A stretch of 64,000 bases of DNA from Mariniblastus sp. (GTDB lineage Bacteria > Planctomycetota > Planctomycetia > Pirellulales > Pirellulaceae). Location of the stretch: contig JAKVBG010000016.1 of NCBI GenBank assembly GCA_022447605.1, forward strand, positions 28,376 through 92,375. Reading direction: 5' to 3'. Within the stretch, counting starts at the first letter, position 1; the number at the start of each line of letters is the position of its first letter. Positions 1-64,000 of the stretch are shown here, one piece after another. The notes below the pieces were generated by a model. That model did not search any database and was not told where the DNA came from. It saw only the letters and a program-made list of their open reading frames with translations. Both the position numbers and the translations under genes were made by a program.

Positions 1-727
1 GCTCGTCGGCAAGGTACTTATCGATATCGGGTCGTTTGGAGAGGGGGTGGATCTGGTGGGCAAACGACTCCAGTGCCAGTCGTTTCATCTGGGGGTCATC
101 GGACATCCCCACCTTTTTTTCCGTCCAGTTGACCAGTCCGGTTTGAATCAGGTACAGCCTCTCGAGCGTGGCGACTGCCTGTTTCGGAGATTGGTTCGAG
201 AATGCCTCCTCATCCGCAATCCGCTGTTTCAATTGTGATGAAAAATTGGATACAAAATAGAGATCGGCCCGGTCATGCATCAACGAGCGGGGGAAGCGGG
301 GATAAATCCCATGCGAATACTTCGATTTGTATTCGACTCCCTTGATGCCGAGGAAAACCAGCCCCAGTAGCATCGTTGCCAAAAGCCAGCTCCGCGCCGA
401 GCGAACCCGGTCCGACTTGGCTGCTTCGTAGGCGAACACAATGGTCATGCTGGAACAGATCAGCACAAATGTATTCAACGCTCCCAGCCACTCGACAACA
501 CCGACCTGAGCCGGGGTTGGCCATGTGCCGCCTGGCGCCCCAAACCTGAGGACAATGTAGGTTCCAATCAGGGCGGTAAAAAACATGATCTCGGTGGAAA
601 GGAACAGCCAGATTGCCACCTTGCCGGGTGACATCGGCAACGCCCGTTGATAGACCAGGGGCACGGCGTGGCCGTGCGAGCCATGATCGGGTTCCGGTTT
701 TGTTCGGGAGTTTGCCATCGTGTCCAT
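1..727 (-). CDS. ctaE: Cytochrome c oxidase subunit III (3' end runs off the window edge)
   Basis: Not in the ORF track because it has no stop in the window. Manual translation from ATG at 727 gives MDTMANSRTKPEPDHGSHGH...GKVAIWLFLSTEIMFFTALIGTY...WLGALNTFVLICSSMTIV...LGLVFLGIKGVEY, with the subunit III motifs WLFLxxE and NTxxLxxSS; directly follows the heme O synthase gene. Confidence 0.9.
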   Translation of the reverse strand, partial: MDTMANSRTKPEPDHGSHGHAVPLVYQRALPMSPGKVAIWLFLSTEIMFFTALIGTYIVLRFGAPGGTWPTPAQVGVVEWLGALNTFVLICSSMTIVFAYEAAKSDRVRSARSWLLATMLLGLVFLGIKGVEYKSKYSHGIYPRFPRSLMHDRADLYFVSNFSSQLKQRIADEEAFSNQSPKQAVATLERLYLIQTGLVNWTEKKVGMSDDPQMKRLALESFAHQIHPLSKRPDIDKYLADE

Positions 728-733
728 CTGCAA

Positions 734-1660
734 TCAGGAAAGGCTGGCGACGACCAGCGCCAACATGAACAGGGGAAGGTAGATGATTGACGTTTTGAGT
801 AAGCGTCGAGCCGTGTTCACCTCGCGGGCCTTGGCAAAGCGGATCGAGTCACGCATGTACAGGCCGCCGAGGAAGAGTGCGCCACAGGAGAAAAGGATGC
901 TTTGCAGGTCGGTTCGAAATGTCAGGGCGGGTAACAGGCTGATCCCGATCAGCAGGGCACAGGTAACCACCGCTTTGATTCCCGCCTCCCGGCCAGTTGG
1001 ATCAGTCACGGTCAGCATCTTGTGACCTCCCTGGCGATACTGTTCACGGTAAAGCCAGGCGATGGCCATGAAGTGCGGGAATTGCCAAAGCAAGAGCGTG
1101 GCAAAGAAAGCCCATCCCTGAAGATTGACCGTTCCGCTGACCGCCAGCGAACCCATGATGACTGGCATGGCCCCGGGGATGGCGCCGATTTCCGTATTGA
1201 GCACCGTTCGAGTCTTGAGCGGTGTGTAGACACAGACATAGAGAATCCAGGTCAGCAGGCCGCACAAGGCCGTTTGCCAGTTGACCGTTGCCAGGAAGAT
1301 GCCGGCTGATATCCCGAAACAGACCGACGCAAACATCACCACTTCACCGGACGAGAGCCGCTGATCCGGCAAGGGTCGCTTGGCGGTTCGGACCATCAGG
1401 AAATCCGTGTACCGCTCCAGATACATGTTCATTGCGTTGCCGCTGGCAGCCATGAATAGCAGGCCCAGGGCGGCCCAGGCCAGGGTCCCAATCGGGACAC
1501 CGGGTCCGGCAGCCAAAACGCCCGCCACACAAAACGTGAACAGGACCATGACCGTGATTCGGAGCTTGGTCAACTCGACGAAGGCGCGCAGCTTGCTCGA
1601 GAGGCCACTCGATTTCATCGGTTCGGTGTTCATGGCAGTCAGTTCGGTCATGGAATTCAA
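734..1660 (-). CDS. ctaB: Protoheme IX farnesyltransferase (heme O synthase)
   Basis: ELTKLRI, NMYLERYTDFLMVRTAKRPLP, YTPLKTRT, GAIPGAMP and WQFPHFMAIAW motifs of the CyoE/CtaB family; lies in the cox operon. Confidence 0.96.
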   Translation of the reverse strand: MNSMTELTAMNTEPMKSSGLSSKLRAFVELTKLRITVMVLFTFCVAGVLAAGPGVPIGTLAWAALGLLFMAASGNAMNMYLERYTDFLMVRTAKRPLPDQRLSSGEVVMFASVCFGISAGIFLATVNWQTALCGLLTWILYVCVYTPLKTRTVLNTEIGAIPGAMPVIMGSLAVSGTVNLQGWAFFATLLLWQFPHFMAIAWLYREQYRQGGHKMLTVTDPTGREAGIKAVVTCALLIGISLLPALTFRTDLQSILFSCGALFLGGLYMRDSIRFAKAREVNTARRLLKTSIIYLPLFMLALVVASLS

Positions 1661-1681
1661 TCTGATAGTCTAATTTGTTTG

Positions 1682-3469
1682 TCAGGCTGTGGGAGACGGT
1701 ATCTCCTGGGAATCGGGTGCTTCTGCCGATTCGACCTGGGGCCAATGATCGTCCTCCCGCCCGGGGTGACTGTACTCGTAGGGGCCACGATAGACGTAAG
1801 GCTGGAAATCAAAATTCCCGTGAGGAGGCGGGCTGGGGGCGGACCATTCCAGCGAGTTGGCATTCCATGGGTTGCGGCCAGCTTTTCGACCCCAGAACAG
1901 GCTGCCGAAAAAGTTCACCAGGAAGATCAACTGGGCGGCTCCCATCAGGAAGGCGCAGAGCGTTATGAATTGGTTCAAAGGGAGCAGGTCCTGGAATTCC
2001 TCAAAGCGGTACGGGTCGGCATACCGCCGCGGGAATCCGCGGGCACCCAGGAAGTGCATCGGAAAAAAAGTGCCGTTGAGGAAGATGAATGTCAGCACAA
2101 AATGGATCTTCCCCATGGTCTCGTTCATCATTCGGCCGAACATCTTGGGGTACCAGAAATAGATGGCGCCCATCACGCCGAGTACGCTGGCACCAAACAG
2201 AACGTAATGAAAGTGGGCCACGATGAAATAGGTGTCATGGATCTGGATGTCGACCGGCGGCGCTGCCATCACGATACCGGACAGTCCGCCAATGATGAAC
2301 ATCGAAACAAAGCCGATGCTGAACAGCATGGGCGTGGTCAGGTACAGTCGCCCGCCCCACAGGGTGCCCAGCCAATTGAATACCTTGATACCACTTGGCA
2401 GGGCAATCAACATGGTCGAAACCATGAACGAGATGGCCAGGATGCGGTTCATTCCGGAAACGAACATGTGGTGTCCCCAGACGACAAACCCGAGTCCGGC
2501 GATCGCCGTCAACGAGTAGACCATGGGCCGGTAGCCGAACAGCGGTTTCCTGGCAAAGCAGCTGAGCATGTCGGAGACCATGCCCATGGCTGGCAGGATC
2601 ATGATGTAGACGGCCGGGTGTGAATAGAACCAGAACAGATGTTGCCACAACAAGGGCTCGCCCCCACCACTGATGGAAGTCGTGTCGTTGACCAGGATTG
2701 CCTCGGGTGCAAAAAACCCGGTTGCCAGTATGCGGTCGGACAACTGCATGAACAGGGCGGCCGTCAAAACGGGCAGAGCAAAGGCCTGCAGAATGGCGGT
2801 AATGAACAGGGCCCAGACGGTCATGGGCATCCGGAACATTCGCATGCCGGGTGCCCGCATCTGCAGGATGGTGGTCATGTAATTGATCGACCCGATCATC
2901 GAGGAGATACCGACAAAGATCAGCCCCAGTATCCACAGGTTTTGCGCGTCACCCGTAATCAGGCTGAGCGTGGGGTAGGAGGTCCAGCCCGCCGTGGGGC
3001 CAAAACCGGGCATGAAAAAACTGCCAATCATGCAGGCGAATGCCGGCCACATGAACCAGTAGCTGAACATGTTCAGTCGCGGGAACGCCATGTCTTCGGC
3101 GCCGATCATCAGTGGAATCAGGTAGTTACCAAAAGCGCCACTCAGGATCGGGATGATCACGAAAAAAATCATGATCGTGGCGTGCATGGTGAATAGCATG
3201 TTGTAGAAGACCCCGGGGATCTGTCCCCCCTCCGAGGCAAACAGCGTCGGTCCGAAGATCGGCATGTCACTCCAGGGGAATGCCAGTTGCCAGCGAATTG
3301 CCAGGGCGAGCATTCCCCCGATGGCAAACCAGATGAGCGAGGAAAACAGGAATTGCAGACCAATGATCTTGTGATCTGTGGAAAAAACGTAGGACCCCAG
3401 GAACCTCAGGATCGGGTTACCTGATCGGCCCTTCGAAGCTGTTTCGAGTTGTGTTGACATATCTGACAT
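1682..3469 (-). CDS. ctaD: Cytochrome c oxidase subunit I, A2 type
   Basis: TDHK, HATIM, DMAFPRLN, FWFYSHPAVYI (YS motif), WGHHMF, HDTYFIVAHFHYV and PRRY motifs. Confidence 0.98.
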   Translation of the reverse strand: MSDMSTQLETASKGRSGNPILRFLGSYVFSTDHKIIGLQFLFSSLIWFAIGGMLALAIRWQLAFPWSDMPIFGPTLFASEGGQIPGVFYNMLFTMHATIMIFFVIIPILSGAFGNYLIPLMIGAEDMAFPRLNMFSYWFMWPAFACMIGSFFMPGFGPTAGWTSYPTLSLITGDAQNLWILGLIFVGISSMIGSINYMTTILQMRAPGMRMFRMPMTVWALFITAILQAFALPVLTAALFMQLSDRILATGFFAPEAILVNDTTSISGGGEPLLWQHLFWFYSHPAVYIMILPAMGMVSDMLSCFARKPLFGYRPMVYSLTAIAGLGFVVWGHHMFVSGMNRILAISFMVSTMLIALPSGIKVFNWLGTLWGGRLYLTTPMLFSIGFVSMFIIGGLSGIVMAAPPVDIQIHDTYFIVAHFHYVLFGASVLGVMGAIYFWYPKMFGRMMNETMGKIHFVLTFIFLNGTFFPMHFLGARGFPRRYADPYRFEEFQDLLPLNQFITLCAFLMGAAQLIFLVNFFGSLFWGRKAGRNPWNANSLEWSAPSPPPHGNFDFQPYVYRGPYEYSHPGREDDHWPQVESAEAPDSQEIPSPTA

Positions 3470-3499
3470 GGATAAAACGAATCACTCTGCCGATTCCGG

Positions 3500-4333
3500 T
3501 TACTCCGGTTTGGCCTGATCGGTGCCTGTCTCCTCTTGTTCTGGGTTCATGGGCGGCGTCTGTCGCTGGCGGCGCTCGGCCAACCAAGCCTGGTAGTCAG
3601 TCGGTGTCACCAGGCGGAGTCGCCCTTGCATCGTGTAATGTCCCCAACCGCACAATTCAGTGCAGGCGATCTCCATTTCCGCAGTGGACGTTGCCCGAAA
3701 CCACATGAACTGCTTCATGCCGGGAACGATGTCCTGTTTGACTCGCAGTTGCGGTACGAAAAAACTGTGAATTACATCGCGCGTTTCCAATTGCAGTACG
3801 ATATCGGTATCGATCGGAAGGACGAGTTCATTCTCGATGTAATCGTCGTCCGCGGTTTCAATCAGGCCGTCGGGTCCGGCGTAATGGAACTCCCAGCCGA
3901 AACGCTTGGCCATGACCAAGACCATTGGGGGTTTGGTCACGGCCTGGCCATTTTGCATGATCGTGGGTCGGATCATCTTGGTCTCTGCCCAGGCGTTCAT
4001 CTGGTAAAAGGCAATAAACACAAGGATGATGGCCGGGATGATGGTCCAGACCATCTCCAGCTTGAAGTTGTGTGAAAAATAGTGGGCCCGCTGCTGGCGG
4101 CGATGGTCGTATCTCCATAGGACCCAGCCGATCACGATCCCCGTACCGATGAAAATCAGGGCCGAGATCCAGCATAGCAGGTAGAAAAGATGGTCGATCG
4201 TTTTACCCGCAACGCTGTAATTCTCCGGCAGCCAGGCTCCCTGGAAGGGCGCCATCCCCCAGGCGGCCATCAGGAAGGTCCCGGTACCCAGCAGGGGGAC
4301 GAGGAAAAACAGGATGCTCCAGAATCGATTCAC
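3500..4333 (-). CDS. ctaC: Cytochrome c oxidase subunit II (CuA)
   Basis: Two TM helices, EMVWTIIP, DVIHSFFVP and CuA loop CTELCGWGHYTM; no fused cytochrome c domain. Confidence 0.97.
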   Translation of the reverse strand: MNRFWSILFFLVPLLGTGTFLMAAWGMAPFQGAWLPENYSVAGKTIDHLFYLLCWISALIFIGTGIVIGWVLWRYDHRRQQRAHYFSHNFKLEMVWTIIPAIILVFIAFYQMNAWAETKMIRPTIMQNGQAVTKPPMVLVMAKRFGWEFHYAGPDGLIETADDDYIENELVLPIDTDIVLQLETRDVIHSFFVPQLRVKQDIVPGMKQFMWFRATSTAEMEIACTELCGWGHYTMQGRLRLVTPTDYQAWLAERRQRQTPPMNPEQEETGTDQAKPE

Positions 4334-4345
4334 CAGGGAATTACC

Positions 4346-5653
4346 TTAATCTACGACACGTTCATTGACTGGAAGTTCGTCGCGAGGCAGACCTTCGTTC
4401 TCGTAAGGCAGCGACTTGACGTAGCATACGAGTGCCCATATTTCTTCATTGGATAGCGTGGGAGACGAAGGCATCGGTGTCCCCTCAATTCCATTGGCGA
4501 TGCGTCGATAAACATCTGAGGGGAGGTTGCCACCTCGAAAGACGGGTATTCTCAGATTCCTGGGGATAATGGGTCGGGGGTACAGCGCACCTGCCTGGAG
4601 GAAGTCGTTGTACGACGCCGGATCGTCATAGCTGACACCTGCCGTCTTGAGCCAGTCATTGGTCCAGTCATCAAAATTGGTTGTCTGCCCGTCACCCAAC
4701 CCGGTTTCCCCGTGGCATTGAACACAGTTGGCCTTGCCGTAGAACAGCGATTTTCCCTGCAGGATCAGGTTGGAATGAGCGGGATGGTCAAGACGGAATG
4801 CGGCCGGTGCCATCTCGACGCTACTGATTTCGTCTTCCGGTTCGACCCAGCGCGAGAGTATGTCTTCACCCAGGTATTCGCCCACGACCATGTACATTTG
4901 AGCCTGGAATTCTTCCAGATTCTCCGCCTGGGTTTCCTCGTCGACTTGCTGGCCCTGGGGATCGTTCTCTTGCAGTAAATCGAAGTTCATGAACGGTTCG
5001 CCGTCGAGGTTGCCAAGTTCTGCAATCAAACGTCGTTCGTGTTGGCCTCGGATCGTCAAGTACTTGACGTAATCGACCAACGCGTCGACCTCCTCGTCGG
5101 TAAGCGTGCGAAACGATGGCATGGCGGTGCCGGGGATGCCGTTCCTGATGATCCGGTCCAGATCTTCGTCTGTTGGCATTCGCCGAAGGGGTGTCGATTT
5201 GAACTTGAATTTGCCCAATCGAAAATCACGTGGGTAGGGGGAGAGTGAGGGGGCGGTGCCACCGAAACCATCTCCGGTAATTCCGTGGCAGTGGGAACAG
5301 AGTTCCCGGTAGAGCCCTGCCGTGCGGCCAAGTTTGTCGGTCCTGACGGGACCGGCTGCCCGCTCCAGGTTCTCCAGTGAGAGGACCTCGTGGCCCGGGT
5401 CTTCCGCACCTAGGGGAAAGGGGAAACGGGGTTGGTCAGGTGTACCATACAGGGCGGTCAGGACGTTGCCGATCTCCTGCTGGTAATCAGCCGGGTACGT
5501 CTCTCCCTCCGAGAGATCGGTCTTTTCCTGTTTCAATAGCGCAACTCGATTGAAACGAAACTGCGGTTCTGGTGAAGAATGGCAGCCGGCAAGGATGGCT
5601 GGAATCAAAATGACGGCCAGCAAGCGGGATGTTTGCAGCAATACGTGTCGCAA
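4346..5653 (-). CDS. Di-heme c-type cytochrome lipoprotein
   Basis: Lipobox LAGC; CSHCH and CVQCH, each followed by a distal Met motif (PGTAMPSF, EGTPMPS); TTG start. Confidence 0.9.
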   Translation of the reverse strand: MRHVLLQTSRLLAVILIPAILAGCHSSPEPQFRFNRVALLKQEKTDLSEGETYPADYQQEIGNVLTALYGTPDQPRFPFPLGAEDPGHEVLSLENLERAAGPVRTDKLGRTAGLYRELCSHCHGITGDGFGGTAPSLSPYPRDFRLGKFKFKSTPLRRMPTDEDLDRIIRNGIPGTAMPSFRTLTDEEVDALVDYVKYLTIRGQHERRLIAELGNLDGEPFMNFDLLQENDPQGQQVDEETQAENLEEFQAQMYMVVGEYLGEDILSRWVEPEDEISSVEMAPAAFRLDHPAHSNLILQGKSLFYGKANCVQCHGETGLGDGQTTNFDDWTNDWLKTAGVSYDDPASYNDFLQAGALYPRPIIPRNLRIPVFRGGNLPSDVYRRIANGIEGTPMPSSPTLSNEEIWALVCYVKSLPYENEGLPRDELPVNERVVD

Positions 5654-5818
5654 GGTTTTCGTTCCCGAGTTTAAATCGGATGGCAGTCTCTATTTTCGCC
5701 GATAGATCCACCGATTGTCGACCGGACAAATTGTCGCATTTTCCGATTAGTTACCCGCAAATCGGGGCTGCTGACAACGATGGAATCGGGCGTCGGCCGT
5801 GTTTTGGTTGAGGCTGGC

Positions 5819-6631
5819 TCATTCCTTGAACGCCTGGCCGGGCAGGATGATTTCCCCTAAATCGACCGTTGATCCGGCGGAAATCGGAGTCGTGATCTCA
5901 CCTTGAGGGCTGACCTTGAAACCGGCTACCCGCATTTCATCAAGGTATCCTGTTTTACTGTGCCAAAACATGAACTTCCACGTCCCGGGTGGAATATTGC
6001 GAATCTCGAACCGTCCGTCGGCCTGCGAGATCACGTTATAAGGATGCTCCTTGATAAGAATCAGGCCGTCGATCCACGGGTGGATTCCACAACGGACTTT
6101 CACCGGTGTCCGGTCCGATTGCTGAAATTGGAGTGAATATTCACTGGACCGGGCAATCAGCAGGTTGTCGTGATTATGAAGCCCATCAATTTGACAGTGA
6201 TGCCCCACCTCGTCCCGGTTCTTCACCATGAGTTCCTGGCCGGTCAGCAGGACAACGGCATGGGGTCGGAGTCGGCAGTTACTGAATTCCAGGGTGACCG
6301 CTTGATCCTGTCGTGAACGGTACACTGGGTGAATCGGCAACTCGGCTTCCGAATCATCCTGGACCAGCATCACGAAAACGTCGGCCAGGCCTCCTGCCGG
6401 ATCGATCAGCAGGTTGTCATCGGTGATTCCCGCTTTGCCCTCGGTGCAGATTGCCAGGTCGGAGGGGATGCGTTCCTCTTCCGTCGAGGGGAGTTCTCCG
6501 CTGACGATGATCTGACCGCGCAGATGCCCCCAGCCCACGACATCCAGAGGCGTTTGCGCCGCAACCGTCAAGTGTGCAGAAAGCCAAGTCACCCCCAGGA
6601 GACCGATCATCAGCTTCACCATGTGTCGCAT
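5819..6631 (-). CDS. Exported cupredoxin-like / carboxypeptidase-regulatory-like protein (paralogue 2)
   Basis: Signal peptide; GHHC and CGIHPWI motifs; clearly similar to 6879-7670; likely ATG at 6631, 2 nt after the stop of the small lipoprotein. Confidence 0.75.
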   Translation of the reverse strand: MRHMVKLMIGLLGVTWLSAHLTVAAQTPLDVVGWGHLRGQIIVSGELPSTEEERIPSDLAICTEGKAGITDDNLLIDPAGGLADVFVMLVQDDSEAELPIHPVYRSRQDQAVTLEFSNCRLRPHAVVLLTGQELMVKNRDEVGHHCQIDGLHNHDNLLIARSSEYSLQFQQSDRTPVKVRCGIHPWIDGLILIKEHPYNVISQADGRFEIRNIPPGTWKFMFWHSKTGYLDEMRVAGFKVSPQGEITTPISAGSTVDLGEIILPGQAFKE

Positions 6632-6633
6632 CA

Positions 6634-6789
6634 CTATTCCCACTCAAAGTCGTCGATTTGGGTCCGGATGTCATCGACCCGCTGCGGGTCAAACTCGAGG
6701 GCCGGGGCGGCCGGGCCCGGGTTGCAGCCAGCCGATGACAGGACCAGCGCTGCGGTCGCCAGAATCAGTGAAAAATAGAATGTGCGCAT
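6634..6789 (-). CDS. Small (51 aa) putative lipoprotein, below the ORF-track cutoff
   Basis: MRTFYFSLILATAALVLSSAGCNPGPAAPALEFDPQRVDDIRTQIDDFEWE*: basic N-terminus, hydrophobic core, SAGC; fills the gap between two co-directional genes. Confidence 0.7.
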   Translation of the reverse strand: MRTFYFSLILATAALVLSSAGCNPGPAAPALEFDPQRVDDIRTQIDDFEWE

Positions 6790-6878
6790 CGGTCGGTCCG
6801 TACTGGCTGTCAGCGCTGGCGGGTTCGGGAAATCTGGTCAGTTACCATGCCCCCGGTTTCCCAGGGCCCTGGACAGTT

Positions 6879-7670
6879 CTATTTTTTCTTGATGGAGGAT
6901 GCAGGCAAGGTCAGTTTTCCTAAATCGAGCGTCTCTCCATCCTTGATGGTCACCTCGATGTCGGCCTTGATCTTGCCAACCTTGTAGTCCGGCACGTCCA
7001 GTTTTTTCATGAAACCGGTTTTCTTGTGCCAGAACTGAAACTTCCATGTACCGGCCGGAATGTTCTTGATTTCAAACGTGCCATCGGACCCGGTGATCGC
7101 CGCGTACGGTTCATCACGCACCAGGATCACGGCGTCCATCCAGCTGTGGATGTCGCAGACCACGTTGCCGGGGGTCTTGTCGGCATCGGAAAACGTGATT
7201 TTGACCGTGTCCTGCTTGGCCAAGTTGACATTTTCCTCGTTGTTGAAGGTGATGATATGGCAGTTGTGGCCGACGTCGTCACTGTTGCGCAGCTCCAGGG
7301 GCTGGCCGGTCTGCAGGAAGATGGCATGCGGGACAAACCGGCAGTCCTTGTTGTCCAAAACGACCGGCGTTTTCTTCGCCTCTTCGTAAGAGGGGTGGAC
7401 CGCCGGTTCCGGGTCGCTGCTCTTGCGGTACATCATGATAAAGGCGTCCTTCAGTTCACCCCCTGGCCCGACCAGCAGGTTATCGTCATCCGGGGCTGGC
7501 TTGTCCGAAAGGCAGGAAGCTTGGTCCTTGTCAATTTTCTCCTTGGAAATCTCGGGAAGTGTCCCATCGACAACGATTTTTCCCTTGAGCGAACCCCAGC
7601 CATCATCACTGACCAGGGGCATCGAAATAAAACCGAGGATTATTACGGCAAACAAGAAGGACTTTTGCAT
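6879..7670 (-). CDS. Exported cupredoxin-like / carboxypeptidase-regulatory-like protein (paralogue 1)
   Basis: Signal peptide; GHNCH and CDIHSWM (C-x2-H-x2-M); C-terminal DGTFEIKNIPAGTWK beta-sandwich. Confidence 0.8.
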   Translation of the reverse strand: MQKSFLFAVIILGFISMPLVSDDGWGSLKGKIVVDGTLPEISKEKIDKDQASCLSDKPAPDDDNLLVGPGGELKDAFIMMYRKSSDPEPAVHPSYEEAKKTPVVLDNKDCRFVPHAIFLQTGQPLELRNSDDVGHNCHIITFNNEENVNLAKQDTVKITFSDADKTPGNVVCDIHSWMDAVILVRDEPYAAITGSDGTFEIKNIPAGTWKFQFWHKKTGFMKKLDVPDYKVGKIKADIEVTIKDGETLDLGKLTLPASSIKKK

Positions 7671-7861
7671 GTTCTTTCCATTGAAATAATTGAGGGGTGG
7701 TCTGGTTGGAGGCTATTGTAGTCGGATTTCATCTGTTTTTCACGCCTTCAATTCTTCCAACGTCTTTAGGATTTTTCAACAGCCGGTAGAATCAGCCGGG
7801 TGTTTTTCGCTGGTTCAGCCGATCGTCGACAACGAATCCTCCAGATACGACAGTTTCACAA

Positions 7862-9160
7862 ATGAATGTACTCATCATTGGCAGTGGTGGTCGAGAGCAT
7901 GCATTGGCCTGGAAAATTGGTCAAAGCAGCCGTGTCGACCGGGTTTTCGTGGCACCAGGCAACGCGGGCACCGAGCTGGACGCGGAAAATGTCGACATCG
8001 CGGCTACCGACACGGCCGCACTGATTGCGTTTGCCAAGCAGAACCAGGTCGAGATCACCGTGGTCGGCCCCGAGGCACCGCTCTGTGATGGCCTGGTCGA
8101 CGATTTTTCCGAGGCTGGCTTGAGGGCCTTTGGGCCAAGCCGACGCGCAGCCCAGCTGGAGGGTAGCAAGGTGTTCTGCAAGAACATGTTGCGCGCCGCG
8201 GATGTGCCGACCGCCGATTTCCATACATTTGAAGATGCGGCTCATGCCGAACGTTTCATCAATGAGCGTTACGGTGAGACACCGGATGATGTCCCCCTGG
8301 TGGTCAAGGCGGACGGTTTGGCGGCCGGCAAGGGCGCCATCGTCTGTGGGACCCAGCAGGAAGCCCTGGAAGCGATCGAAAAAATTGCCCGCAGTCGTGA
8401 ATTTGGCGCCGCCGGTGATCGTTTCATTATCGAGGACCGTATGTCGGGCCAGGAGGCCAGTATCCTGGCGATTACCGATGGCCAGACGATCTTGACCCTG
8501 CCCCCGGCCCAGGATCATAAGCGGGCCGGTGACGGTGACACGGGGCTCAACACGGGGGGCATGGGCGCTTACTGTCCCACGCCTGCCATCGACGAGGCCA
8601 TGCTCGCCTGGGTGGAGGAGAGTGTCCTGGTGCCGACGGTGCACGCCATGAAGCGTTCGCGAAACCCGTTTCGCGGGATCCTGTATGCCGGCTTGATGCT
8701 CACGCCGCAGGGACCAAAGGTACTCGAATACAACGTGCGGTTTGGTGATCCCGAGTGTCAGCCGATGTTGATGCGGATGCAGACCGATTTTATCGATGTG
8801 ATCGAGGCCACGCTGGATGGCCGCCTGGCAGAAATCGAACCTCTCCAGTGGGATCCCCGTCCCAGTATCTGTGTGGTGATGGCCTCCCAGGGCTATCCGG
8901 GTTCGTATGACAAGGGGCATGCGATACGGGGCTTGGAGGAGGCCGCCGGTATCGAGGATGTGAAAGTTTTCCACGCCGGTACCAAGATGGCTGACCAACA
9001 GGTCGTGACCAACGGGGGACGGGTGCTGGGTGTCACCGCCCTCGGTGAGAGTGTGGCGAAAGCCAAGTTACAGGCTTACCGGGCGGTCCAGTGTATTCGC
9101 TGGGATGGTGCCTGGTGTCGCAAGGATATTGCCGACCGGGCGATTGCCCAGAATATCTAG
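7862..9160 (+). CDS. purD: Phosphoribosylamine--glycine ligase
   Basis: MNVLIIGSGGREHAL, VVGPEAPL, LEGSKVF, VKADGLAAGKG, QDHKR, NTGGMGAY, EYNVRFGDPE, TNGGRVL. Confidence 0.99.
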   Translation: MNVLIIGSGGREHALAWKIGQSSRVDRVFVAPGNAGTELDAENVDIAATDTAALIAFAKQNQVEITVVGPEAPLCDGLVDDFSEAGLRAFGPSRRAAQLEGSKVFCKNMLRAADVPTADFHTFEDAAHAERFINERYGETPDDVPLVVKADGLAAGKGAIVCGTQQEALEAIEKIARSREFGAAGDRFIIEDRMSGQEASILAITDGQTILTLPPAQDHKRAGDGDTGLNTGGMGAYCPTPAIDEAMLAWVEESVLVPTVHAMKRSRNPFRGILYAGLMLTPQGPKVLEYNVRFGDPECQPMLMRMQTDFIDVIEATLDGRLAEIEPLQWDPRPSICVVMASQGYPGSYDKGHAIRGLEEAAGIEDVKVFHAGTKMADQQVVTNGGRVLGVTALGESVAKAKLQAYRAVQCIRWDGAWCRKDIADRAIAQNI

Positions 9161-9193
9161 ACGATCGTGGGAAACTTGGTGGGCCCAGGCGTG

Positions 9194-9859
9194 TCAGGAA
9201 CCGTCTTCGGGGGGCCGCATTTGGCGCTCGAGCTCTTCCAGGTATTCCTTGGGAAACGGGCTTGGATCACCCGGTTCCGTGTCTTGATCCTGTTCCGGCG
9301 GAACGTCATCGGCCAGCTGCTCGCGGCGGTTGGCCCACCGTTTCCATGCGTTGATTTCATCCTCGTTGAGCAGGTCATCGACTGCGTCGACCGCATTGCC
9401 TGGTTTCGTGCTCCTCTTTTTTACCTCTTCGCCCGAAGAGGATTCAGGCAACTCGGCTGCCCGCAACTGATCGTAATACCAGGCTTCAGCATCGATAAAC
9501 TGGGCTCGCCGACGACGGGCCGCATTTTGTACCCAGTGATCCGAGGAGACGACTGTCAAACGCTGGGGATCCGTGTGCGCGCCGATCAGTTCATCGATCA
9601 ACAGGTCGGCATTGGCATATCCGACCGAGTAATGAACATCGATGCCAAACTCGTTCTGTTGTTCGACTGCTGCCGACGAGGGAACTTTCTGGGCATCGAA
9701 CACAACGGAGACCGTGTCGGCCCGCTTTCCACAATGCCGACCAATTTCCAGCAGTAGCCGCTGCCGAGCCTGGGCCAGCGAAGCGGCCGTCGCGCGCTTG
9801 CCATACAGCCCGCATCCAAAAATAACATTGTAACCGTCGATCAGGGTGGCACAGGTCAT
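9194..9859 (-). CDS. NYN/PIN-like domain protein (YacP/Rae1-like RNase) with acidic C-terminal tail
   Basis: LIDGYN, ADLLI and VVSSD motifs; likely start MTCATLIDGYN at 9859. Confidence 0.8.
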   Translation of the reverse strand: MTCATLIDGYNVIFGCGLYGKRATAASLAQARQRLLLEIGRHCGKRADTVSVVFDAQKVPSSAAVEQQNEFGIDVHYSVGYANADLLIDELIGAHTDPQRLTVVSSDHWVQNAARRRRAQFIDAEAWYYDQLRAAELPESSSGEEVKKRSTKPGNAVDAVDDLLNEDEINAWKRWANRREQLADDVPPEQDQDTEPGDPSPFPKEYLEELERQMRPPEDGS

Positions 9860-10164
9860 GGCAGGCCGTCCAGAGTTGGCAGCTCGGTTTTCTCCCGATC
9901 CTGCGCCCAGCTGGTGGTGGTCTCGAGGTAACCGCCTCGTAGCATTGAGCAAGTCAGTTTTGATTTCGTCAGAATTTTCATTGATTAGTCATCGGTCTTA
10001 GTAGTTTTTGCTGCCATTCAGGAATTTCTTCAGAACGTTGGATCCCGCCATGCGTGTGTTGCCGGGGGAAATTCTAGCGAACCGACCGGTGGGTTGCTGT
10101 TCATGGTACGTTAACTGTTTAAAATCCGAATGAGAATGACAACCGGCAATTTTTGATCGAAGAA

Positions 10165-11604
10165 ATGCAAAACAAGACACTCGCTGATATTTCCCGCACC
10201 AAGACGATTGCCACGGTCGGACCCGCCTGCGAGTCGTTGCAGGTCCTGAAAGATCTGATCGACCGGGGCGTGGACGTTTTCCGGCTTAACATGGCCCATG
10301 GAGATCGGGAGAGCCACGAAACGGCCATCGCCCGCATTCGCCAGGCGGAAGACGACCTGCAGACCTCCGTCGCGATCCTGATCGACCTGGCCGGTCCGAA
10401 AATCCGTCTCGGTCAACTGGTCGAGGACCCGCGGGTAGTTGCCAATGGTCAGACCCTGACGTTTGTCCGGGGTGCCGAACCAAACTCTGCCGATGAGTTG
10501 ACCTGTACGTATGCTGGCCTCGTCGATGAAGTTCAGCCGGGCCAGGCAATTGTCCTGGCCGATGGTCTGGTCCGCCTGCAGGTGACGGGAAAAACGGAAG
10601 ATCGAGTCGAATGTGTCGTGGTCGATGGCGGCACGTTTCGCAGTCGCCAGGGGGTCAACCTGCCGGCCACGCAGCTCAGCATTCCTGCGCTGGGAGAAAA
10701 AGACCGGGATAATGCCATCTGGGCGACGAAGCAGTCAATCGATTTTGTCAGCCTCAGTTTCGTCCGGAACGCGTCCGAGATTGAGGAGTTGAAAGCGCTG
10801 CTGCGGGAACACGATTGCCAGGCGGGCGTGATCGCCAAAATCGAAAAACGGGAGGCGCTGGACAACCTGGAAGAGATCGTCCAGGCCTGTGATGGCGTGA
10901 TGGTTGCCCGTGGTGACTTGGGTGTTGAAATCGAGATTTACAAGACACCGGTCGCCCAGAAAAGAATTATCCACACCTGCCTGTTGCATCGCAAACCGGT
11001 GATTGTTGCTACACAGATGCTGGAGAGTATGCATACGTCCAAACAGCCGACGCGTGCCGAGGTCAGTGATGTGGCCAATGCAATCCTGGATGGTGCGGAC
11101 GCCTGCATGCTGTCGGGGGAAACTGCGATTGGACAATACCCGGCCGAGGCGGTCACCATGATGCAGCAGATCATGCTGGAAACGGAGCAATTGCTGAAAC
11201 GATCCGCCTCGAAGATTTCGGGCCCCGACGATTCCCATCAGAACGACGTTGCCGAGGCCGTGATGTTCGGCGCGGCGCAAATTGCCCAGCAGCTGGAGGC
11301 CAGGATCGTCGTGATATCGAGTTCGACCGGGGAAACTGCCTTGATCAAATCGAAACAGCGCGATTTTATCCCGACCGTTTGCCTGACCCACCACCGGTCG
11401 GTGGCCCGTTTCATCTGCCTCTACTGGGGAGTGATCCCTGTTTGTACCGATCAACCCCACCCGCCAGAACAGTTCCGGGCCTTTGTCAACGAGTGGGCAA
11501 AGTCCGTCGCCATGGGCCAGATCGGGGACCCAATCGTGATGGTCACCGACAACCAGTGGATGCCCGATGTCCACGACAATATTCTGGTCGGTCGCATCTC
11601 CTGA
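10165..11604 (+). CDS. pyk: Pyruvate kinase
   Basis: TKTIATVGPA, RLNMAHG, DLAGPKIR, AKIE, GVMVARGDLGVE, ATQMLESM, MLSGETA; ORF opens at TTG 10153. Confidence 0.99.
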   Translation: MQNKTLADISRTKTIATVGPACESLQVLKDLIDRGVDVFRLNMAHGDRESHETAIARIRQAEDDLQTSVAILIDLAGPKIRLGQLVEDPRVVANGQTLTFVRGAEPNSADELTCTYAGLVDEVQPGQAIVLADGLVRLQVTGKTEDRVECVVVDGGTFRSRQGVNLPATQLSIPALGEKDRDNAIWATKQSIDFVSLSFVRNASEIEELKALLREHDCQAGVIAKIEKREALDNLEEIVQACDGVMVARGDLGVEIEIYKTPVAQKRIIHTCLLHRKPVIVATQMLESMHTSKQPTRAEVSDVANAILDGADACMLSGETAIGQYPAEAVTMMQQIMLETEQLLKRSASKISGPDDSHQNDVAEAVMFGAAQIAQQLEARIVVISSSTGETALIKSKQRDFIPTVCLTHHRSVARFICLYWGVIPVCTDQPHPPEQFRAFVNEWAKSVAMGQIGDPIVMVTDNQWMPDVHDNILVGRIS

Positions 11605-11643
11605 CTGCCGTGTAGCTATTTCGATCAGGCGCGCGACAGGCAC

Positions 11644-11670
11644 AAAAAAACCCGCCGGTGAGGGCGGGTT
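11644..11670 (-). terminator. Rho-independent terminator (U-run on the minus strand; may also stop pyk)
   Basis: Minus strand AACCCGCC-CTCACC-GGCGGGTT running into TTTTTTT. Confidence 0.85.
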
Positions 11671-11897
11671 GTTTCGTCGTGAAAAACTGGTGGGCCGAGT
11701 TCGTATTTCGGCGATCGTTGGTCACGGCATGGTGTGACGGTTCCTTAGATTCACGAGTGACGTCCCTGTCTGAAACGTTGGCCCAATCCGGAGGATGTGG
11801 TTTCTCCCGCTCGGCTTCCCGTGGCCAAATCCCGTGAGTGATCTGGCACGATTTGCCCGGGGTCCACATGCGCCGTTTCGAACGTCGTCTTGGGCAT
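11644..11897 (-). ncRNA. Candidate ~250-nt small RNA (sigma54 promoter, eight GGA motifs, own terminator)
   Basis: Bounded by a -24/-12 promoter at 11908-11923 and the terminator at 11644-11670; no convincing protein ORF; nested complementary segments. Confidence 0.55.
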
Positions 11898-11907
11898 CCC
11901 GATCTAA

Positions 11908-11923
11908 AGCACTTGCCGTGCCA
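11908..11923 (-). promoter_or_regulatory. Sigma54 (-24/-12) promoter
   Basis: Minus strand TGGCACG-GCAA-GTGCT; GG (11922-11921) and GC (11910-11909) exactly 12 nt apart; one mismatch to TGGCACG-N4-TTGCW. Confidence 0.65.
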
Positions 11924-12069
11924 AACCGTGGCAAACCGTGGCAAAACAGCTGGGCCGCCATTTTACGACGCGCGGCTCGGTGCGGTGACTCGCCTTGTCT
12001 GTACTTTTGCTAATCGATTGTAGGAATTACCGATTGACTGCTTCCGCTTGACGGGTGCTGCCCATCACT

Positions 12070-12507
12070 TCAGGTGAGGTTTTTCAGCAAGCTGGATGTG
12101 ATAGCAGCAAACACGTCCCGCTTCTCATCGAATTCCCGACTCTCTGCCTGGCAACAGACGACCAAGGTCTGTCCTGGCATCGAGATGACGCTCAGGTTGG
12201 CCGTCACGAGGAAGTCGAGGCAATAGAAAAAAGCATCGGTACCGATGCTGGGATAAACCTCGTCCAGCAGGCTGGTCGAAACCTGGAATTCGACGTCCTG
12301 ATACTGGTCGACCAATCCCTGTTTCGCGTTGTCCAAAAGTTCCGCGGCATCGACATCGGGGGGGAACACGACCAGCGTCCAAAATCCACCCTCGGGGGTT
12401 TCCAGTGAGACTTCCCCCGAAAGTGGGTCGTCTTCAAACGTGTCACTGAGTTGCCACGTCTCGGGATAGGTAAATTCGATCTGGTCTCGTTTGAAGGTGG
12501 ATGTCAT
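12070..12507 (-). CDS. Hypothetical acidic protein (possibly PsbP/Mog1-like fold)
   Basis: Protein-like ORF from MTSTFKRDQIEFTYPETWQL; the fold guess rests only on the FxYPxxW start pattern. Confidence 0.65.
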   Translation of the reverse strand: MTSTFKRDQIEFTYPETWQLSDTFEDDPLSGEVSLETPEGGFWTLVVFPPDVDAAELLDNAKQGLVDQYQDVEFQVSTSLLDEVYPSIGTDAFFYCLDFLVTANLSVISMPGQTLVVCCQAESREFDEKRDVFAAITSSLLKNLT

Positions 12508-12687
12508 GGTCTTGCTAGCAAATAGGTATTGGACGTCTGTTCCTTTATATCCGATTCCATCCGGATGAACATTGCTGGCAATTCGGATCATGAGGAATGA
12601 GTTGAGATTCCGATATAGATACAACAGGCTGTGGGTGTTATGGTTGGCCGCTGCGCTGATGACGGGTGACTCTCCGAGGAAGAAAAG

Positions 12688-13626
12688 TTGAGCCAATTGT
12701 TGAACCTGAGATTGCGAAAGCTGACCCGTGGGTCAATCTTGGTTCTGGCATTGGCCGTCGTCGCTTCTACCGGCTGCCACGCCTTTCGGCCATTCCAGCA
12801 GGTCAACAACTCATTGGCCGATGCGCGACTTTGGGAACAGGGGGGACGGGAAGCCCTTTCTCATGGAAATATTGACGAGGCAAAAAACTGCCTCCGAAGA
12901 GCGATCAACAACGCGCCGGGTGATCGACAGATTCGCGAGCAATTGGCTGATATCTGCATGGAGCGAGATGAATATCCGGAAGCGATTGCCGAGTTGACAC
13001 GAGCGGTGGATCTGGCTGAAGAGGATGCCGAATTGCGGGTCAAGTTGGGACGCGCCTACTTGAAATGCGGGAAGCTGATTCCTGCCCAACGACAGGCCGA
13101 GTTGGCCCTGGAGACTGACCGGCAGTTGGCCTCGGCCTGGGAATTGTGTGGCCAGACCCATTGGGCCAAGAAAGAATTACCGGCAGCGGTGGCTGATTTG
13201 CAACGGGCTTTGAGCATTGAGCCAAAACGGCGCGGTGTCCAGGTCCAGATTGCCTGTCTACACCGGCAAATGGGCGAATCGAAGCGCGCCCTGTCAGGTA
13301 TTGAGCAGCTGCTGAGTCAATATCCGGATGGCCAGGAGCCACAGGATGCTCTTCTCCTGCAGGGAGTTGTGTTGATCGATCTGCATCAGTACTCATCGGC
13401 CATCGAACAGTTGCAGATGGCCGTCAACCGTAGCGATGCGACCTGCGAGGCGTTTGTTCAGTTATCACGGGCCCAATTCCTGGCCGGGCAACCATCACTG
13501 GCCCGGTCCACCTTGACCCGTGGATTGGAGAGGTACCCGGCAGAAGCGAAGTTGACCGCCCTGTTGAACCAGTTGCAGGAAATCGACAGCGGCCATGTGG
13601 CGACCACCGGATCATTGAAGCGTTGA
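12688..13626 (+). CDS. Tetratricopeptide-repeat protein, probable lipoprotein
   Basis: Signal-like N-terminus ending STGC; repeated helical A/L/G TPR patterns; TTG start. Confidence 0.8.
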   Translation: MSQLLNLRLRKLTRGSILVLALAVVASTGCHAFRPFQQVNNSLADARLWEQGGREALSHGNIDEAKNCLRRAINNAPGDRQIREQLADICMERDEYPEAIAELTRAVDLAEEDAELRVKLGRAYLKCGKLIPAQRQAELALETDRQLASAWELCGQTHWAKKELPAAVADLQRALSIEPKRRGVQVQIACLHRQMGESKRALSGIEQLLSQYPDGQEPQDALLLQGVVLIDLHQYSSAIEQLQMAVNRSDATCEAFVQLSRAQFLAGQPSLARSTLTRGLERYPAEAKLTALLNQLQEIDSGHVATTGSLKR

Positions 13627-13791
13627 TTTCCCCATTGCTTTTTCCCCTCCAGGGTTCCTCGAATTTCCGGCATGCTCCTCAGCATCAGTCTGCGTTCTGC
13701 TGGAAAGTTGGCAAACTGACGACTTTTGCCACGCCCCGCCGGCCGATCGTGACCTATACCTAGGTAGACCCTTGATCCAGGAAACTGCCTA

Positions 13792-14061
13792 ATGAAAAAC
13801 GGTAATGAAAATGGTACGCCCGGCCATTGCGTACCACCTGCCTATGTTGATCGAAGAAACTCGGCTGTGCCGTTGAATTATGGGGGCCATGAACGGCGCC
13901 AGTTCCGCGACTCTCACAGCGAACTGTCTGATGAGGCAGCCGAATTGGGTCGCGCCCTGGACCACTACAAGTTGACCCACCACCGTCGCTTCATTAACCA
14001 CGAAGAAATGCTGGAGGTGATTCGCTCACTCGGTTACCAAAAGGTGCCGCCTGCCTCCTAG
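13792..14061 (+). CDS. Small hypothetical protein (DRR...ERRQF; C-terminal HRRFIxxEExLxVIxxLGY)
   Basis: Protein-like composition; pattern resembles small conserved planctomycete proteins (recollection, not searched). Confidence 0.7.
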   Translation: MKNGNENGTPGHCVPPAYVDRRNSAVPLNYGGHERRQFRDSHSELSDEAAELGRALDHYKLTHHRRFINHEEMLEVIRSLGYQKVPPAS

Positions 14062-15047
14062 CGGCGAAACGAACCGAGTGGACCTTTCAATAGAGGTTCG
14101 GTTAACTGGTCAATCGACAGGAGCCCCAGCGTTTGACCGTCTTCTCGCATGATTCGAGCAATCGTTTCACGTTTGGATTGCATGGTGAGCAAGGCCTCAC
14201 CCAGCACTTCCTTTTCAGGGATTTCCATCATCGGACGCGCTTGTTGAATGGTCTCATTGGGCTGGTTGGCCAATAGCAGATCAATCGTCCGGACGTATCC
14301 AACGATACGGTTCCGGTTGGTTTGGTAGATGGGAATGTCAGCCAGTTCGTGCTTGCGCGCGTGTCGGATTGCCACCCCATTTTCGGTTCCCATCGGGAGC
14401 GGCAACGTCTTGTTCAAAGGTGTACAGACCGAACGCACCGGGTTCGAAGCGACCAGGAAAAAATTCTGACCCAGGTGTCGCTGGGTGGGGTGCAGGATGC
14501 CCGCCTGCTGGCCTTCGACCAGAACCTCCTGCAGTTCCTGTCGAGCCAACATCAGGCGGACCTTGTCGGGTGATTTCCCCAGTGTCCGTTCCAACAGGCG
14601 CGCCAGACCCCAGAGGATCAGGGCAATCGGTGTAAACAGCAAGGTGAACAACAGGAACAGCGGCCCGCCTCTGCGGAGCAACCGGTTGGGGGCGTTGTAA
14701 AACAGGTGCTTGGGCAGCAGTTCTCCGTAGACGAACAGGAACGGGGCAAACAGGATGGGCGCCAGCATCTCGGCCAGGCCGGCATCGCTGACGTAAAGGG
14801 TTCTGGTCAACAAAACGATGGCCAGGGAAGTCAGGTAGTTGGCGACATTATTTCCCACCAGCGTCGTTGCCACGAACAGCGTTGGGTTGTTGGCAAACTT
14901 CAGAAGGTACCTGGAGACGGAATCCCCATCCAGGCCATCCATCACCAGCCTGACCCGGCTGGCCCGGTAAAAGCCGGTTTCATTGCCGCTGAAAAAAGCG
15001 CTCAGGAAAACCCCGGCCAGCAACAGAATGACGGACACCCAGATCAT
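14058..15047 (-). CDS. CNNM (DUF21) domain protein with degenerate CBS pair
   Basis: SAFFSGNETGFY, TTLVGNNVAN, VYGELLPK; ATG at 15047 overlaps the stop of the upstream paralogue (ATGA). Confidence 0.85.
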   Translation of the reverse strand: MIWVSVILLLAGVFLSAFFSGNETGFYRASRVRLVMDGLDGDSVSRYLLKFANNPTLFVATTLVGNNVANYLTSLAIVLLTRTLYVSDAGLAEMLAPILFAPFLFVYGELLPKHLFYNAPNRLLRRGGPLFLLFTLLFTPIALILWGLARLLERTLGKSPDKVRLMLARQELQEVLVEGQQAGILHPTQRHLGQNFFLVASNPVRSVCTPLNKTLPLPMGTENGVAIRHARKHELADIPIYQTNRNRIVGYVRTIDLLLANQPNETIQQARPMMEIPEKEVLGEALLTMQSKRETIARIMREDGQTLGLLSIDQLTEPLLKGPLGSFRR

Positions 15048-16315
15048 GGCTGCTCCTCTTCCGATGGGTTCAGGGTCAGCTCGACGATCATGTGTCCCCG
15101 GTGCGGGATTTCCAGGACCCGGAAGTGCAGCGGTCCCCAATCGCATTGGTCGTTGGGCGTGGCCAGGCGCTGCATACTTTCCTGGATCACACCGGCCACG
15201 GTGACACTGTGGGTGTCCGGGATCGGTACGTTCAGTTCACGGCTCAGCCGGCGCAGGCTCATCATCCCGGAGACGACCCATTTCCCCTCTTCAATCTTGT
15301 GCAACGGGTTTTGATCCAACAGTCGCTTGGTTCGACTCGGGGCGTAATTGAAAACGGTTTCCAGGACGTCTTCGATCGTCAGGATGCCAATCGTCTCGCC
15401 ATATTCGTTCAGCACGACCGTTACTTCGCGGTCACGGTGGGACATTTTTTCCAGCGCGTCCGCCACGGTAGCGGACCAGGGCAGGTACAGGACCGGTTCA
15501 GCCAAACGTTCGACGTTTTCGTCCGGTAAATCAAACAACTTGTCCAGGCGGATGGCCTTGGCAATCTCCTCGGAATCGGGCTCCGTGACCAGCAGGTAAC
15601 CACTGGCCGGGACGGATCTCAGGTCGTTTAAACTGACGGGTGGCGTGTAATTGACGAACTGGGTCCGTGGCCGCATCCATTCATCGATCCGGATCTTGGA
15701 GAGTTGGACGATGTTCTGCAGGACGGCCTGTTCCTGCTTGATTACTGTGGCATCATTGTTGCCGGTCAGCTCAATGGCCCGCTCCAGGTCGCCCGTTTCC
15801 AGATAGGACTCTTCGCTGAACGAAGGGAGCAGGATCCTCCGCGATACGAGGTTAACCCCTTGTAGCACGGGCATGACCGGGTCGAGCAATCGTACGGCGA
15901 TCGACAAGGGTAGGCTCACAAAGCGCGTGATAGAACGTGGCTTGATCACGGCCAGGCTCTTGGGCAGCATTTCACTGAAAAAGATGATGGCCAGCAGGGA
16001 AAATACGGCGAACCCGATTCCTATGCTCTGGCCCAGTTGCGGGTCACTCTCCATCCGCAGCGAAATGATGGAACTGATGGTGAAATAGGCGATATTGATC
16101 ACCAGATTCCAGAATAGGACTGCCGATAACAGCCGGTCCGGATCACTCAGCAGCTTCCAGGCAAGCTGCTCAGCCGGTGTCCCATTTTTCAGGGAGCGGC
16201 GATCACTCGGGCGCAGGTAGAACAGGGCTGCTTCACTGGCGGAAAAAAATCCCGAACAGCAGACCAGGACGAACATTCCTATAAACCATGGCAAGAGTGG
16301 CAGTAGGTTATTCAT
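15044..16315 (-). CDS. CNNM (DUF21)-CBS-CorC/HlyC protein
   Basis: SGFFSASEAALF, FSEMLPKSLA, WMRPR, VVLNEYGETIGILTIEDVLE, C-terminal TVAGVI transporter-associated domain. Confidence 0.9.
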   Translation of the reverse strand: MNNLLPLLPWFIGMFVLVCCSGFFSASEAALFYLRPSDRRSLKNGTPAEQLAWKLLSDPDRLLSAVLFWNLVINIAYFTISSIISLRMESDPQLGQSIGIGFAVFSLLAIIFFSEMLPKSLAVIKPRSITRFVSLPLSIAVRLLDPVMPVLQGVNLVSRRILLPSFSEESYLETGDLERAIELTGNNDATVIKQEQAVLQNIVQLSKIRIDEWMRPRTQFVNYTPPVSLNDLRSVPASGYLLVTEPDSEEIAKAIRLDKLFDLPDENVERLAEPVLYLPWSATVADALEKMSHRDREVTVVLNEYGETIGILTIEDVLETVFNYAPSRTKRLLDQNPLHKIEEGKWVVSGMMSLRRLSRELNVPIPDTHSVTVAGVIQESMQRLATPNDQCDWGPLHFRVLEIPHRGHMIVELTLNPSEEEQP

Positions 16316-18137
16316 TCTCGGAAATTTTTGAGCGACCCGTGGAGACCAGGAACTCGCTCAACCTTGGCATGACCATGGCGGTGGTCGTGAATCCATAGGT
16401 GAAAGCGACCACCAATATGACGGACAGGTAGTTCTCCAGCAGGAGACTCGTAATCGAGTAGAACATCGCCAGTGGTAACACCGCCGAAGCGAGTACCAGG
16501 GCGGGTGACGGTGTATTCCAGCCCAGCGCGACGTACAATCCGATTGCACCACCGACGATGCAGGCCAGGAATGGAGTCAGTTGGGCTTCTACATTTCCGG
16601 TAAAGGAAACCATCATGACCATGCAAGTGACGATTCCCAGGAACAGGAAGAAAACAGTCCCCAGACTGACGCTGATCGCCTGGCGACTTCCGCCATACGA
16701 CATCCCGCAGTGAATCCCGAGAACGGTAACAAACACATTGAGGATGAGAACGGCTAATAGGAGATAGAGCAGGTTCTCCACCGTGATCGCACCGTTGAAG
16801 GCAAGGTACAGGCACATGGCGACCGGTATCAGCACGATGTCGATGGCGACATACAAGACCCCAAACACCTTGCCGAACAGGAATTCCTTGGGCGAAATAT
16901 CGGTGACCCGCAGCAAGTCGAGAGCACGGCCATCCCGTTCATTCGTGATCGATGTGACGGCTAATGCATTGACCATCACCAGGCTGACCAGCAGGAACGG
17001 GGCAAACGGGCGGGCGATGATCGGGATCGATACGGACGCATCGGCTGTCGCGCGGGTCGCTTCACCCATCAGGGAATAGAGGGCAACAAAGACCATCGCG
17101 GCCATCGCCCAGTAGGCGATTCGGATGAACAGGATTTTTCGTCCGTACGCCCAGGTGCACATTTCCCTCCACAGGATCGGGTTGTCCCAGACACGGCGGC
17201 TTTTCTGGTTGACCTTTCGCGACCGGTCATCGACATGGTGACTTGTGCCAGTTTGGGCGACTGGATTCCCCTCTTCGTCCAGTTTTACTTGTCCGGTAAA
17301 CAGGTCGACGTCACCGGAATATTCTTCTTGTTGCCCGGGACGCACCTCCCGGTTGGGGTTCCATTTGCGGACCCGGAAGACCGACAAACTGCAAAGCGAG
17401 ATGGTTAGGGCCGTGGCGAACAGAAGGTAGGGGACCACTTCGCTGGACCAGTTGGAGGCGACCGACGGGCTGCTGGCAGCCAGGATCGCCGAGATGGGGC
17501 TCATGGCCGACGATACCCATTCCGGATCCAAGCCCAAAATCGGTTGCTTGACCAGTCCGATTCCGGCCGCCAGGCCAATCCAAAAAACGATTGCCAGGGC
17601 AACCAGGGCCAAGGTCTGGAATGTTTTTTCTCGCCAGAGGGCAACCGTGGCACCAATGGATCCGGCAGTCAGGGCGGTGCTGAAAGTGACCGCGACGGTC
17701 CAGGCAACCTGGTCAAAGGAAGTCCCCCCAAACAGGACAATCAACATCAGGATCGGGATGCTGGTCATCAACATGACGCCATTGTTGAGGAGGCTGGAAA
17801 ACAGTTTTCCCAACACCAGTTCACTATTGGTCAGGCGACTCATCAGTAGCAAGATCAAGGTCTGCCTGTCTTTTTCCACCGCGATACTGCTGGCCGACTG
17901 AATGGCTGAGAGGAACAGGATGATGGCCAACTGAAGCGGGGCCAGGATCTGGAACAGGATGGCGCCAAAACGAGCCATGTCTCCAACATTTCGGATGACC
18001 TGAGTGCCTGCCAGGATCATCCAGGCGGTGCAGATCAACAGCAGCAGGGCCAAACCGTAGACGGTTCGCATCAAGTAATGCCGGGTCCGTCTCGGTGCGA
18101 CAACGGCTTCTCGAGAAAATACTGGACCGACCAACAA
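16308..18137 (-). CDS. ABC-2 type permease with internally duplicated membrane domain
   Basis: Two copies of the SIxxE(K/R)D.(T/A)L.LL...(L/I)...E...GK motif; many TM helices; TTG start. Confidence 0.85.
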   Translation of the reverse strand: MLVGPVFSREAVVAPRRTRHYLMRTVYGLALLLLICTAWMILAGTQVIRNVGDMARFGAILFQILAPLQLAIILFLSAIQSASSIAVEKDRQTLILLLMSRLTNSELVLGKLFSSLLNNGVMLMTSIPILMLIVLFGGTSFDQVAWTVAVTFSTALTAGSIGATVALWREKTFQTLALVALAIVFWIGLAAGIGLVKQPILGLDPEWVSSAMSPISAILAASSPSVASNWSSEVVPYLLFATALTISLCSLSVFRVRKWNPNREVRPGQQEEYSGDVDLFTGQVKLDEEGNPVAQTGTSHHVDDRSRKVNQKSRRVWDNPILWREMCTWAYGRKILFIRIAYWAMAAMVFVALYSLMGEATRATADASVSIPIIARPFAPFLLVSLVMVNALAVTSITNERDGRALDLLRVTDISPKEFLFGKVFGVLYVAIDIVLIPVAMCLYLAFNGAITVENLLYLLLAVLILNVFVTVLGIHCGMSYGGSRQAISVSLGTVFFLFLGIVTCMVMMVSFTGNVEAQLTPFLACIVGGAIGLYVALGWNTPSPALVLASAVLPLAMFYSITSLLLENYLSVILVVAFTYGFTTTAMVMPRLSEFLVSTGRSKISENE

Positions 18138-18485
18138 GGGAAATGCACGCTCCGGGATGTGGCGCGCGGCACGCCACGACCGCCTAAAATGACTCGCAAC
18201 AGGGAATCTGAAAATGATGACTGTTAAACCCGTTTATGGCAAGGCTTTGTTGCCGGGCCGAACTTCGGGGTTCACTTTGACAGGTCGGGTTGCCTGGGCC
18301 TGTTGGCGAGAGAGCCCAAAATCCGCGGTTTTTTTGCTACGAAGCCGTTTCAGGCCTCGATCAGGGCTAAATTCGGGCCTTTTTCGCTGCCGGGAGCAAA
18401 ATTCGGCAATAAACAGTCCCGGCAGCGTATTAAAAAAGCGTCGCTGGGACGATATTTGTCCGACTTGTGGCACCAATGAAGGTAG

Positions 18486-19049
18486 ATGGGCCGAGCGACT
18501 GACCAATTGAACGACGAAAAGAGTGAATCCGATCGACTGGATGGGGCGGCGGCCGAACAGGCGTTTGTCGCCCATGCGGTAGAAATCGAGCGTTTTTTGG
18601 TTGGCATGCTGAAGGACCCGGCGCTGGCCGCGGACATTGTTCAAACAACGTTCGTCCGGTTGATCGAAAAGGGGGGCGGTGTTGTCGATCGCACCCGTCG
18701 TGCCTGGTTGTTCAAGGTTGCCTACAACGAGGCGATGTTGTCGATCCGGCGAGGCAAAGTCGCCAGGCGGGCAAATGAGAAGTTGGCCTGGCAGGTCCGG
18801 TCGGGCGAAAACGTTCGTTCGTTGGACAGCAGCCTGCAGGAAGTCCTGCATGCTGAAGATGTTGAAAAGGTTCGAGCGGCTTTGGACGACTTGAGCCCGG
18901 AGCTGCGGATGGTTGTTCATTTGCGGATTTACGAAGGTTTGAAATTTGCTGACATTGCCCAGCGGCTGGAAGTCCCACTGGGAACCGTGTTGACACGCAT
19001 GAGAAACAGCTTGGCAAAACTGAGATTGAAGTTGAATGAAATCGAATGA
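18486..19049 (+). CDS. ECF-family RNA polymerase sigma factor
   Basis: Region 2 DIVQTTF...AWLFKVAYN; region 4 EGLKFADIAQRLEVPLGTVLTRM. Confidence 0.95.
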   Translation: MGRATDQLNDEKSESDRLDGAAAEQAFVAHAVEIERFLVGMLKDPALAADIVQTTFVRLIEKGGGVVDRTRRAWLFKVAYNEAMLSIRRGKVARRANEKLAWQVRSGENVRSLDSSLQEVLHAEDVEKVRAALDDLSPELRMVVHLRIYEGLKFADIAQRLEVPLGTVLTRMRNSLAKLRLKLNEIE

Positions 19050-19096
19050 GTATCCCAAGTGAGACTCAGGACGATTGAAACTGAGGATAGAGTCGA

Positions 19097-19780
19097 ATGA
19101 ATTGGAATTCGGAAATGGAGCGAAGTCGGGACGAGCTGGATTGGCAGGCGTTCCGATACGTTGCCGATGAAATGAACCCGAGCCAGCGGCGCGAATTCGA
19201 AGACCGCATGGCCGACGACCAGGAACTGCGCGATGCCGTTGTGCGCGTGATGGAACTTGGCGAATTGACCTACCATTGCCTGCAGTCATCCTCTTCGAGC
19301 AACCCGGTTGCCCGGCCAGCCAACCGGAGCCCCGAGCGGGCGATGGTAGATCGGTCGGTCGACAGGTTGACCCCGGATGTGGGCGCAAGGCCAAAGAAAT
19401 TCCGTGCACCCGGGATTCTGTTTGCCGCGGCGGTTGGGCTGTTCTTTCTGGCATCCACCTGGGTGGTGATATGGCAGGGGGCGAGTGAGCACGACTCGGT
19501 CACTGTCATGAACCTGGACGTGGTCGATGCATGGAGCAACCTGGGCGCCTGGGAGCCAGGGGAGACCTGGACATTGCCAACGGCTGACCCCGGTTTTTCC
19601 GAGCGGGATCCATGGTTGAGCCCAATCGTGGATCGGGATTCCGATGTGGAAACTGAGGTCGAAGCGATGGGGCATCCCTCTGAAAGTGATACCCTGAACA
19701 GCGCCGGCGGTGAATCGGGCAACTGGATGCTGGTGGCCTTGATCGATTTGGAACGTGAAGAAGCAGGTGGCTCAAAATGA
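19097..19780 (+). CDS. Putative single-pass anti-sigma factor
   Basis: Follows the ECF gene; N-terminal AFRYVADEM...FEDRM..D; one TM helix (GILFAAAVGLFFLASTWVVIW); acidic exported tail. Confidence 0.7.
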   Translation: MNWNSEMERSRDELDWQAFRYVADEMNPSQRREFEDRMADDQELRDAVVRVMELGELTYHCLQSSSSSNPVARPANRSPERAMVDRSVDRLTPDVGARPKKFRAPGILFAAAVGLFFLASTWVVIWQGASEHDSVTVMNLDVVDAWSNLGAWEPGETWTLPTADPGFSERDPWLSPIVDRDSDVETEVEAMGHPSESDTLNSAGGESGNWMLVALIDLEREEAGGSK

Positions 19781-20577
19781 ATTTTCGATTGAATTGGCTG
19801 GTCTATGGCGTTGGTTTGCTTTCCCTTGGTGTGATGGTTGCCGATGCGCCAGCCCAATCATCGATGGTGGTTTCCACCAATGATCCGTTGGCATTCCAGG
19901 GCGTAACCACCCAGGGCGGCGAGAAGCTGTCGGGGGATCGCCGTGGTTCAAATGAAAAGCGGCCGGTGGCCATGGATCAAGAGAGACGCGCCGCTCTCTT
20001 TGTATTTGTAAAGGATCACCACCCGGAGCTGACAAGATTACTCAAGTCGCTGGAAAAAAGCCGACCCCGCCAGTTTGAGGTGGCGATGCGATCGCTTTCC
20101 AATTCGTACCAACGATTGGAAACGCTACAGTCTCAAGGGAAAACCAAGCAGTACGAAGCGGCATTGGAGCAATGGAAATTGAGTTCCCGGATCAAGCTCG
20201 CGGCGGCTCAGGTGGCGGTCAAGGATACGCCCCCCAACCGTCGAAAACTGGAAACGTTGATTGCCAGGCAGTACGACAGTCGAATGGAGGCGTTGGTGGC
20301 CGAGCAAGGCCGGTTGCGTGAACGATTGGAACGAGTGTCAGACCTGCTGAAAAAACAGACCGATCGTCAGCTTGAAATCGAGCGGACGCTGGACACGGCC
20401 ATGCGGACGGCTTCGCGCAACATGCAGCGAGCAAAAAACGATCGAGGTGACAAGAGCGATGGCACGGCCAGCAAGAAATCGGCCAAACCAGCCGAGGAAC
20501 AGAAAGGTAAAAAAACGAATCGCGACAGAAACCGGAAATCGGGTAAAGAAAATGAAGATGGTTCCGACAGGAAGTGA
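19777..20577 (+). CDS. Exported helical/coiled-coil protein, third gene of the ECF cluster
   Basis: Signal peptide, helical core, basic low-complexity tail; ATGA overlap with the anti-sigma gene. Confidence 0.7.
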   Translation: MNFRLNWLVYGVGLLSLGVMVADAPAQSSMVVSTNDPLAFQGVTTQGGEKLSGDRRGSNEKRPVAMDQERRAALFVFVKDHHPELTRLLKSLEKSRPRQFEVAMRSLSNSYQRLETLQSQGKTKQYEAALEQWKLSSRIKLAAAQVAVKDTPPNRRKLETLIARQYDSRMEALVAEQGRLRERLERVSDLLKKQTDRQLEIERTLDTAMRTASRNMQRAKNDRGDKSDGTASKKSAKPAEEQKGKKTNRDRNRKSGKENEDGSDRK

Positions 20578-21018
20578 CCTGGTTTTCCCGACGCACAGGG
20601 GAAGCCATGATGTGTCGGTTCCCGCCGCCGGGCCGCGCGGTCCCGTTCGAGAAATCGCTGGCCCACGATGGCCGACGGCCGAGTTTTGAAAACGGGTGGC
20701 CACGTCGACGGATAGGGAAGTTGTGGTGAGAGGTCGGTTCTCTTGAAACCCGCAGCCGCGTGAAAACGGGCATCCCTGGTGATGTTCAATCGTTTTTTTT
20801 CGTACAGCCGACCCTGCCGGTAAAATTCCGATCCACGTGAGGGCCGGAATGCGGCTTTTGTGTACGGCGGCCAAAAAAACTGGGCTATTATGATTCAGAA
20901 CGTGGAATTCTAATGATTTGTTCCCAGCTGGCGCCCTGAGCAGCGAATGGCCTGGTTGGGAGCGGGAGTGGACCGGCCAAGAACCCTCCCTCGACGTAGT
21001 ATCTGGATCGAGTCGCCC

Positions 21019-22572
21019 ATGCAACTCCGCAAAACCATGTCCGGGTTTATGATGATTGTCTTGCTTGCTTTTGCAGGCTTGGCGTTGGTCTATTTGCCGA
21101 ATTGGTTGCTCTCCAACTATCGGGCGGCTGCCGGGCTGGGGCAAATCTGGGGGACGCTCTACCTGGTGGTGGTCGGTACGGGTCTGTTCCTGATTACGGG
21201 GAGCGCCGTTTGGATTGTCTGGAAATTGTGGGGCGCATCGATCTACAAGGCGCGGCGCCGCCTGCGGCGCAACAAGAACCCCAGTGAGTTGTCGCATTCC
21301 CAGCAGCAACGTGAAATTGATGAAAATCTGGAGCATGTAGAGACACTCAAGTCGAAAACCGGGGGACAGGATGAAGTCAACCGCCAACTCGATCCGCTGG
21401 TCCGCCAGGTGGTGGAAAAGCGCGAGCAGCAAGTCCTGGAAATCGTTGCCTTCGGGACCATATCGAGTGGAAAGTCATCCGTTTTAAACCTGTTGGCCGG
21501 GCGAGACGTTTTTGCTACCGATACTCGCGGGGGAACGACCGTTACTCGCAATGAGATCCCCTGGCCAGGCATGGACCGGGTCACTCTGGTCGACACCCCT
21601 GGCCTGGGCGAGGTCGACGGGGAATCCCACGTACAGATTGCCGCCGAGAGTGCCAGGGATGCGGATCTCGTCCTGCTGGTTGTCGACGGTCCCTTGCGGG
21701 CCAGTGAACACGAGTTGGTGGATCGATTGGGAGAGATGGAAAAACGGATCATCGTCTGCCTCAATAAAGGCGATTGGTACTCGGATCCCGACCGTGAAAA
21801 ACTGGTAGCTCAGATCTGCCGTCAAACCCAACCCCATGTTCGGGCAGAAGACGTGGTTTCGATTCAGGCCGAAACCGGACGACGACTGCGCAGGCGGATC
21901 CAGGTTGATGGCACGCAGAGCGAGGAGCAGGTCGAAGTCCCGGCCTCCATTGAACCACTGGCCGATCGAATGCTGGTCGTGCTGCAACAGGATGGCAAGG
22001 AACTGTTGGCAGCGAATCTCCTGTTGCAATCCCGGGGATTGGTGGAAAAAGCAAGGAGCCGAGTGCAGGAAGCGCTGGACCGGAAAGCCTGGTCCATCGT
22101 TGACAAGTACATGTGGGGTGCGGGTGGTGTGGCCGCGATCAACCCGTTCCCGCTTGTCGACCTGGCGGCAGGTACGGGTATTTCAACCAAGATGGTCTTT
22201 GACCTGGCAGAAGTGTACCAGCAGAAAGTTGATCTGGAGACGGCCAAACAGTGGCTCAGTGAAATGGGAAAGAACCTGGTCGGATTCCTCGGTGCCCAGG
22301 GTGCGACGGTCGCCGTAACCTCCATCACGGCGTCCCTGATCAAAACGGTTCCCGTGGCCGGGACGATTGCCGGGGGCGTTTTACAGGGAACCGTTCAGGC
22401 CCTGATCACCAAGTGGATTGGCGCGGTTTTTATTGAGTATTTTCGCAATGAAATGAACACTCCCGAGGGGGGAATGGCTGGTTTGGCTCGTCGCCAATGG
22501 GATATTGTGACTCGTGCCGACGAATTGCGCAAACTGGTTCAGTCGGCCCGCTCCAAACTCGGTTCTTCCTAG
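21019..22572 (+). CDS. Membrane-anchored TRAFAC GTPase with DUF697 (YcjF-like) C-terminus, copy 1
   Basis: Two N-terminal TM helices; G1 FGTISSGKSS, G3 DTPG, G4 NKGD; hydrophobic C-terminal helices. Confidence 0.85.
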   Translation: MQLRKTMSGFMMIVLLAFAGLALVYLPNWLLSNYRAAAGLGQIWGTLYLVVVGTGLFLITGSAVWIVWKLWGASIYKARRRLRRNKNPSELSHSQQQREIDENLEHVETLKSKTGGQDEVNRQLDPLVRQVVEKREQQVLEIVAFGTISSGKSSVLNLLAGRDVFATDTRGGTTVTRNEIPWPGMDRVTLVDTPGLGEVDGESHVQIAAESARDADLVLLVVDGPLRASEHELVDRLGEMEKRIIVCLNKGDWYSDPDREKLVAQICRQTQPHVRAEDVVSIQAETGRRLRRRIQVDGTQSEEQVEVPASIEPLADRMLVVLQQDGKELLAANLLLQSRGLVEKARSRVQEALDRKAWSIVDKYMWGAGGVAAINPFPLVDLAAGTGISTKMVFDLAEVYQQKVDLETAKQWLSEMGKNLVGFLGAQGATVAVTSITASLIKTVPVAGTIAGGVLQGTVQALITKWIGAVFIEYFRNEMNTPEGGMAGLARRQWDIVTRADELRKLVQSARSKLGSS

Positions 22573-22580
22573 GTGCTGTC

Positions 22581-23927
22581 GTGAATCAACCGGAAAAAAA
22601 ACCTGACCAGGTCGATCGCCAGTACCAGGACGCGGTCGAATCCATTCAATCCACGCTGGCGCGTCTGCGCGGTTGTTCTGATCAGGAACGAGCCGAACTG
22701 AAATCCGATTTGACTCAGTTGAACGAGATGTACGAAAAGATCCGCAACGGCCGGGTTGAGATCGTGATTTTTGGAGAGATCAGCACTGGGAAATCTGCAT
22801 TGATCAATGCTTTGATTGGGAAGCAGGTGGTGGATGTCGATGTCCAGGGTGGCTGGACCCAGCAGGTTTGGGGGACGCACTGGGAAGGGGCTGGCCATCG
22901 CATCCCCGGTTTTGAGAATTCCGAGTTGGTGTTGGTAGACACTCCCGGAATCAATGAAGTGGGAGGATCGGATCGCGCCGAGTTGGCTGAAAAAACAGCG
23001 CGACAGGCCGACCTGATTCTGTTTGTTACTGACTCCGACTTGAATGAAACCGAGTTTTCAGCCCTGGTTGAATTGGCGGCAATCCAGAAACCGATCATCC
23101 TGGTTTTTAACAAACAGGACCTCTATCCCGAGCAGGACCTGCAAACCTTGCTGAGGGCACTCCGGCAACGTCTTGTGGACGTGATCTCTCCGGATCTGAT
23201 CGTGACCACGGCGGCCGATCCGAGACCTGTCGAGTACGTGATCGAGCAAGCACGGGGTTCCAGTCGAACCGAGTGGAGAAAACCGGCACCCGAAGTGGAA
23301 TCACTGAAATCGCTGATCCTGCAGACTCTGGACAGGGAAGGACTCGGATTAATCGCCTTGAATGCGGCCATGTTTGCCGCCGACAAGAGTGACCGAATGG
23401 CGGCCTTGAGGGTGGAGATGCGGAATCGGAAGGCGAATCAGGTCATCTGGACGATGGCGGGAACCAAGTCGCTGGTCGTCGCTTTTTCCCCGGGCATCGT
23501 CGACATCGTCAGTGGTGTTGCGATCGACGCCGTCATGATCCTTTCTCTTTCCAAAGTCTATGGATTGAATTTTTCCATGGCTCAGGCTCGCAATCTCTCC
23601 CGCGCGATTGGCAAAGCGGCCGGTATTTTTGCCCTGGGTGAATTGACATCATGGGGTGCCAGTGCCCTGAAGGTGGCAACAGTCCAACTGGGAGTTATCC
23701 TGACCGCTATTCCGCAGGGGGCGGCAGCCGGATTCAGTTCCTACATCATTGGCCAGGCGGCCAAGCACTATTTCGAACATGGGGGATCATGGGGAACGGG
23801 TTCTGCCAAGTCGGTTGTTTCCGACATTCTCAAGAATACCGACAAGGATTCAGTGCTGAATCACCTGAAAGATGAAATCCGCCTGAAGCTCAAACGGAAC
23901 CGCCATGCCCAGGATGTGTCCCCCTAG
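22581..23927 (+). CDS. TRAFAC GTPase with DUF697 (YcjF-like) C-terminus, copy 2
   Basis: G1 FGEISTGKSA, G3 DTPG, G4 NKQD; no N-terminal TM; likely GTG start 8 nt after the stop of copy 1. Confidence 0.85.
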   Translation: MNQPEKKPDQVDRQYQDAVESIQSTLARLRGCSDQERAELKSDLTQLNEMYEKIRNGRVEIVIFGEISTGKSALINALIGKQVVDVDVQGGWTQQVWGTHWEGAGHRIPGFENSELVLVDTPGINEVGGSDRAELAEKTARQADLILFVTDSDLNETEFSALVELAAIQKPIILVFNKQDLYPEQDLQTLLRALRQRLVDVISPDLIVTTAADPRPVEYVIEQARGSSRTEWRKPAPEVESLKSLILQTLDREGLGLIALNAAMFAADKSDRMAALRVEMRNRKANQVIWTMAGTKSLVVAFSPGIVDIVSGVAIDAVMILSLSKVYGLNFSMAQARNLSRAIGKAAGIFALGELTSWGASALKVATVQLGVILTAIPQGAAAGFSSYIIGQAAKHYFEHGGSWGTGSAKSVVSDILKNTDKDSVLNHLKDEIRLKLKRNRHAQDVSP

Positions 23928-23944
23928 TCGTCAGAACCGCTACA

Positions 23945-23968
23945 GATCCTTCCCCTTGGGGAAGGATC
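23945..23968. promoter_or_regulatory. Perfect inverted repeat (terminator-like hairpin or activator site)
   Basis: GATCCTTCCCC-TT-GGGGAAGGATC; no U-tract; about 65 nt upstream of the flp sigma54 box. Confidence 0.5.
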
Positions 23969-24033
23969 GATCAAACGAATCCTATCCGGCCAACTTGGAG
24001 AGCCAAGGGTCCATTTGTGACATAGGCTATTGA

Positions 24034-24049
24034 TGGCATCGCGATTGCT
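24034..24049 (+). promoter_or_regulatory. Sigma54 (-24/-12) promoter of flp
   Basis: TGGCATC-GCGA-TTGCT; GG at 24035-36 and GC at 24047-48; 90 nt upstream of the pilin start. Confidence 0.7.
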
Positions 24050-24138
24050 CCCGTAACGGGAGGCGGAAGGAGCCGAGTTTTTCGATTGAGCGAGCCGTCT
24101 TCTTCGTTTTTCCCGCCCCCGTTTTAAAAGGTAACCCA

Positions 24139-24333
24139 ATGAGCCACGGAGTACTTGAATCGATCAGGCGTTTTCTCAAGAACGATGATGGCCCCACCGC
24201 GATCGAATATGCGGTCATGCTCGGTGTGATCGTGATTTTCTGCCTGGCTGTCTTGTTCAACCTGGGCGAAGTTCAAAACGGAATTTGGCAGGAGAGCGGC
24301 GAGGCGTTGTCGGGTATGGGTGGAGGTGATTAG
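24139..24333 (+). CDS. flp: Flp/Fap family type IVb pilin
   Basis: FLKNDDG|PTAIEYAVML: class III signal with G|xxxxEY Flp motif, then a hydrophobic helix; 64 aa. Confidence 0.95.
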   Translation: MSHGVLESIRRFLKNDDGPTAIEYAVMLGVIVIFCLAVLFNLGEVQNGIWQESGEALSGMGGGD

Positions 24334-24604
24334 CCTGACCAGGCTGAGAGGTTGCCCAGGCCGGGCGGCGTTAGCCAGTCGAGCTTGCCTGAACCCGCCC
24401 GTTGTGAATCCAAACGTCCTCAGCCAGTCCCCATCTCGGGAAGCGGGCCTCCCATAACCCATCTCGAGGGTAGCGCTGTGCCCCAGCCAGCTTCGAACCT
24501 TTACAATGGGGAGGTTCCAGGGGGAAGGTTTTTCCATGCCTTCACCGTTCCATTGGTCACCAGCCCGGTGGCAGGGTTGCTTCAGAAGGGGTGGCGAGGG
24601 CGAA

Positions 24605-25075
24605 ATGATGTCGGAAACGAAGTCGGTCCTGTTTGTTTGTCTCGGTAATATTTGCCGTTCTCCCACGGGTGAAGGGATTCTGCTTCACCTGGCTCAACAG
24701 CAGGATCTGGAGTCTCGCCTGCTGATTGATTCGGCGGGTACCAGTGGTTACCACGTCGGCCAACCGGCCGACCTTCGAATGACGGAGTGTGCGTCCAGGC
24801 GTGGCTACCGGTTGCTCAGTCGCTCTCGCCAGTTAACGCATGGTGACCTGCATGAGTTTGACTTGGTCATCGCGATGGATCGATCCAACCAGGAGGCGAT
24901 TGCGGCAATCAATTCCGAGCCGACGGCCACGGTTTGCCTGTTGAGTGATTTCCTGGAGGGCGATTGGCCGGTGGATGTACCCGATCCGTATTACGGTGGG
25001 GCGGACGGATTTGAGGAGGTCGTCGACATGATCGAGGCCGCCTGTCCGAAGATTCTTGCCCAGTTACTGGAGTGA
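24605..25075 (+). CDS. Low-molecular-weight phosphotyrosine phosphatase
   Basis: P-loop VCLGNICRS, DSAGT, DLVIAMD, VPDPYYG. Confidence 0.95.
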   Translation: MMSETKSVLFVCLGNICRSPTGEGILLHLAQQQDLESRLLIDSAGTSGYHVGQPADLRMTECASRRGYRLLSRSRQLTHGDLHEFDLVIAMDRSNQEAIAAINSEPTATVCLLSDFLEGDWPVDVPDPYYGGADGFEEVVDMIEAACPKILAQLLE

Positions 25076-25968
25076 GCATGATCGACGCAAGCTTGTTGGC
25101 GTCGGTCCAGCAGACGGTCGAACAGCACTCGGGTCGGCCCGTTCGGTTGGCGAATCCGCGCCCTGTCGGCGGAGGCTGTATCAACCAGGCAATCATCCTG
25201 GAAACCGATGCCGGCGAGTCGCTGTTCCTGAAATGGAATGACCAGGCACCTGACCAACTGTTCGAGACAGAGATGGCCGGGCTGGAAGCGATTCGTGGGA
25301 CAGGGGCGTTGCGGGTTCCACGCGTGATGGGGCAGGGGGTGTCGACCGCAGGGACGGCGTTCCTGGTTTTGGAAGCGATCCAGACGGCGGCGCCCGCCGG
25401 CGATTTTGAACAGCGGTTAGGTCGACAACTGGCTCAAATGCACCGGTCCGGGAGAGGGGAGGCATTCGGGTTCTCCCAATCCAATTTTCTGGGCCGCACT
25501 GGTCAGCCGAACGCCTGGAATGAGAACTGGGTCGAGTTTTGGCAAGTGCATCGCCTGGGGTATCAATTTGAATTGGCTTGCCAAAACGGTTACGGCGATG
25601 CGCGATTTTCCAAGTCGGCGGAACGGATGTTGGGCCGCCTGGCGGAGCTGCTCGGTCACGATGTCCAGCCCTCCCTGATCCATGGCGACTTGTGGAGTGG
25701 GAACTACCTGTCTGACTTGCAGGGGAACCCCGTGCTGGTTGACCCGGCGGTCTATTACGGTGATCGGGAAGCCGAGTTTGGTATGACCACACTGTTTGGT
25801 GGGTTAGGTCACAGTTTCTACCAGGCGTACCAGGAGGCTTGGCCACTGCCGGCCGGATCCGAAACGCGGATCGAGATTTATCGTCTGTACCACCTGTTGA
25901 ATCACTTGAACCTGTTTGGCACTTCCTATCTGGCGGAGTGCTGTCAGATTATGCAAAAATACGGCTAG
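25072..25968 (+). CDS. Fructosamine/ketosamine 3-kinase family protein
   Basis: GGGCIN, FLKWN, LIHGDLWSGN, DPAVYYGDREAE; GTGA overlap with the LMW-PTP stop. Confidence 0.95.
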   Translation: MSMIDASLLASVQQTVEQHSGRPVRLANPRPVGGGCINQAIILETDAGESLFLKWNDQAPDQLFETEMAGLEAIRGTGALRVPRVMGQGVSTAGTAFLVLEAIQTAAPAGDFEQRLGRQLAQMHRSGRGEAFGFSQSNFLGRTGQPNAWNENWVEFWQVHRLGYQFELACQNGYGDARFSKSAERMLGRLAELLGHDVQPSLIHGDLWSGNYLSDLQGNPVLVDPAVYYGDREAEFGMTTLFGGLGHSFYQAYQEAWPLPAGSETRIEIYRLYHLLNHLNLFGTSYLAECCQIMQKYG

Positions 25969-26021
25969 GCGATCAGGCGGGTCGATTGTCGCTTTACTGG
26001 TTTGGTGTGATGGTGTGTTGG

Positions 26022-27269
26022 ATGAGAGATGAATTTCCCGGTCGGAAACCGTTCCGGTTTTTTCCCCAGGTGAGATGGATCGCCTGGTTGTTGATGTGCG
26101 GATTCGTATGGGACGGCCTGTTGGGCGTTGACTGTTGGTCACAGGAAACCGAGCCGGTTGATGGCCGACCAGATTCGGTTCGCTTTGCCACGTTCAATAT
26201 TTCCTTTCACGATTCCCAGGCGGGTGGCGTGGTGAAAAAATTGACCGGCGGCCAATGGTCGAAAGCGAAGCAGGTTGCCGAGGTGATCCAGATGGTTCGC
26301 CCCGACATCCTGTTGCTCAATGAGTTTGATTACCAGGCAGACCAGGCTGGTGTCGATCTGTTTCTCAAGGAGTATCTGGCGGTTGCACAAAATGGCAATC
26401 GCCCGATCGATTACCCGTACCGGTATTCGGCCGAGGTCAACACGGGTATCGACAGTGGTTTTGACCTGAACGAAGACCGCCGAACCGGCACTGCCGACGA
26501 TGCTCTGGGCTTTGGTCGTCATCTGGGCGAATTCGGTATGGTCGTCCTTTCCAACCGTGAATTTGACCGGGACCAGGTTCGCACCTTCCAGAAATTTCTC
26601 TGGAAGGATATGCCGGGCGCCCGTTTACCGATCGATCAGGCGTCCGAGCAGTCATATTATCGCCCCAAGGTGTTGGATGTTTTTCGCCTCTCGTCCAAGA
26701 GCCACTGGGACTTGCCCATTCCGCTGGGGGACCGCGTAGTTCACTTCCTGGTCAGTCACCCGACGCCCCCTGTATTTGACGGGCCAGAAGACCGGAACGG
26801 GTTGCGCAATCATGATGAAATCCGTCTCTGGTCCGATTATATCCAGGACCAGGCTGACTACCTGTATGATGACCGCGGTACCCAGGGAGGTTTGCCGGCC
26901 GGTTCGGCCTTTATCGTGGCGGGTGATCTGAATGCAGACCCTTTGGATGGGGACAGTCACGACCAGGCGATTGGTCAACTCCTGGAGAACCCGTTGGTGC
27001 AGTCGGAATTCGTGCCCACATCGACCGGTGGTCAGTATTGGGCTCAACAGCAGGGGGGAATCAACGCGCAGCATAAGGGGGATCCGTCACACGATACGGG
27101 GGATTTCCCGGATGAGACCGTGGGCAATATTCGGGTCGACTATCTGCTTCCCTCACGCAACCTGAAGGTGGTCGACGGCGGAGTGGTATGGCCCGCGCCG
27201 GGTGAACCGGGGGCGGATGCCGTGACGGCATCGGATCACCGGATGGTCTGGATCGATATTGAAAAGTAA
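26022..27269 (+). CDS. Exported endonuclease/exonuclease/phosphatase (EEP) family protein
   Basis: FATFN, PDILLLNEFD, SHPTPP, AGDLNAD, RVDYLLPS, ASDHRMVW; start position uncertain. Confidence 0.9.
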   Translation: MRDEFPGRKPFRFFPQVRWIAWLLMCGFVWDGLLGVDCWSQETEPVDGRPDSVRFATFNISFHDSQAGGVVKKLTGGQWSKAKQVAEVIQMVRPDILLLNEFDYQADQAGVDLFLKEYLAVAQNGNRPIDYPYRYSAEVNTGIDSGFDLNEDRRTGTADDALGFGRHLGEFGMVVLSNREFDRDQVRTFQKFLWKDMPGARLPIDQASEQSYYRPKVLDVFRLSSKSHWDLPIPLGDRVVHFLVSHPTPPVFDGPEDRNGLRNHDEIRLWSDYIQDQADYLYDDRGTQGGLPAGSAFIVAGDLNADPLDGDSHDQAIGQLLENPLVQSEFVPTSTGGQYWAQQQGGINAQHKGDPSHDTGDFPDETVGNIRVDYLLPSRNLKVVDGGVVWPAPGEPGADAVTASDHRMVWIDIEK

Positions 27270-27313
27270 CCGGTTCGAGGGCGGTTGGTCTGAAGCTGAC
27301 CGGGTTGATCGAA

Positions 27314-30300
27314 TCAACGAAAATCCCTGGATTGAATGTTGTGGTCCTGCAGCCTGCTGGAAAGATCTTCGATCCGGTTAACGACCACATGAATGACCCC
27401 CTTCTTCTTTTCCAGTTTTCCGTGGGCGATCCAGGCTGGGCTTCGTCTGGCAACCTGATAATACCGCTCCCAGATTGTCTGCCTGACGACGAGGTTGGCC
27501 GTCCCGGTCTCGTCCTCAATTGTGACAAAAGTAATTCCCTTGGCCGTCGACGGTCGCTGCCGCAGGATGACCATGCCCGCGACTCTCAAGTGGCGATTGT
27601 GGGTTCGGCTGTTCAAGTCGCCGGCGGTGGTGATCTTCAGTTGGTCCAGTAGTTCGCGATGAAAAGAAAGCGGATGGGCTTTCAATGAAAGACCCACGGT
27701 GCGGTAGTCTTCGGCGACCTGTTGTTCCGGTGTCAGCCGGGGGAGTGAAGCGATGGCGTCATCGGTCGCGTCCAGAGTGTCGAACAAGGGCTGGCAGACC
27801 GGCTTTGATTCCTGCGCCAGCGCCTGCCACAATGCCGCTCGGCGGTCCTGGTTGAGCGATTCGAAAGCGTCGGCTGCGCTCAATTTTGAAATGACGGATT
27901 GGCCCAACTGCGTTCGCCGGGCAAGGTCCGCGATACTGGTAAACGGTCCATTGCGACGCGCGTACAACAAGGTTTCCGAGCAGGCTGTAGACAACCCTGA
28001 AATCATCCGCAGGCCCAGTCGCAGGGAAAAATTCTGGACCGAGATCGGGTGCTCTGCGGTTGGTGTCGACGCTGCCCGGTGGGCGCGACCCTGCGGTATC
28101 GGTTCCAGTGTGCAATCCCATTGACTGTCGTTGACATCGACCGGCAGCACCTGGACGCCGTGCCGCCGGGCATCGGCCACTAGCTGAGCCGGGGCATAAA
28201 ATCCCATCGGCTGGCTGTTCAGGATGGCTGCCGTAAACGCTGCCGGGTAGTGCCGTTTGAGCCAGGCCGAGACGTAGACCAGCAGGGCAAAACTGGCAGC
28301 GTGAGATTCCGGGAATCCGTATTCACCAAACCCGCGGACCTGTCGGAATACCTGCTCGGCAAATTCATCGCTCAAGCCGTTATGGCGCATGCCGAGCATC
28401 ATTTTTTGACGGAATTTTTCAATCACTCCCGTCTTCCGCCAGGCTCCCATGGCGCGGCGGAGTTGGTCCGCTTCTCCCGGTGTGAAACCGGCGGCCACCA
28501 CGGCCAGTTTCATCGCCTGTTCCTGGAAGATGGGGACTCCCAGGGTTCGTTCCAACACGGAACGGATCGCCTCGTTGGGATAGACAGCCTGTTCCTCGCC
28601 GTTACGGCGGCGCAAATACGGATGCACCATGTTTCCCTGGATAGGGCCCGGCCGTACGATCGCGACTTCGATGACCAGGTCGTACCAGCAACGGGGTCGC
28701 AAGCGGGGTAGCATGCTCATCTGGCCCCGGCTTTCAATTTGAAACACGCCGACGGTGTCCGCTTCGCAAATCATATCGTAGACCAACGGGTCTTCGCGGG
28801 GCACGGTTGCCAGGGAGACAGATTGATCCCAGTGTTCGTCCAGCAGTTGAAAACATTTGCGGATAGCGGTCAGCATTCCCAGGCAGAGGCAATCGACTTT
28901 CAACAGGCCAAGTTCCTCCAGGTCTTGCTTGTCCCACTGGATGACGGTCCGGCCGTCCATGGAGGCATTTTCAATCGGGACTAACTCGTCCAATTGGCCA
29001 TGGGTGATGACCATGCCACCCACGTGCTGTGACAGGTGGCGCGGAAAGCCGATGATTTCGTTGACCAGGTGGTCCAGCTGCCGGCCTTGCTGTGAGTCGG
29101 GATCCATGCCCACCTGCTTCATCCGCTCCGGCAACCGGTCGTCGCGGGAATAGCCGTCGACCTGTTTGGCCAGGGCATCCACACGATCCAGGGAGAGCCC
29201 CAACGCCTTGCCGACGTCGCGGATAGCACTGCGGACCCGGTACGTGATCACGGTCGCTGCCAGACCGGCCCGGTCGCGCCCGTATTTTTCGTACAGGTAC
29301 TGCAATACCTCTTCGCGTCTTTCATGTTCAAAATCGACATCGATATCGGGAGGTTCGTCCCGTTCCTTGCTGACGAAACGTTCGAACAGGAGATCGCTGG
29401 TGCTGGGGTCGACCGAAGTGACTCCCAGGCAGTAACAGACGGCCGAGTTGGCCGCAGAACCGCGTCCCTGGCAGAGAATTCCCCGCTGGCGGGCAAACCG
29501 GACCAGGTCCCAGACCGTCAGGAAGTACGCTTCGTACTTCAGTTCCTCGATCAATCGCAGTTCGTGGCGGATCTGTGTTTGCACGCTTTCCGGGATGCCT
29601 TCCGGGTATCGTTGGTGGGCCCCGGTCAGGGTCAATTGTTTCAGGTATTCGATCGGTTTTTGCCCGTTCGGAGCAAGCTCTTCGGGATACTCATATCGCA
29701 ATTGACTGAGACAGAAAGTACAGCGTTCAGCGACCTCCAGATTGCGGGAGAGGGCGTCGGGAATGGCCGAAAAGGCGTGTTTCCGCTGGGTGATGGTTTG
29801 CAAGTGGCGTTGGGCGTTGGGCAACAGGCGGGCCCCGGCCAGATCGACCGAGGTCTGGTGCTTGATCGCGGTCAGGACGTCGTGCAGTGGCAGCCGGGTC
29901 GGGGCGTGATACAGGACGTTGCCGGCGGCCACCAGCGGCATCCCGGCCTGTCGGGAAAGTTGCTGCAGCTGCTCAATCCGCCAGGCATCATCGACTCCCT
30001 GGAACAACTCAGCCAGCAAATAGGCCCGGTCGCCGAACAGTTCCCGGTAGCGTTGTTCCTGGCCGACCAGGTTCGGTCGACCGGAGAACCAGTCATGGCT
30101 GGGGTGCGTGGGATCGATATGGTCGATCGGGGAGCGATCCCCGGCGATCTCCGGCACCACTCCGGCCAGCAGTTCCGAACTGTGGCTGGCAATGTCCTCG
30201 AAGGCCAACCAGCATTCCCCCTTGGGAGCCCGCCTCCGTCCGACTGTGATCAAACGGGAGAGCTGCGCGTAGGCCGTGCGATTGGGAGCCCACAATACGA

Positions 30301-30520
30301 CTGTGGGCGCATCCCTGGAAATGATCTCGGCGCCGACAATCACCTGGATCGGCTGTTCCCGGGCGGCCGCATAGGCTCGGACGATGCCGGCCAGGCTGTT
30401 TTCATCGGTAACCGCCAACGCGGAATAGCCATGCTTGACAGCCTGATCGACCAGTTCATCGGCGTGCGAGCCGCCGGTCAGGAATGAGTAATTGGTTTTG
30501 CAGTGAAGCTCTGCATACAT
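27314..30520 (-). CDS. dnaE2: Error-prone DNA polymerase III alpha
   Basis: MYAELHCKTNYSFL PHP domain, GRGSAANS, PDIDVDF, HLSQHVGG, GVFQIESR, YGFPESHA, OB fold; ends SRDFR, the DnaE2-typical tail. Confidence 0.98.
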   Translation of the reverse strand: MYAELHCKTNYSFLTGGSHADELVDQAVKHGYSALAVTDENSLAGIVRAYAAAREQPIQVIVGAEIISRDAPTVVLWAPNRTAYAQLSRLITVGRRRAPKGECWLAFEDIASHSSELLAGVVPEIAGDRSPIDHIDPTHPSHDWFSGRPNLVGQEQRYRELFGDRAYLLAELFQGVDDAWRIEQLQQLSRQAGMPLVAAGNVLYHAPTRLPLHDVLTAIKHQTSVDLAGARLLPNAQRHLQTITQRKHAFSAIPDALSRNLEVAERCTFCLSQLRYEYPEELAPNGQKPIEYLKQLTLTGAHQRYPEGIPESVQTQIRHELRLIEELKYEAYFLTVWDLVRFARQRGILCQGRGSAANSAVCYCLGVTSVDPSTSDLLFERFVSKERDEPPDIDVDFEHERREEVLQYLYEKYGRDRAGLAATVITYRVRSAIRDVGKALGLSLDRVDALAKQVDGYSRDDRLPERMKQVGMDPDSQQGRQLDHLVNEIIGFPRHLSQHVGGMVITHGQLDELVPIENASMDGRTVIQWDKQDLEELGLLKVDCLCLGMLTAIRKCFQLLDEHWDQSVSLATVPREDPLVYDMICEADTVGVFQIESRGQMSMLPRLRPRCWYDLVIEVAIVRPGPIQGNMVHPYLRRRNGEEQAVYPNEAIRSVLERTLGVPIFQEQAMKLAVVAAGFTPGEADQLRRAMGAWRKTGVIEKFRQKMMLGMRHNGLSDEFAEQVFRQVRGFGEYGFPESHAASFALLVYVSAWLKRHYPAAFTAAILNSQPMGFYAPAQLVADARRHGVQVLPVDVNDSQWDCTLEPIPQGRAHRAASTPTAEHPISVQNFSLRLGLRMISGLSTACSETLLYARRNGPFTSIADLARRTQLGQSVISKLSAADAFESLNQDRRAALWQALAQESKPVCQPLFDTLDATDDAIASLPRLTPEQQVAEDYRTVGLSLKAHPLSFHRELLDQLKITTAGDLNSRTHNRHLRVAGMVILRQRPSTAKGITFVTIEDETGTANLVVRQTIWERYYQVARRSPAWIAHGKLEKKKGVIHVVVNRIEDLSSRLQDHNIQSRDFR

Positions 30521-30543
30521 CGAAGTGGATCCGTCTGGAGGGT

Positions 30544-32379
30544 TCAAAAAGCACCGTGCAGGAACCAGTCCCCGTTGTTCAGATCCCGGTAGATCCAAAA
30601 CTGCTGGTGAGAGCTGGTTTCGACTCGCCAATAGTCGCGCCGTGCCAGGCGGCCGCGCCACCAACCGGTTTCAATCCGTTCAGGACCCCAGGAGTGAACG
30701 ATCTGGTACTCGCCGTGGGAGGATGATGGAACCGGTTCGGGCCGGGTGGCCTCGTCGTTTTGCTGACCTGGTATTGAGGGTGTGCCGAACCCCGGGGCAC
30801 TTCCGGCCTGCACTCGGTCCGGTGGTGAAACCAGGGAGTCGGATGCGTTGGATCGATTGGCGGTCGCGGTCAAACCGGGTGTTAACGGGATGGGTGGTTC
30901 ATAAAGCTGCAAGGGACGGGCCATGACATGCGACAGGTGGCCCGGTTTCCCGGTAGACCGGGGGCGCTTGCCAGTATGAATCAGTGGCTGGAACCGGAAT
31001 GCGTGTTCGGGCTGGGCCTGGCGGCGAAGGGTCGGATAGACCACCTGTTCGGTTCCCAGGCGGCTGGCCAGTCGGTTGATCAACTGGGCCAGTTCCTGGC
31101 GATTCTCCCGGGGCCTTTCATCAAACAGCTGTCTCTGTTGATGAGTTAACAGGACGCAGGAAGTGACTTCGACGGAAACCTCGTTGATTTCCATGGTTTG
31201 GCCATCCGGCAATTTCACGATCTGCCGGCGACGTCGGGGTTTTTTGTGACGGGAGTGCAGGTCGTTTTCCTCTTTCCGAGTGGGCCGCACCTGCCAGGCC
31301 TGTTGCAATTGCATCTGAACCAGTTGCATGATCTGCTCGACAGCTGAAGTCGGTTGAAATAGACGGACGCGAAACTGCAGTGGCAGCCGCTTGTTCTGAC
31401 AGTACATTTTCACGGTCCATTCCAGTGCGCCTTGTTGTCTGCCTGATAACTCGTGGCAGAGTTGACCGATCAGTTGTTGCAGGATGGTTTCGACCGTTTC
31501 CCGATCCGAGGTGGGGAAGTCAAGTAATTGTTTCGCGTCAAAGGTGGCCGGTTTACGGCGGGCGACAATCGGTTCTTCCAGGATGCCCGTCATCTGATCC
31601 AGGCGGCGATGAATTTCATCCCCAAAACGGGCAGCCAGGTCGCGGCGCGGCAGCTGCAGGAGTTGCTCGATATTTAAAATGCCGAGTTGGTGCAACGTTT
31701 CGGTGACCGGTTCGCTCAGCCGCAAGGCCTGGACTGGTAGTCCGGGCATGATGTGCGAATCATGAACCGGGATCACGAGCGGACCGGTTGGGTCCCGCAC
31801 CAGGAACCGGGCTGCTCCCCAGGCCAGCCCCGGTGTATCGGCAATGGCAATGCGGGCTACATAACCCCGGACTTGGCAGTGCTGTAACACCTGCCGGGCC
31901 AGTTGGTTCTCGCCCCCGAACAGGTGTTGCAATCCGGTCACATCGAGCAACAGGCAGTCGGGCGGGTCGACTTGCTGCACGCCAACGATCGGGCTGAATC
32001 GTTCCAGTGAATCGGCCAGATTTTCCAGCCCGGCCCGGTCTTTGCGGGGGTCGTGCAGCAAGATATTCAATTTGACTGGGGGGCGATGGGACGTTGTGGG
32101 CTGTGGGGTATCGCGTCGATTGGCATTTCGATTGGCATTTCGTTGCAGTAGCGATTTTGCTTCCGACAGTGGCATGCGGCAGCGCGCTCCATGTTGGCTG
32201 GCCAATGGAGAAACGGCTGAAACCAGCTGTCCTCGACGCGGGTCCCGGCGAAACAGGATGACTTGTTGGCGTTTAAGCTCGGGCTGAGCGGCGACCAATC
32301 GCTGGATGGGCCAACTGGGTAGCCAGAGACAGAGCGCGCGCTTGGCCTCGGTTCTGGTGGTCATGTTCATTTCGTGCAC
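30544..32379 (-). CDS. imuB: ImuB (catalytically inactive Y-family polymerase scaffold)
   Basis: RALCLWLPSWPIQR, LLLDVTG, IAIADTPGLAW, C-terminal GPERIETGWW...RDYW. Confidence 0.95.
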   Translation of the reverse strand: MHEMNMTTRTEAKRALCLWLPSWPIQRLVAAQPELKRQQVILFRRDPRRGQLVSAVSPLASQHGARCRMPLSEAKSLLQRNANRNANRRDTPQPTTSHRPPVKLNILLHDPRKDRAGLENLADSLERFSPIVGVQQVDPPDCLLLDVTGLQHLFGGENQLARQVLQHCQVRGYVARIAIADTPGLAWGAARFLVRDPTGPLVIPVHDSHIMPGLPVQALRLSEPVTETLHQLGILNIEQLLQLPRRDLAARFGDEIHRRLDQMTGILEEPIVARRKPATFDAKQLLDFPTSDRETVETILQQLIGQLCHELSGRQQGALEWTVKMYCQNKRLPLQFRVRLFQPTSAVEQIMQLVQMQLQQAWQVRPTRKEENDLHSRHKKPRRRRQIVKLPDGQTMEINEVSVEVTSCVLLTHQQRQLFDERPRENRQELAQLINRLASRLGTEQVVYPTLRRQAQPEHAFRFQPLIHTGKRPRSTGKPGHLSHVMARPLQLYEPPIPLTPGLTATANRSNASDSLVSPPDRVQAGSAPGFGTPSIPGQQNDEATRPEPVPSSSHGEYQIVHSWGPERIETGWWRGRLARRDYWRVETSSHQQFWIYRDLNNGDWFLHGAF

Positions 32380-33127
32380 GCTGCACGCTCCCTGTGACGG
32401 TGTTGATATTCAACGAGACGGTTTTTCCCGATCTTCCAGTGCGGCAGCGGAGCAGTTTCAGAGAGACCCGCCGCCATGGCAGGTCATGCGGGCCAGGTCT
32501 GGTCCGGATTTTCCATTGGGTTTCTGCCCAACTCGGTTGCCGGCGCGTCCACGCGGGCCGGACGAATAAACCGAGGCAACCACTCGACTCTGCCGATAGT
32601 TGAAAACGGCGAAACCAGCGTTCATGGATACCTGAAAAACAACCCCAGACCGCCGCGACCGCGGTGGAACGGAGCGCCTGGTCGACGGCCCAGAACAGAT
32701 CATCGCATTGAAAACCGGAGCCCCCCGAATGATGGGGCACCATGGTTCGTTCTGGACGCAGAACGACAAGGTCGGCAAGCTCGATCCCGAGCAAGGCGGC
32801 CGCCGGTGGATAGAAACGACGACACGGGTCGGCAATGACCAGAGCGCCTCCCCCTGACAATGCCCGTGAGGCGACCAGTAGAGAGAGGAATTCTCCCGAA
32901 TTTCCGGGTTGATCGACAAACCACTCGGTCAATGTTCCACGGGGGATTCCGCCCGAGGGAAGCGATTGATCGATGTCAGGGGAACCAGAGGAAACCGGTG
33001 TGCCATCGTGATTTCGAAGGGACGCCTCGGTCTTGTTGATTTTTTTGCGCAGTTGACCAATCAGCTTTCGGTGATTGTCCGAGTCGGTCTCTTGTTTCTC
33101 TTGTTTTGTTGTGACGTTGATAAGCAT
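32273..33127 (-). CDS. imuA: ImuA (RecA/SulA-like)
   Basis: LPSGGIPRGTLTEW, WAVDQALRS, RRFQLSAES, degenerate Walker A; likely ATG at 33127 (ORF opens at TTG 33196). Confidence 0.9.
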   Translation of the reverse strand: MLINVTTKQEKQETDSDNHRKLIGQLRKKINKTEASLRNHDGTPVSSGSPDIDQSLPSGGIPRGTLTEWFVDQPGNSGEFLSLLVASRALSGGGALVIADPCRRFYPPAAALLGIELADLVVLRPERTMVPHHSGGSGFQCDDLFWAVDQALRSTAVAAVWGCFSGIHERWFRRFQLSAESSGCLGLFVRPAWTRRQPSWAETQWKIRTRPGPHDLPWRRVSLKLLRCRTGRSGKTVSLNINTVTGSVQRARNEHDHQNRGQARALSLATQLAHPAIGRRSARA

Positions 33128-33229
33128 CCCAGCTCTCTCCGGTGTTTCCAGTTCTGCGGCAACATTACAAAAGGTTGGGCAGACACCTTTGGTCAATATC
33201 GACTGCCAAGTTGCGAAAATCTGGAATAG

Positions 33230-33243
33230 TGTACAAAAGTACA
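33230..33243. promoter_or_regulatory. Candidate LexA (SOS) operator
   Basis: Perfect palindrome TGTAC-AAAA-GTACA directly downstream of the imuA -10 element. Confidence 0.7.
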
Positions 33244-33270
33244 GTTATAACGCGCAGGGGTGATATGCAA
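33244..33270 (-). promoter_or_regulatory. Candidate sigma70 promoter of imuABC
   Basis: Minus strand TTGCAT-N15-TATAAC; spacer is short. Confidence 0.45.
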
Positions 33271-33393
33271 GCAGAAACGGCTGTCAGAACCGTTTTTCGC
33301 GAAAAGCGGGGCCTCAGACCAGGCAGAGGAGAAACAAGAGCGTTGAAAACGTGTTGATGGACCCGTTTTCAACCATTCTCTGGGACAGTCGAA

Positions 33394-34005
33394 TCAGGCA
33401 TCCCACTGCGAGAAATTCCGGATGATCTGCAGGCCGACGGCCTGGCTTTTCTCCGGGTGGAACTGGGTAGCAAACAGGTTGTCGCGCGCTGCCGCCGCGC
33501 AAAAATCATGTTCGTGACAAGCTGTCAGTGCGATGATGTCCGGATCGGCGGGTTGGACATAATAGGAGTGAACAAAGTAGACATGCGAATTGGGGGTAAC
33601 TCCCTTGAGCAGTGGTGAATCGTGGCAGATGTCGATTCGATTCCAGCCCATGTGGGGGACCTTGTAAGCTGGAGAGAGCTCAAATCGACGAACTTCGCCA
33701 GGCAGGATGCCCAACCCGGCCGTCGGTTCTCGCTCGTAACTGGTGTCGAACAGCATCTGCAAACCGAGGCAGATGCCCAGGAACGGTTTGCCCGAGCGGA
33801 TCAGCTCGCGCAATGGACCCGCCAACTCCTGGCGGTGGATTTCTGCCATCGCATCCGGAAATGCGCCGACGCCCGGCAAGACGATCCGGTGTGCGTTTTT
33901 CAGGTCCGCAATACGGTTGGTCAGGATCGCGTCCGCGCCCACATGCTCAAATGCTTTTTGAACACTGCGGAGGTTGCCCATCTGGTAATCGACAATCGCA
34001 ATCAT
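33394..34005 (-). CDS. hisH: Imidazole glycerol phosphate synthase, glutaminase subunit
   Basis: MIAIVDYQMGNL, LPGVGAF, GICLGLQ, PHMGWN, YFVHSY, QFHPEKS. Confidence 0.98.
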   Translation of the reverse strand: MIAIVDYQMGNLRSVQKAFEHVGADAILTNRIADLKNAHRIVLPGVGAFPDAMAEIHRQELAGPLRELIRSGKPFLGICLGLQMLFDTSYEREPTAGLGILPGEVRRFELSPAYKVPHMGWNRIDICHDSPLLKGVTPNSHVYFVHSYYVQPADPDIIALTACHEHDFCAAAARDNLFATQFHPEKSQAVGLQIIRNFSQWDA

Positions 34006-34142
34006 GGTTTCCCAAGGTTCCAATGGAAAAGGAGCAGATGTCCAAGGCCTTTAGACATACCATCAATTAGTCCTTTTGCGAAGACAGGGCAGGGCAGGGG
34101 CGAGGCGTAGTTGGCGCGCATTGCAGATCGACCCGGTGCCGA

Positions 34143-35102
34143 TCAATTCCCGTCGATGGTATCGGGATAAATGACGATTTCGATGCGACGATTGAGACTG
34201 ATCCCCTCGGTGGCACCCTGGGGATGACGAAGCTGATTGCTTCCCATGCCCATGGTGAACATCTGGTTGGCAGGTAGTCCCTGCCGCTGCAATTCATCGA
34301 AGACGGCCAGCGACTGGGTGGCCGTCAACTGATGATGAGTGGTCGTCGGTGGATTCAAAGGCGTTCCGTCCCAGTGCGCTTCGATACCGATAATCTGTCG
34401 TGGGAAGTGTTGTCGGACGATCGCCACCAGGTTGTTCAGCGTCGTGATCTGAGTCGGTTGGACCTGGTACGAACCTGGGGAAAACAGGCGGTCGGATGGA
34501 ATTTCCACCCGGATTACTTCGCCGTCCATGCGTGTATCGGCGCCGGCAATCTGGATATCGGCGACCTTTTTTAACAGGCTGTTGTTGGCTGGTAGGCTTG
34601 CGGAACCGACCAACCGGGTCGGTGCCTGGCCGGGAGAACTGGCCAACTGGGCCGACTGCTGTATTTGTGACAGTTTCTGTTCGGCTTCCATTTTCCGGGA
34701 GGCCAGCTGTTTAAACTGATTGATGTTGTCGGCCAGTTGTTGCTTGAGTTGTTGGTTGTAATCGTTGGCCACCTGCAACTTCTGTTGCAACGCGGCAATT
34801 TCGGTTTGCAACTGCTGATTGTCCGAGTCCATGCTCCCCAGTCGCTGGTTCAGCGAGTTGATCTGATTGGCGAGTTCGGAGAATTTCTGGTATTGCTCTG
34901 GCGAATCGGTTTGAATCGGGTTGTCGGATTGGGACGAACCAAACAGTCCAAAAGGAAACGTCGACGTATTGGCGGCCGTTTGAGTATTGCCGTACGCCGC
35001 GCCAAAGGGTGGCTGTTTGGAAACTTGGGGCCCCGCGACCTGGCGACAGCCAGTCGACAGGATGGCAAGGATGATCAGAATGGGAAAAAAACGATTCATC
35101 AT
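34143..35102 (-). CDS. Lipoprotein with long coiled coil and divergent OmpA/MotB-like C-terminal domain
   Basis: LSTGC lipobox-like signal; Q/L heptad region; VEIPSDRLF, EAHWD, GMGSNQ, NRRIEIVI. Confidence 0.8.
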   Translation of the reverse strand: MMNRFFPILIILAILSTGCRQVAGPQVSKQPPFGAAYGNTQTAANTSTFPFGLFGSSQSDNPIQTDSPEQYQKFSELANQINSLNQRLGSMDSDNQQLQTEIAALQQKLQVANDYNQQLKQQLADNINQFKQLASRKMEAEQKLSQIQQSAQLASSPGQAPTRLVGSASLPANNSLLKKVADIQIAGADTRMDGEVIRVEIPSDRLFSPGSYQVQPTQITTLNNLVAIVRQHFPRQIIGIEAHWDGTPLNPPTTTHHQLTATQSLAVFDELQRQGLPANQMFTMGMGSNQLRHPQGATEGISLNRRIEIVIYPDTIDGN

Positions 35103-35345
35103 AGTACGTTTAACAGTCGTCCCCGGGACGGATTACGAGAGGGAAATTACCAAGGCGGTCCGGCCCAGTAAATATCAACCGTGGTTTCGTGGTTTTGCCG
35201 CGCCGATTCGGGCGGTTTTGCTAGCTGAAATTCCTGCTGTCACGTCGGGAAAAGGGTGACAGGCTCCTGCGCGGTCGAGACGTGATGCTTGAAGGTCCGG
35301 TCACAGGCTGACCACGGGGACGATGGCCGGCTGGCCTGTCGCACC

Positions 35346-35843
35346 TTATTCGCTGGCTGCGAGATTATCCGTGTAGGCGGGGTATTGGCCGTAAAACCGT
35401 TTGATGTAGTGGTGGCCCGACCGCTCCGGACAGTGTGGCACCCAACCGAGTCGCCGCATCAGGCGATCGGAAATACGTCGATTGAAGACTTCGGTTACGA
35501 TGGCATCGGATCGCTTGATCCTGGCCACACAATCGAGCGTTTTGGTAGCTTGGTGGAGTGTCCGACAGGAACTGCCCTGTGACGAGAAGATGTACTTGAG
35601 TGCAAGAAAATTACGGTGCCTGATCGGTTGGTTGAAGTAGAGCAGGCAGCGGTCGCGTGTGAGGTGGCGATGCTTCCAACGCCCGATTGAATTCACCTCC
35701 AGGGCCGTAATGATTCTTGGCCACGGTCGAAAATGAATGGCAAAAAACTGACCATCGCGAATTTCGATCAGACCGTAGCGGCGCCTCTGAACCAGTGCGA
35801 GGTGATCCTCGAATCGACGAATCGACTCAAACATTCTCCCCAT
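35346..35843 (-). CDS. Hypothetical protein
   Basis: 165-aa ORF abutting the prepilin peptidase gene; no recognisable motif. Confidence 0.7.
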   Translation of the reverse strand: MGRMFESIRRFEDHLALVQRRRYGLIEIRDGQFFAIHFRPWPRIITALEVNSIGRWKHRHLTRDRCLLYFNQPIRHRNFLALKYIFSSQGSSCRTLHQATKTLDCVARIKRSDAIVTEVFNRRISDRLMRRLGWVPHCPERSGHHYIKRFYGQYPAYTDNLAASE

Positions 35844-37138
35844 CAGTCTTCTTTCACTGGTGAGCTGGCTTTTTCTTTACCGAGCCGAATGACAAACAGC
35901 ATTCCGGCAAACAGGACCAATGCCACGACCAGGACGGTGAAGAGGAAAACGGGGCCCACGGCAAAAATGGAAGTCGCTGCCCAGCCCCAGATCAGGGGCC
36001 AGAACAACAGGATGCCGAGTGCACTGAGGCAAAGGTAGGGACCGAATGCCAACTCGTTGTCCCGTGTGAGGATGAAATTGGCAGCCGTTACGATCAAACC
36101 TGCAAACGGCGCGAAAGCAAACACCAGCAAAGATGCTTGCCACCCCAGGAACGCACCAATCATTGCCATCAAGGTCACGTCACCAAATCCCATTGCTTCC
36201 TGGCCCAGTGCATGGCTGCCAATGATCCGGATCAACCAGACAAGCATTCCCGCGAACCCCATACCGACCAAGGCGCCGAACAGGCTGTCGATATTACCCG
36301 GTAACCAGTGCCAGGCGATGGGCATGAGGACAATCCCGGTCAACCATATCACGGTGATGGTGATGGCCTGTTGGCGCAGGTAACGGTGCACTTTGAGTGG
36401 CTTTCGTTTCCAGAACCGGACCATGCTGGCTGCCGTCAACATCCATGATCGCAGATGCCACTGCCGCGGGATCAGCTTGGGGTACAGGGCAAAGGCCCAT
36501 ATGGAGAAGATCAGCAGGCCGACCAGACATCCGGTGGATGACGCTTGCCATGTCGAAACCGGATCGGGCGACATGAACGTCAGGCTTTCCAGGCTTGCTC
36601 CCTGGCTGGCCATGACCGGCAGTCGGAAGGTGGGGAACAGACTGGCAATGGCCAGGCCGATGATGGCACCCGGAATGGTAATCCAGTCCGGGATCAATCG
36701 CTGGTCCAGGTCGATCAGGGTGGCGATGCACATCAGGACGATCAGGATGCTGTGTCCCCAGAACCAGATTTCTCCCCAGGCAGGCTCGGGTACCACGGTG
36801 AATCCGACCAGGCCTCCCTGCATTTCCCAGAGGTAGAAACAGGGTAAGCCGATCACCCAGGCCAGTTCGACCAGGAAGGGGCGTATCCAGAAAGTACGTC
36901 CATGAATCTCCGAGTCCCGCCGAATCCATAACCAGCCGAACACGGGGAGGTAGTCGGCCAGTTGGCGGGGGGTTGTTCCGGGGGCCGGCCTGGACCATGG
37001 ACTGTAGGCCCATTTTTGATAGCCCCACTGCAAAGTGGCCCAGTTGATGAACGTGCCGAGCAACCCGCCGATCAGGGCGAGTACGAGGATCTGCAGCAGC
37101 GGGTTCGTAAGGCTGTTGATCACGTCGGGATCGATCAT
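35843..37138 (-). CDS. Prepilin peptidase (family A24), extended and lacking the Zn cysteines
   Basis: GTFIN, FLVEL, catalytic LIDLDQRLIPD and MGFGDVTL, ELAFGPYL. Confidence 0.88.
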   Translation of the reverse strand: MIDPDVINSLTNPLLQILVLALIGGLLGTFINWATLQWGYQKWAYSPWSRPAPGTTPRQLADYLPVFGWLWIRRDSEIHGRTFWIRPFLVELAWVIGLPCFYLWEMQGGLVGFTVVPEPAWGEIWFWGHSILIVLMCIATLIDLDQRLIPDWITIPGAIIGLAIASLFPTFRLPVMASQGASLESLTFMSPDPVSTWQASSTGCLVGLLIFSIWAFALYPKLIPRQWHLRSWMLTAASMVRFWKRKPLKVHRYLRQQAITITVIWLTGIVLMPIAWHWLPGNIDSLFGALVGMGFAGMLVWLIRIIGSHALGQEAMGFGDVTLMAMIGAFLGWQASLLVFAFAPFAGLIVTAANFILTRDNELAFGPYLCLSALGILLFWPLIWGWAATSIFAVGPVFLFTVLVVALVLFAGMLFVIRLGKEKASSPVKED

Positions 37139-37209
37139 TCAAAGGTTAGGTGGTGACTTTGGCAACGCCAGATTTGATTCAGGCTTGGCACTTGGGCAAT
37201 AGTATCGAT

Positions 37210-37755
37210 TCAGGAATGTTTATCGACCGATTGCCACTGGTTGACGATAAGCTCAGCGATCTCACGGGGAGGCAATTCATGAATCTCGACCGTGTAATCA
37301 GCACAAGCCGCATAAAGGTTGCAGCGCTCTTGCAATACGTGCTGCACTTCGGCCAGTCCGTCATGCCGTGACAAGCGGGGCCGTGTTTCCGCGGACTGCG
37401 GATCCTGTTCGATTCGCTCGCAGAGCAGCGCGGCTGGCGCGTCCAGCCAAACGGTCCAACCAGTGGCTCCCAGGGTCTGGCAGTTGGCGGGATCAAGGAT
37501 TGCTCCACCTCCCAGTGAAATCACGGTTTGGGAGCGCGTAGCGACAGCCTGGATCACGGTACTTTCCCATTCGCGGAAGACAGCTTGGCCATCCTGCTCG
37601 AAAATTTCGCGAATGGAATTGCCGGCCAGATTTTCAATTTCCCGGTCCGTGTCGAGGTAGGGCCAATCCAGCATCCGGGCCACCAGGGGGCCGACCGTTG
37701 ACTTCCCGCTGCCACGGTATCCGATCAGGTAGAGGTTCATGGGTTGCGCTGCCAT
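37210..37755 (-). CDS. aroK: Shikimate kinase
   Basis: GYRGSGKST, DTDREIE, FREWE, VISLGGG, RPRL. Confidence 0.97.
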   Translation of the reverse strand: MAAQPMNLYLIGYRGSGKSTVGPLVARMLDWPYLDTDREIENLAGNSIREIFEQDGQAVFREWESTVIQAVATRSQTVISLGGGAILDPANCQTLGATGWTVWLDAPAALLCERIEQDPQSAETRPRLSRHDGLAEVQHVLQERCNLYAACADYTVEIHELPPREIAELIVNQWQSVDKHS

Positions 37756-37803
37756 TGGAAATGGCCATTGGGAGGTGAGGGCGGGACCCGGACGGTTGCC
37801 AAC

Positions 37804-39291
37804 CTAATAGCGCGCCGCACTGGTTGCCCGTTTGACTTCGTAACGAATCAGGTCGATATCCGGTTCTTTTCCGGTAAACAACTTGAATTGTTGAGCAGCC
37901 TGTAAAACGAACATGTCGACCCCGGTGATCAATTCACATTCAGCTTCCCGGGCATACTTGATGAATAACGTCTGTTCCGGGTTGTAAACCGCATCAAAAA
38001 CCAGCATTTTCCTGTTTAACCAGTCGGCCTCAAAGGGGGATTCGTCGAGGTTGGGGTGCATGCCGACCGGGGTGCAGTTGATCAAAACGTCACATTCAAA
38101 ATTTTGGCGGTTCGGCCAGTCGATACTCTCGCACCCGAGATCAGCTGCCAGGTCTTCGCTCTTTCGGTAGTCACGGGCCGTGATCGTTATCTCACCACCT
38201 TTCCGTGTGATTCCGAAGCCGATGGCGCGGGCAACGCCACCGGCGCCCATGATGCAAAATCGAATTCCTGCGAATGGTTTTTCTTCGGCGGGGTCCAACT
38301 CGAGTTTCCGCAGCAGGCAGGTGATGGCTGCATCGCAGTCCGTGTTGTACCCGTAGGCATTGACGTCGCGGAAGACGACCGTATTGGCGGCCCGGATGCC
38401 CGCTACGTTGTCATCAATCGCGTTGAGTGACTTGAGAATTTTCTGCTTGTGGGGAATCGTCACGCTCAGGCCGCGCACCCCCAATTCGGGGCAGATCGTA
38501 ACAAATTCTTCCAGGTGTTCGGCAGGAACCCGGAAGGGTAAATAGATCATGTCCAGCTTGGCATGGCGTAAGCAGGCATTGTGTACGGCCGGGCTGAAAC
38601 TGTGGGCTACCGGGTCGGCAATGACGCCCAGGATATCGGTCGCTTCCGTGATCCGTTCGTAGTTGTATTCCTCGGTCATTTGCCTCCAACTCAACTGACC
38701 AGGTGCCAGTTGGCGGTCCTCGTGGAACGTGGCATAGCTCATGGGGGAACCGAAGCGGCCGCACAGGATCCGGGAGGCAAGGCCCATCTCACCCATGCAG
38801 AAAGCGACCGTAGGAATTTTGGAGTCGCGGCATAACCGCAACGTCCGAATGTTGTCGATTGGATTATTGGCCGTGGTGGCGATCTTGATAATGTCCGGAT
38901 CCAGCTTGGTCATCGATTCGTGAATCTCGCCCAGGTTTTGGGGCGTTTCATCAAAATTGTGATAGCTGATGATCCGTTTGGTTTTGCCGTAACGGGCAAT
39001 TTTATGTGCGATGTCAGCTTCGATGTCCACGTAGTCAACGCCATCGGCAATGGCTGTGCGAAGAAGCATCAAACGATCCTCCTCGCTCCTCATCCATTTA
39101 CCGCCATCCTTGGGCCGCCGGACGGTGGCGACGACTTCACAGTCTCGCCCATCCAGCAATCGCATCATATTGACCGGCCTGCGAATGTAATCGAGGCGTA
39201 ATTCGACAAGCTCAACACCCTGTTCTGCCAGATGCTTGCGCTCGGCGATCATCATCCGGTGACGACCCCGTCCAATACTTACGCAAATCAT
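37804..39291 (-). CDS. aroDE: Bifunctional type I 3-dehydroquinate dehydratase / shikimate dehydrogenase (AroD-AroE fusion)
   Basis: N-half: VELRLD, ISYHNF, IIKIA, MGEMGLASR, APGQ. C-half: HSFSP, SVTIPHK, AANT, NTD, GAGGVARA, NCTPVGM. Confidence 0.95.
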   Translation of the reverse strand: MICVSIGRGRHRMMIAERKHLAEQGVELVELRLDYIRRPVNMMRLLDGRDCEVVATVRRPKDGGKWMRSEEDRLMLLRTAIADGVDYVDIEADIAHKIARYGKTKRIISYHNFDETPQNLGEIHESMTKLDPDIIKIATTANNPIDNIRTLRLCRDSKIPTVAFCMGEMGLASRILCGRFGSPMSYATFHEDRQLAPGQLSWRQMTEEYNYERITEATDILGVIADPVAHSFSPAVHNACLRHAKLDMIYLPFRVPAEHLEEFVTICPELGVRGLSVTIPHKQKILKSLNAIDDNVAGIRAANTVVFRDVNAYGYNTDCDAAITCLLRKLELDPAEEKPFAGIRFCIMGAGGVARAIGFGITRKGGEITITARDYRKSEDLAADLGCESIDWPNRQNFECDVLINCTPVGMHPNLDESPFEADWLNRKMLVFDAVYNPEQTLFIKYAREAECELITGVDMFVLQAAQQFKLFTGKEPDIDLIRYEVKRATSAARY

Positions 39292-39599
39292 TTTTTCAGC
39301 AAGCTCATCTTGTTTAGGGAACCGTGTGAAGTGTCCGGTGCACCCGCGTAGATTTTACCCATATTTGCTATCCAGCTTTCCTTGACTAGGCGATAACGTG
39401 GTGGGGTTCGGTGCGGACCTATTATAGACGTTATCCAATTTCATAGAAAGCAAAACCGGGCAATTTGCCACGGCAATTACCCGGAATGAACTGAATTTGT
39501 CGTATCGTATCCTTGCGACCATGGTTCGCTGGGGAAGATTCGCGCTAACTGATGGAAGCGAAACGGCAACCGGATCGTGCCCTCGGCGGGTCGATTGCC

Positions 39600-41441
39600 T
39601 TAGGTCCTTTTGAATCGACGATCTAGCTCTTCTCTGGAGAAAACCAGCGCGGTCGGCCGGCCGTGGGGGCAATGGTGTGCGTCCTGGCAATCGTCGCGGT
39701 GTTGGAGGAGGCTGTCAATTTCCTCCGGCGTCAATGGATCACCCGCCTTGATGGCCGCTTTGCACGAATACATGTGCAGCATTTCATCTACCAGATCCTG
39801 TTGGCCGAGAGAGCGACCGTCTGACATCACGAGTTCAACCATCCCGCGTAACATCTCGGCAGGATTGTGATTGGTCAGCATGGCTGGGTAGGCAGAAATC
39901 AGCAATGTGTCACCTCCGAATGGCTCGATGACCATCCCGATCTGGCGCAGCAGTTCCTGCCTTTCCAGCATCGCGGCGGCTTCGGCCGGGGGTAAGGTGA
40001 CCGGCTCGGGTACCAACAACCGCTGGGTTTCCAGCGTTCCATTCTGGACTCTCGACTTCAATTGTTCGTACAACACCCGCTCGTGCAGGGCATGTTGATC
40101 AATCACCAGCATGCCTTCTTCCGTTTCGGTTACCAGGTAGGTGTTTTGAATCTGCATCGCCCGGACCCGCTGGACCGGCTCCCCGCTAATGACCTGACTC
40201 TCTTCGGCCAACCGGGATGCGGATGACCACTCGGCCGCAGGTACAGGAAGATCACTCGGCTGAAAGGACGGGATCGCTCCGGTGGCTGGACGGGGGTTGG
40301 CCGTCCAGTCCCGTTGCGGTTCAGCGCGGGGGAAGGAGAGTTGTTCCTGGGTCTCCTGAGAGACGGGTAAATCCGAACCCCCTGTCGGCACGGGTTCCCG
40401 GGTCACCAGCTTGGCCCTGGCCGTCAAATCAGTTGCCAGGAACCGGTTGCGGATCGTGCTCAACAGCTGACTGTAGAGCTTGCCGCCATTCTGGAATCGA
40501 ACTTCCAGCTTGGCGGGGTGTACGTTGACGTCAACCTGGTCAGCTGCCATCTGCATGCGCAAAAAAGCAACTGGATAACGCCCCGTCATCAACAGCCCGC
40601 GGTAAGACTCGCTCAAGGCGTGCTGGAGTGATCGGTCCCGAATGTAACGACCGTTGAGGAACAGGTATTGCATCCGGTTGTTGGCCCGGTTGACCGAGGG
40701 ATCGACAACGAATCCGGATAGTTCAATTCCGAAATCATGGCTGTTGACCTCAATCAGACCACTGCCAATTTCAGGTCCGAAAAACGTGCCGATGCGCTCC
40801 GACCAATCGTTGGTCGATGGCAGATCGAATTGCTGTTTGCCGTTATGCGTCAATGACATGTGCAGTGCGGGATTGGCCAGGGCAATCCGTGTAAAGGCCT
40901 CGAGAATATGGCCCCGCTCGGTCTGCATCGTCTTCAGGAATTTTCTGCGGACCGGGGTGTTGTAAAACAGGTTCTGTACGGTGATCGATGTGCCGACTGA
41001 CATACCGGTTGGCTCAACGGGAATCCGTTGGCCACCGTTGACGGCCAACTCGTAACCGCAGTCATCGTGGGCAGTACGACTGCGCAATAAGAATTGACTG
41101 ACTTCGGCGATGGAGGCCAACGCTTCTCCGCGAAAGCCGAAGGTGGCGACTTCGAAAAGGTCGTTGGCATCCTGGATTTTACTGGTTGCGTGGCTGGTCA
41201 CGGCCAACTCCAGTTGGTCTGGACCAATCCCACAGCCATTGTCAGTTACGCGAATCAGGTCGATCCCGCCATTGTCCAGAGCGACGTCGATTCGGGTGGC
41301 CCCGGCATCCACCGAGTTCTCCAGCAGTTCCTTGACCACGCTGGCCGGACGTTCGATCACTTCGCCGGCGGCAATCTTGTTGACGACGCTTGTCGAAAGC
41401 TGGCGAATAGGACGGGGTTGAACCTGGGCCATGATACTCAT
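39600..41441 (-). CDS. mutL: DNA mismatch repair endonuclease MutL
   Basis: KIAAGEVIERPASVVKELLENS, DNGCGI, TFGFRGEALASI, DVNVHPAK, DQHALHERVLYE, CPHGRP. Confidence 0.99.
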   Translation of the reverse strand: MSIMAQVQPRPIRQLSTSVVNKIAAGEVIERPASVVKELLENSVDAGATRIDVALDNGGIDLIRVTDNGCGIGPDQLELAVTSHATSKIQDANDLFEVATFGFRGEALASIAEVSQFLLRSRTAHDDCGYELAVNGGQRIPVEPTGMSVGTSITVQNLFYNTPVRRKFLKTMQTERGHILEAFTRIALANPALHMSLTHNGKQQFDLPSTNDWSERIGTFFGPEIGSGLIEVNSHDFGIELSGFVVDPSVNRANNRMQYLFLNGRYIRDRSLQHALSESYRGLLMTGRYPVAFLRMQMAADQVDVNVHPAKLEVRFQNGGKLYSQLLSTIRNRFLATDLTARAKLVTREPVPTGGSDLPVSQETQEQLSFPRAEPQRDWTANPRPATGAIPSFQPSDLPVPAAEWSSASRLAEESQVISGEPVQRVRAMQIQNTYLVTETEEGMLVIDQHALHERVLYEQLKSRVQNGTLETQRLLVPEPVTLPPAEAAAMLERQELLRQIGMVIEPFGGDTLLISAYPAMLTNHNPAEMLRGMVELVMSDGRSLGQQDLVDEMLHMYSCKAAIKAGDPLTPEEIDSLLQHRDDCQDAHHCPHGRPTALVFSREELDRRFKRT

Positions 41442-41444
41442 CCT

Positions 41445-42857
41445 CTACCGCAGTTCATATTCGTTGAGCTTGCGATACAGATTTCGCTCACTGATTCCCA
41501 GAATCGTCGAAGTCTCTTCACGGTTTCCGCCTGTCAGTTTTAACGTATTCTCGATGGCCCAGCGTTCGATCTCTTTGAGGGAGCGGCCGACCAGGTCGGA
41601 GTTGTCTTCTAGTGATATCATTGCCGACGGCCCGGTCGATTCGCTGACAGGTTGCTCGTCGATCAAGTCGGGCGAAAGGTCATCCACCCCCAGGATCCCG
41701 TCCAGGTCCATGACGACCAGGCTCTCAACCACGTTTTTCAACTGCCTGACATTTCCTTTCCAGTCAAAGTCAAGCATCCACCGTCGCAGTTCCTGCGTGA
41801 ATGTTTTCGTCTGTTTGTGATTTTTCTTGTTCGCCTGTTTCCTGAAATGGTCCGCCAGGGGCAGGATGTCATCTCGTCGCCGGGAAAGTGGATCCAGATG
41901 GACGGTCACGATTTTCAGCCGAAAATAGAGATCGCTCCGAAACCGGCCGGCTTCTACCTCCGCTTCGAGGTCCTTGTTCGTTGCCGCCAACACACGGACG
42001 TTGACGTGGATCGGTTTGTTGTCGCCAACGCGTGTTATTTCCCGTTCTTCCAGGACGCGCAGCAATTTGATTTGGGTTGGCATCGGCATGTCGCCGACTT
42101 CGTCCAGGAACAACGTGCCACCGTTGGCGTACTCAAACTTGCCTTGCCGATCGGTAATGGCATCGGTAAAGGCACCTTTGACATGCCCAAACAACTCGCT
42201 TTCTACCAGATGCTCGGCAACGGCTGCTGTATTGATTGCCACGAACGGCTTTTTCTTGCGCGGGCTGTTCTGGTGGATTGCCTGGGCAATCACATCTTTA
42301 CCTGTCCCGGTTTCACCCGTGATCAATACACCGGCGTCGGTGGGGGCGATGCGGCGCACCCGATCGACGACCCGGTTCATGCTGTCACTTGCGTAAACCA
42401 GGTTCTCGAATCCGAATTTTTCGTCCAGCCGACGTTGCAACTGCTGATTGGTCTGTCGCAATCTGACGGAGTCTGCCGCTTTCGAAGCGACGACCTGGAG
42501 TCGCTTGGGCGTAATTGGTTTCTCGAGAAAATTGAAGGCGCCCTGCCGCATGGCATCCACGGCGCGAGGTACCGTGGCGTGACCGGTTACCATGATGACT
42601 TCACAGTCCGGCTGCGTTTCCTTGGCCAGACCCAGGATGTCCATTCCGTCGACATCATTCATCATCAGGTCGGTAACGATGATATGGTAGATGTTCTCCT
42701 GGATCAGTTCCGAGCCCTCCTGGCCGGACGTGGCGCAGGTGCATTCGAACCCGATCCGGTCAAGGCTCTCGGTCATTGCCCGGGCGAGGTCCTTGTCGTT
42801 ATCGACAATCAGCACACTGATCGCTTGGATTTTTGTATTTTCTTGCTCTTCGTCCAT
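41445..42857 (-). CDS. Sigma54-dependent response regulator (NtrC family: REC-AAA+-HTH)
   Basis: Receiver VDND...TDLMM...FLEKP; GETGTGKD, ESELFGH, GAFTDA, LFLDEVG, RSDLYFRL, GNVRQL; C-terminal HTH. Confidence 0.96.
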   Translation of the reverse strand: MDEEQENTKIQAISVLIVDNDKDLARAMTESLDRIGFECTCATSGQEGSELIQENIYHIIVTDLMMNDVDGMDILGLAKETQPDCEVIMVTGHATVPRAVDAMRQGAFNFLEKPITPKRLQVVASKAADSVRLRQTNQQLQRRLDEKFGFENLVYASDSMNRVVDRVRRIAPTDAGVLITGETGTGKDVIAQAIHQNSPRKKKPFVAINTAAVAEHLVESELFGHVKGAFTDAITDRQGKFEYANGGTLFLDEVGDMPMPTQIKLLRVLEEREITRVGDNKPIHVNVRVLAATNKDLEAEVEAGRFRSDLYFRLKIVTVHLDPLSRRRDDILPLADHFRKQANKKNHKQTKTFTQELRRWMLDFDWKGNVRQLKNVVESLVVMDLDGILGVDDLSPDLIDEQPVSESTGPSAMISLEDNSDLVGRSLKEIERWAIENTLKLTGGNREETSTILGISERNLYRKLNEYELR

Positions 42858-43632
42858 GCCGCGATGATACAAAAACCGGCGGCCAGCGTCGACCAGCACT
42901 CGTTTCAACTCCCGTCCGGAATGAAGGGACCAGGTCTCGGTGAGCGGTAACGCGTCGCTTTGGCAGACCGGGATCAGAGCGTTCCTGCATCGGCAGGTGT
43001 GGTTTCCGCAAGCATGTATGGGATGGATTTAACGTGGAGGCAATTTCAGGTTATTCTCGGGAAATAAAGGGAGCCCCCAGTGACGGTTCCCAAAAAATGG
43101 ACGGAATGGCCCCCGTTTCGCTGATTTCTTACGGGTTGCATATTATCTCGACAATCTTCCTGGTGGGAGAACTCTGTTTGTCAGGTTCTTGTTTTACGGC
43201 CGCTTTCGAGAACTGGGCAACAGCGCCCAGCTGCGCGCGGATGTGCCGAAACGAGAGTCCCCTCTGGCGATACTCTCGTTTTTCCTGCGACCAGTACCGG
43301 TCGCTTCCTTTGCGACCCAATTGCCCGCGGTCGGATGGCTAGATCCCTGCGTCGTCATGCTGGGTCAACGGGTCCTGATCCGATGATGTGAATGATCGGA
43401 ATAATCTGGCCAATTCAGGTAGCGGGGGTATTTGGATCGCGAAAACCGGGATTCCTGAACGGGGATTAATGGTTCAATAATCGCCCGGGCGAAGATAGAA
43501 TTAATAGCTGCGAGGTAGCCGTCCCACCGCTGGCCCGGCTGTCTCACGAACCCCACAGGGATGACCGTCCAACGGGGCGTAGGTCGGCTGTGTGGAATTG
43601 ATCGATCCAGGTTTTCTTGATTTCCAGACCCC

Positions 43633-45036
43633 ATGAAACGACAAGGCATAGTCAGAATTACCATCCTGGTGGCGCTGGTGCTCATCGGCGCGGTCGTGAT
43701 CGGGTCGGTTTTCTTCCAGGAAACGCTGCAATCAAAAGGCAGCCCGAGCGACGAGCTGCTGTTCGTGGTGATGCAGGGTGAGTTTGTTTCGTCGGTCAAC
43801 GAAACGGGCGATATTGAGAGTTCAAGCAATATCGAGATCCGCTGTGAAGTCAAGTCTCGGGGGAAAGCGGGTACGGCAGTTATCTCGATCGTCCCCGAGG
43901 GTACGATCGTCAAGGAAGGGGATTTCATCTGTCAGCTGGACGACTCGGTTTTGAAGGATGAGCTGACGACCCAGAAAATCAGCGTTGCCGAAGACCGTGC
44001 CGTGGTCATTCAAGCCGCTAGCGACCTCGATACGGCACAGCGCAGCTTGAAGGAATATGAAAGCGGCTTGTATGAGCAGGAGCGCAGTCAATTGCGAGCA
44101 CTGATTGCCACAGCCGAGGAAGCGTACCGCCGCGCCAGTGAATTCCGCCGACATAGTGAATTCCTGACGCGCAAGGGGTATCGGACTCAGGCTCAATTGG
44201 ATGCGGATGTCTTTGCCGAGGAAAAGACGAAGATCGACCTGGAACTTGCCAACCAGAACCTGGCGGTCTACGAGGAACATACACGGGATCGAATGACGGC
44301 GGAACTAAAAGCGGAAATTGCCAAGCAGGAAGCCAACGTCGAGGCCTCCCAATACACGATGGAATTGAGTGAGAGTCGCCTGGCAGAAATCCAGGAAGAG
44401 ATCGCAGCCTGTCGCATCGCCGCGCCGGTGGACGGGATGGTGGTTTATGCCAACGAAATCGACCGCCGTGGTGACGCCTCGTTTGTGATCGAGGAAGGTG
44501 CCCTGATCCGTGATGGGCAACCGATCATCCGCTTGCCCGATCCCAAGCGGATGCAGGTCAGGACCAAGGTGAATGACTCGAAGATCAACCAGATTGAAAT
44601 CGGCCAGGAATGCCTGATTCGAGTCGATACTGACCCGGAAAACCCGATTTTGGGGCGGGTTCAAAAAGTCAGTTCCTTTCCGATGCCCCGGCGTTGGTAC
44701 CAGGCACCCATTGAGTACGAGGTTTTTGTTGAGGTGGTCGAGAAGAACCCGCTGATCCGTTCCGGGTTAAGAGCCAAAACCGAAATTTTTGTTGAACGGT
44801 TGCCCAACGAGCTGCAGGTTCCGCTCAGTAGCCTTTTTCGGGGTCAGCCCGAGGAAGAAGGCTATTGTGTGTTCGTCAAACATCCGGACCGGGTGGAGGT
44901 CAGGGCCGTGGAAATCGGCTCGAACAATGACAAGTTTGTGGTGGTCAAACAAGGGCTGGCAGTGGGTGAACAGGTGTTGTTGGATGCGGATAGCTACAAT
45001 GACGCACTGGATGTCCGCAACCTGAATCACCCGTAA
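43633..45036 (+). CDS. Periplasmic adaptor (MacA/HlyD-like membrane fusion protein)
   Basis: N-terminal anchor, lipoyl halves (VPEGTIVKEGD; IAAPVDGMV), long coiled coil, LQVPLSS. Confidence 0.9.
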   Translation: MKRQGIVRITILVALVLIGAVVIGSVFFQETLQSKGSPSDELLFVVMQGEFVSSVNETGDIESSSNIEIRCEVKSRGKAGTAVISIVPEGTIVKEGDFICQLDDSVLKDELTTQKISVAEDRAVVIQAASDLDTAQRSLKEYESGLYEQERSQLRALIATAEEAYRRASEFRRHSEFLTRKGYRTQAQLDADVFAEEKTKIDLELANQNLAVYEEHTRDRMTAELKAEIAKQEANVEASQYTMELSESRLAEIQEEIAACRIAAPVDGMVVYANEIDRRGDASFVIEEGALIRDGQPIIRLPDPKRMQVRTKVNDSKINQIEIGQECLIRVDTDPENPILGRVQKVSSFPMPRRWYQAPIEYEVFVEVVEKNPLIRSGLRAKTEIFVERLPNELQVPLSSLFRGQPEEEGYCVFVKHPDRVEVRAVEIGSNNDKFVVVKQGLAVGEQVLLDADSYNDALDVRNLNHP

Positions 45037-45055
45037 ACGACCTGGACATCCAACG

Positions 45056-46381
45056 ATGCAACTGTTTCGACTTTCCATCTGGAAACTGGGTGTCAAGAGC
45101 CTGACGTTACACCCGATGCGATCCGCCCTGACCGTCCTTGGTATTTTTATCGGGATTGCCAGTGTTGTCTGGCTTTTGGCCATCGGGGAGGGGATTAGCC
45201 GCAAGGTCCAGGAGCAGATCGAGGAACTGGGCACCAACAATATCATCCTGCGCAGCGTCAAGCCCGTTTCCGAGAACACGTCCGCCAGCAGCTCGATGGC
45301 CATTTATGGCGTGACCCGGGATGACTATGACGCCTTGAGGGATACTATCAACACGGTTGACCAGGCGCTCAAGATCCGCGATGCCAGTCGGGAGTTGTAC
45401 TACGGCGAGTACGACCGCAATGTGCATTTCATCGGCTGCACGCCTGAATATGACCAGGTCATGAAGCTCGAGTTGCACGAAGGGCGTTTCCTGGAACACC
45501 GTGATGTTGATACCTGCGACAACGTTTGCGTGTTGTCCTATGAGCTTGCCAAAACCCTCAGGCCGCTCGATTCGGCCCTCGGGATCATTGTGCAAATACG
45601 GTCGACTCCTTACCGGGTCGTCGGTGTCATGAAGCGACGGGGAATCATGGCCTCGATCGGCAGTTCCCTGGAATCCCAGGACTTCAGTGATGATGTTTAC
45701 GCACCAATCACGACGTTTTGGCGAAGGATTGGCGACTGGACGATGGAGATGGGGCCAGGCACCCGAACCAATGAAGTCGTTGAGTTGAGCCAGATCACGT
45801 TCCGGGTCAAGCGCATGGAAGATGTTATGAAGACATCCAAGGCGATCGAATCGCTGATGAAACGGCGACATGATCAGGAGGACTTTGCGATTGTGACACC
45901 GCTGGAATTACTCGAGCAGGCCCGGACAACCCGCTTGATGTTCATGGCATTCATGGGGTTGATCGCGGCCATTTCACTGATCGTAGGCGGAATCGGGATC
46001 ATGAATATCATGCTGGCCACGGTGACTGAGCGGACGCGGGAAATCGGCATTCGCCGTGCGCTGGGCGCCAACCGGTCCGCCATCATTCGGCAGTTCCTGG
46101 TGGAAACGGTGGTGCTTTCAACCGTGGGTGGGGTCACGGGGATTTTGGGTGGCTTGGCCTGTCCCTGGATTGTGGTTCAACTGCGAGAAGCCCTCATCGC
46201 CTGGTTCCCATCGACCATCGACCAATTGCCCTCGGCAGTCCGTGATATCACGCCGATGATTGTTCCCCTTTCGATTCCGTTGGCGTTCATGATCGCTGTG
46301 GGAGTCGGGCTGCTGTTCGGGATCTACCCGGCCATGCGGGCTGCCCGACTGGACCCGATCGAAGCACTCCGCCATGAATAG
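45056..46381 (+). CDS. MacB/FtsX-family ABC permease (no ATPase domain)
   Basis: RSALTVLGIFIGIASVV, VGGIGIMNIMLATVTERTREIGIRRALGA, YPAMRAARLDPIEALRHE. Confidence 0.95.
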   Translation: MQLFRLSIWKLGVKSLTLHPMRSALTVLGIFIGIASVVWLLAIGEGISRKVQEQIEELGTNNIILRSVKPVSENTSASSSMAIYGVTRDDYDALRDTINTVDQALKIRDASRELYYGEYDRNVHFIGCTPEYDQVMKLELHEGRFLEHRDVDTCDNVCVLSYELAKTLRPLDSALGIIVQIRSTPYRVVGVMKRRGIMASIGSSLESQDFSDDVYAPITTFWRRIGDWTMEMGPGTRTNEVVELSQITFRVKRMEDVMKTSKAIESLMKRRHDQEDFAIVTPLELLEQARTTRLMFMAFMGLIAAISLIVGGIGIMNIMLATVTERTREIGIRRALGANRSAIIRQFLVETVVLSTVGGVTGILGGLACPWIVVQLREALIAWFPSTIDQLPSAVRDITPMIVPLSIPLAFMIAVGVGLLFGIYPAMRAARLDPIEALRHE

Positions 46382-46422
46382 GTAAGGTCGCCAGGTTCGC
46401 ACAAGGCCCCGGTTTCCGCCAC

Positions 46423-46455
46423 AAAAAAAGCCGCCTTTGAAAAACAAAGACGGCT
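46423..46455 (-). terminator. Rho-independent terminator for the 46493-47185 gene
   Basis: Minus strand AGCCGTCTTTG-TTTTT-CAAAGGCGGCT (one G-U pair) running into TTTTTTT. Confidence 0.8.
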
Positions 46456-46492
46456 GGCGGAGAGAGAACGATTAGCAGCGGCCGGTTTGGAA

Positions 46493-47185
46493 TCAGTGGT
46501 TTCCATCCAGGCCGAGTCGAGCTCTTAGCTGTTCAAATTGCTGGGCATAGTTGTCGGTTGATGAATGGATATGTTCGGCTTCTGTAATGAATTGCATGTC
46601 GTCGTTATGGGGTACCTTGTGACACTCCAGTACGTGTTCAAAATGCTCCAGTGGGCTGCCATAGACAATCAACAACTTGTGTTCATCAAACTGGATTTCC
46701 TGGGGCGTTTTCGGGTTGAGCACCGCAATGCCCGTACATCCGTCGTTGGTCAACAGGTCTTCGAATTGCCATAAAATACTGGTGAGAACCGGCATGTCGA
46801 TATGTTCACGGTACATATCCACATGCTCGGGCGACTTCTGTTCGTGGCTGGTTTCCAACACGACATCGACGACCGGGCCGAGTCGCTGGATCAAGTCCAT
46901 GAACAATGGGAACAGGGTGTCGCGTGAAGCGGAGGCCATGACGACGGGGACCTTTGACTGGGTGCTTTCGTCGACGTAGGTGTCGTTGCGGTATCCCTGA
47001 ACCGGTTTGATTTTCAGGTCGATTGCCGGGCGGACCGCATCGGTCAGTTCGAACGAACCGTACTGATTGATTTTCATATGAGCTTCGAGTTGTTCCTGGC
47101 TAATCGTCTGGAAACTGTTACTCGAATGTCCCAGGGGATTGGGCTCATCATATGGATTCTCGAAAAAACGCTGTAAAAAAGCCAT
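46493..47185 (-). CDS. Hypothetical acidic/His-rich cytoplasmic protein
   Basis: 230-aa protein-like ORF with its own terminator; no family recognised. Confidence 0.75.
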   Translation of the reverse strand: MAFLQRFFENPYDEPNPLGHSSNSFQTISQEQLEAHMKINQYGSFELTDAVRPAIDLKIKPVQGYRNDTYVDESTQSKVPVVMASASRDTLFPLFMDLIQRLGPVVDVVLETSHEQKSPEHVDMYREHIDMPVLTSILWQFEDLLTNDGCTGIAVLNPKTPQEIQFDEHKLLIVYGSPLEHFEHVLECHKVPHNDDMQFITEAEHIHSSTDNYAQQFEQLRARLGLDGNH

Positions 47186-47471
47186 TGCGCTGCAACCTTG
47201 GGTCCTAAAGTATGATCTGGCAGATCGGGAACTGTTTTTTGTGGAACGATTTGAATTCGATCGCGGATGTCGCGTCGTCTACAAAAAACCCTAGGTTGTC
47301 GTTGATGAGGTCAGGTTAAAGTTGGTTGGGAAGGTTGTGAAACTAAGGATTTAGTTTCCCCACCGGCGTTAAAATCGGCATATCCTGCCAAACGTCCCCA
47401 TAACCCTTGATACGACCAATAATTACCGCGAAGATTAGTCCGTCAAGAGCTTGAAAAACAGGGCTTTACCG

Positions 47472-48098
47472 ATGACTGACGAATTTCCGTCAAAACCGCA
47501 GGATCTGCCGCAACCTGCTGCCCCCCAGTCGGTTCCTCACCCAATTCTCCGTGCGGGACGCTTGGTTTTAAGGCCGCTTGAATCGGCTGACGCCCCGCGA
47601 GTGCAGGAGATCTGTCGGGATCGAGGGATTGCGGCCACGACCCGCAATGTTCCTCATCCGTATCCCGAGGGTGCCGCTCTGCTGTGGATTGAATCCCATC
47701 CGGAGCTTTGGTCCAGTGGAAAAGCGGCCGTTTTTGGCATCTGCCTGGACGAGGACCAGGGAGCGAGTCTGGTCGGTGCGATCGGTTTGGAGATCAATCC
47801 ATTGGATCACCACGCAGAAATCGGATATTGGTTGTCCAGGGAATGCTGGGGGCAGGGGATCTGTACAGAGGCCGTCGAAGTGATTGTCCGTTTCGGCTTT
47901 GAACAACTCGGCTTGCAACGAATTCATGCCATTTGCATGGCCAGCAACCCGGCCTCGGGGCGGGTGTTGGAAAAAAACGGCCTGATCAAGGAGGGGCGGC
48001 TGCGAAATCACATTCGAAAATGGGGCGTTTTTCACGACGTTGACGTGTACGGCATCCTCCGCCGTGATTCTGACTTGGTAGCTCACCGCGACGGCTGA
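47472..48098 (+). CDS. GNAT acetyltransferase, RimJ/RimL family
   Basis: RLVLRPL, AEIGYWL, WGQGICTEA, NPASGRVLEKNG; ORF opens at TTG 47451. Confidence 0.92.
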   Translation: MTDEFPSKPQDLPQPAAPQSVPHPILRAGRLVLRPLESADAPRVQEICRDRGIAATTRNVPHPYPEGAALLWIESHPELWSSGKAAVFGICLDEDQGASLVGAIGLEINPLDHHAEIGYWLSRECWGQGICTEAVEVIVRFGFEQLGLQRIHAICMASNPASGRVLEKNGLIKEGRLRNHIRKWGVFHDVDVYGILRRDSDLVAHRDG

Positions 48099-48352
48099 CG
48101 CTGGGGATTCGGCGCCCGGCGCCATCGTTTCCCGATATTTTGGCAGGGCCTGTTTTTTTGTTTCTTTTCTGAAATCTGCAAAAGATCGAGAGAACGGGCG
48201 CGAATAACGTTTAAAGACTGCCTGACAAAGCTGACTTCGGTGGGCCCGAGCAAGGTGATCCGCCGCGCTTGTTCGCCGTGTTCGGTGGCTGGCTGGAGGG
48301 CCGATCTGATCGACGTTCGCTTACTTTTTTGCCGAAATTACCGGACGAGGGG

Positions 48353-48655
48353 ATGACTGAGATGGCCGAGACAAAGACCCCTGAACAGCAAGGGACACGA
48401 GTTACGTTCCTGGACCAAACCGGAGCCAAGAGTGTGGATGCGGTGGTTTCTGACGCCATTACCGTGCGACGGATTCTGCCGAGCATCATCACCAAGATGA
48501 ACCTGCCTGTGGTCGGACCGGATGGTCAGCCGCTGAGCTACAGTCTGGACCACAAAGAGGGGGGCCGACGTTTGGATGAAAATCAGACACTCGTCGAGGC
48601 AAACGTTTCCACGGGCGACCACTTGATTATCTATCCTGAAATCGTAGCCGGGTAA
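48353..48655 (+). CDS. Ubiquitin-like beta-grasp protein (EsaB/YukD-like) ending in -VAG
   Basis: VTFLDQTG...LxENQTLxEAxVxxGDxLxI pattern typical of Ub-fold proteins; stop directly after Ala-Gly; starts at ATG 48353 (GAGGGG upstream) or 48362. Confidence 0.85.
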   Translation: MTEMAETKTPEQQGTRVTFLDQTGAKSVDAVVSDAITVRRILPSIITKMNLPVVGPDGQPLSYSLDHKEGGRRLDENQTLVEANVSTGDHLIIYPEIVAG

Positions 48656-48769
48656 GCCACTTTTTGGCATGGGGATGATGTTGTTAAAGCCCGGTCATTA
48701 ACCGAACCTTTCTGGCTTCCCCAGGGGACTGCCAAAACGAATGGAAAATTTCAAGTTGTTAAAGGAACG

Positions 48770-49348
48770 ATGCGTAAATCACCCAGGGAACGCCGATTGC
48801 AGGCCGATTTCGAGTCGGTTCAAAAACTAAGCCGAGAGAGTTCCATCTTTGGTTTCGTGGCTTCAGGAACCCCGCATCAACAGTACCGGCTGCTTTTCAA
48901 CGGGAAGGGACTGGCGCGGGATCCGGCTGGCCGGATTGCCTTGGCCCAGCATCACGAAGTGATCGTTGAGTTGGGTGCTGCCTATCCCCGGATGATGCCC
49001 CAATTGGCATGGCAAACCCCGATCTTTCATCCCAACATCTCCAACAATGGCGTGGTCTGCCTGGGGGGGTATGGAGCCCACTGGGTGCCGAGCCTGACGC
49101 TTGACCAATTGTGCGGCATGCTGTGGGACATGATCCGTTACAGGAACTTTGATACCGATAGTCCCTATAACCGTGATGCGGCCCTTTGGATTCGGGCGCA
49201 GAACCAATTTTCATTGCCGCTCGACCGGCGAAATATCCGTGATCGAGTTGCGGGTGATTCGGCCGGAGCTGCCCCGAAGCGGAGGATAATCGATTCGGGG
49301 ATCGAGATCATTACACCCGGAAGTGACGAAATCACCTTTATCGAGTAA
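48770..49348 (+). CDS. Stand-alone E2 ubiquitin-conjugating (UBC-fold) enzyme
   Basis: RRLQADF helix 1, AYPxxxP, TPIFHPNI (HPN 87-89), catalytic Cys97 in GVVCL, W-x-P, DSPYNRDAA. Confidence 0.92.
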   Translation: MRKSPRERRLQADFESVQKLSRESSIFGFVASGTPHQQYRLLFNGKGLARDPAGRIALAQHHEVIVELGAAYPRMMPQLAWQTPIFHPNISNNGVVCLGGYGAHWVPSLTLDQLCGMLWDMIRYRNFDTDSPYNRDAALWIRAQNQFSLPLDRRNIRDRVAGDSAGAAPKRRIIDSGIEIITPGSDEITFIE

Positions 49349-50615
49349 TTTCCAATCTCATCATGAGGCTTGTGGATTGAATATCGAAAGATGCAATCTC
49401 AGTGACGAGGTGTTTGCCGGTGCGGCCTGTCCAGAGCAAGTGGCCTTGAGCGGCTGTGAAGCGACCGGTTCACCCGACTTGTTGATTAACGATGATGATC
49501 GCTATTCCCGGCTGCGCCTGATTGGCTGGTGGGAGCAGGAAAAAATCGCGGCCGCCAAGGTGTTGGTGGTGGGCGCCGGGGCGCTGGGCAACGAGGTCTT
49601 GAAGAACCTGGTCCTGATGGGGATTGGTGAAATTACACTGGTTGATTTTGATACCGTGCAATGCTCCAACCTTTCGCGGTCAGTCCTGTTTCGATCCGGG
49701 GATGCGGGCCAACCGAAGGCGGTGGTTGCAGCCAGGGTGGCTCAAGAATTGAATCCCGACTGTAAAATCAAAGCCGTGCAGGGAGATGTCCTGACCGAGA
49801 TCGGGTTGGGGTTCGTTCGTGAACAGGACGTGGTGATCAGTTGTGTGGACAACCGGGAGGCCCGTCTCTGGATCAACCGCATGTGTTGGAAGGTGGCGAC
49901 GCCCTGGATCGATGGCGGGATTCAGGAAATCAACGGCGTGGCCAAGGTGTTCCGGCCTGGCGAGGGTCCCTGTTACGAGTGCGGGATGACGGAAAAAGAT
50001 TACCAGCTCATCCAGTTGCGTTACAGTTGCCCTTTGTTAAAGCAGGAAGACGTGCTGCAGGGCAGGGTGCCCACGGCACCGACCATTGCCTCGATGATCG
50101 GAGGACTCCAGGTCCAGGAGGCGCTGAAGCTGATTCACGATATGCCAACCGAGGGAGGTACAGCGCTTGTTTACAACGGCGTCGCCAATCGGTTTTATTC
50201 GACCCGATACCCCTGGCGAGAAGACTGCCTGTCTCACGAATCGTATGAACCGATCATCCGTTCCCCCTTGAGCGCGCAGACTTCCACCTTGTCGGATCTG
50301 TTTGGCTTTGTTGATTTACTTGGGGTGGGCCGAGCCGAGCAGCTTGAACTGGACCGGGACCTGGTCGAACAGCTCGAATGCCGGCTGTGTGGTCACCAAG
50401 TTCCAGTGGGGCAACCCCGCTCCGATGTCCCGATGAAGCGTGCCATCTGTGAGCGGTGTGAACAACCGATGGCCATCACGATGACCCATCAAATTGACCG
50501 CGCTGCAGCGTCCAGCCGTAAGCTCTGTCAGGTCGGGATCCCAGCATACGATATCGTGAAGGTCCGGACCGATTCTGGCATCCAGTTCATTCAATTGTCG
50601 GGAGATGCCCCCTGA
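49323..50615 (+). CDS. E1-like (ThiF/MoeB/UBA) activating enzyme with C-terminal Zn-ribbon extension
   Basis: VVGAGALGNE, VDFDTVQCSNLSR, CVDNREAR, PCYEC, candidate catalytic Cys in YSC, CLSH, then CRLC...CERC; true start uncertain. Confidence 0.93.
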   Translation: MTKSPLSSNFQSHHEACGLNIERCNLSDEVFAGAACPEQVALSGCEATGSPDLLINDDDRYSRLRLIGWWEQEKIAAAKVLVVGAGALGNEVLKNLVLMGIGEITLVDFDTVQCSNLSRSVLFRSGDAGQPKAVVAARVAQELNPDCKIKAVQGDVLTEIGLGFVREQDVVISCVDNREARLWINRMCWKVATPWIDGGIQEINGVAKVFRPGEGPCYECGMTEKDYQLIQLRYSCPLLKQEDVLQGRVPTAPTIASMIGGLQVQEALKLIHDMPTEGGTALVYNGVANRFYSTRYPWREDCLSHESYEPIIRSPLSAQTSTLSDLFGFVDLLGVGRAEQLELDRDLVEQLECRLCGHQVPVGQPRSDVPMKRAICERCEQPMAITMTHQIDRAAASSRKLCQVGIPAYDIVKVRTDSGIQFIQLSGDAP

Positions 50616-50682
50616 CGGGGAGCTCCCGTTTGCCCTGCCAAGGGGCAGAACCCGTTTCCTGACTTCAAGCCACCGTCGAACC

Positions 50683-52131
50683 ATGGATGCTGATATCCAA
50701 CTTGGCCCCCTGCAACAGGCCGCGACCGAGCAGGCGATCCGTCCCGATCGGGATCGGCGTTACCTGACGGCAACGTGTGGGCGATTTGCTCCTGATGATT
50801 TGCCAATTTTTGTCGATCTGGATGTCATGCGAGACATGGAGGCCCACGCCCGGTCCAACACCAATGTTGAGTTGGGGGGTGTGATGCTGGGAGTCCAATG
50901 CATCGACGCCGAGGGGGCTCCGTTCATCATGGTGACCGATGCTCTAAGGGCCCGGCACTACGAGGCGACCCGGGGGAGCTTCAAGTTCACTGCCGATACC
51001 TGGAGCCAAATCACCCGTGACCGTGCCGAGTTACCCGGTCACCTCCAGATGATCGGCTGGTATCACACACATCCTGGATGGGGCGTGTTCCTTTCCGGTC
51101 TGGATCGTTTCATTTGCAACCACTTTTTCGGCCGGCCACTGGATGTGGCCCTGGTGATTGACCCCTGTTCCGGTGAACGGGGTTGGTTTCAGTGGGCCGC
51201 GTCGTCAAGAAAGTTGAAGAAGAAACGCAAGGTCAAGGGATTTTTCCTGATGGCCAACCGTTATCGAAAATCGGAGCTGGAATATTATCAGCGTCTTTAC
51301 TCGGGCCCGGGCTCGACGTCGATGAACTCCCACTCCGATTCGCATGCCGAGCGTGACGGTCTTTTGCCAGATTCGAACAGATTCCCAACCGATGACTCAA
51401 GGGTGAACATGATGGATGCTCGAAGAACTGTTTTTGACCTTGCCGTGGTTTCTGTTTTGCTGCTTCAGCTCGTGATGGCTTCCCTGTTTGGATGGAAGTT
51501 ACTGGAATGGACGCCCAGGCCAGAGTCCGCTGATGTTTCTCGACAGCAGGCATCGGAGGCTGTCGCCACTGCCCGAGAGACAGCTTACGCAGAAATCTTG
51601 GAAAGTGTCGTGGCCGGCCAGACCGGGCAGGAGGGAATGGTTGAAGAGATGATGGAAATGAAGGAGCAGAAGAGGCTCTTGCGGGCCAACCTGCAGGGGC
51701 AACTGGCCCGTGTCGAACAGATTCGCCTGGAGAACCACTCCATACAGGACGAGTTGGATTTGACCCGGAAACGGGCGCATGCACTGGAGCAGCAGGTGGC
51801 CGGCCTGCAGGACAAAAACCTCCGGTCTGACCGTGAACTGAGGGAACTCAGGAATTCTGCCCCAATGGCGGTAGAAAATCGGTCAGATCCGGTGGTCGCC
51901 GACGAATCAGGATGGTGGCAGGCGGTCTGGCCAGTTTACGGATTCTGGGGGAGCGGCCTGATCTTCCTGCTGGGCGGATTCGCCGGTTGCCTGGTCGCCC
52001 GGTGCTTTGTCAGCCGAGTTGATCCCGGCCGGGAGCCGAGCGAGGAGGTAGTCGATCTGGTAGGGGAAGCGGACCGGCTCGAATTTGAACGAGGGGACAA
52101 ACGGCCGCCGCTGAGTCGGCTGGAAGGATAA
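50683..52131 (+). CDS. JAB/MPN+ metallo-isopeptidase fused to TM-coiled coil-TM
   Basis: VELGG Glu and GWYHTHPGWGVFLSGLD JAMM motif (HxH-x7-S-x2-D); two hydrophobic segments around a heptad region; likely ATG at 50683. Confidence 0.9.
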   Translation: MDADIQLGPLQQAATEQAIRPDRDRRYLTATCGRFAPDDLPIFVDLDVMRDMEAHARSNTNVELGGVMLGVQCIDAEGAPFIMVTDALRARHYEATRGSFKFTADTWSQITRDRAELPGHLQMIGWYHTHPGWGVFLSGLDRFICNHFFGRPLDVALVIDPCSGERGWFQWAASSRKLKKKRKVKGFFLMANRYRKSELEYYQRLYSGPGSTSMNSHSDSHAERDGLLPDSNRFPTDDSRVNMMDARRTVFDLAVVSVLLLQLVMASLFGWKLLEWTPRPESADVSRQQASEAVATARETAYAEILESVVAGQTGQEGMVEEMMEMKEQKRLLRANLQGQLARVEQIRLENHSIQDELDLTRKRAHALEQQVAGLQDKNLRSDRELRELRNSAPMAVENRSDPVVADESGWWQAVWPVYGFWGSGLIFLLGGFAGCLVARCFVSRVDPGREPSEEVVDLVGEADRLEFERGDKRPPLSRLEG

Positions 52132-52170
52132 TCCGTGTCGTCTCGTGTTCCGATTTGACGTTGAAAAAAA

Positions 52171-53022
52171 ATGACCGTAATCATTTTCATTTTTGTGTTA
52201 GCCGTGCTGCTGGGAACAGGTGTCCTGGTCTTCATCAGCATTTGCTCCATGTTTGCGAGCTTGGCACCGTCGTACCGTACTTATGAGAAACTTGCCGACC
52301 GTTACCAGGGACATTTCCAGGCAGGTATCCTGTTTCGCGATCCATGGCTTAAGTTTCGACATGGTGACTCGAATTGTGTGTTGAATCATGGGAGCCGGAA
52401 GGTTGGTTATCCGGCAGGCATGACCCGATTGACGATTGACGGGCATGACCCGCACGTTGGGCTGCTGGTGACGACGCCAACGGCAGAGAAGGGGCTGCCG
52501 AGCCGATTTGGCATGCAGTCAGTTCGTTTGCCCGCTGAGTTTTCCGGTCACGATTTCAAGGTGCAAAGCAACCGACCCGACGAGGCTGCTCTCCTGTTTC
52601 AGGGCAGTGCATTGTGGAAGTTGCGCCAATTGGCCTATCATGTCGGGCAGGCCGGGATCGAGATCCGTATGGATCGGGGCAAGCTGATGATCACCCAATG
52701 TGAATCGCTTCACGAGTTTCAGGCATTGGATGACTTTGTGCGGTGCGGGCTGGAACTGCATCATCAATTTTCCCTCAAAGCGGCCCCGGAGATCGAGTTT
52801 GTAAAGGAAGATCTGGTGACGATCGTGGAAGCGGTGCAATGCCCGATTTGCAGCGATTCAATTCACGATTCCATGGTGGTCTGTGTCCGTTGCAAAACAC
52901 CGCATTGCCTGGACTGTTGGCAATACAATGGCCGATGTTCGACATTTGCCTGTGGGGAGACCCGATACCTGGGCGCAGGCATAGCCGGAATTTTGGCAGG
53001 CGATCAGGAGAGTATGAGCTAG
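52171..53022 (+). CDS. Membrane-anchored protein with C-terminal prokaryotic RING-like finger (candidate E3)
   Basis: N-terminal TM helix; CPIC-x10-CVRCKTPHCLDCW-x5-CSTFAC at 52840-52953. Confidence 0.85.
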   Translation: MTVIIFIFVLAVLLGTGVLVFISICSMFASLAPSYRTYEKLADRYQGHFQAGILFRDPWLKFRHGDSNCVLNHGSRKVGYPAGMTRLTIDGHDPHVGLLVTTPTAEKGLPSRFGMQSVRLPAEFSGHDFKVQSNRPDEAALLFQGSALWKLRQLAYHVGQAGIEIRMDRGKLMITQCESLHEFQALDDFVRCGLELHHQFSLKAAPEIEFVKEDLVTIVEAVQCPICSDSIHDSMVVCVRCKTPHCLDCWQYNGRCSTFACGETRYLGAGIAGILAGDQESMS

Positions 53023-53096
53023 GCTGACGCCAGTCGTCCTGGTCCTGTCAGGAGAAGACCGGCCGACCGGCAGACCGGCAGGGTGAGCATGGATTG

Positions 53097-53738
53097 ATGA
53101 GTCAATTTTTCATTCAGACTGAGCGAGTCGGGTTGCGTAAGTTTCAAGCAACCGACCTGGATCCGTTCACCCGGATCAATAACGATCCCCGGGTCATGGA
53201 GTTTTTCCCGCAACGGCTGTCACGCGAGGAATGTCGCGATTACATGCAACGGATCAACACACGAATCGACCTGCAGGGTTTTGGATTTTGGGCCGCCGAA
53301 AACCTGCAGGATCGTCAGCTGATGGGGTTTGTCGGGATCACCGAAGTGACCTACCAGACTGATTTTACGCCGGCTGTAGAGATTGGCTGGCGGTTGGCCG
53401 TTCCCTACTGGGGCCACGGTTTCGCGACCGAAGCGGCCTGGGGCTGTCTGCAGTTTGGTTTCGAACAGGCCAGCCTGGAACGTATCGTCTCCTTTACGAC
53501 CCCACTCAACCAGCGATCCCGGCGCGTTATGGAGAGGCTGGGGATGGTTTGCCGGGGGCAGTTTAATCACCCATTGATCCCGCCAGGCCATCGTTTGCGA
53601 CCCCATGTCTGGTATTCGTGCGAGCGAGACCAGTTCCGGGAGTCAGCCCCGCCTAAGGAGACGCCCAGTGATTGCTCAACTGTTCCAGCAGCGGATCAAT
53701 CGTCTGGCCCTGGATCGAATGGGGAGGCTCCCACTTAA
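53097..53738 (+). CDS. GNAT acetyltransferase, RimJ/RimL family
   Basis: TERVGLR, VEIGWRL, WGHGFATEAA, NQRSRRVMERLGM. Confidence 0.92.
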   Translation: MSQFFIQTERVGLRKFQATDLDPFTRINNDPRVMEFFPQRLSREECRDYMQRINTRIDLQGFGFWAAENLQDRQLMGFVGITEVTYQTDFTPAVEIGWRLAVPYWGHGFATEAAWGCLQFGFEQASLERIVSFTTPLNQRSRRVMERLGMVCRGQFNHPLIPPGHRLRPHVWYSCERDQFRESAPPKETPSDCSTVPAADQSSGPGSNGEAPT

Positions 53739-54072
53739 ACCACTGGTAACCCTCATGTTCTGTGACGACGATGGTGACCGGTTCGATCAGCCGGGCTAAA
53801 AAAATGGTCAGCTGTTTTTCTTTTTTTTTGCCAGATCGTTTTGTCCGTACGACGTATTGGTGAACGAATTTGAAGTCCGGATCGATTACAATCTGATTCG
53901 ATGTAATCCCTGTTTCTTCCCAGAGCTCCCGCAGTGCACACTGGATCTTGGTTTCACCCTTGTCCCTGTGCCCTTTGGGCAAGTCCCAGCGGTCCGCGTG
54001 TTTCATCAACAGAAATGTTGGTTCGGGCTCCTGGCGAATGATCAGAAATCCACAGGATTGCAGCGCTGGCAT
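53653..54072 (-). CDS. NUDIX hydrolase (asymmetric Ap4A hydrolase-like)
   Basis: WDLPKGHRDKGETKIQCALRELWEETG Nudix box; EHEGYQW. Confidence 0.9.
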   Translation of the reverse strand: MPALQSCGFLIIRQEPEPTFLLMKHADRWDLPKGHRDKGETKIQCALRELWEETGITSNQIVIDPDFKFVHQYVVRTKRSGKKKEKQLTIFLARLIEPVTIVVTEHEGYQWFKWEPPHSIQGQTIDPLLEQLSNHWASP

Positions 54073-54106
54073 GGCATCATCTCGACAAGAACTGGATTGA
54101 GGATCG

Positions 54107-54664
54107 ATGAAGATTTATACCAAAACGGGTGATCAGGGCGATACCGGGTTGATTTCGGGCACACGGGTCGCCAAGGACCATGTGGCGATCGAGGTCTGTG
54201 GCAGCTTGGACGAGGCCAATAGCGCCATCGGCGTAGCCTGCAGTCACACCTTGCCCGAGTTGGTCGGTGTGGCACTGAAAGATGTGCAGCAGGATCTGTT
54301 CCTGGTTGGCAGTACCGTTGCCAATTGTGGCAACCAGGGGAAAGATCTTCCCGTCCGCCTCGCTACCGGGAGAACGGGCGAATTGGAATCGATGATTGAC
54401 CGATTGGTCGCCGAGTTACCCCCGCTGGACGCGTTTGTTCTGCCGGGCGGGGACCGGGGGGCGGCGGCCCTGCATTTTGCCCGTACCGTATGTCGACGCG
54501 CCGAACGCAGCCTGGTCGAGTTGATCCACACGGATTTTGTCGTCGCTTCACTGAACAGTGAATTGAAGTACCTGAATCGTCTGAGCGACTACCTGTTTGT
54601 GGCGGCCCGCTACACGAATCAGCAGCATGGCGTGGCGGAAACCAAATGGCTGCCCAAATCGTGA
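54107..54664 (+). CDS. pduO: PduO-type ATP:cob(I)alamin adenosyltransferase
   Basis: MKIYTKTGDQGDTGL, GSLDEANS, FVLPGG, RTVCRRAER, YLNRLSDYLF. Confidence 0.96.
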   Translation: MKIYTKTGDQGDTGLISGTRVAKDHVAIEVCGSLDEANSAIGVACSHTLPELVGVALKDVQQDLFLVGSTVANCGNQGKDLPVRLATGRTGELESMIDRLVAELPPLDAFVLPGGDRGAAALHFARTVCRRAERSLVELIHTDFVVASLNSELKYLNRLSDYLFVAARYTNQQHGVAETKWLPKS

Positions 54665-54781
54665 GCGACACAAAGGATCCTGGCCCCGGCCAGCTTGATT
54701 CAACCCTTAGGCCTTGTTTTGTGGGGTAGGATGCCACCTTGCCCCCAGGAGGTTCGACAGGGCACACGAATTAGCAGATAA

Positions 54782-55219
<438 letters not shown>

Positions 55220-55324
55220 TTGTTGAGTCAGCTGCCGTGTCACAGGGCACCCGGCATCGTTGTGGCCAGTTCCGGTTAGTGAATCCAGCGATGCGGGCCA
55301 TGTCGGACGGTCGATTGAGGTTTT

Positions 55325-57976
55325 TTGCAAATCATGTCGGTAACCGGGGCAGGATTTCGAGAATCGGTGCAAGCCGCGCGGGAACGCTGGTGCCACGGCC
55401 GCGATACATTGCAAAAGTTGCACGAGGAGGGTGCACCGGGACGACGGGTGGTGAACGCCTTGTCGGATTTGCTCGATCACGTCTTGCTTGGCCTGTACCG
55501 GAACTGCCTGGCCGATTTCTCACCGGAAGTGGCAGGCAATGTCTCTTTTGTTCTGCACGGAGGTTGCGGGCGACGTGAAGTAGCGCCCTTCTCCGATGTT
55601 GATTCGATGCTGCTGTATCAGGGTAGCATGACCGATGAACTCGGCGAGTTTTCTCGCCGGATCGCCCAGGATATTACCGATGCCGGGTTCCAGCTGGGAT
55701 TTAGCTTGAGAACGCCACGAGACGCATGCACCATGTCTTTGAAAGATCCGGCTGTGTTCTCGTCGTTGACCGAATCCCGATTCCTCGGTGGCAATCCCGA
55801 ACTCTACGAAAATTACTTGAACCGTTTGCAGCGTTTGGCCAGTCGCCGCAGTACCAATCTGATTCGTGGCATTGTCGACGCGCGGGAGCAGGAGCGCTTG
55901 CAGTTCGGCGAAACGGTTTACCTGTTACGGCCGAACATCAAGAAGTCGCGGGGAGGGTTGCGGGATATCCATCTGATTCGTTGGCTGGGATTTATTCGGT
56001 TTGGTGAGACCGACATCGATCAACTCTGCCGGCGGCGGGCCCTGTTTGGTGTTGAAGCGACCCGCTTGCAGGCGTCCGCCGAGTTTCTTCTGCGCCTGCG
56101 AAATGAACTCCACTGGCAGGCCGATCGTGCCAATGACGGTTTTGGGCGAAATGAACAGGTCCGGATCGCAGAGAAATTTGGCTATGTCGGCGACGACGGT
56201 GTGTTGCCGGTTGAAAAACTGATGCAGGATTATTTTCGTTTTTCCAGCCAAATCAGGAACATCTGTGATCATTTCGTTGCCAAGAGCCTGAACCGTGGCT
56301 CATTTGCGACCAATGTTTTTTCGCCTCTGGTCACTCGTCAACTGGGTGAGAATTTCCTGATGGGTCCGCTTTATATCGGGGTCAACAAGACGGCTATCGA
56401 AAGTGTGCAGGGCGATTTGTCGGAGGTCCTGCGCCTGATGCAACTGGCCGCCGTTCATGAAAAGAAGATCGATTATCCCACTTGGGACGCGATTCGCCAC
56501 ACCATGACAAGCAAGACGGACATCGAACTGACCCGACAGTCGGCAGAGCAGTTCATGGCGCTGTTGGCCAACACGAAAATGTTGGCTGACCTGTTGAAGC
56601 TCCTTCACGAAATGCGGGTCCTGGAAAAAATCCTGCCGGATTTCAAGCATGCGCGGGGGTTGTTGCAATTCAACGAGTACCACAAGTACACAGTCGACGA
56701 ACATACGCTGAAGGCGATTGGTAACCTGACAGAATTCGAACAGGATCAAACGACCAAGGGAAAGGCTTATCGCAGTATTCAGGACAAGAGCGTTTTGCAC
56801 CTGGCGCTGTTGCTACACGATCTGGGGAAAGGCTATCCCGAGGATCACTGCCAGGTGGGTGTCGAAATTGCCAAGGCAACCGGTCAGCGGCTCGGCTTGT
56901 CGGAAGAGGATGTCGGGACGATCCAGTTCCTGATCAAGAATCATCTTTTGATGAGCCACCTGGCGTTTCACCGGGATATCAATGACGAAGAAATGGTGGC
57001 CGAGTTTGCTGCCAATGTGGGGTCGGTCCGTCTGCTGTCCATGTTGTATGTTTTGACCTGTGCCGATATCGATGCCGTCGGGCCGGGCGTGCTGACACCC
57101 TGGAAGCAAGGCTTGTTGACGGACCTTTATCGGCACGCCAAGAACATCTTGACCGGTCATCGGGAGGATGATGCCTACCTGACACGCCAGGCAGAATTCT
57201 ATCAGCAGATCGCCGACACGGCAGAAGATCCGGAAATGGCTGCCTGGCTGAACCACGCGGCCCAGAACCTGCCTCGTAATTTTTGCGAGCAGCATGAGCC
57301 CCAGGCAATTTCCGGACAACTACAGCAATTGCGAGGCATGGCCGATGACCAGGTTCAGTGTAGCGTGGGCCGGGTCAAGGACAGGAAGTTGATCGAATTG
57401 TGTATCGGCAAGCGCGAGGAACGAAGGGCGGGTGTTTTTTATCGTATGACGGGTTTGCTTGCCAGCATGGGATTCTCGATTACGTCCGTCGATATCAAGC
57501 CGATTGGCGACTCCCTGATTTTTTACTGGTTCAAGTTCTCCGATCCTGATTTCAAACGTACTCCCCAGCGGCGCTTGGACGAAATTCAACGTCGAGCCCT
57601 GGCTCTGATCGAGGGGGGTGACAAGAGTCCTCCCAAGTTTCGAACCAAGTGGAAGAAACGTGGAGGCGGTAAGGCATTGCAGCTGTCGCGTCCTGTTATC
57701 GAAGTCAAGATTGACAATCAAACCGTCGATTCGGCGACAATTATTGATGTGTTTGCCTACAAGAAAATTGGCCTGTTGTATAGAATCTCGAGGAAACTGC
57801 ATGAACTTGGGCTGGATGTCAACTACGCCCGTGTTTCCACCTACGCCCACCAGTTGATCGCGGTCTTTTACGTCTGTGATGAAAAGGGGAATAAGGTTCG
57901 AAACAAGAATCAATTGCAGGTGATCCAGCAGGAAGTACTGCAGGAAACGAGTGGTTTCCTGCAACAGGAAGAATGA
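55325..57976 (+). CDS. glnD: [Protein-PII] uridylyltransferase / uridylyl-removing enzyme
   Basis: Nucleotidyltransferase GGCGRREVAPFSDVD, NIKKSRGGLRD, QFNEYHKYTVDEH, LLHDLGKG (HD), two C-terminal ACT domains; TTG 55325 or ATG 55334. Confidence 0.96.
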   Translation: MQIMSVTGAGFRESVQAARERWCHGRDTLQKLHEEGAPGRRVVNALSDLLDHVLLGLYRNCLADFSPEVAGNVSFVLHGGCGRREVAPFSDVDSMLLYQGSMTDELGEFSRRIAQDITDAGFQLGFSLRTPRDACTMSLKDPAVFSSLTESRFLGGNPELYENYLNRLQRLASRRSTNLIRGIVDAREQERLQFGETVYLLRPNIKKSRGGLRDIHLIRWLGFIRFGETDIDQLCRRRALFGVEATRLQASAEFLLRLRNELHWQADRANDGFGRNEQVRIAEKFGYVGDDGVLPVEKLMQDYFRFSSQIRNICDHFVAKSLNRGSFATNVFSPLVTRQLGENFLMGPLYIGVNKTAIESVQGDLSEVLRLMQLAAVHEKKIDYPTWDAIRHTMTSKTDIELTRQSAEQFMALLANTKMLADLLKLLHEMRVLEKILPDFKHARGLLQFNEYHKYTVDEHTLKAIGNLTEFEQDQTTKGKAYRSIQDKSVLHLALLLHDLGKGYPEDHCQVGVEIAKATGQRLGLSEEDVGTIQFLIKNHLLMSHLAFHRDINDEEMVAEFAANVGSVRLLSMLYVLTCADIDAVGPGVLTPWKQGLLTDLYRHAKNILTGHREDDAYLTRQAEFYQQIADTAEDPEMAAWLNHAAQNLPRNFCEQHEPQAISGQLQQLRGMADDQVQCSVGRVKDRKLIELCIGKREERRAGVFYRMTGLLASMGFSITSVDIKPIGDSLIFYWFKFSDPDFKRTPQRRLDEIQRRALALIEGGDKSPPKFRTKWKKRGGGKALQLSRPVIEVKIDNQTVDSATIIDVFAYKKIGLLYRISRKLHELGLDVNYARVSTYAHQLIAVFYVCDEKGNKVRNKNQLQVIQQEVLQETSGFLQQEE

Positions 57977-57991
57977 GCACCGGCCCGGCCC

Positions 57992-59341
57992 ATGAATAGA
58001 GCGGAACGATCCAGTTTGAAAGAGCGTTTGCAGGTGTTTGCCGTCATCTGTTTTTTTCTGGCGCTTGTCGCATTGCCCGTTTTGGCGTTGGCCCTGGAAG
58101 GGGAGCGTGCGCGATGGCACGCTGCAGAAGCCGTGAATCGTGTTCTGCATGCCCAGGACGATCGGGTGGACGCGGGTGATGTCTTGAAGCAGGCAGCCGC
58201 GTTGGACCTGGGCGATGACATGATGAAGTATGGGATTGCCCGGGTCCTGCTCGACCATGGTCATGCCGAGGCAGCACTGGAACTGGCGGAAGCCGTTTCG
58301 GAGAACCCGGATACACAGTACGCGGGAAATAACCTGATGGTCCGCAGTCTCAATCATCTCGGTCGTTTTGACGATTCGTTACTGGTCTACCAATCGATTG
58401 CCGAGCAACTCAAGGACTTTGAAGAATCTCAAAGAAATGCATCGAGTTGGCTGGATGGTTTGGCCGGCAGTGGCGAGACGGTACAGGAGGTCCGCAACCA
58501 GCGGCTTAACGGGTTGGCTTACCATCGTGCGCTGGCCGGTCGTGAGCTCCCTTTGGCCGAGGATAACATTGAACAGGTGATTGATGGACTTTCAGCGCGG
58601 CTCTGGTTTCCCGTCAAGGCCAGGATCTCGTTTGTGGAACGAACCCTGATTGCCATTGCCTTGATTGGTCGCCAAGTGGATCGCGGCCCAGAAGTGTTGC
58701 GTCTTCTGGATCAGTACATACCACGACTGGAGGCCGCTTCCGATGTGCAGGGGGCCCAAATGGCGGCCAGCCTTAACGAGGAACTGAAGGGCGAGTTTCC
58801 TTTCAGCCCAGCGGTTGAAAAATCGATCCGGCAACGGGCGGTGGCTTACCGGATTGGTCGTGAACGTTTGGCGACGTTGTTGGTTGTCCGGGCACTAGTG
58901 CTGGATGACCTGGGCCAGTACACACGTTCGGATCAGGACCGCCATCGAGTTACCGTCATGGGAATTGACCCGCAACAGGTGTTGAATGAGTTTCCCGACG
59001 ATATCGAGTGCCTGCGGACGCTGGAAAAAGCGGCAACCTACCTGGATACTCGCGGCGTGGTGATGATGAAGCGTGGCAGGCAGACCTCTGCCAAAAAGGA
59101 CCTGGATCTTGCGTTGACGGCCGCCGAGATGCTCAATCAGTCTTTTGCCGGGGGCATTCAGAACAGTGTCATGAACGAGGGTGGCCGGTTTTTCCAGGAA
59201 TCAAGAAGCCGTGAACTCGAGGCATCGGTCCTCTACCATCGAATGCAGCTGGCCGAGGAGATGGCCAAGGATGAGAAAGCGGCTGAAGATCGAAGCCGTA
59301 TCGAGGCGCTGGGATTTCAGCCTGGACCCTGGCTCAACTAG
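57992..59341 (+). CDS. Membrane-anchored helical (TPR-like) hypothetical protein
   Basis: One N-terminal TM helix; repeated LxxRA / YLDTRG helical motifs. Confidence 0.7.
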   Translation: MNRAERSSLKERLQVFAVICFFLALVALPVLALALEGERARWHAAEAVNRVLHAQDDRVDAGDVLKQAAALDLGDDMMKYGIARVLLDHGHAEAALELAEAVSENPDTQYAGNNLMVRSLNHLGRFDDSLLVYQSIAEQLKDFEESQRNASSWLDGLAGSGETVQEVRNQRLNGLAYHRALAGRELPLAEDNIEQVIDGLSARLWFPVKARISFVERTLIAIALIGRQVDRGPEVLRLLDQYIPRLEAASDVQGAQMAASLNEELKGEFPFSPAVEKSIRQRAVAYRIGRERLATLLVVRALVLDDLGQYTRSDQDRHRVTVMGIDPQQVLNEFPDDIECLRTLEKAATYLDTRGVVMMKRGRQTSAKKDLDLALTAAEMLNQSFAGGIQNSVMNEGGRFFQESRSRELEASVLYHRMQLAEEMAKDEKAAEDRSRIEALGFQPGPWLN

Positions 59342-59413
59342 CCTTGCCTTGGCATGCTGGAAGGGCAGGGGCGGTGGGGATACTCAGCCTGGGCAATGGG
59401 CGCGGGGAACGGA

Positions 59414-59557
59414 TTACCTGGATTGACCACGCAGCAGGTAGTAGCCGAAGAGGACGGTCGTGGCGGCCAGGATGCACCAGGTTGTTTCGTCAAACCGGCT
59501 GACTTCCTTTCCCATCGTTTCAATCAGACCAACGATTTGGCGAATGACGCTGTCCAT
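59414..59557 (-). CDS. Small (47 aa) single-TM protein, below the ORF-track cutoff
   Basis: AAGGAAG shortly upstream of ATG; MDSVIRQIVGLIETMGKEVSRFDETTWCILAATTVLFGYYLLRGQSR*. Confidence 0.65.
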   Translation of the reverse strand: MDSVIRQIVGLIETMGKEVSRFDETTWCILAATTVLFGYYLLRGQSR

Positions 59558-59945
59558 GTTGGGGCTTCCTTTTGGAATAACGAATTCGGTTTCCAGAGGC
59601 AGATCAAGGGGAATGGTGACGGGGGCAAGGCCTAGCCAAATATAGGTCTGAAGAACGTGGGGATGCCGAGAAAACAGAAAAATAGCTCGGCCGGTGCGAA
59701 TGGACTGATCCGGTTATGACTGCAGTAGCCGGGCCGGTCCTGTTACGTGCAGAGGCTCACAAAGTCGGGGTGATTGGTATCTTCGTTTGGCTAGCCTGCT
59801 GTTGCCGCTGGGCGCGCACAGATCGGAAATCAAGACCCTACGGGTTGCTGGGGTCAGCCGGACATTTCCCGTTGACAGGGGGCCTGCTTGCTGTCAGTAT
59901 CCCCGCTGTTTTTCAAAAAGTGACTCTCTCGATTTTGTGTTCCGG

Positions 59946-60746
59946 ATGAGTAAAATTCTGCGGAAACGATTAGTCGCCAGCGCTGCAGCCTGGGCAGTAC
60001 TCGGTGCGTTTTTCGTCTTCACTCCAGACGGTCAGCTGGGGGCCCAGGATGTCTGGTATCAGCTTGACTTTTCTGGCTTGGCGGATGAGAGGAAACGTTG
60101 GGATGGATCGGTCGGCTTTGGTCTCAATGGGACGGGTGGAAACAGCCAGAACGTGGACATTAACCTGAGTGTTGAAACCAAGAGGGAGACCGCGGACGGT
60201 GTGACAGATTTACTGTTCAACTATTTTTATTCGGAAAACGACCTGGTAGCCTCCACCGACCGGATTTTCTCCAAAGCGAGGCATGAGCACAAATTGGCCA
60301 ACCCCAACCTGGATTGGTATTACAGTGGTACCTGGGAATGGGATCGTTTCAGCGGCTACGATTTTCGAATCGCCTTGCATACGGGTGCCGGGTGGTTGCT
60401 ATGCAAGGACGATATCCGTTCGTTCAAGACCCGTTTCGGTGCTGGTTCTTCGCGTGAGATTGGTGGTGTTCAGGACGATTGGCCGCTGGAACTGCAGTGG
60501 GGTCTCGATTGGGAACGTAAACTGGGCAGCAAGATCAGGTTGTTCGCCACGAACGACTACTACCCGCAGTTCAAGGATTTTGCCCGTTTTCGGGTCAATA
60601 CTCGGGCCGGTTTGGAGACCGTATTGGATCCGGCCTACGGATTGAGCCTGCAGACTTTCGTGCTGAACCGGTATAACAGCACACCCGACCCCGGATTCCA
60701 GGCCAACGACATTGATTATGGCGTTACACTCGGATTCAATTTCTAG
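59946..60746 (+). CDS. DUF481 (YdiY-like) outer-membrane beta-barrel protein
   Basis: Signal peptide, alternating beta strands, GxNGTGGNS, C-terminal YGVTLGFNF (BAM-type terminal Phe); likely ATG at 59946. Confidence 0.85.
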   Translation: MSKILRKRLVASAAAWAVLGAFFVFTPDGQLGAQDVWYQLDFSGLADERKRWDGSVGFGLNGTGGNSQNVDINLSVETKRETADGVTDLLFNYFYSENDLVASTDRIFSKARHEHKLANPNLDWYYSGTWEWDRFSGYDFRIALHTGAGWLLCKDDIRSFKTRFGAGSSREIGGVQDDWPLELQWGLDWERKLGSKIRLFATNDYYPQFKDFARFRVNTRAGLETVLDPAYGLSLQTFVLNRYNSTPDPGFQANDIDYGVTLGFNF

Positions 60747-60904
60747 TCGTTTGGCGCTGACCGTTGGTCCCGTATAGGGAGACGCCCGACAGATCCTGGT
60801 CCATGGCTTCGATCACGGGAGTACCGGGTCGTGCCGCCAAATCGATGTTTTGCTCTATTTTTTTTGGATTCGCAGCAGATTGGAAACATTCTTTTAATGA
60901 CGAC

Positions 60905-60931
60905 TTGTAAAATTGACGAATTCAATATAAT
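60905..60931 (+). promoter_or_regulatory. Candidate sigma70 promoter of tRNA-Asp
   Basis: TTGTAA-N15-TATAAT in an AT-rich patch, 18 nt upstream of the tRNA. Confidence 0.45.
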
Positions 60932-60949
60932 TTCGTATTCCCCTTGAAT

Positions 60950-61023
<74 letters not shown>

Positions 61024-61029
61024 CTGTTC

Positions 61030-61065
61030 AAAGCCTCGTGAACTTTGTTTCACGAGGCTTTTTTT
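61030..61065 (+). terminator. Rho-independent terminator after tRNA-Asp (probably bidirectional)
   Basis: AAAGCCTCGTGAA-CTTTGT-TTCACGAGGCTTT followed by more T. Confidence 0.9.
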
Positions 61066-61117
61066 GGCTCTGCACCCGTTGGTGATCAGAATCGACCCAT
61101 TGCCGGTTGGCCGACCA

Positions 61118-62434
61118 TCATTGACCCGAATCGTGGGTCGGGTCCTGGCTAGGATCGGACGACAAGTCAACTGTGTGGCCCATCTCTTCCATCAATCGCG
61201 TGATCTCCCGGTCGAGCGGTTCCGTGTCCGGACCCATCTGCTTGTAGCGGATGATTCCCTCGGCGTCGATCAGGAAGATTGTAGGCCAGCCCTCGATATT
61301 CCAACGTCTGGAAATGGGTCCGAATTTTCCATCCGGGCCGTTCCAAAAACTGCGCCAAGTCAGGTTCTTCTGTTTGGCAATCTGGCGAATGGCTTCCCGA
61401 TCGCTATCGCTGTTGACACCGACGATGGCAAATGGCTTGCCCGACAGTTTTTCCACGAGCAACTGCTCATGGGGATACATATCCCGGCAGGGGGGTCACC
61501 AGTCACCCCAGAAATCGAGCATCACGATCTTTCCCCGGTATTCTTTCAGGGAAAACGTCAATCCGTCCAGATCCTCAGCCTGGATGTTGGGTGCCGGCTT
61601 TCCAACTTGCAGGTGTTGCAGGGAAAATAGCATGTTGGTCGCCAGCTGGCCGATGTTCTGGGCAGGACGGCCTTGGTTTTTGACACCAAAATCATATTCG
61701 CCATAGATCGATGAAGGATTCAATTCCTGTAGTTTGGATTCCAAATCGAAATTCTGGGTTGCCGATTTCCGGTAAAACTCCAGAGTCGATTTCTCGACAA
61801 ACGACTTCATTCGTTCGGTCCATTTTGGATTATCCAGAAAAACAACGAACCGGAGGATGGCCTGGTGCCCTTTGATATGGGCCATTTTGGCAACGGCCCG
61901 GACACGATTGTGAAGCGAGTTTTCGGCAAGTTGTTCCATCAGTTGCATGCTGGCTGGGTCGGGATACCCTTCGACCAAAACGGGTAACACGTCAGCAATC
62001 GGTTCGGTCTCGATGTAATCCATTCGAAGCAGTTCGATCGCGGTGCGGAAGTTCGGTCCGCTGGGCACCTCTTTCAATATCCACTGGATCGCTGCGAGAT
62101 TGCCCCGGTCGCCTCGGTTGTCCTGAATAATTTCGATTAACCGCGAGGCATAAACTTCCGGGTCCGGAGCAAGCATCTCCGTTTTTCCCCGTTCATCCTT
62201 TGCCTGGCCGGTAACAGGAGCCTTCTTTGGCCTCTGGTCAAATTGGCGTTGATGGTCTCTGTAGGCTTGAATCACCTCCGCCAGTTGTTGGCTGGTTGGC
62301 TGGACCTTGACGACGGGCGCGTTGCCTCGATCACGTTCCTGAGCCTTGGTTGACTCTGGTGGGGAAGAGGGTTGGCAGGAAAGGGCCGATAGGAGCAGCA
62401 GACAGCCGAGAGAATAAATCGGTAGGCGGTTCAT
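61118..62434 (-). CDS. Exported TlpA/redoxin-family thioredoxin-fold selenoprotein (UxxC), about 438 aa
   Basis: ORFs 61496-62551 and 61118-61480 are in the same frame and separated only by the TGA at 61498-61496: LDFWGDW-(TGA)-PPC-RDMYPHE...GWPTIFLIDAEGIIR; likely start MNRLPIY at 62434. Confidence 0.85.
61453..61495 (-). promoter_or_regulatory. Candidate bacterial SECIS hairpin(s) downstream of the Sec UGA
   Basis: GGGAT-ATGT-ATCCC starting 11 nt after UGA; CCATGAGC-AGTT-GCTCGTGG at +24 to +43. Confidence 0.5.
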
Positions 62435-62578
62435 GTTGGGCTCTGTGATCCGGGAAGGGGCGACACTCAAAAACGGAGCAAGTCGATTTGCTGATGATTG
62501 TACCGGTCGGATGCCGGCACGGTGGCCAATCGCACCAAGAAATTCGGACAAGAAACGGGCCTTTTTCCCGGGAAAGCT

Positions 62579-63397
62579 TCAGCCGGTCTTGGCGGAACTG
62601 GCAGCAAGCCCGGGCAATTCCGGGCCGACGGTCGCCAGCGGCTTCCCAAAATTGATCAACTCCAGGGTTCCATTCTGGTGTTCCACCAGGAACGACTCGT
62701 TTTCAACCCAGTCACCCAAGTTGATGCTCAGAACTCGGTCCTGTTGACTGATACAGGGTTGGTGAATGTGTCCGTACACAAACCCATCACAGTCCCGTTT
62801 TACCGTTTCCTCGATCAGGCGTTGTCGAATGGATTCTGGGCGGGCCATGAACCATTTGAAGAAACGCCTGATTTGATGACACAGTTTGGTAGGGAGAACC
62901 CACAGGATTCGATCGAAAATGCGGCTTCCCCAAACCGAAAGTCCCTTGGTCCGTTTTTCGACATTGTCGAAAAGGTCGCCATGAATCACAAGCAGACGTT
63001 TACCGGAACCGGTTGTATGAATGGTGTCTTCGGCCCACGTGAATGTTTCCAACTGATTGCCTATGGCAGAAAAAATCGGTTCGTGTTTCGGACAACGGCG
63101 CTCGTTCTTGAAGTCGGGATGGCGAAGGAAATCGTCATGATTGCCGGGGAGCAATACAATTTCACAACCGGCCAATTGCATTTCAGACAGTCGCTGGAGA
63201 ACCTGCTGGTGTTCTGACGGCAAAAACCAGCGGTGCATCAGGCGCCATCCGTCGATCGTATCACCAACCAGGTAAAGCCGTTCCGGTTGGATTTGCTTGA
63301 GCAGTTCCAGGCAAGCGGTGGCGTTGGACAAGCGAAAACCGAGATGCAGATCGCTGATGAAGACGGCACGGCAGTTCTGCAGGTCGTGTTTTCGCAT
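62579..63397 (-). CDS. Calcineurin-like metallophosphoesterase (UDP-2,3-diacylglucosamine diphosphatase LpxH-like)
   Basis: ISDLHLG, VGDTIDGW, GNHDD, HGDLFD, GHIHQP, NLGDW. Confidence 0.9.
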   Translation of the reverse strand: MRKHDLQNCRAVFISDLHLGFRLSNATACLELLKQIQPERLYLVGDTIDGWRLMHRWFLPSEHQQVLQRLSEMQLAGCEIVLLPGNHDDFLRHPDFKNERRCPKHEPIFSAIGNQLETFTWAEDTIHTTGSGKRLLVIHGDLFDNVEKRTKGLSVWGSRIFDRILWVLPTKLCHQIRRFFKWFMARPESIRQRLIEETVKRDCDGFVYGHIHQPCISQQDRVLSINLGDWVENESFLVEHQNGTLELINFGKPLATVGPELPGLAASSAKTG

Positions 63398-63423
63398 CTT
63401 GTTGAACTCAACCCCTCATCCGG

Positions 63424-63990
63424 CTAAGAACTTTCTGGCAAACGGGGGGCTGTCGATGAGCGACGTGTCAGGTTGACGGGCGAGGCAGGCAGACGGGCCA
63501 GATGCCTGCCAGGTAAACCAATCGTGTTGCAGGCGGAAAACATGGTGAACGCTACCCCGATGACCGAGAGCATGTTCCCCGTGCACCAAACACTAAAGGA
63601 ACCGGCCATGAAGGCCCCGATGGAAACCAGCTGGCCGAATACAAAGATCATGAGTCCCAGGCCAACCCAGCGATTGCCGGAAATCCAGAGGTTTCCGGTG
63701 CCCGGCATTCGGTGATCCGACTCCGTGAGCCGTTTCGTAGAATTGGAGAATTCATTATCCATTTCCGGCCGTGAACTACCGGACCGGATGGTCTGGATCC
63801 CGGTGGTAGACTGGAAACCGCGGTGGGCGGGGTTGTTTTTGCGCAGCACCTGCCAGGAAAGTGGGCGGTCTTCGGTGAGCTGACTGGCCACCAGTGGATT
63901 CGATTTGCTGCGAGTCTTGTAGCAGTGGTTACAAAGACGTGTACCATGCGTCTCAATTTGGCATCGTGGACAAGCCATGACTATTTTCAC
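63424..63990 (-). CDS. Hypothetical protein: N-terminal Zn ribbon plus two C-terminal TM helices
   Basis: CPRC-x9-CNHC; hydrophobic hairpin WVGLGLMIFVFGQLVSIGAF...MLSVIGVAFTMF; start GTG 63990 or ATG 63978. Confidence 0.7.
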   Translation of the reverse strand: MKIVMACPRCQIETHGTRLCNHCYKTRSKSNPLVASQLTEDRPLSWQVLRKNNPAHRGFQSTTGIQTIRSGSSRPEMDNEFSNSTKRLTESDHRMPGTGNLWISGNRWVGLGLMIFVFGQLVSIGAFMAGSFSVWCTGNMLSVIGVAFTMFSACNTIGLPGRHLARLPASPVNLTRRSSTAPRLPESS

Positions 63991-64000
63991 AGTGCAATTA

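Follow-up and report, generated by a model that had tools for sequence, protein, structure and literature searches.

What kind of gene lies on the minus strand between pyk and a hypothetical gene in this Mariniblastus contig? The window, meaning the whole stretch of 64,000 nucleotides analysed, had been read earlier without database searches. That sequence-only reading proposed a sigma54-dependent small RNA, rich in GGA motifs and possibly a CsrA/RsmA sponge, and named a 6S-like RNA and a leaderless 48-codon ORF as alternatives. Comparison with related genomes strongly supports the first half of this proposal, an independent sigma54-type small RNA gene that ends at the terminator, since promoter, enhancer-like palindrome and covarying core recur across the order. 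The comparison also points to other functions than those first suggested.

A predicted RNA gene between pyk and a hypothetical gene

The features of the locus are listed in Table 1. The location between the pyruvate kinase gene and a hypothetical gene was correctly described, and so was the near-consensus -24/-12 promoter, TGGCACGGCAAGTGC. The promoter carries GTGC where TTGC is canonical, and the spacing of its GG and GC elements is canonical. The start predicted at 11897 holds as well, with the C of the GC element placed at -12. From this start to the terminator, the unit measures 254 nt. The terminator is as strong as claimed: six of the eight pairs in its stem are G-C, the stem is followed by TTTTT(TT), and no other strong minus-strand terminator was found nearby. 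It lies 40 nt from the stop codon of pyk on the opposite strand, and the RNA ends before pyk. The nested pairings that had been listed earlier are present in the minimum-free-energy fold (-89 kcal/mol, z=-2.2).

Table 1. Features of the RNA locus and its flanking genes, in window coordinates
Feature	Position	Strand	Remarks
Pyruvate kinase gene (pyk)	10153-11604	+	PF00224, E=1.7e-107
Intrinsic terminator	11644..11670	-	Stem 11670-11649, U-run 11648-11644; 8/8 pairs of the helix covary across the family
Three-way-junction core	11677..11756	-	Covariance models R1 and R2
Helix P1	11756-11750 with 11683-11677	-	7-bp helix
Internal loop	11749-11745 opposite 11688-11684	-	UCUAA opposite AGUUU; invariant
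Short G-C helix	11744-11743 with 11690-11689	-	GG with CC
Hairpin P2	11738-11721	-	
Hairpin P3	11712-11694	-	
Short hairpin GAC-AGGGAC-GUC	11759..11770	-	Presents GGA just 5' of the core; resembles a CsrA site
5' domain of the RNA	11771..11897	-	Lineage-specific; predicted irregular rod; alignable to three Mariniblastus relatives only
48-codon ORF	11897-11751	-	
Sigma54-type promoter TGGCACGGCAAGTGC	11909..11923	-	-24 GG 11922-11921; -12 GC 11910-11909
Tandem decamers (three), TTTGCCACGG TTTGCCACGG TTTGGCACGG	11916..11945	-	Read directly from the window sequence
Enhancer-like palindrome (UAS) GGTAATTCCTACA	12019..12031	-	8/10 match to the consensus TGTAA-N3-TTACA
Linked gene, 145-aa acidic cytoplasmic protein	12070..12507	-	PsbP/DcrB/Eag-like fold; start at a conserved Met, not at the 208-codon TTG

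The promoter match by itself proves nothing because about one per window is expected by chance (0.72 in the shuffled window), even if TGGCACGGCAAGTGC is the sole TGGCAC-N6-TGC site in the window. The meaning of this putative promoter comes from comparison across relatives. When 72 genomes of the genus were searched at the DNA level, full-length homologues turned up in three, G051 (82% identity), G044 (78%) and G008 (72%), all of them between the same two genes. In the alignment with these three, conservation starts abruptly at GTTTGGCACG, the -24 element, and runs on to the terminator. The promoter is kept among the four closest homologues, but what directly precedes it is not: the 60 nt before GTTTGGCACG are unrelated among close relatives.

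Conservation of the promoter in relatives, on which the sequence-only reading had staked its proposal, is also seen in most loci of the wider family described below. Of 58 loci, 45 have a strict TGGCAY-N5-NTGC element no more than 300 nt upstream of the core, and allowing a relaxed form (CGGCAC..., ...TCGC) raises the count to 52; the chance expectation is about 0.005 per 300 nt. The distance from promoter to core ranges from 37 to 250 nt. It is strongly supported, as far as comparison of sequences goes, that 11897-11644 on the minus strand encodes a structured non-coding RNA as a gene in its own right, with a predicted transcript of about 254 nt.

A covarying three-way junction forms the core of the RNA

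A covariance model, R1, was made from the last 127 nt of the RNA, and a second, R2, was rebuilt from the matches of R1. The core takes up about 80 nt of these 127, which also count the flanking hairpin and the terminator. The architecture common to the family is a helix, P1, that encloses an internal loop, a short G-C helix, and two hairpins, followed by the intrinsic terminator. Together, the searches gave 96 model matches, corresponding to 82 distinct sequences from Mariniblastus and many other Pirellulales.

The sequence-only reading had suggested looking for covariance, and compensatory changes do support a common secondary structure for the 3' core. Across the 82 distinct sequences, 94.2% of the paired cells can pair, a percentage inflated by the fitting of the alignments to the model, compared with 36-50% when the 3' partners are slid by one to three columns. 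Changes on both sides were found in 26 of the 27 pairs, and none of 500 shuffles matched the observed pairing values. The covariation was replicated on the first sequence set and on a set reached independently from the neighbouring protein. The G-C/A-U exchanges, which are numerous in P1, P2, P3 and the terminator, cannot be produced by model fitting alone.

The unpaired letters that do not change are A-UCU-n-AG and C..UUUU, one on each side of the internal loop. The result is an invariant 5x5 loop, with the consensus UCUnA / AGUUU, inside a covarying closing helix.

The family is found in Pirellulales and matches no known RNA

Within the 72 genomes of the genus, R1 had matches in 41 at E<=0.1, with about 29 convincing loci, all single copies. 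R2 had matches in 39 of 151 sampled genomes of the order, belonging to 25 of 96 genera, and they were nearly always single-copy. The R2 core was not found in 150 genomes from other Planctomycetota. An Infernal search against Rfam 15, proposed in the earlier reading, matched no known RNA family; over 11300-12300 at E<=10, it returned terminator-type chance matches only. A description of the family was not found in the literature searched. The sequence evidence strongly supports the view that the family is undescribed and, within the genomes searched, limited to Pirellulales. One window has in this way led to an RNA family of 82 distinct members with clear covariation, whose control region is complete and conserved and which has a conserved protein neighbour.

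An enhancer-like palindrome accompanies the promoter

Upstream of the promoter is a 13-bp palindrome, TGTAA-N3-TTACA, that has the position and form of a binding site for a bacterial enhancer-binding protein (bEBP) and would be bound by such a protein. The window's own copy, centred some 128 nt before the predicted start, is the weakest of the family. Every one of the 52 promoter-bearing loci has the palindrome at 8/10 or better, at a distance of 90-158 nt upstream from the -24 element. At 9/10 or better, it is present in 49 of the 52, compared with 2 of 286 control pieces taken from the same loci.

An exact combined pattern (TGTAA-N3-TTACA, 80-155 nt, GGCAC-N6-TGC) was then searched, with the reversed pattern as a control. 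The exact pattern was present in 38 of the 151 order genomes, whereas the control gave three matches in total over the same 151. It occurs at most once per genome in 149 of them and twice in two, one of which has a duplicated contig. In the window's genome (G000), the relaxed combination of palindrome and promoter is unique to the RNA locus. In the checked loci with a match to the RNA model (e.g. G036 and G153), the exact pattern lies directly upstream of the RNA; the exception is G152, in which the two matches are on different contigs. Seventeen loci were picked up by the pattern alone, and an unfiltered model search recovered the RNA in 11 of them, which suggests that the family is commoner in the order than the filtered scan indicates.

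Candidate activators in the genome

The window's genome contains one rpoN and eight full bEBP genes. No bEBP gene was found within +/-8 kb of the RNA in 21 loci, and of the palindrome-like sites near two bEBP genes of G000, none is in a promoter position. A tree was built from 81 bEBPs of four RNA-positive and three RNA-negative genomes. Its best clade, that of G000 C124 (FHA-type by its N-terminal sequence), was rejected as the activator: it is present in 110 of 151 genomes, including those of RNA-negative families, and is missing from the RNA-positive family f16. A clade that was confined to RNA-positive genomes in the tree (G126 L205) was rejected too, as G000 lacks a member while many RNA-negative genomes have one.

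Protein binding or base pairing

We propose that a signal would activate one dedicated bEBP, which would bind the palindrome and drive sigma54 RNA polymerase to make the RNA. Because the combination of enhancer and promoter is found essentially once per genome, the RNA would be the main or only direct output of this pathway. The RNA would then serve, in trans, as decoy or scaffold for a protein other than CsrA. Taken as a whole, a family of structured RNAs that is driven by sigma54 and an enhancer, is a dedicated output, and acts in trans is an explanation that we consider likely.

As to how the RNA might act, our first choice is that the invariant loop within its frame of covarying helices serves as a platform for a protein that the RNA would hold in trans as decoy or scaffold. 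We rate this somewhat short of an even chance. It is favoured because the best-conserved letters are those of the framed loop, the seed-like 5' part is variable, and Hfq is undetectable; no match to Hfq (PF17209) was found in the 94%-complete genome.

A trans-acting sRNA of the Qrr kind, which would pair with mRNAs through a conserved single-stranded segment while the junction merely stabilises it, is a possible but doubtful alternative. The pairing segment could be the U-rich strand of the loop or else the 5' end, which reads CCAAGACGACGUUCGAAAC in the window and UGUUCGACCCAG in other families. GUUCGA is shared by the 5' ends, which are conserved within clades, and the promoter logic is the same as that of Qrr. 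A 5'-terminal seed together with an intrinsic terminator is moreover a common sRNA layout, which counts for this alternative. However, the lack of a detected Hfq argues against a classical Hfq-dependent seed RNA, the best-conserved letters are in a structured internal loop and not in a free strand, and the 5' segment itself has a predicted partner in the stretch immediately preceding the core. There is also no excess complementarity to the 5' regions of linked genes compared to shuffles. Pairing with the 5' region of the 145-aa gene or of the divergent TPR gene was tried as a specific case and rejected, the duplex energies and the longest complementary words being no better than those of shuffles. 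What probability for the effector mode is left after protein binding and base pairing is spread over cis-acting and other roles.

A conserved neighbourhood and the question of a cis-acting element

The hypothetical gene upstream of the RNA, read from its conserved Met as a 145-aa gene, adjoins the RNA in 46 of 58 loci, mostly in tandem and convergently in 11. In the convergent loci, the RNA terminator abuts the 3' end of the 145-aa gene. When the search was started from the protein, the RNA was found within 1.2 kb in 34 of 77 loci (named genomes); Bremerella species have the protein without an adjacent RNA.

The protein itself has no Pfam or NCBIfam match, and weak matches to PsbP_2 (PF18933) were seen in 10 of 18 of its relatives. 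Its AlphaFold2 model has a pLDDT of 91.7, and Foldseek with this model returned PsbP, DcrB, and the Eag/SciW chaperones (SciW/EagT6) at E=3e-6 to 3e-4 and a TM of about 0.5-0.65. The protein was considered as the partner of the RNA and disfavoured; with a pI of 4.05 it is strongly acidic, which makes direct RNA binding unlikely.

The PsbP-fold protein, a divergent TPR protein and an 89-aa protein form a conserved block, joined by an ABC-2 permease in 11 of 21 loci. This constant neighbourhood of PsbP-fold, TPR and 89-aa proteins and ABC-2 permease may mark the process that the RNA controls. The fullest version of our proposal is that the order-wide RNA is the single dedicated output of one sigma54 bEBP, serves as a protein decoy or scaffold through the invariant loop, and is tied to the neighbouring module (PsbP-fold, TPR and 89-aa proteins, and often the ABC-2 permease). 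This version is tentative, and we would sooner expect it to fail in some part than to hold throughout.

The tight linkage to the 145-aa gene could instead mean that the RNA is a cis-acting element or a by-product, either a 3'-UTR element of that gene or an antisense or terminator element on the convergent pyk. Read-through from the 145-aa gene is possible because no terminator was detected between it and the RNA promoter, and the terminator, 40 nt from the pyk stop codon, could serve both strands. This reading is nevertheless very improbable. The RNA has its own conserved promoter and enhancer-like site, and the linkage to pyk is limited to the genus. Moreover, the RNA cannot be the 3' UTR of the 145-aa gene because the two are convergent in 11 loci.

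The 5' domain is lineage-specific, and the GGA motifs are not conserved

Most of the GGA motifs that had been listed, as well as the 48-codon ORF, are located in the 5' domain. This domain is variable, as the distance between promoter and core varies so widely among loci. Elsewhere in the family, the corresponding region measures from 11 to about 220 nt and is unrelated in sequence, and the GGA-bearing 125-nt 5' part in the window is specific to one Mariniblastus clade. Because conservation extends to neither the GGA motifs nor the 48-codon ORF nor the 125 nt at the 5' end, the readings as a sponge, a small-protein mRNA and a 6S-like RNA are rejected.

As a CsrA/RsmA sponge, the RNA would titrate one or more of the CsrA paralogues with multiple GGA motifs. 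The search for csrA suggested in the earlier reading was productive: the genome has six CsrA genes (PF02599), and sigma54 promoters of csrA genes have been reported in Pirellula sp. strain 1 (PMC12316311). The small GGA hairpin just before the core and an AAGG about 20 nt later are, in addition, semi-conserved in Mariniblastus. By count from the alignment, about 23 of 28 genus-level sequences have a GGA at the hairpin position, with varying stem letters.

The numbers speak against it. Eight GGA motifs had been counted in the first ~160 nt; seven lie within the first 160 nt of the transcript, but the eighth (GGGAUG) straddles the start. Seven is not beyond chance, with 5.5 +/- 1.5 expected from dinucleotide-preserving shuffles (P=0.25). 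The earlier expectation of about 3 corresponds to a mononucleotide estimate, 3.7, rather than to the 5.5 of the dinucleotide shuffles. Across the family, GGA is enriched in none of 52 members (mean z -0.6), and several have no GGA at all. Of the eight listed motifs, CAGGGAC is the one that all four closest relatives retain; the seven others are not conserved among them. In other families, the hairpin position often holds AUGACG instead, and outside the genus the AAGG of the internal loop, which resembles an SD, turns into UUAG plus any base. The CsrB and RsmX/Y/Z models had no match (Rfam 15, E<=10). With GGA neither enriched nor conserved, a sponge is highly unlikely; the promoter was read correctly, and an attractive annotation that is almost certainly wrong can be corrected.

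The third possibility raised earlier, a leaderless mRNA for a 48-aa protein (MPKTTFET...), has next to nothing in its favour beyond the fact that the ORF exists and that its first base coincides with the predicted transcription start. What is conserved is not the ORF, since G044 and G008 lack its ATG and a 2-nt insertion that follows codon 3 in G051 puts it out of frame; the protein has no family match, and the region is missing from other family members.

A 6S-like RNA that binds RNA polymerase is just as hard to credit: the canonical 6S model has no match elsewhere in the 94%-complete genome and the 5' domain folds as an irregular rod, but that domain is lineage-specific, the conserved part is a three-way junction and not a rod with a central bubble, RF00013 gives no signal at E<=10, and the family occurs in a single order, many genomes of which lack it, while 6S is near-universal.

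Comparison with known regulatory RNAs

The RNA is best described as a putative enhancer-dependent sigma54 regulatory RNA whose structure is well supported by the alignments. The Qrr RNAs of Vibrio (LuxO/sigma54) resemble it in their sigma54 promoter, in being terminator-ended sRNAs and, on the proposal made here, in being the principal output of one response-regulator-type bEBP. The upstream activator site, putative for the Pirellulales RNA, is in both cases a 13-bp palindrome of the form 5-N3-5. The LuxO site is TTGCA-N3-TGCAA, whereas the half-site here is TGTAA and not TTGCA. There is no similarity in sequence or structure, and RF00378 had no match (Rfam 15). Qrr RNAs are about 100 nt long, usually multi-copy, and Hfq-dependent, with a linear seed, in contrast to the Pirellulales RNA, which is single-copy, 150-330 nt long and built around a three-way junction, in a genome without detectable Hfq.

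GlmY of Enterobacteriaceae (GlrR/sigma54) is the closest analogue for the decoy mode of action that we favour. It is an enhancer-dependent sigma54 sRNA whose function is in a conserved stem-loop structure rather than in a seed, and it acts as a decoy for the protein RapZ (PMC4152352, PMC7073468). The two are not homologous (Rfam 15). GlmY is paired with GlmZ and regulates glmS, while no sign of a homologous partner RNA, RapZ or linkage to glmS was seen here.

CsrB, RsmX/Y/Z and CrcZ also titrate a protein, and CrcZ is sigma54/CbrB-dependent. Their repeated motifs (GGA in loops for the former, CA-rich A-rich for the latter) are neither enriched nor conserved in the Pirellulales RNA. 6S is an abundant structured regulatory RNA of similar length, and it differs in architecture and in its spread, which is patchy and order-restricted for the family described here; no 6S model matched, and the promoter here is predicted to be activator-dependent. 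We know of no 6S gene with an activator-dependent sigma54 promoter.

The sole candidate RNA motif found described for relatives in Pirellulales, in the literature searched, is Rhodopirellula-1 (Weinberg et al. 2010, PMC2864571). Its structure is one bulged hairpin; it is listed in 153 copies (marked 'rep'), sits 5' of short genes, and occurs also in Proteobacteria (PMC2864571). Identity with it was rejected since that motif is a multi-copy hairpin and the Pirellulales RNA is single-copy, is built on a junction, and comes with a promoter and a terminator of its own.

The papers that could be searched yielded no regulatory RNA of Planctomycetota with a characterised function. If the RNA were indeed the dedicated output of a bEBP and a protein decoy or scaffold, it would represent a new RNA-centred signalling pathway in a phylum without a characterised regulatory RNA. 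Circuits of one activator and one sRNA, like LuxO-Qrr and GlrR-GlmY, would then exist far outside Proteobacteria. The family offers three experimental handles: the palindrome may lead to the activator and its signal, the invariant loop to the partner, and the covariance model to a cultivable strain that carries the RNA.

A minor feature of the promoter region is the set of three tandem decamers (Table 1), the third of which, TTTGGCACGG, includes the -24 GG. The triplication is missing from the three closest homologues and is a local feature, specific to the window's genome.

Candidate activators and regulatory proteins

One of the eight bacterial enhancer-binding proteins (bEBPs) of the genome is the NtrC-type response regulator listed below, whose gene is immediately upstream of mutL (39600-41441). 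Its orthologues were found in RNA-positive and RNA-negative genomes alike, so the analysis does not pick it out as the activator, the bEBP inferred to act on the palindrome upstream of the RNA promoter. An FHA-type bEBP is located ~17 kb from the RNA gene in one family (G126 C1:944151-945971 and G197 C3:864589-865368) and is the orthologue of C124:38175-40070 in the window's own genome. This candidate was rejected since its order-wide occurrence does not track the RNA.

In G152, another genome of the order, an exact match to the palindrome-plus-promoter pattern (C32:68431-68578) and a match to the covariance model of the RNA's 3' core (C11:1835-1966) were found on separate contigs, and a search downstream of the pattern match did not find the RNA core. 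The activator may have a second target at this site, or the pattern may have matched there by chance.

Six CsrA paralogues were found in the window's own genome, one of which (C148:20900-21055) is 6 kb from a bEBP (C148:14014-14511). Neither Hfq nor canonical 6S RNA was detectable in this assembly, which is 94% complete.

Features of the RNA and its neighborhood

The RNAs outside Mariniblastus (loci L049-L077, from other families of the order) carry the conserved sequence YGCUCAUGUUCGACCCAGUUGG at their 5' end, and the loop of their first hairpin is CCCGCA; CCGCA is often present in the loop of their long G+C-rich terminator as well. This repeated loop motif, which is missing from the window's RNA, might be a second recognition element.

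The -24 region of the window's promoter is present in three tandem decamers, with the GG of the -24 element only in the last, TTTGGCACGG. The triplication is particular to this genome and could reflect slippage or provide decoy half-sites for sigma54.

The gene block adjoining the RNA, at 12070-14061 and 16308-18137 in the window, is kept across the order. Its 89-aa protein gave no match in a family search. The permease is next to the block in other genomes, but in the window two CNNM/CorC genes have moved it away; the second paralogue additionally carries CBS and CorC_HlyC domains.

Features of the window near the RNA and the NtrC-type bEBP
Feature	Position	Strand	Remarks
Tandem decamers	11916-11945	-	-24 region in three copies: TTTGCCACGG TTTGCCACGG TTTGGCACGG
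145-aa PsbP-fold protein	within 12070-14061		block member
TPR protein, divergent	12688-13626		block member
89-aa protein	13792-14061		block member
Two tandem CNNM-domain transporter paralogues	14058-16315	-	insertion inside the conserved block
ABC-2 type permease	16308-18137		block member
NtrC-type response-regulator bEBP	41445-42908	-	REC, sigma54-interaction and HTH_8 domains

Follow-up and report, generated by a model that had tools for sequence, protein, structure and literature searches.

Small RNAs (sRNAs) that are transcribed with sigma54 are a known kind of bacterial regulator, represented by GlmY/GlmZ, Qrr and CrcZ. In Vibrio, Qrr1-5 are controlled by LuxO together with sigma54, and in Pseudomonas the same holds for CrcZ and CrcY with CbrB as the activator. 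For the sigma54 promoters of GlmY and GlmZ of Enterobacteriaceae the activator is GlrR/QseF, which acts from TGTC-N10-GACA sites upstream (PMC3045617). The family described here is new. It is a previously undescribed family of structured sRNAs which, as far as searched, is confined to the order Pirellulales, and the gene that we describe is almost certainly a real, conserved gene for a structured RNA. To our knowledge, and in the literature searched, there is no Planctomycetota regulatory sRNA with known function. A description of this RNA was not found in that literature, and the earlier remark was that no such RNA is known to be described in planctomycetes.

The window, a stretch of 64,000 nt from Mariniblastus sp. 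(GCA_022447605.1, JAKVBG010000016.1:28376-92375), is contig C68 of a 5.0-Mb genome that is 94% complete; the nearest relatives of this genome carry the labels Mariniblastus sp. or Pirellulaceae MAGs. A non-coding RNA gene of about 253 nt is predicted on the minus strand, from 11897 down to about 11645. As the initial annotation had it, the gene lies between pyk and a hypothetical gene: pyk (pyruvate kinase, 10153..11604, plus strand; Pfam PK and PK_C) is convergent with it, and on the other side the stop codon of a minus-strand gene is found at 12070-12072. pyk adjoins the RNA in the loci of the genus and was not detected beside it in the loci of other families; its synteny is confined to the genus, and it is context only.

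The sigma54-type -24/-12 promoter, TGGCACGGCAAGTGC, was read from the sequence at 11909..11923 on the minus strand. Its GG-N10-GC has the canonical spacing, and therefore the start of transcription is predicted at A11897 (minus strand), 12 nt past the C of the -12 GC, which is the usual sigma54 geometry. No overlapping sigma70 promoter was seen at this site. At the other end of the unit, a terminator scan gave an intrinsic terminator (11644..11670, minus strand) with an 8-bp stem containing 6 G-C pairs, a 6-nt loop and T7. The length of about 253 nt follows from this G+C-rich hairpin (11670-11649) and its T-run (11650-11644). The near-consensus promoter with a start near 11897 and the terminator about 250 nt further on, both proposed earlier, are in line with these features; the interval given there, 11644-11923, has the T-run and the T of the -24 element as its two ends. 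The terminator may also end pyk, from the opposite side.

In the minimum free energy (MFE) fold the 5′ part of the RNA forms a long rod with interruptions, which is followed by a three-way junction and then the terminator; with a z-score of -2.2, the whole RNA folds modestly better than shuffled sequences. The part that is conserved is the three-way junction, 80 nt at 11677-11756, within a core (11671..11763, minus strand) that is matched by our covariance model R1 with 79.3 bits (E = 3.5e-15). In the helix P1 (7 bp), 11750-11756 pair with 11677-11683. Then follows an invariant internal loop, UCUAA/AGUUU, with 11745-11749 opposite 11684-11688, and P1b, in which GG (11743-11744) pairs with CC (11689-11690). 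The hairpins P2 (11721-11738) and P3 (11694-11712) complete the junction, all on the minus strand. The most conserved columns belong to the GG/CC clamp and to both strands of the internal loop, and the column profile has no peak in any of the hairpin loops or at the 5′ end. Beside the clamp, the 5x5 loop probably consists of the non-Watson-Crick oppositions U.U, C.U, U.U, A.G and A.A.

All 18 sequences of the seed alignment, when folded singly, adopt one shape: P1, the 5x5 loop, P1b (GGC/GCC) and a junction with P2 and P3. RNAalifold, applied to an unfitted MAFFT alignment, detected compensatory changes in P1 and P1b. Both results are free of model-fitting bias. The covariance model was built on the 18-sequence seed alignment and then used to align 71 homologues. 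In this alignment, which was fitted to the model so that the pair figures lean towards the structure, 94.7% of the pair cells hold standard pairs, and two-sided (compensatory) changes are seen in 15 of the 19 pairs (223 cells). None of 500 shuffles matched the observed percentage paired, the compensatory cells, the further pair types or the covariation score, and only one of the 500 reached the number of compensatory pairs. When the partners were slid as a control, pairing fell to 29-56%.

The homologous intergenic regions of the genus, which were retrieved by DNA search and synteny, share a common order: a dyad TGTAA-N3-TTACA, a promoter about 100-190 bp downstream, a spacer that varies strongly in length and sequence, the block CGUGAAUCUAAGGC, hairpins, the block GCCAGUUUUUCACG and a terminator. 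The second block ends in a complement of the sequence with which the first begins, and in the two core hairpins between the blocks the stem sequences differ while pairing is kept. Likewise, the homologous loci of 18 genomes have in common the dyad, the promoter, CGUGAAUCUAAGG, two hairpins, CCAGUUUUUCACG and the terminator. In 60 of the 71 homologues the core is accompanied, within 200 nt, by a terminator-like hairpin with a T-run, the median distance being 38 nt.

The covariance model finds a single copy in the window's genome and one copy each in 48 of the 72 genomes of the genus. With strict filters it finds 23 positives among 151 genomes sampled from the order, including all ten of one other family, and the matches extend to several other Pirellulales families; about 115 sampled genomes from other orders of the class gave no match. 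Also without a match, laxer filters included, are five complete genomes, four from sister genera and one from the window's own genus, and these five negative genomes have no sigma54 promoter beside the neighbour gene. The distribution of the RNA is patchy. A possible second genomic copy (C133, E = 0.17) has neither promoter nor dyad and was judged to be a chance match. In an exact-pattern scan of one genome per species, covering 185,579 species, 80 loci were found, 48 of which were confirmed by the covariance model. The confirmed loci carry Pirellulaceae, Pirellulales, Thermoguttaceae or other planctomycete labels, the exception being one 'Chloroflexia' MAG, whose contig contains the entire module including the neighbour gene and is therefore probably mis-binned.

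An Infernal search against Rfam, as suggested in the initial annotation, did not assign the RNA to a known family: there was none in the window at the gathering thresholds of Rfam 15, none in 11000-12700 at E <= 10 and none in 12 homologue loci at E <= 0.1. The covariance models of Qrr, CrcZ and GlmY/GlmZ had no match in the region, the window or the 12 homologue loci. What these scans of region, window and homologue loci did return was terminator-like noise only.

Two neighbour genes accompany the RNA across families. The first (12070..12507, minus strand) encodes a PsbP/Mog1-like protein of 145 amino acids that is acidic (pI 4.05) and cytoplasmic. It adjoins the RNA in 37 of 47 loci, in either orientation, being mostly upstream on the same strand and at times convergent, and the RNA retains its own promoter in either orientation. 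The protein itself has no significant Pfam hit, weak PsbP_2 matches were obtained with 10 of 18 of its homologues, and its AlphaFold2 model (pLDDT 91.7) gave PsbP, DcrB, Eag/SciW and Mog1 as top Foldseek hits. The second gene (12688..13626, plus strand), divergent from the first and present in 31 of the 47 loci, encodes a TPR-repeat protein (Pfam TPR families) with a lipoprotein-like N-terminus (...VVASTGC motif).

A TGGCAC-N5-TGC promoter precedes the core in 62 of the 71 homologues, and TGGCGC-N5-TTGC in two more. In the remaining seven no sigma54 promoter could be recognised; four of these form one subclade, in which the core comes after an OmpA-like gene. This type of promoter is therefore not obligatory, and the core is the invariant feature. 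In the window the -24 element is supplied by the third copy of a tandem triplication (11916..11945, minus strand) of a 10-nt unit (TTTGCCACGG, TTTGCCACGG, TTTGGCACGG), for which Tandem Repeats Finder gave a period of 10, 3.0 copies and 95% matches. Such a triplication was not seen in the promoters of relatives.

Further upstream, 108 bp from the T of the -24 element, is the dyad GGTAATTCCTACA (12019..12031, minus strand), which is imperfect with respect to the consensus TGTAA-N3-TTACA. A search with the pattern [TG]GTA-N5-TAC[AC], for which the chance of a site is about 0.015 per 250-nt stretch, found the 13-bp dyad in 55 distinct sequences among the 71 homologues; its distance to the -24 element, which lies downstream, ranges from 94 to 190 bp with a median of 128. 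Positions outside the search pattern are also conserved: of the 55 sequences, 50 have A at position 5 and 44 have T at position 9, and it is these two positions that extend the consensus to TGTAA-N3-TTACA. Probably, the dyad is the binding site of an activating enhancer-binding protein (bEBP). Since promoter, dyad, structured core and terminator recur at homologous loci of the Pirellulales, the idea of a sigma54-dependent small RNA, already put forward in the initial annotation, has strong comparative support, and the sRNA gene is likely to be sigma54- and enhancer-dependent.

The same elements bear on two further views: the transcript might be the leaderless mRNA of a 48-residue protein (MPKTTFET...), or there might be no separate gene, the promoter being a chance one beside a terminator or 3′ UTR that belongs to the neighbouring genes. 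For the mRNA it can be said that the predicted +1 coincides with an ATG, from which a frame of 48 codons can be read. But this ATG is CTA in one relative (G044) and CTG in another (G008). Frame-shifting indels in G051 and G044 leave the peptide unconserved beyond three to eight residues, and the frame stops within the 5′ arm of the RNA, upstream of all conserved parts; the small ORF listed as a third possibility in the initial annotation does not survive this comparison. As for a chance promoter, two of the homologues without promoter have the core about 150 nt behind the PsbP-like gene, with which it could be co-transcribed. Against this, promoter, dyad and structure are conserved far above chance, and the RNA is also found inverted relative to, or apart from, the neighbour gene. 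Both views are highly improbable.

A regulon was sought by way of the dyad in the window's genome, in three near-complete genomes and across the genus. Exact dyads are very rare in the three near-complete genomes, with 1-2 sites compared with up to 14 for a reversed control; one of these genomes (G126) has one extra exact site, upstream of a gene for a secreted Cys-rich protein. The genus-wide pattern search found a dyad with a perfect promoter before a small basic protein with one TM segment in two genomes, which offers no clue to function. The window's genome has no other good pair of dyad and promoter, and two weak pairs, one of them before a csrA. It has a single rpoN gene and eight genes for bEBPs. 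Each of these bEBPs carries an HTH_8 domain: four are REC-AAA-HTH_8 proteins, two have FHA-GAF, one has GAF and one is PspF-like. None of the bEBP genes is adjacent to the RNA locus. The half-sites of the dyad resemble TyrR boxes (TGTAAA-N6-TTTACA), which is a lead only; an ACT-PAS bEBP of the TyrR type is absent among the eight.

The 5′ arm (11764..11896, minus strand) is lineage-specific. Among homologues its length varies from 20 to 231 nt, and it is unalignable, with no family-wide sequence conservation. Its first 20 nt or so (CCAAGACGACGUUC) are conserved in the four closest genomes only. In other families the arm combines a single-stranded GUUCGACCCAG with a long hairpin after it, and CCCGCA is found both in the apical loop of this hairpin and in the terminator loop. 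The motif CCCG[CT][AG] occurs in 17 of 23 arms from other families, compared with 3.9 ± 1.8 in shuffles, and its instances are mostly unpaired. Nested pairings that had been proposed for the RNA are only in part found in the MFE fold, which contains AUGUGG/CCACAU and CCCG.../...CGGG and lacks GAAACG/CGUUUC.

The rod in this arm had also suggested a 6S-like RNA that mimics open promoter DNA and so sequesters RNA polymerase. The MFE fold of the window's arm is indeed a long interrupted rod. Moreover, RF00013 matches nothing in the genome, so that the 6S slot is formally unfilled and the argument that 6S is encoded at another locus is not available. However, the rod is confined to the window's subclade, and most homologues have arms of 20-80 nt. 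What is conserved is a three-way junction and not a rod with a central bubble, there is no similarity to Rfam 6S models at E <= 10, and a signal-gated sigma54 promoter would be ill-suited to a housekeeping 6S RNA. A function of this kind therefore has next to no probability, and this alternative of the initial annotation is not supported.

The arm also holds most of the GGA motifs that had led to the proposal of a CsrA/RsmA sponge. The eight GGA words listed then all exist, yet only seven belong to the predicted transcript, GGGAUG straddling the +1; five of the seven are in the arm, and another lies across the boundary between arm and core. Their number is not above chance. In the first 160 nt there are 7, compared with 5.46 ± 1.53 in dinucleotide-preserving shuffles (P = 0.24), and in the whole RNA 7 compared with 6.75; the earlier expectation of about 3 was too low because the GG- and GA-rich composition had been ignored. 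The density is 2.8 GGA per 100 nt. None of the seven lies wholly within a hairpin loop in the predicted MFE fold. In the genus as a whole, 11 of 89 GGAs are in hairpin loops, 11 of 40 arms have a GGA in such a loop (ACACCGGAUGU, for example), and the family-wide counts in 5′ arms give z = 1.8 for the genus and -1.6 for other families. Relatives do not keep the motifs either: G008 has retained two of the seven. The sole conserved GG is that of AAGG; it pairs with CC in P1b, and in 55 of 69 sequences the next base is C.

A role in titrating CsrA/RsmA, with the GGAs of the arm and the AAGG of the core binding one or more of six CsrA paralogues, must be judged against these data. The genomic setting speaks for it. 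The genome, in which csrA was looked for, has six csrA genes (PF02599), one fliW, which adjoins one of the six, and no detected Hfq; 6-14 csrA copies are present per Pirellulales genome. One csrA of the window's genome has a sigma54 promoter, and such a promoter for csrA was noted in Planctomycetia in a published survey (PMC12316311). In 23 of 40 homologues from the genus and 9 of 23 from other families a GGA precedes P1 by no more than 16 nt, and the 11 genus arms with a GGA in a hairpin loop may be counted here as well. On the other hand, GGA is neither enriched in the window or the family nor conserved, none of the window's GGAs is in a hairpin loop, the one GG that is conserved lies in a helix and mostly has C as its next base, and no CsrB, CsrC or Rsm model of Rfam matches at E <= 10. 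In addition, genomes that lack the RNA have equal numbers of csrA copies (7-8). csrA copy number was also considered as a correlate of the presence of the RNA and was dropped, csrA being equally abundant with and without it. A GGA-rich sponge, as originally proposed, is thus improbable.

We favour a signal-induced, trans-acting sRNA whose core would serve as a module for protein recognition or as a scaffold, the arm being a lineage-specific effector, and we put the probability of this reading at about 0.55. According to this model, sigma54-RNA polymerase would sit at TGGCAC-N5-GTGC, and one of the eight bEBPs, bound to the 13-bp dyad some 110 bp upstream, would switch the promoter on; transcription would end at the intrinsic terminator. 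The product would be laid out as a fast-evolving 5′ arm, the universal three-way junction of about 80 nt and the terminator hairpin, with the helices P1, P1b, P2 and P3 holding the invariant 5x5 loop UCUAA/AGUUU and the GG/CC clamp. Most likely this RNA would act in trans as a riboregulator induced by a signal; the invariant loop would be the recognition or scaffold site for a protein partner other than Hfq, and the variable arm would offer the lineage-specific effector surface, which would be the CCCGCA apical loops in other families and the 5′-terminal CCAAGACGACGUUC in the window's subclade. Taken on its own, the assignment of the core as a protein-binding module is tentative and comes somewhat short of an even chance. 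The PsbP-like neighbour was considered as the partner and is unlikely, since a protein with a pI of 4.05 is an improbable RNA binder and its fold family has no known RNA binders.

One could also imagine that the internal loop AUCUAAGG/CCAGUUUU, possibly together with the GGA before P1, is recognised by one of the expanded set of Pirellulales CsrA paralogues without FliW or by a wholly unknown RNA-binding protein. The chance of this is slim. If CsrA-type recognition of the loop were true, the RNA would be, outside the Proteobacteria, the first sRNA to antagonise a protein of the CsrA family; a single structured high-affinity site would replace the GGA array, and the RNA would be made only when a sigma54 bEBP fires.

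The main rival to a protein-binding core is an sRNA that acts by base pairing without a dedicated protein, the 5′ stretch of the arm being the seed for target mRNAs and the junction merely stabilising the molecule. Seed candidates would be CCAAGACGACGUUC in the window and GUUCGACCCAG or the C-rich CCCGCA loops elsewhere. A 5′ seed combined with a terminator is a common sRNA layout. Among the four closest genomes, no part of the arm is better conserved than the first 20 nt or so, and a run of 15 nt is identical in G008 while the remaining arm is about 50% identical. GUUCGACCCAGUUGG occurs at the same place in other families, which have CCCGCA-type apical loops in addition. But there is no family-wide seed, and members of the genus with short arms (20-50 nt) have neither motif. 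Conservation is strongest in the internal loop between the covarying helices, and Hfq was not detected in the window's genome. Duplexes of the RNA with the start regions of the two linked genes are no better than those of shuffled sequences (z = 0.7 and 0.1, by a crude method that is unsuited to long sequences), and 9-10-mer complements of the motifs do not cluster at obvious gene starts. Base pairing as the sole basis of function is therefore rather unlikely, though clearly more plausible than a sponge, and we prefer the protein-recognition reading.

The locus is a complete and well-defined unit for experiments, comprising dyad, promoter, a fold backed by covariation, a terminator and a conserved neighbourhood. 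It offers a handle on what the sigma54 regulators of these bacteria sense, on what the invariant internal loop binds, and on post-transcriptional control in bacteria without detected Hfq that have 6-14 CsrA paralogues.

GlmY/GlmZ are the closest parallel. As in their case, we find a stand-alone sRNA gene with a -24/-12 promoter (predicted here), a palindromic activator site that is conserved some 100-200 bp upstream (putative here) and a multi-hairpin RNA that ends in an intrinsic terminator. GlmY/GlmZ are recognised as structured RNAs by the protein RapZ and not through GGA repeats; an analogous recognition would apply to the RNA described here. Unlike GlmY/GlmZ, it comes from a different phylum, has no similarity to them in sequence or structure (no Rfam hit) and has one dyad, of other sequence and spacing, instead of their three sites; an overlapping sigma70 promoter was not seen. 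With Qrr and CrcZ it would share the control of an sRNA by sigma54 and a bEBP of the response-regulator type, four of the eight bEBPs being REC-AAA-HTH_8 proteins. However, Qrr RNAs use Hfq and a conserved seed, and CrcZ titrates Hfq/Crc by repeated A-rich motifs, whereas here Hfq was not detected and the conserved part is a single structured junction, with neither a repeated motif nor a seed.

CsrB, RsmX, RsmY and RsmZ are also non-coding and end in a terminator, and the genome studied here is similarly rich in CsrA paralogues; some homologues of the genus even have one or two GGA hairpin loops. In contrast to the Csr/Rsm RNAs, GGA is unenriched, unconserved and not exposed in loops, their models do not match, and the promoter is of the sigma54 type, theirs being of the GacA/UvrY type. 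Finally, the RNA resembles the orphan motifs classed as 'Gene; sRNA' in Rfam in being defined by covariation and having a narrow taxonomic range. It differs from them in that it forms an unusually complete unit of enhancer dyad, sigma54 promoter and terminator, together with a conserved pair of neighbour genes, and in that it is not contained in Rfam 15, to which it could be submitted as a well-supported candidate RNA family.

The -24 element of the RNA's sigma54 promoter is the last copy of a tandem 10-nt repeat that occupies positions 11916-11945 of the window (minus strand) in three copies (TTTGCCACGG, TTTGCCACGG and TTTGGCACGG); GCCAC is found in copies one and two. This tandem repeat is not present in relatives, of which one genome (G051) has one partial extra copy. 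In a subclade of four genomes (G009, G071, G077 and G004; loci L109, L110, L114 and L115), both the sigma54 promoter and the dyad, the putative enhancer site, are absent at the RNA core. There, a gene for an OmpA-like protein with the motif ...NRRIELVIYPE... lies about 90 nt ahead of the core, and core and PsbP-like gene are convergent. This arrangement of the core behind the OmpA-like gene looks like a promoter swap.

The dyad is also found ahead of other genes. In two genomes of the genus, the dyad and a perfect sigma54 promoter precede a small gene (G047, L233:1711-1917; G024, L246:1434-1709), whose product of 69-92 amino acids has one transmembrane helix, an N-terminus rich in Arg, Ser and Lys, and no Pfam match. 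The window's own genome (G000) encodes a weak homologue on contig C127 (L247:505-...), with TTGGCATCAAACCTGCT about 150 nt upstream. The small gene and the RNA may belong to the same regulon. In a genome of another family (G126, L217:1501-1830), an extended palindrome around TGTAACAATTACA is followed 168 nt downstream by CGGCACAGCTTGTGC and then by a gene whose secreted product is rich in Cys and Pro.

A gene for an NtrC-type enhancer-binding protein (REC-AAA-HTH_8) is located in the window at 41451-42908 on the minus strand (C68:69826-71283 of G000); it and the RNA gene are about 30 kb apart. Upstream, the reading frame of the PsbP-like gene stays open for another 63 codons, as far as a TTG (12070-12696, minus strand). 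Since the homologues have about 145 amino acids and the extension is interrupted by stop codons in relatives, translation probably begins at the ATG at 12507.

A complete Pirellulales module, consisting of PsbP-like gene, dyad, sigma54 promoter, core and terminator, was found on contig CAVWFY010000017.1 (L196). The contig is labelled as an uncultured Chloroflexia MAG, which probably reflects mis-binning or a wrong label. In each of two genomes from other families, the covariance model of the core has two matches. The pair in G220 (C61, C64) is identical and possibly an assembly duplicate; that in G170 (C13, C93) is divergent, and these could be true paralogues.

In other families (L073-L096), the long 5' hairpin has CCCGCA or CGCGCA in its apical loop, as does the terminator in its own loop. 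The motif is present in 17 of their 23 5' arms, compared to 3.9 expected, but in only 1 of 40 in the window's genus, where it is counted as absent.

Neither Hfq (PF17209) nor 6S RNA (RF00013) was detected in the 94%-complete genome G000. CsrA is expanded: G000 has six csrA copies (L005-L010, on contigs C148, C1, C24, C113, C133 and C121) and a single fliW, which adjoins the csrA of C1. Several csrA leaders carry UAAGGA-type motifs, and one of the six genes (C24:15204) has a sigma54 promoter (C24:15140). Ten other Pirellulales genomes have 7-14 copies.

Follow-up and report, generated by a model that had tools for sequence, protein, structure and literature searches.

The window analysed here is a 64,000-nt stretch of Mariniblastus sp. 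DNA. On its minus strand, at 11643-11897, lies a small RNA gene of about 255 nt, delimited from the predicted +1 to the end of the terminator U-run by its promoter, terminator, fold and matching RNA contigs. The pyruvate kinase gene pyk (10153-11604, plus strand; PF00224, E=1.7e-107) is convergent with it. Upstream, on the same strand as the RNA, is the gene of a cytoplasmic 145-aa protein (12070-12507), assigned by alignment and predicted structure to a PsbP/DcrB/Mog1/Eag-type fold. The likely true start of this protein is Met64 of a 208-codon ORF, where its aligned conserved part begins. Its fold was predicted with a pLDDT of 93.9 (55, and thus poor, from the single sequence) and resembles PsbP, DcrB, Eag and Mog1 at TM 0.5-0.65, while searches of Pfam, NCBIfam and PDB sequences gave no match. 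The region between these two genes contains a real gene for a regulatory RNA, which has its own enhancer site as well as a sigma-54 promoter; the function discussed below is inferred.

The promoter is a near-consensus -24/-12 element of the sigma-54 type, TGGCACGgcaaGTGCT, at 11923-11908 of the minus strand, recognised from its sequence, from genome-wide site scoring and from its conservation. Its GG (11922-11921) and GC (11910-11909) dinucleotides are correctly spaced, with exactly ten bases between them. It matches TGGCACG-N4-TTGCW and ranks among the 21 best-scoring sigma-54 sites of the genome, and the pattern TGGCACG-N4-NTGCW occurs only 12 times on both strands of the 5 Mb. The start predicted from this promoter is 11897 (+/-2), and the intrinsic terminator (11643-11670) consists of an 8-bp stem with six G-C pairs at 11670-11649, followed by a UUUUUUU run to about 11643. 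A sequence-only reading by a model had already proposed a near-consensus minus-strand promoter, a start near 11897 and a strong terminator about 250 nt further on, and all three proposals are borne out. The terminator lies 40 nt past the pyk stop codon on the opposite strand and may therefore serve both genes. The RNA as a whole has a minimum free energy (MFE) of -91.1 kcal/mol (z = -2.56).

Both ends of the unit recur in relatives. In 33/36 and 50/64 homologous loci, a same-strand -24/-12 element lies 54-277 nt 5' of the RNA core, and about nine in ten RNA copies with intact flanks have one upstream; at a chance rate of about 0.056 per kb per strand, some 2.5% would be expected in 450 nt. The promoter is thus conserved, a point on which the sequence-only reading had made itself dependent. 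A crude test detected a hairpin with a T-run behind the core at 46 of 64 other loci.

The RNA species is present in RNA libraries. Two DNase-treated metatranscriptomes each yielded a contig, of 161 and 162 nt and with depths of 10 and 35, that spans only 11895-11733; these are assemblies from a single study, in which strand and exact RNA ends are not readable and the uncovered parts are uninformative. The contigs end 2 nt from the predicted start, and the same two metatranscriptomes hold no contig on pyk or on the upstream gene. Two further RNA runs from another study gave no cover of the locus. In the strain variant represented by the contigs, the substitutions G51A and C74U may together amount to a compensatory change within the apical stem.

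The most strongly conserved part of the RNA is a 77-nt three-way junction at 11678-11755 of the minus strand, delineated by alignments and the covariance models R1 and R2. It is built from a 6-bp helix P1, a 5x5 internal loop (UCUAA/AGUUU), a helix P1b of 2-3 bp and the hairpins P2 and P3, with the near-invariant sequences GUGAAUCUWAGG on the 5' side and CC-N3-UUUUCAC on the 3' side. All four helices show compensatory covariation. Compensatory changes occur in 16 of the 19 core pairs, and 93.9% of the alignment cells are paired, compared to 27-58% with slid partners. In 63 further sequences, all ten P2 and P3 pairs were compensatory and 95.3% of the cells paired (29-58% with slid partners). 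An examination of covariation across relatives, as suggested by the sequence-only reading, thus brought to light heavy compensatory covariation, and located it in the core. The MFE fold of the window RNA yields the same three-way junction, and the RNA carries P1, P1b, P2, P3 and both conserved sequences, followed by the terminator.

A DNA search among relatives gave a single syntenic match (G008), so homologous loci were then located via the neighbouring protein. MAFFT with RNAalifold on all sequences returned only P1 and P1b, and the inner hairpins come from the model-based alignment. Model R1, built from nine other sequences, scores the window at 37.2 bits (E=1.9e-7); R2 scores it at 57.3 bits (E=1.9e-10), with the window being itself one of its 25 source sequences. 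Two further sources of R2, L041 and L043, lie within coding sequence. Together with L112, from a Cohnella metagenome-assembled genome, they look like false model matches and were excluded from the counts.

The RNA is present in about 100 Pirellulales genomes and in none of 150 genomes from the remainder of the phylum. Rfam searches of the window, at gathering thresholds and up to E=10, returned nothing beyond terminator-like noise and tRNAs, and 12 homologous loci gave no family match either. As far as was searched, this is an unrecorded RNA family confined to Pirellulales, with the window as its founding example. On the evidence of the alignments, the family is defined by the 77-nt three-way junction with its invariant junction nucleotides, the terminator and a variable 5' domain. 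The core is single-copy in this genome; a candidate second copy, on contig C133, proved to be a degenerate look-alike without a sigma-54 site.

Like sigma-54 promoters in general, this one should be silent until an enhancer-binding ATPase acts on it. A putative upstream activator site was recognised by comparison within the family: a palindrome with the consensus TTGTAA-N3-TTACAA, present once per promoter. If at most two mismatches in 12 positions are allowed, 65 of the 70 family promoters contain it, between -97 and -217 with a median of -129, compared to 5.8% of random segments. The window copy, cGGTAAttcCTACAA (12018-12032, minus strand), begins 109 nt upstream of the -24 element and is the weakest of the family, with 3/12 mismatches; its close relatives L109 and L141 have two. 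The palindrome is most likely a binding site of the classic type for an enhancer-binding protein. The genome encodes one Sigma54_DBD protein (rpoN) and eight full Sigma54_activat proteins, and only one of the approximately 100 RNA loci (L050) has an activator gene nearby. That the RNA is a stand-alone small RNA, presumably sigma-54-dependent in vivo, is strongly supported by the conserved promoter, the conserved palindrome, the presence of rpoN and eight activators, and RNA contigs ending 2 nt from the predicted start.

Judging from its distribution, the palindrome appears to have this RNA as its principal target. Among 150 sampled Pirellulales genomes, 16 contain the exact palindrome combined with TGGCAC, none of them more than once, and a reversed-pattern control gave zero occurrences; ten of these 16 places have the RNA core downstream. 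In the present genome, no other palindrome-bearing promoter rose above noise at up to three mismatches. Since a genome has about one such combination of activator site and promoter, the RNA could form the bottleneck of one signalling pathway, as the Qrr RNAs do for quorum sensing. Neither the palindrome, which lies beyond the interval considered by the sequence-only reading, nor the three-way junction figured in that reading.

In contrast to the core, the 5' domain is variable. In the window it is predicted to fold into a long irregular hairpin (11781-11895, minus strand) that holds most of the GGA motifs; across the family it measures 30-250 nt, and in many members it is as short as about 30 nt. 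Even the four closest relatives keep only its 5' end (CCAAGACGACGUUC), an apical loop and a few blocks. The sequence-only reading had counted eight GGA motifs in the first 160 nt or so and proposed a sponge of the CsrB/RsmZ type, in which each motif would bind CsrA and several dimers would be sequestered. The count itself stands, at seven, or eight with one straddling +1, and the assumed chance expectation of about three agrees with the genome-wide frequency (3.0). Dinucleotide-preserving shuffles, however, give 5.4 +/- 1.5 (P=0.25), and with them the enrichment disappears. Motif number is also not conserved: the nearest relative, whose neighbouring protein is 62% identical, has two GGA in the 5' part, and the family ranges from 0 to 6 with a median of 2, where sponges of this type usually carry five or more. 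Moreover, of the 140 GGA motifs in the family, fold prediction leaves only 34 mostly unpaired, and no CsrB/Rsm match was found in Rfam at E up to 10. A many-site sponge is therefore only weakly supported, as the GGA count is neither significant against local composition nor conserved, and we consider it improbable, even though the strain variant in the RNA contigs retains all seven motifs, one GGA sits in a textbook CsrA hairpin and the search for csrA in this genome revealed six genes.

This hairpin, P0 (11759-11770, minus strand; GAC-AGGGAC-GUC), has a 3-bp stem and an A-N-GGA-N hexaloop. Compared to the CsrA SELEX consensus RUACARGGAUGU (PMC4347634), it matches 10 of 12 positions, ACA and GGA included, and it has the ACA-N-GGA arrangement in a hairpin loop. 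Its distance from P1 is 4 nt in the window, and many Pirellulaceae copies place it 3-4 nt ahead of the junction. A GGA occurs at -8 to -10 before P1 in 22/36 loci, and CANGGANG in 11/36 loci compared to 0.6% of random 30-nt windows; in family 5' regions, CANGGANG was found 19 times and its reverse complement once. Since a large share of the family keeps a hairpin of the CsrA consensus at the same place, and the genome has six csrA genes, some link to CsrA is plausible. On the other hand, P0 is absent from 14/36 and 45/64 loci, including the entire Thermoguttaceae-type group, and the MFE fold of the window pairs its GGGA with CGUUUC. The universal junction itself has AAGGC rather than GGA in most members, with the GG paired in P1b. 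No csrA gene was found beside the RNA loci. Sigma-54 promoters ahead of csrA genes have been reported in planctomycetes (PMC12316311), and here they precede two of the six. Taken by itself, a CsrA role of the RNA, suggested by hairpin sequence and position, is a tentative proposal that we would give clearly less than even odds.

Four other readings compete with a protein-binding RNA. The RNA could be a riboregulator like Qrr, pairing with target mRNAs through the unpaired junction AAUCUAAGG or its 5' end, and its regulatory layout of activator site, sigma-54 promoter and short terminated RNA would suit this, as would the invariance of about nine junction nucleotides and the preservation of the 5'-terminal 14 nt among close relatives. 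Yet these invariant nucleotides lie in an internal loop between covarying helices, which better suits a protein or tertiary contact than a seed, and the 5' end is not kept across the family. The junction complement CCTTAGATT occurs only five times in the genome, none of the nine CCTTAGAT sites precedes a long ORF start, and a search near gene starts for targets complementary to the invariant junction gave no candidates in this genome. A search for Hfq in the genome also gave no match. Base-pairing seems rather unlikely to us, although it is the strongest of the four. Far less probable is that the RNA is a partner or 3' extension of the upstream gene, processed from its mRNA or working with its protein. 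At 36 of 64 loci, spread over several families of the order, and at most genus-level loci, this protein gene does lie directly 5' of the RNA and in the same orientation (pyk adjoins the RNA in only 16 of 64). However, a conserved promoter and enhancer site belonging to the RNA lie between the two genes, its contigs stop short of the protein gene, and the protein's fold is not among the known RNA-binding folds. The protein is found in 114/121 family genomes, the RNA in far fewer. In L059, L060 and G081 the RNA is even inverted relative to the protein gene. Because the core retains its own promoter and terminator in either orientation to its neighbours, we regard the RNA as an independent gene.

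The two remaining readings, both alternatives raised from the sequence alone, can hardly be sustained. A 6S-like RNA would mimic an open promoter and bind RNA polymerase; the 5' domain of the window can indeed form an irregular rod, and an Rfam 6S search of the rest of the genome gave no match. Of the nested pairings proposed for the rod, AUGUGG/CCACAU and the apical stem are found in the MFE fold, whereas GACG/CGUC and GAAACG/CGUUUC are absent from it and show no compensating changes in the nearest relative. Short family members have no room for a rod, so it is not conserved; the element that is conserved forms a three-way junction instead of a rod interrupted by a central bubble, and Rfam 6S (RF00013) has no match at the locus. 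Equally far-fetched is a leaderless mRNA for a 48-aa protein. The 48-codon ORF (MPKTTFET..., 11751-11897, minus strand) exists and begins exactly at the predicted +1, but comparison with relatives speaks against a gene. In the three closest, the ATG is replaced by CTA (L141) or TGT (L035), or a 2-nt indel shifts the frame (L109). The frame stops after 17 codons in L035, and stops are also found in G008. The short family members leave about 30 nt before the core, Pfam has no match, and what is conserved are nucleotides and structure.

Among known systems, the Qrr RNAs of Vibrionaceae, which depend on LuxO and sigma-54, come close in layout: they too are short, terminated, stand-alone RNAs with a sigma-54 promoter and an activator palindrome about 100-130 bp upstream. 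Ahead of the qrr genes, LuxO has a 13-bp palindrome, TTGCAWWWTGCAA, as its site (PMC10162802). The resemblance does not extend to the RNA itself, which has neither sequence nor structure similarity to Qrr and no Rfam Qrr match. It is single-copy with a three-way junction as its core, whereas Qrr folds into four stem-loops and carries a conserved seed; the search for a Qrr-type seed or targets gave nothing convincing, nor was the Hfq found on which Qrr-type regulation depends. In Pseudomonas, CrcZ and CrcY are driven by CbrB and sigma-54 and act as a sponge in the Hfq/Crc system. They are likewise sigma-54- and activator-dependent RNAs that sequester protein, a parallel already drawn by the sequence-only reading, although this property is only presumed for the RNA described here. 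The A-rich AANAANAA motifs of CrcZ are missing from it, there is no Rfam match to CrcZ, and the genome again offers no recognisable Hfq. GlmY, in turn, is driven by GlrR and sigma-54 from promoters with several activator sites, and serves as a protein decoy for RapZ. It shares with our RNA the sigma-54 type and a structured core ending in a terminator, but fold and sequence are unrelated, and a single palindrome per promoter stands against several sites. In Enterobacteriaceae, GlmY is a sigma-54/activator-dependent small RNA acting through protein binding, not pairing (PMC4347634; PMC3045617).

With CsrB/CsrC, RsmX/Y/Z and McaS, the RNA shares a CsrA-consensus hairpin with GGA in the loop, in a genome with many CsrA paralogues. 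The promoters of CsrB-type RNAs are GacA/UvrY-dependent, in contrast to the sigma-54 promoter found here. Unlike in CsrB/Rsm, the conserved core is not GGA-based, and much of the family lacks the CsrA hairpin. The family's median of two GGA also contrasts with the 9-18 or more sites of CsrC and CsrB, and McaS indicates that as few as two sites suffice for an RNA to bind CsrA (PMC4347634).

As a whole, the locus is best explained by a sigma-54 small RNA of a Pirellulales family, a reading to which we assign a probability of roughly 0.62; a low-valency CsrA link, less probable by itself, is the leading candidate for its action. Sigma-54 RNA polymerase would transcribe the minus-strand RNA from the promoter at 11923-11908, starting at 11897 and ending near 11643, at the terminator right behind the conserved core. 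The most likely binding site of the activator is the lone palindrome some 110-130 bp upstream. The RNA would be the main, possibly the only, direct output of one conserved pathway leading from a sensor through the activator and sigma-54 to the RNA, and would relay the signal at the post-transcriptional level, in the manner of the proteobacterial Qrr, GlmY and CrcZ. In this lineage, it would most likely act by protein binding rather than by long base-pairing. As partner we favour a CsrA, from among the six paralogues, which P0 and perhaps further GGA sites of the 5' domain would hold. The RNA may thus be a CsrA decoy of low valency, or an RNA that depends on CsrA, rather than a multi-site sponge like CsrB. 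A more specific version, in which the RNA is the dedicated output of this sensor-activator-sigma-54 route and captures CsrA via P0 in Pirellulaceae, while the junction serves order-wide as a second protein or ligand module, appears doubtful to us in its entirety.

No characterised regulatory RNA was found in the literature on planctomycetes, and the large sigma-54 and CsrA repertoires of these bacteria are still without an explanation in the literature found. The locus offers an order-wide RNA family with a defined promoter, activator site and fold, and a candidate protein-binding hairpin. The activator, once identified, would reveal the signal of the pathway. If CsrA is indeed captured, this would be the first CsrA-antagonist RNA outside proteobacteria, and one under the control of sigma-54, as are some csrA genes of these bacteria; it would show CsrA control in a phylum without known sponge RNAs or regulators thereof.

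A further feature of the promoter region is a run of three tandem 10-nt units, TTTGCCACGG, TTTGCCACGG and TTTGGCACGG, read from the sequence at 11916-11945 of the minus strand. As a repeat, it is not conserved in relatives; its third unit, TTTGGCACGG, provides the -24 element.

The 465-bp gap between the pyruvate kinase gene (pyk, 10153-11604, plus strand, PF00224) and a convergent hypothetical gene (12696-12070, minus strand) holds what is, judged from its sequence, a sigma-54- and activator-dependent small RNA. It is the first to be described of an RNA family that spans the order Pirellulales and shares a covarying core built as a three-way junction. Its signals all lie on the minus strand, namely a -24/-12 element (TGGCACGgcaaGTGCT, 11923-11908) read from the sequence, a possible transcription start predicted at 11897, and a strong intrinsic terminator with its stem at 11670-11649 and a U-run reaching about 11643. 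On the small RNA itself and on its promoter, start and terminator, the sequence-only reading was right in essentials; its interpretation was half right: a sigma-54-dependent small RNA is strongly supported, a CsrB-like sponge unlikely. With 12 occurrences of the pattern TGGCACG-N4-NTGCW in the 5-Mb assembly, both strands counted, the promoter match is rare, and with a simple weighted score the site falls within the 21 best of the genome. The -24 element is formed by the last of three tandem 10-nt units (11916-11945, minus strand; TTTGCCACGG twice, then TTTGGCACGG), the first two each being one base short of an extra -24 box; in L109, the locus of a close relative, the second unit is present in part. 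The terminator (11643-11670) sits 40 nt past the pyk stop codon on the opposite strand, where a moderately U-rich tract follows, and may end both convergent transcripts.

A DNA search for relatives returned a single syntenic match, and therefore the neighbouring protein was used as an anchor for collecting loci. This protein was found in 114 of 121 sampled family genomes and 55 of 61 genus genomes. Its 208-codon ORF (12070-12696, minus strand) probably yields a 145-aa product starting at Met64 (ATG at 12507), with a confidently predicted PsbP/DcrB/Mog1/Eag-type fold and no match to a Pfam or NCBIfam family. Wherever the arrangement with pyk is kept, the gap measures 330-940 bp, and nearly all of these gaps carry a same-strand -24/-12 element. 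Located 3' of this element, a block common to the relatives, which the sequence-only reading had missed, consists of CGUGAAUCUAAGGCA, two hairpins, GCCAGUUUUUCACG and the terminator. The GGA-bearing 5' part of the RNA varies in length across the family, between about 30 and about 250 nt, and can be aligned in close relatives only.

In 36 of 64 loci the protein gene is the RNA's same-strand neighbour, with the RNA's own promoter and enhancer site placed between the two, and we read this linkage as a conserved neighbourhood. The protein occurs in nearly all Pirellulaceae sampled and is kept as the upstream neighbour of the RNA. In a few genomes the RNA is inverted relative to this gene, for example on the pyk strand in L059 and L060 (genomes G001 and G164) and in G081; these three also have a second GGAAUCUAAGGGA / GGAACCCAAGGGA box between core and terminator.

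The conserved core (11755-11678, minus strand) is a three-way junction of helices P1 and P1b and hairpins P2 and P3. A first covariance model, built from nine similar sequences with the structure written by hand, gave 29 matches in the collected loci, of which 27 look real. Both sides had changed in 16 of the 19 base pairs of that alignment, and 93.9% of the cells were paired versus 27-58% with the 3' partners slid by 1-3 columns, a figure that flatters the structure because the alignment was fitted to the model. The structure is nevertheless likely real, since the slid controls were far lower, the P1 variants are legible in the raw sequences (CGUGAA/UUCACG, CGCGAA/UUCGCG, CAUGAA/UUCAUG, UGCGAA/UUCGCA, GGUGAA/UUCACC), and the window RNA folded without constraint into the same junction. 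In a second set, taken from a pattern scan, all ten P2 and P3 pairs covary; the scan's own pattern prescribed P1, so its covariation was judged from the first set only.

In 33 of 36 and 50 of 64 loci, the core is preceded at a distance of 54-277 nt by a high-scoring -24/-12 element; contig ends truncate several of the remaining loci. By chance, such a site is expected at about 0.056 per kb per strand. When the four closest sequences were aligned, a conserved block emerged about 100 nt 5' of the promoter. A palindrome, TTGTAA-N3-TTACAA with up to two mismatches, is present in 65 of 70 promoters versus 5.8% of random segments; each of these promoters has a single copy, located between -97 and -217 (median -129). 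The window copy (12032-12018), with three mismatches, is the poorest of the set. An exact palindrome followed by TGGCAC at the right distance occurred in 16 of 150 sampled order genomes and never twice per genome, while the reversed-pattern control gave zero occurrences in these 150. The core follows in ten of the 16 places; of the other six, two have a related 5' hairpin but no detectable core, two are contig-cut and two have no proper -12. This is how an enhancer-dependent promoter served by a dedicated activator is laid out. In the genome, rpoN and eight genes for sigma-54 activators are present, and in about 100 loci no activator gene was directly adjacent to the RNA. One of the eight lies inside the window (41901-42398, minus strand), about 30 kb from the RNA, and nothing links them. 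The wiring resembles that of Qrr, GlmY and CrcZ, small RNAs driven by sigma-54 and an activator, but the RNA belongs neither to these families nor to the Csr/Rsm sponges. At one locus (L177, G261:C3), palindrome and sigma-54 promoter are followed by a perfect CsrA-type hairpin, GACGACAUGGAUGUCGUC, in place of the core, overlapping the AUG of a 130-codon ORF.

The assembly is a marine MAG, and two DNase-treated marine metatranscriptomes of one study each contained a contig (161/162 nt, depths 10 and 35) with 95-99% identity to 11895-11733. Neither strand nor exact ends are shown by these contigs. One contig end lies 2 nt from the predicted start, and pyk and the upstream gene had no cover in either dataset; these data are what a discrete and abundant small RNA would be expected to give. 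The 5' domain of the contig variant differs by five substitutions and one deletion and keeps all seven GGA motifs; two of the changes, G51A and C74U, may compensate each other in the apical stem.

These GGA motifs had suggested a CsrB/RsmZ-type sponge. The first 160 nt hold seven, or eight with the one straddling +1, and the earlier chance estimate of about 3 agrees with the 3.0 expected from the genome-wide frequency. Dinucleotide-preserving shuffles of the same stretch, however, gave 5.4 ± 1.5 (P = 0.25), so that the enrichment is mostly local composition. Family members typically hold two GGA motifs in total and the universal invariant part is not GGA-based, which speaks against a CsrA role in general; a multi-site sponge is unlikely. 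A CsrA contact in the Pirellulaceae branch is more plausible, though less likely than not. CsrA is common in Planctomycetota (PMC13443453), and the csrA search proposed earlier found six paralogues (L064-L069) in the 5-Mb genome, which has no detectable Hfq. Sigma-54 promoters before csrA are reported in Pirellula and enriched in Planctomycetia (PMC12316311); here, -24/-12-like sites lie 64-66 nt 5' of the start codon in two of the six genes (L065, L066). Within the RNA family, a GAC-ANGGAY-GYC hairpin occurs 3-4 nt 5' of P1, GGA stands at -8 to -10 before P1 in 22 of 36 loci, and CANGGANG in 11 of 36 versus 0.6% of random 30-nt windows; in 73 non-redundant 5' regions it was counted 19 times, against one instance of its reverse complement. 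CsrA prefers GGA in a hairpin loop, with the SELEX consensus RUACARGGAUGU (PMC4347634). The window hairpin P0 (11770-11759) matches 10 of these 12 positions, ACA and GGA intact, and could present GGA in its loop. Yet the minimum-free-energy fold pairs its GGGA with an upstream CGUUUC, 14 of 36 and 45 of 64 loci, the Thermoguttaceae-type group among them, have no P0-type hairpin, and no csrA gene linked to the RNA was found. One CsrA paralogue is the best single candidate target in this lineage.

Alternatively, the RNA may pair with target mRNAs, but sites complementary to the invariant junction are rare genome-wide, and not one of them lies 5' of the start of a long ORF. The word CCTTAGATT occurs five times versus about 38 expected from length alone, and such words seem generally avoided in this genome. 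A 48-codon ORF had also been considered; of the three closest relatives, two have lost its ATG and the third has its frame shifted, in G008 the ORF is interrupted, and short family members are too small to contain it. The 6S-like rod fails as well, being neither conserved nor matched by 6S.

A broader covariance model of the core (R2) found a single copy in the Mariniblastus genome. Rfam, suggested earlier as a check, holds nothing similar for the window or 12 homologous loci. The pattern scan, with one genome per species, gave 68 places, of which 64 pass the model and about 62 lie in MAGs labelled Pirellulaceae, Pirellulales, Thermoguttaceae, Mariniblastus, Rhodopirellula, Blastopirellula or, loosely, Planctomycetaceae/Planctomycetia. 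By taxonomy sampling under strict filters, which make the counts lower bounds, the core is present in at least 18 of 141 family genomes and 24 of 150 order genomes (11 of 30 families, one with 10 of 10), and in none of 150 from the rest of the phylum; at genus level it is found in at least 19 of 29 loci. Two copies each occur in G294 (C13, C93) and G343 (C61, C64), the latter with identical scores and perhaps an assembly duplicate. A contig in a MAG labelled Chloroflexia (L147) carries palindrome, promoter, core and terminator of Thermoguttaceae type with a PsbP-fold gene, and is probably a planctomycete contig in the wrong bin. On contig C133 of the Mariniblastus genome (minus strand, about 4735-4815 of the reverse complement), a front-end look-alike, ...CAAGGGAAUC-GGUGAAUCUAAGGCC, one hairpin and UUUUCCCC, without three-way junction or sigma-54 site, may be a degenerate paralogue. 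Thermoguttaceae-type homologues (L100, L116, L142, L148, L152, L143, L147, L144, L107 and others) carry a (U)UCCCGCA loop in 5' hairpin and terminator hairpin alike, and several have ACAGGAUA close to the 5' end.

Follow-up and report, generated by a model that had tools for sequence, protein, structure and literature searches.

We found on the plus strand of a Mariniblastus sp. sequence five co-directional open reading frames (48353-53022) for a ubiquitin-like protein (Ubl), an E2, an E1, a JAB peptidase and a RING protein, and we read them, with a probability of about three in four, as a self-contained, reversible Ubl-conjugation cascade at the cytoplasmic face of the inner membrane. The stretch analysed, called the window here, is 64,000 nucleotides long. 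In profile searches the domain matches of all five proteins exceeded the curated Pfam cut-offs (Table 1). The initial annotation had assigned every component from the DNA alone; these assignments were upheld by the profile searches and by conservation analysis and, for the RING protein, also by a confident structure model. Catalytic and zinc-binding residues of the cassette proteins are invariant or nearly so in about 30-81 homologues, and NCBI annotation already calls such genes 'ubiquitin-conjugating enzyme E2' and 'RING finger protein'.

Table 1. Genes and domains of the cassette (window coordinates).
Feature	Coordinates	Strand	Description
Ubl	48353..48655	+	100 aa, YukD-family beta-grasp
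E2	48770..49348	+	192 aa, UBC-fold conjugating enzyme
E2 C-terminal tail	49265..49345	+	two short acidic-hydrophobic motifs
E1	49323..50615 (longest ORF)	+	ThiF-type adenylating enzyme
E1 C-terminal domain	50220..50612	+	residues 300-430, four-Cys zinc ribbon
Membrane JAB/JAMM isopeptidase candidate	50683..52131 (alternative start 50605)	+	Prok-JAB and JAB matches
RING E3 candidate	52171..53022	+	283 aa, Prok-RING_1

Two gene starts deserve comment. The JAB gene probably begins at Met27 (50683), because the conserved N-terminal motif of its relatives begins there. Conservation of the E1 starts only at residue 56 of the longest ORF in the alignment of relatives, and the orthologue in M. fucicola has 385 aa; the E1 start is probably later than 49323, within 49440-49482, and the 26-nt overlap between E2 and E1 may therefore not be real.

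The Ubl tag

The Ubl, encoded by one gene copy in the genome, matches Pfam YukD (E 4.7e-16, 59.7 bits; cut-off 27) rather than ubiquitin and ends in Ala-Gly, not Gly-Gly; a search of PDB sequences gave no match. The -AG ending first proposed for it was confirmed by the translation, which closes with YPEIVAG and is followed directly by the stop codon, so that the mature form is encoded. This C-terminus is invariant among 80 Ubl homologues. The stop lies right after AG in 66 of the 80, and in about 12 there are 1-13 extra residues. The idea that the Ubl needs no processing thus holds for this genome but not for those 12 or so relatives with short tails after VAG, and the JAB peptidases of the family therefore probably also mature precursors. 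An invariant VAG terminus that is followed by variable tails in some relatives is what marks a modifier that is processed and then activated at its C-terminus. Median identity of the Ubl across the 80 loci is 80%, against 82% for PII, and is much above that of its enzymes; conservation near the PII level is the pattern expected of a tag that fits several partners.

The Ubl resembles the YukD/EccD proteins of type VII secretion through its score on Pfam YukD and a weak match to EccD. It differs from them in its conserved, exposed Ala-Gly end and in adjoining genes for E1, E2, RING and JAB proteins, and no type VII secretion genes were found among the neighbours of the operon. To our knowledge, the characterised YukD member is not conjugated.

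E1 and E2

The E1 matched ThiF with an E-value of 7.9e-60, and its best PDB matches were UBA7, UBA1, UBA6 and SAE2 (1e-34 to 1e-26), with ThiF/MoeB behind at 1e-24. The adenylation, zinc and candidate catalytic Cys motifs described for it were all found and are invariant in 72 sequences. They comprise GAGALG at residues 84-89 (49572-49589), C217xxC220 and C302xxH305, a probable structural zinc site, and Cys235 (50025-50027) in the crossover loop, the candidate catalytic Cys. The crossover loop aligns with that of UBA5, with Cys235 not exactly opposite UBA5 Cys250. The protein lacks a separate catalytic-Cys domain, and the loop that carries the Cys is about 30 residues long. Its C-terminal domain carries the zinc-ribbon motifs C353xxC356 and C376xxC379, at least 90% conserved, and was modelled by AlphaFold2 with a pLDDT of 93.2. 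No significant PDB match was obtained for this domain in a structure search; the top TM-score (0.42/0.53) was to the UFD of the SUMO E1 bound to Ubc9 (5fq2_B), which is weak at E 0.9. It is possible that the domain is UFD-like and recruits the E2.

The E2, also a single-copy gene, matched UQ_con (E 3.3e-13), and its top PDB matches in the sequence search were Ubc9 and UbcH5 (2e-8). It contains HPN at residues 87-89 (49028-49036) and the catalytic Cys97 (49058-49060), which lies exactly eight residues after Asn89, the spacing originally noted, together with Y72-P73 in loop 4 and P107-S108 in loop 7. Each of the 30 aligned sequences has H87, P88, N89, C97, Y72, P73, P107 and S108. After a variable linker the tail reads IIDSGIEII ... 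EITFIE in this genome, and the extreme C-terminus keeps IEII-ETGIEII and GIVFLD motifs in 29 of the 30 aligned sequences, behind linkers of about 20 to more than 150 residues. These tail motifs may be SIM-like.

Could the E1 and the Ubl be only an adenylation/sulfur-carrier pair, like ThiF/ThiS, MoeB/MoaD or TtuC/TtuB, with the E2, RING and JAB proteins accessory or vestigial and no conjugation at all? The E1 adenylation domain is compact, of MoeB/ThiF size, has a CxxC zinc site and matches ThiF and MoeB models, and Urm1, SAMP and TtuB are each one Ubl that is both sulfur-carrying and conjugated (PMC4197634). However, the NCBIfam scores of 117-153 bits are far under the cut-offs of 266-450 (ThiF, 152.7 against 275; MoeB, 133.9 against 449; UbaA, 116.7 against 450), and eukaryotic conjugating E1s outscore ThiF/MoeB. 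Neither a rhodanese domain nor thiamine, molybdopterin or tRNA-thiolation genes were found among the operon proteins and neighbours. Strict purifying selection acts on the Cys and HPN of the E2, on the ligands of the RING and on the JAMM residues, and E2, RING and JAB are therefore not vestigial. We regard a pure sulfur-carrier role as barely credible and favour the conjugation cascade.

The membrane-anchored peptidase and RING protein

The JAB protein matched Prok-JAB (1.7e-6) and JAB (6.9e-6), and its best PDB matches were CSN5 (1.5e-11), Rpn11 (1e-7) and the Rpn11-like protein of Caldiarchaeum, 6fjv (2e-6). The predicted JAMM motif is present, with catalytic Glu89 (50869-50871) and H154-x-H156-x7-S164-x2-D167 (51064-51105), and these residues are invariant across relatives. 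Two hydrophobic helices, TM1 at about 274-296 (~51424-51492) and TM2 at about 446-470 (~51940-52014), flank a variable coiled-coil stretch, and most homologues carry two such helices.

The RING protein matched Prok-RING_1 above the cut-off (E 2.9e-8, 33.9 bits; cut-off 29.1), a Pfam family whose source is reportedly the work of Burroughs, Iyer and Aravind in Mol Biosyst (2011). It consists of an N-terminal membrane helix (52174-52257), a DUF3137/TtfA-like middle domain (52312-52782) and a C-terminal finger (52834-52974). Besides the profile match, invariant ligands bear out the RING-like finger: C224, C227, C238, C241, H245, C249, W250, C256 and C261 are identical in 54/54 sequences. In the same set, position 246 is occupied by Cys (45 sequences) or His (9), position 226 by Ile (45) or Val (9), and R265 is kept in 47/54. 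The AlphaFold2 model (pLDDT 88.7) has a helix at residues 2-29. In Foldseek its middle domain matched TtfA (6t84, E 8e-5), and close homologues match DUF3137 above the cut-off. The finger matched the RINGs of BIRC7 and cIAP2 and the ZZ domain of p62 (probability 0.75-0.97); it superposes on the E2-binding RINGs of BIRC7 and cIAP2, in a search that does not separate RING from ZZ. About 55 of 61 homologues have the N-terminal hydrophobic helix. The candidate ligase and the deconjugase had both been called membrane proteins, and the hydrophobic helices are indeed conserved in homologues of each.

By analogy with Atg8 lipidation, the Ubl might instead be joined to a non-protein amine at the membrane, for example the head group of phosphatidylethanolamine, and the ligase and the remover would therefore both be membrane-bound. 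The anchoring of E3 candidate and peptidase in nearly all homologues fits such a reaction, as do the likeness of the RING middle domain to TtfA, a lipid (trehalose monomycolate) transport factor, and the heavily invaginated membranes of planctomycetes (PMC8567305). On the other hand, RING E3s and HPN-bearing UBC E2s classically aminolyse to lysine, and Foldseek also finds the TtfA-like fold in a generic protein-binding, chaperone-like domain (DR_1245). Lipid attachment thus seems to us very improbable beside conjugation to protein.

Conservation and genomic setting

Among related Pirellulaceae/Mariniblastus genomes, 59 loci had enough flanking sequence to be counted, and 56 of them have all five genes in the same order, which is also kept in the cultured Mariniblastus fucicola. 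The initial annotation had named a lack of synteny elsewhere as an argument against the operon; the order is in fact shared by dozens of species. The three other loci (L051, L056 and L057) have no detectable RING gene, and the order in L057 is Ubl-E2-JAB-E1, which is Bil-like. In a 400-genome sample of the phylum, Prok-RING_1 was found in 46/55 E2-bearing genomes versus 14/345 E2-less genomes. Sister forms of the cassette are expanded and include several RING genes and an E2 variant that lacks the Cys.

The neighbours of the operon in the window are genes for GNAT, nudix, cobalamin adenosyltransferase, PII and GlnD proteins. In dozens of species the cassette occupies this one chromosomal site, between up230/GNAT and nudix/cobI/PII/GlnD housekeeping genes, and not a variable island. 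Of 36 species sampled in the genus, 10 lack it, and a close relative (G008) has a clean empty site. A fixed housekeeping site together with clean absence in a close relative shows that the cassette is vertically inherited yet dispensable.

These data bear on a second use of the same chemistry, anti-phage defence as in Bil, in which the membrane RING protein would mark a phage protein on entry or during assembly and the JAB peptidase would keep damage to the cell itself in check. The bacterial E1/E2/DUB operon families with an established role, type II CBASS and Bil I/II, are all defence systems, and for Bub conjugation alone has been demonstrated and a stress-response role suggested (PMC11601603; 10.1101/2023.09.26.559546). 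Dispensability of the cassette would suit defence, as would the rapid change expected in an arms race: the fastest-evolving proteins are RING and JAB, with median identities of 34% and 40%. Against this stand the fixed housekeeping site, the 80% conservation of the Ubl, and the absence of any match in 50,697 phage records, with one match in 72,556 plasmids. PADLOC gave no match for the Ubl, E2 or RING protein, and the E1 and JAB proteins matched its Cap2, BilD and JAB models only weakly and in part. We consider a defence role unlikely.

Relation to known systems

Operons with Ubl, E1, E2, RING and JAB genes were predicted by Burroughs, Iyer and Aravind (2011) in Actinobacteria, Planctomycetes and Acidobacteria (summary in PMC4197634). 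The operon in the window is, by its gene content, a member of this predicted class. It shares with the class the five components, the Pfam RING family, the operon layout and the C4HC3-type finger (PMC11354881), and also the sporadic distribution, 'often missing in close relatives'. Probable additions to the class are that one Pirellulaceae clade inherits the cassette vertically at a fixed site, that the E3 has a DUF3137/TtfA-like domain and the JAB protein a two-helix anchor, and that there are expanded sister forms. The literature searched yielded no experimental study of a RING-bearing bacterial version, and the statement that planctomycete operons were predicted yet experimentally uncharacterised agrees with published accounts (PMC4197634; 10.1101/2023.09.26.559546; PMC5654768).

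A close parallel in components is the operon of Caldiarchaeum subterraneum (Aigarchaeota) and Asgard archaea, with genes for Ub, an E1-like, an E2-like, a small RING finger protein and Rpn11, which was reconstituted in vitro in 2017 (PMC5654768; PMC6043591). Mutagenesis showed that the Caldiarchaeum cascade needs the Ile and Trp of the RING and loop-4 and loop-7 residues of the E2 (PMC5654768), and at these interface positions I226, W250, Y72-P73 and P107-S108 are conserved in the window proteins. The five-part logic, the Rpn11/CSN5-type JAMM peptidase and the Ubl precursors of some relatives that need trimming are alike as well. The archaeal tag, however, is a true ubiquitin homologue made as a precursor with a GG end, whereas the window Ubl is a YukD-family protein, mature, with an AG end. 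The archaeal RING protein is a small soluble RING-H2, whereas here a C4HC3 finger is part of a membrane-anchored protein with a candidate substrate domain; archaeal Rpn11 is soluble, whereas the JAB protein is anchored. The Cys of the archaeal E1 is on a separate domain of about 60 residues (PMC11354881), not in a short loop.

CBASS and Bil had been said to lack a RING-type E3, and they are so described, as is Bub (PMC11601603). Bil (BilABCD, types I and II), for which Ubl conjugation to target proteins was shown by experiment, likewise has separate Ubl, E2, JAB and E1 genes. Its components are soluble and occur in defence contexts, unlike the anchored proteins and RING gene here, which have no defence context, and its E2 has a CEHH motif (PMC11354881) in place of HPN...C. 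Bil membership was rejected, as PADLOC matched neither Ubl nor E2, BilD matched only partially at 1.3e-10, and a RING gene is present. Type II CBASS Cap2/Cap3 and Bub share the E1, E2 and JAB chemistry, and the window E1 and JAB proteins weakly match Cap2/Cap3 models. CBASS, however, has an E2-E1 fusion that conjugates a CD-NTase; here E1 and E2 are unfused, no CD-NTase was found in the operon neighbourhood, and the Cap2 match is limited to the adenylation core, and type II CBASS was rejected on these grounds. Bub (6E/DUF6527) has Ubl-E2, JAB-E1 or E2-E1 fusions and a DUF6527 serine protease (PMC11601603); it was rejected because neither fusions nor DUF6527 were found among the five proteins or their neighbours. 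Assignment to a ThiF/ThiS, MoeB/MoaD or UbaA/SAMP pair was rejected on the equivalog cut-offs, the AG end and the lack of biosynthetic neighbours.

Proposed mechanism and meaning

In the cascade that we propose, the E1 would use ATP to adenylate the terminal Gly100 of the ready-made Ubl, which would then move as a thioester to Cys235 in the crossover loop, in a short-loop, UBA5-like layout, and be handed on to Cys97 of the UBC-type E2. The RING protein would cross the membrane once, with a very short N-terminus outside and the remainder inside. It would hold the charged E2 through the Ile226/Trp250 surface and the substrate through the DUF3137/TtfA-like domain, and promote transfer of the Ubl to an amine on that substrate, most likely on a lysine in a membrane or membrane-associated protein. 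The JAMM peptidase, with two helices in the same membrane and a variable coiled-coil loop that presumably lies outside, would strip the tag and, in relatives with a tailed Ubl, would also trim the precursor. The topology of both proteins is predicted from hydropathy and the positive-inside rule only, and the chemical steps, the nature of the targets and the fate of tagged proteins are those that we infer.

By their PDB sequence matches the E1, E2 and JAB proteins are nearer to eukaryotic conjugation enzymes than to sulfur-transfer enzymes, which supports the cascade, as do the conserved gene order, the joint occurrence of E2 and Prok-RING_1 in the phylum sample and the retained contact residues of E2 and RING. 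The YukD family membership and Ala-Gly end of the Ubl and the missing Cys domain of the E1 count against it, as does the fact that the operon links to no substrate, reader or downstream protease.

As for what the cascade does, one tentative and rather doubtful proposal is Ubl signalling of a housekeeping type in free-living bacteria, not defence, in which the RING protein would mark selected inner-membrane proteins for extraction, turnover or relocation and the JAB protein, with its outward coiled coil, would make removal of the tag depend on envelope state. This would be an analogue of ERAD or endosomal sorting, the analogy being drawn from membrane anchoring alone. In sister lineages of planctomycetes this core would have grown into a network that includes the Cys-less E2 variant and, in each genome, ten to thirty or more RING proteins. 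In this marine planctomycete the cassette has the look of a small but functional version of the eukaryotic ubiquitin system, and if the housekeeping reading is true, the RING networks of the sister lineages would parallel the expansion of E3 ligases in eukaryotes.

Results

Five consecutive open reading frames on the + strand of the window (48353-53022) encode proteins that all exceeded the curated Pfam cut-offs in profile searches. The initial annotation had described this stretch as a complete eukaryote-like ubiquitination operon. The predicted five-gene conjugation operon proved to be real and its reading sound, its component assignments are backed by Pfam matches, and every motif that had been named in the Ubl, E2, E1, JAB and last protein was found. 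The genome carries one copy each of the E2, the YukD-type Ubl and the Prok-RING_1 gene.

Genes of the predicted conjugation cassette, with their Pfam matches
Gene	Position	Strand	Length (aa)	Pfam match
Ubl	48353-48655	+	100	YukD-family beta-grasp, E 4.7e-16
E2	48770-49348	+	192	UQ_con, E 3.3e-13
E1	49323-50615 (longest ORF)	+	430	ThiF, E 7.9e-60
JAB	50605/50683-52131	+	508/482	Prok-JAB 1.7e-6, JAB 6.9e-6
RING	52171-53022	+	283	Prok-RING_1, E 2.9e-8

The JAB proteins of relatives open with a conserved motif that aligns to Met27 of the long ORF, so the start at 50683 is likelier than that at 50605. The E1 is conserved from residue 56 onwards, and in Mariniblastus fucicola its orthologue is 385 residues long; a GTG or TTG start at 49440-49482 is probably to be preferred over 49323. 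Given these alternative starts, it is uncertain whether the E2/E1 and E1/JAB pairs truly overlap. Predicted structure in the Ubl-E2 spacer was not better than that of shuffled sequence (z +1.6), and a scan for promoters and terminators yielded no excess of sites over shuffled sequence.

A scan of species-representative genomes yielded 80 loci, all from Pirellulaceae/Mariniblastus-like organisms, and gene order was counted at the 59 with enough sequence on either side. The earlier reading had depended on synteny elsewhere, and all five genes were kept in the same order at 56 of these 59 loci; at the remaining three (L051, L056, L057) a RING gene was not detected. At L057 the order is Ubl-E2-JAB-E1, followed by unrelated genes. 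Cultured M. fucicola, whose genome is complete (CP042912.1), has the same operon, with proteins of 95 (YukD), 322 (UQ_con), 385 (ThiF), 436 (JAB) and 282 (Prok-RING_1) aa. Median identities to the window proteins were 80% for Ubl, 60% for E2, 60% for E1, 40% for JAB and 34% for RING. The neighbouring PII protein, which is among the most conserved of bacterial proteins, had a median identity of 82%.

The flanks are also shared. In the window and most related loci, the cassette is bordered by a divergent 230-aa gene and a GNAT gene at one end and by nudix, cobalamin adenosyltransferase, PII and GlnD genes at the other. The cassette is missing from G008, a genome from the same genus that is 97% complete: there, the GNAT and nudix genes are adjacent, separated by about 130 bp (G008:C12:366000-382000, about 12565-12700; locus L094), the second GNAT is missing too, and the flanking proteins are 75-89% identical. 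The E2 was present in 26 of 36 sampled species of the genus and was absent from the 24 genomes that represented other families of the order, one per family. A search with the E2 found nothing in phage records and a single plasmid record. This plasmid match, from Crinalium epipsammum PCC 9333 (NC_019754.1:40572-41030), is 29% identical to the E2 and is annotated as a ubiquitin-conjugating enzyme E2. Taken together, these results describe a cassette that is dispensable, passed on vertically at one fixed site and repeatedly lost, and not a mobile island.

Three neighbouring genes were considered as further members and rejected. The divergent upstream gene (46493-47185, - strand, 230 aa, without a Pfam match) looked linked, as it occurs at 64 of the 80 loci. 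It is, however, a core gene of the order and not part of the system, since 59 of 61 genomes of the order carry it, among them those of all 24 sampled families that lack the E2. Its product is 55-81% identical across relatives. The upstream GNAT gene (47451-48098) is retained in the cassette-less genome, and the downstream GNAT gene (53094-53738, + strand) was not found 3' of the RING gene at other loci, where its apparent matches are cross-matches to the upstream paralogue. The two GNAT genes are distant paralogues.

We then examined each component. The Ubl ends in YPEIVAG, directly before the stop codon. This terminus is invariant; the stop follows it immediately in 66 of 80 genes, and about 12 of 80 add 1 to 13 residues. 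An invariant terminus with variable tails is the pattern expected of a modifier that would be activated at its glycine and that some species would make as a precursor. The Ubl sequence had no match in the PDB.

The E2 contains HPN at 87-89 and Cys97, matches the solved structures of Ubc9 and UbcH5, and has catalytic residues that are invariant among homologues. A large protein collection held 1,883 relatives, and the named ones were 'ubiquitin-conjugating enzyme E2' of Mariniblastus and other Planctomycetota. After a linker whose length differs among species, from about 20 residues to over 150, the protein ends (residues 166-192; window 49265-49345) in two acidic-hydrophobic motifs that are conserved and strand-like, IEII-xxGIEII and GIxF[LI][DE]. 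These terminal motifs could act as a SIM-like element in binding the Ubl or some other partner.

The catalytic residues of the E1 are likewise invariant among homologues, and its motifs include GAGALG, C217xxC220 and Cys235. Among solved structures, the active adenylation domains of UBA7, UBA1, UBA6 and SAE2 matched at 1e-34 to 1e-26, and ThiF and MoeB matched more poorly, at about 1e-24; NCBIfam scores for ThiF, MoeB and UbaA were far under their cut-offs. The short crossover loop aligns with that of UBA5, and the invariant Cys235 within it, about 10 residues ahead of the position of UBA5 Cys250, is a plausible candidate for the thioester site. Residues 300-430 are predicted with confidence to form a beta-rich fold (pLDDT 93.2) with a conserved four-Cys ribbon. 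When this region was compared with solved structures as a candidate ubiquitin-fold domain, no PDB entry matched it significantly; the top TM-score was to the ubiquitin-fold domain of the SUMO E1 bound to Ubc9 (0.42/0.53, E 0.9), and the modelled domain may possibly recruit the E2.

The JAB protein has two membrane helices by hydropathy and an invariant set of catalytic residues (Glu89 and H154xH156x7S164xxD167). It matched the structures of CSN5 (1.5e-11), Rpn11 (1e-7) and the Rpn11-like protein of Caldiarchaeum (6fjv, 2e-6). Ahead of the JAB domain, nearly all membrane-JAB homologues carry the motif D-IQFG-E ... RPD-D-H-F/Y (window 50683-50780; residues 27-60 of the long ORF).

Hydropathy predicts a single N-terminal helix in the last protein, which also has a Cys/His-rich finger at 224-261. 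In an alignment of 54 sequences, C224, C227, C238, C241, H245, C249, W250, C256 and C261 were invariant, and position 246 was Cys or His in every sequence. A confident AlphaFold2 model (pLDDT 88.7), likewise built on 54 sequences, places the finger behind a membrane helix (residues 2-29) and a middle domain of mixed alpha/beta fold (48-204). In structure comparison this middle domain matches TtfA, a transport factor of mycobacteria (6t84, E 8e-5, TM 0.63 on the target), with a weaker match to DR_1245; in close homologues Pfam DUF3137 scores above its cut-off over the same region. The finger can be superposed, at probabilities of 0.75-0.97, on the BIRC7 and cIAP2 RINGs and on the ZZ domain of p62; for so small a domain the E-values are weak, and RING and ZZ are not separable by structure alone. 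The BIRC7 and cIAP2 RING structures were both solved with UbcH5b. The position of Ile226 is Ile or Val in all sequences, Trp250 is kept in 54 of 54, and the E2 keeps Tyr72-Pro73 and Pro107-Ser108; in the reconstituted Caldiarchaeum cascade, ligation needs the corresponding RING Ile and Trp and residues of E2 loops 4 and 7 (PMC5654768). The anchor helix has nothing N-terminal to it and basic residues only on its C-terminal side, from which we infer by the positive-inside rule that the ligase domain would be cytoplasmic.

Relatives vary this plan. About 25 of the 80 loci have a small soluble JAB inserted between the E2 and E1 genes, and several have two or three RING genes. At 13 loci a second E2-like protein lies between the membrane JAB and the RING; on its sequence it is a UEV-like variant, since HPN is kept and the catalytic Cys is replaced by Asn, Gly or His in 13 of 13. 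An expanded form (L084:7584-14701; also L060, L075, L076, L091 and others) comprises a Ubl precursor, E2, soluble JAB, E1, membrane JAB, the Cys-less E2-like protein and two or three membrane RINGs.

Other families of the phylum have the order E1-Ubl-E2-soluble JAB, and their RING genes lie at other places in the genome. At four such loci (L096-L099, in genomes G434, G421, G447 and G117) the core is orthologous, with an E2 about 50% identical and no adjacent RING. Among 400 genomes sampled across the phylum, 55 had an E2 homologue, 60 had Prok-RING_1 and 46 had both. One family (f46; for example G114, G139, G274, G336, G351 and G366) has from 10 to at least 16 Prok-RING_1 genes per genome in 11 of 11 genomes, and G421 has 30 matches, 26 of them over the cut-off, on more than 20 contigs. 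The expanded genes are dispersed away from the E1-Ubl-E2-JAB core. Such expansions resemble the eukaryotic layout of one E1 and many E3s, and we found no discussion of them for planctomycetes in the literature searched.

Discussion

The most economical reading of these sequences is a full cycle of conjugation and deconjugation. Gly100 of the Ubl would be adenylated with ATP, and the Ubl would pass to an E1 thioester and then to an E2 thioester. With the substrate bound by its DUF3137/TtfA-like domain, the RING protein would help to pass the Ubl on to a substrate amine, and the JAMM peptidase would take it off again. Both ends of this cycle would be tied to the inner membrane.

A role of the Ubl purely as a sulfur carrier is unlikely, because the residues of E2, RING and JAB are strictly conserved and biosynthetic neighbours are absent. 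A role in defence like that of Bil is possible. PADLOC gave only partial matches to Cap2, BilD and JAB, confined to the E1 and JAB, with none for the Ubl, E2 or RING. The PADLOC, phage and plasmid searches do not support a mobile defence element, and the genomic context here gives a defence role no support.

The cassette does not represent a new kind of system. Its components are already correctly named in public annotation, and it belongs to a known, predicted class of operons, with Ubl, E1, E2, RING and JAB genes, whose prediction in Actinobacteria, Planctomycetes and Acidobacteria is credited in PMC4197634 to Burroughs, Iyer and Aravind (2011). E2 enzymes in Planctomycetes were the topic of Arcas and colleagues in 2013, as cited in PMC8382908. 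According to a 2014 review, such operons had yet to be characterised and were 'often missing in close relatives' (PMC4197634), and a 2023 preprint on Bil still listed bacterial RING-E3 operons as uncharacterised (10.1101/2023.09.26.559546); both agree with the initial annotation, which had considered the class predicted in planctomycetes but not characterised. For the counterpart in Archaea, reconstitution was reported in 2017-2018 (PMC5654768; PMC6043591). In the literature searched to late 2026 we found no experimental study of a bacterial Ubl system with a RING-type E3; CBASS, Bil and Bub, the bacterial conjugation systems characterised so far, all lack one, whereas this cassette has a RING candidate.

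With five genes conserved in many species, a culturable strain in M. fucicola and soluble domains that are all small enough to reconstitute, the cassette is a compact test case, and a practical one for asking whether RING-dependent ligation exists in bacteria. It could show what a membrane-anchored E3/DUB pair tags, and it bears on the relation between the E1-E2-RING logic of eukaryotes and bacterial antecedents.
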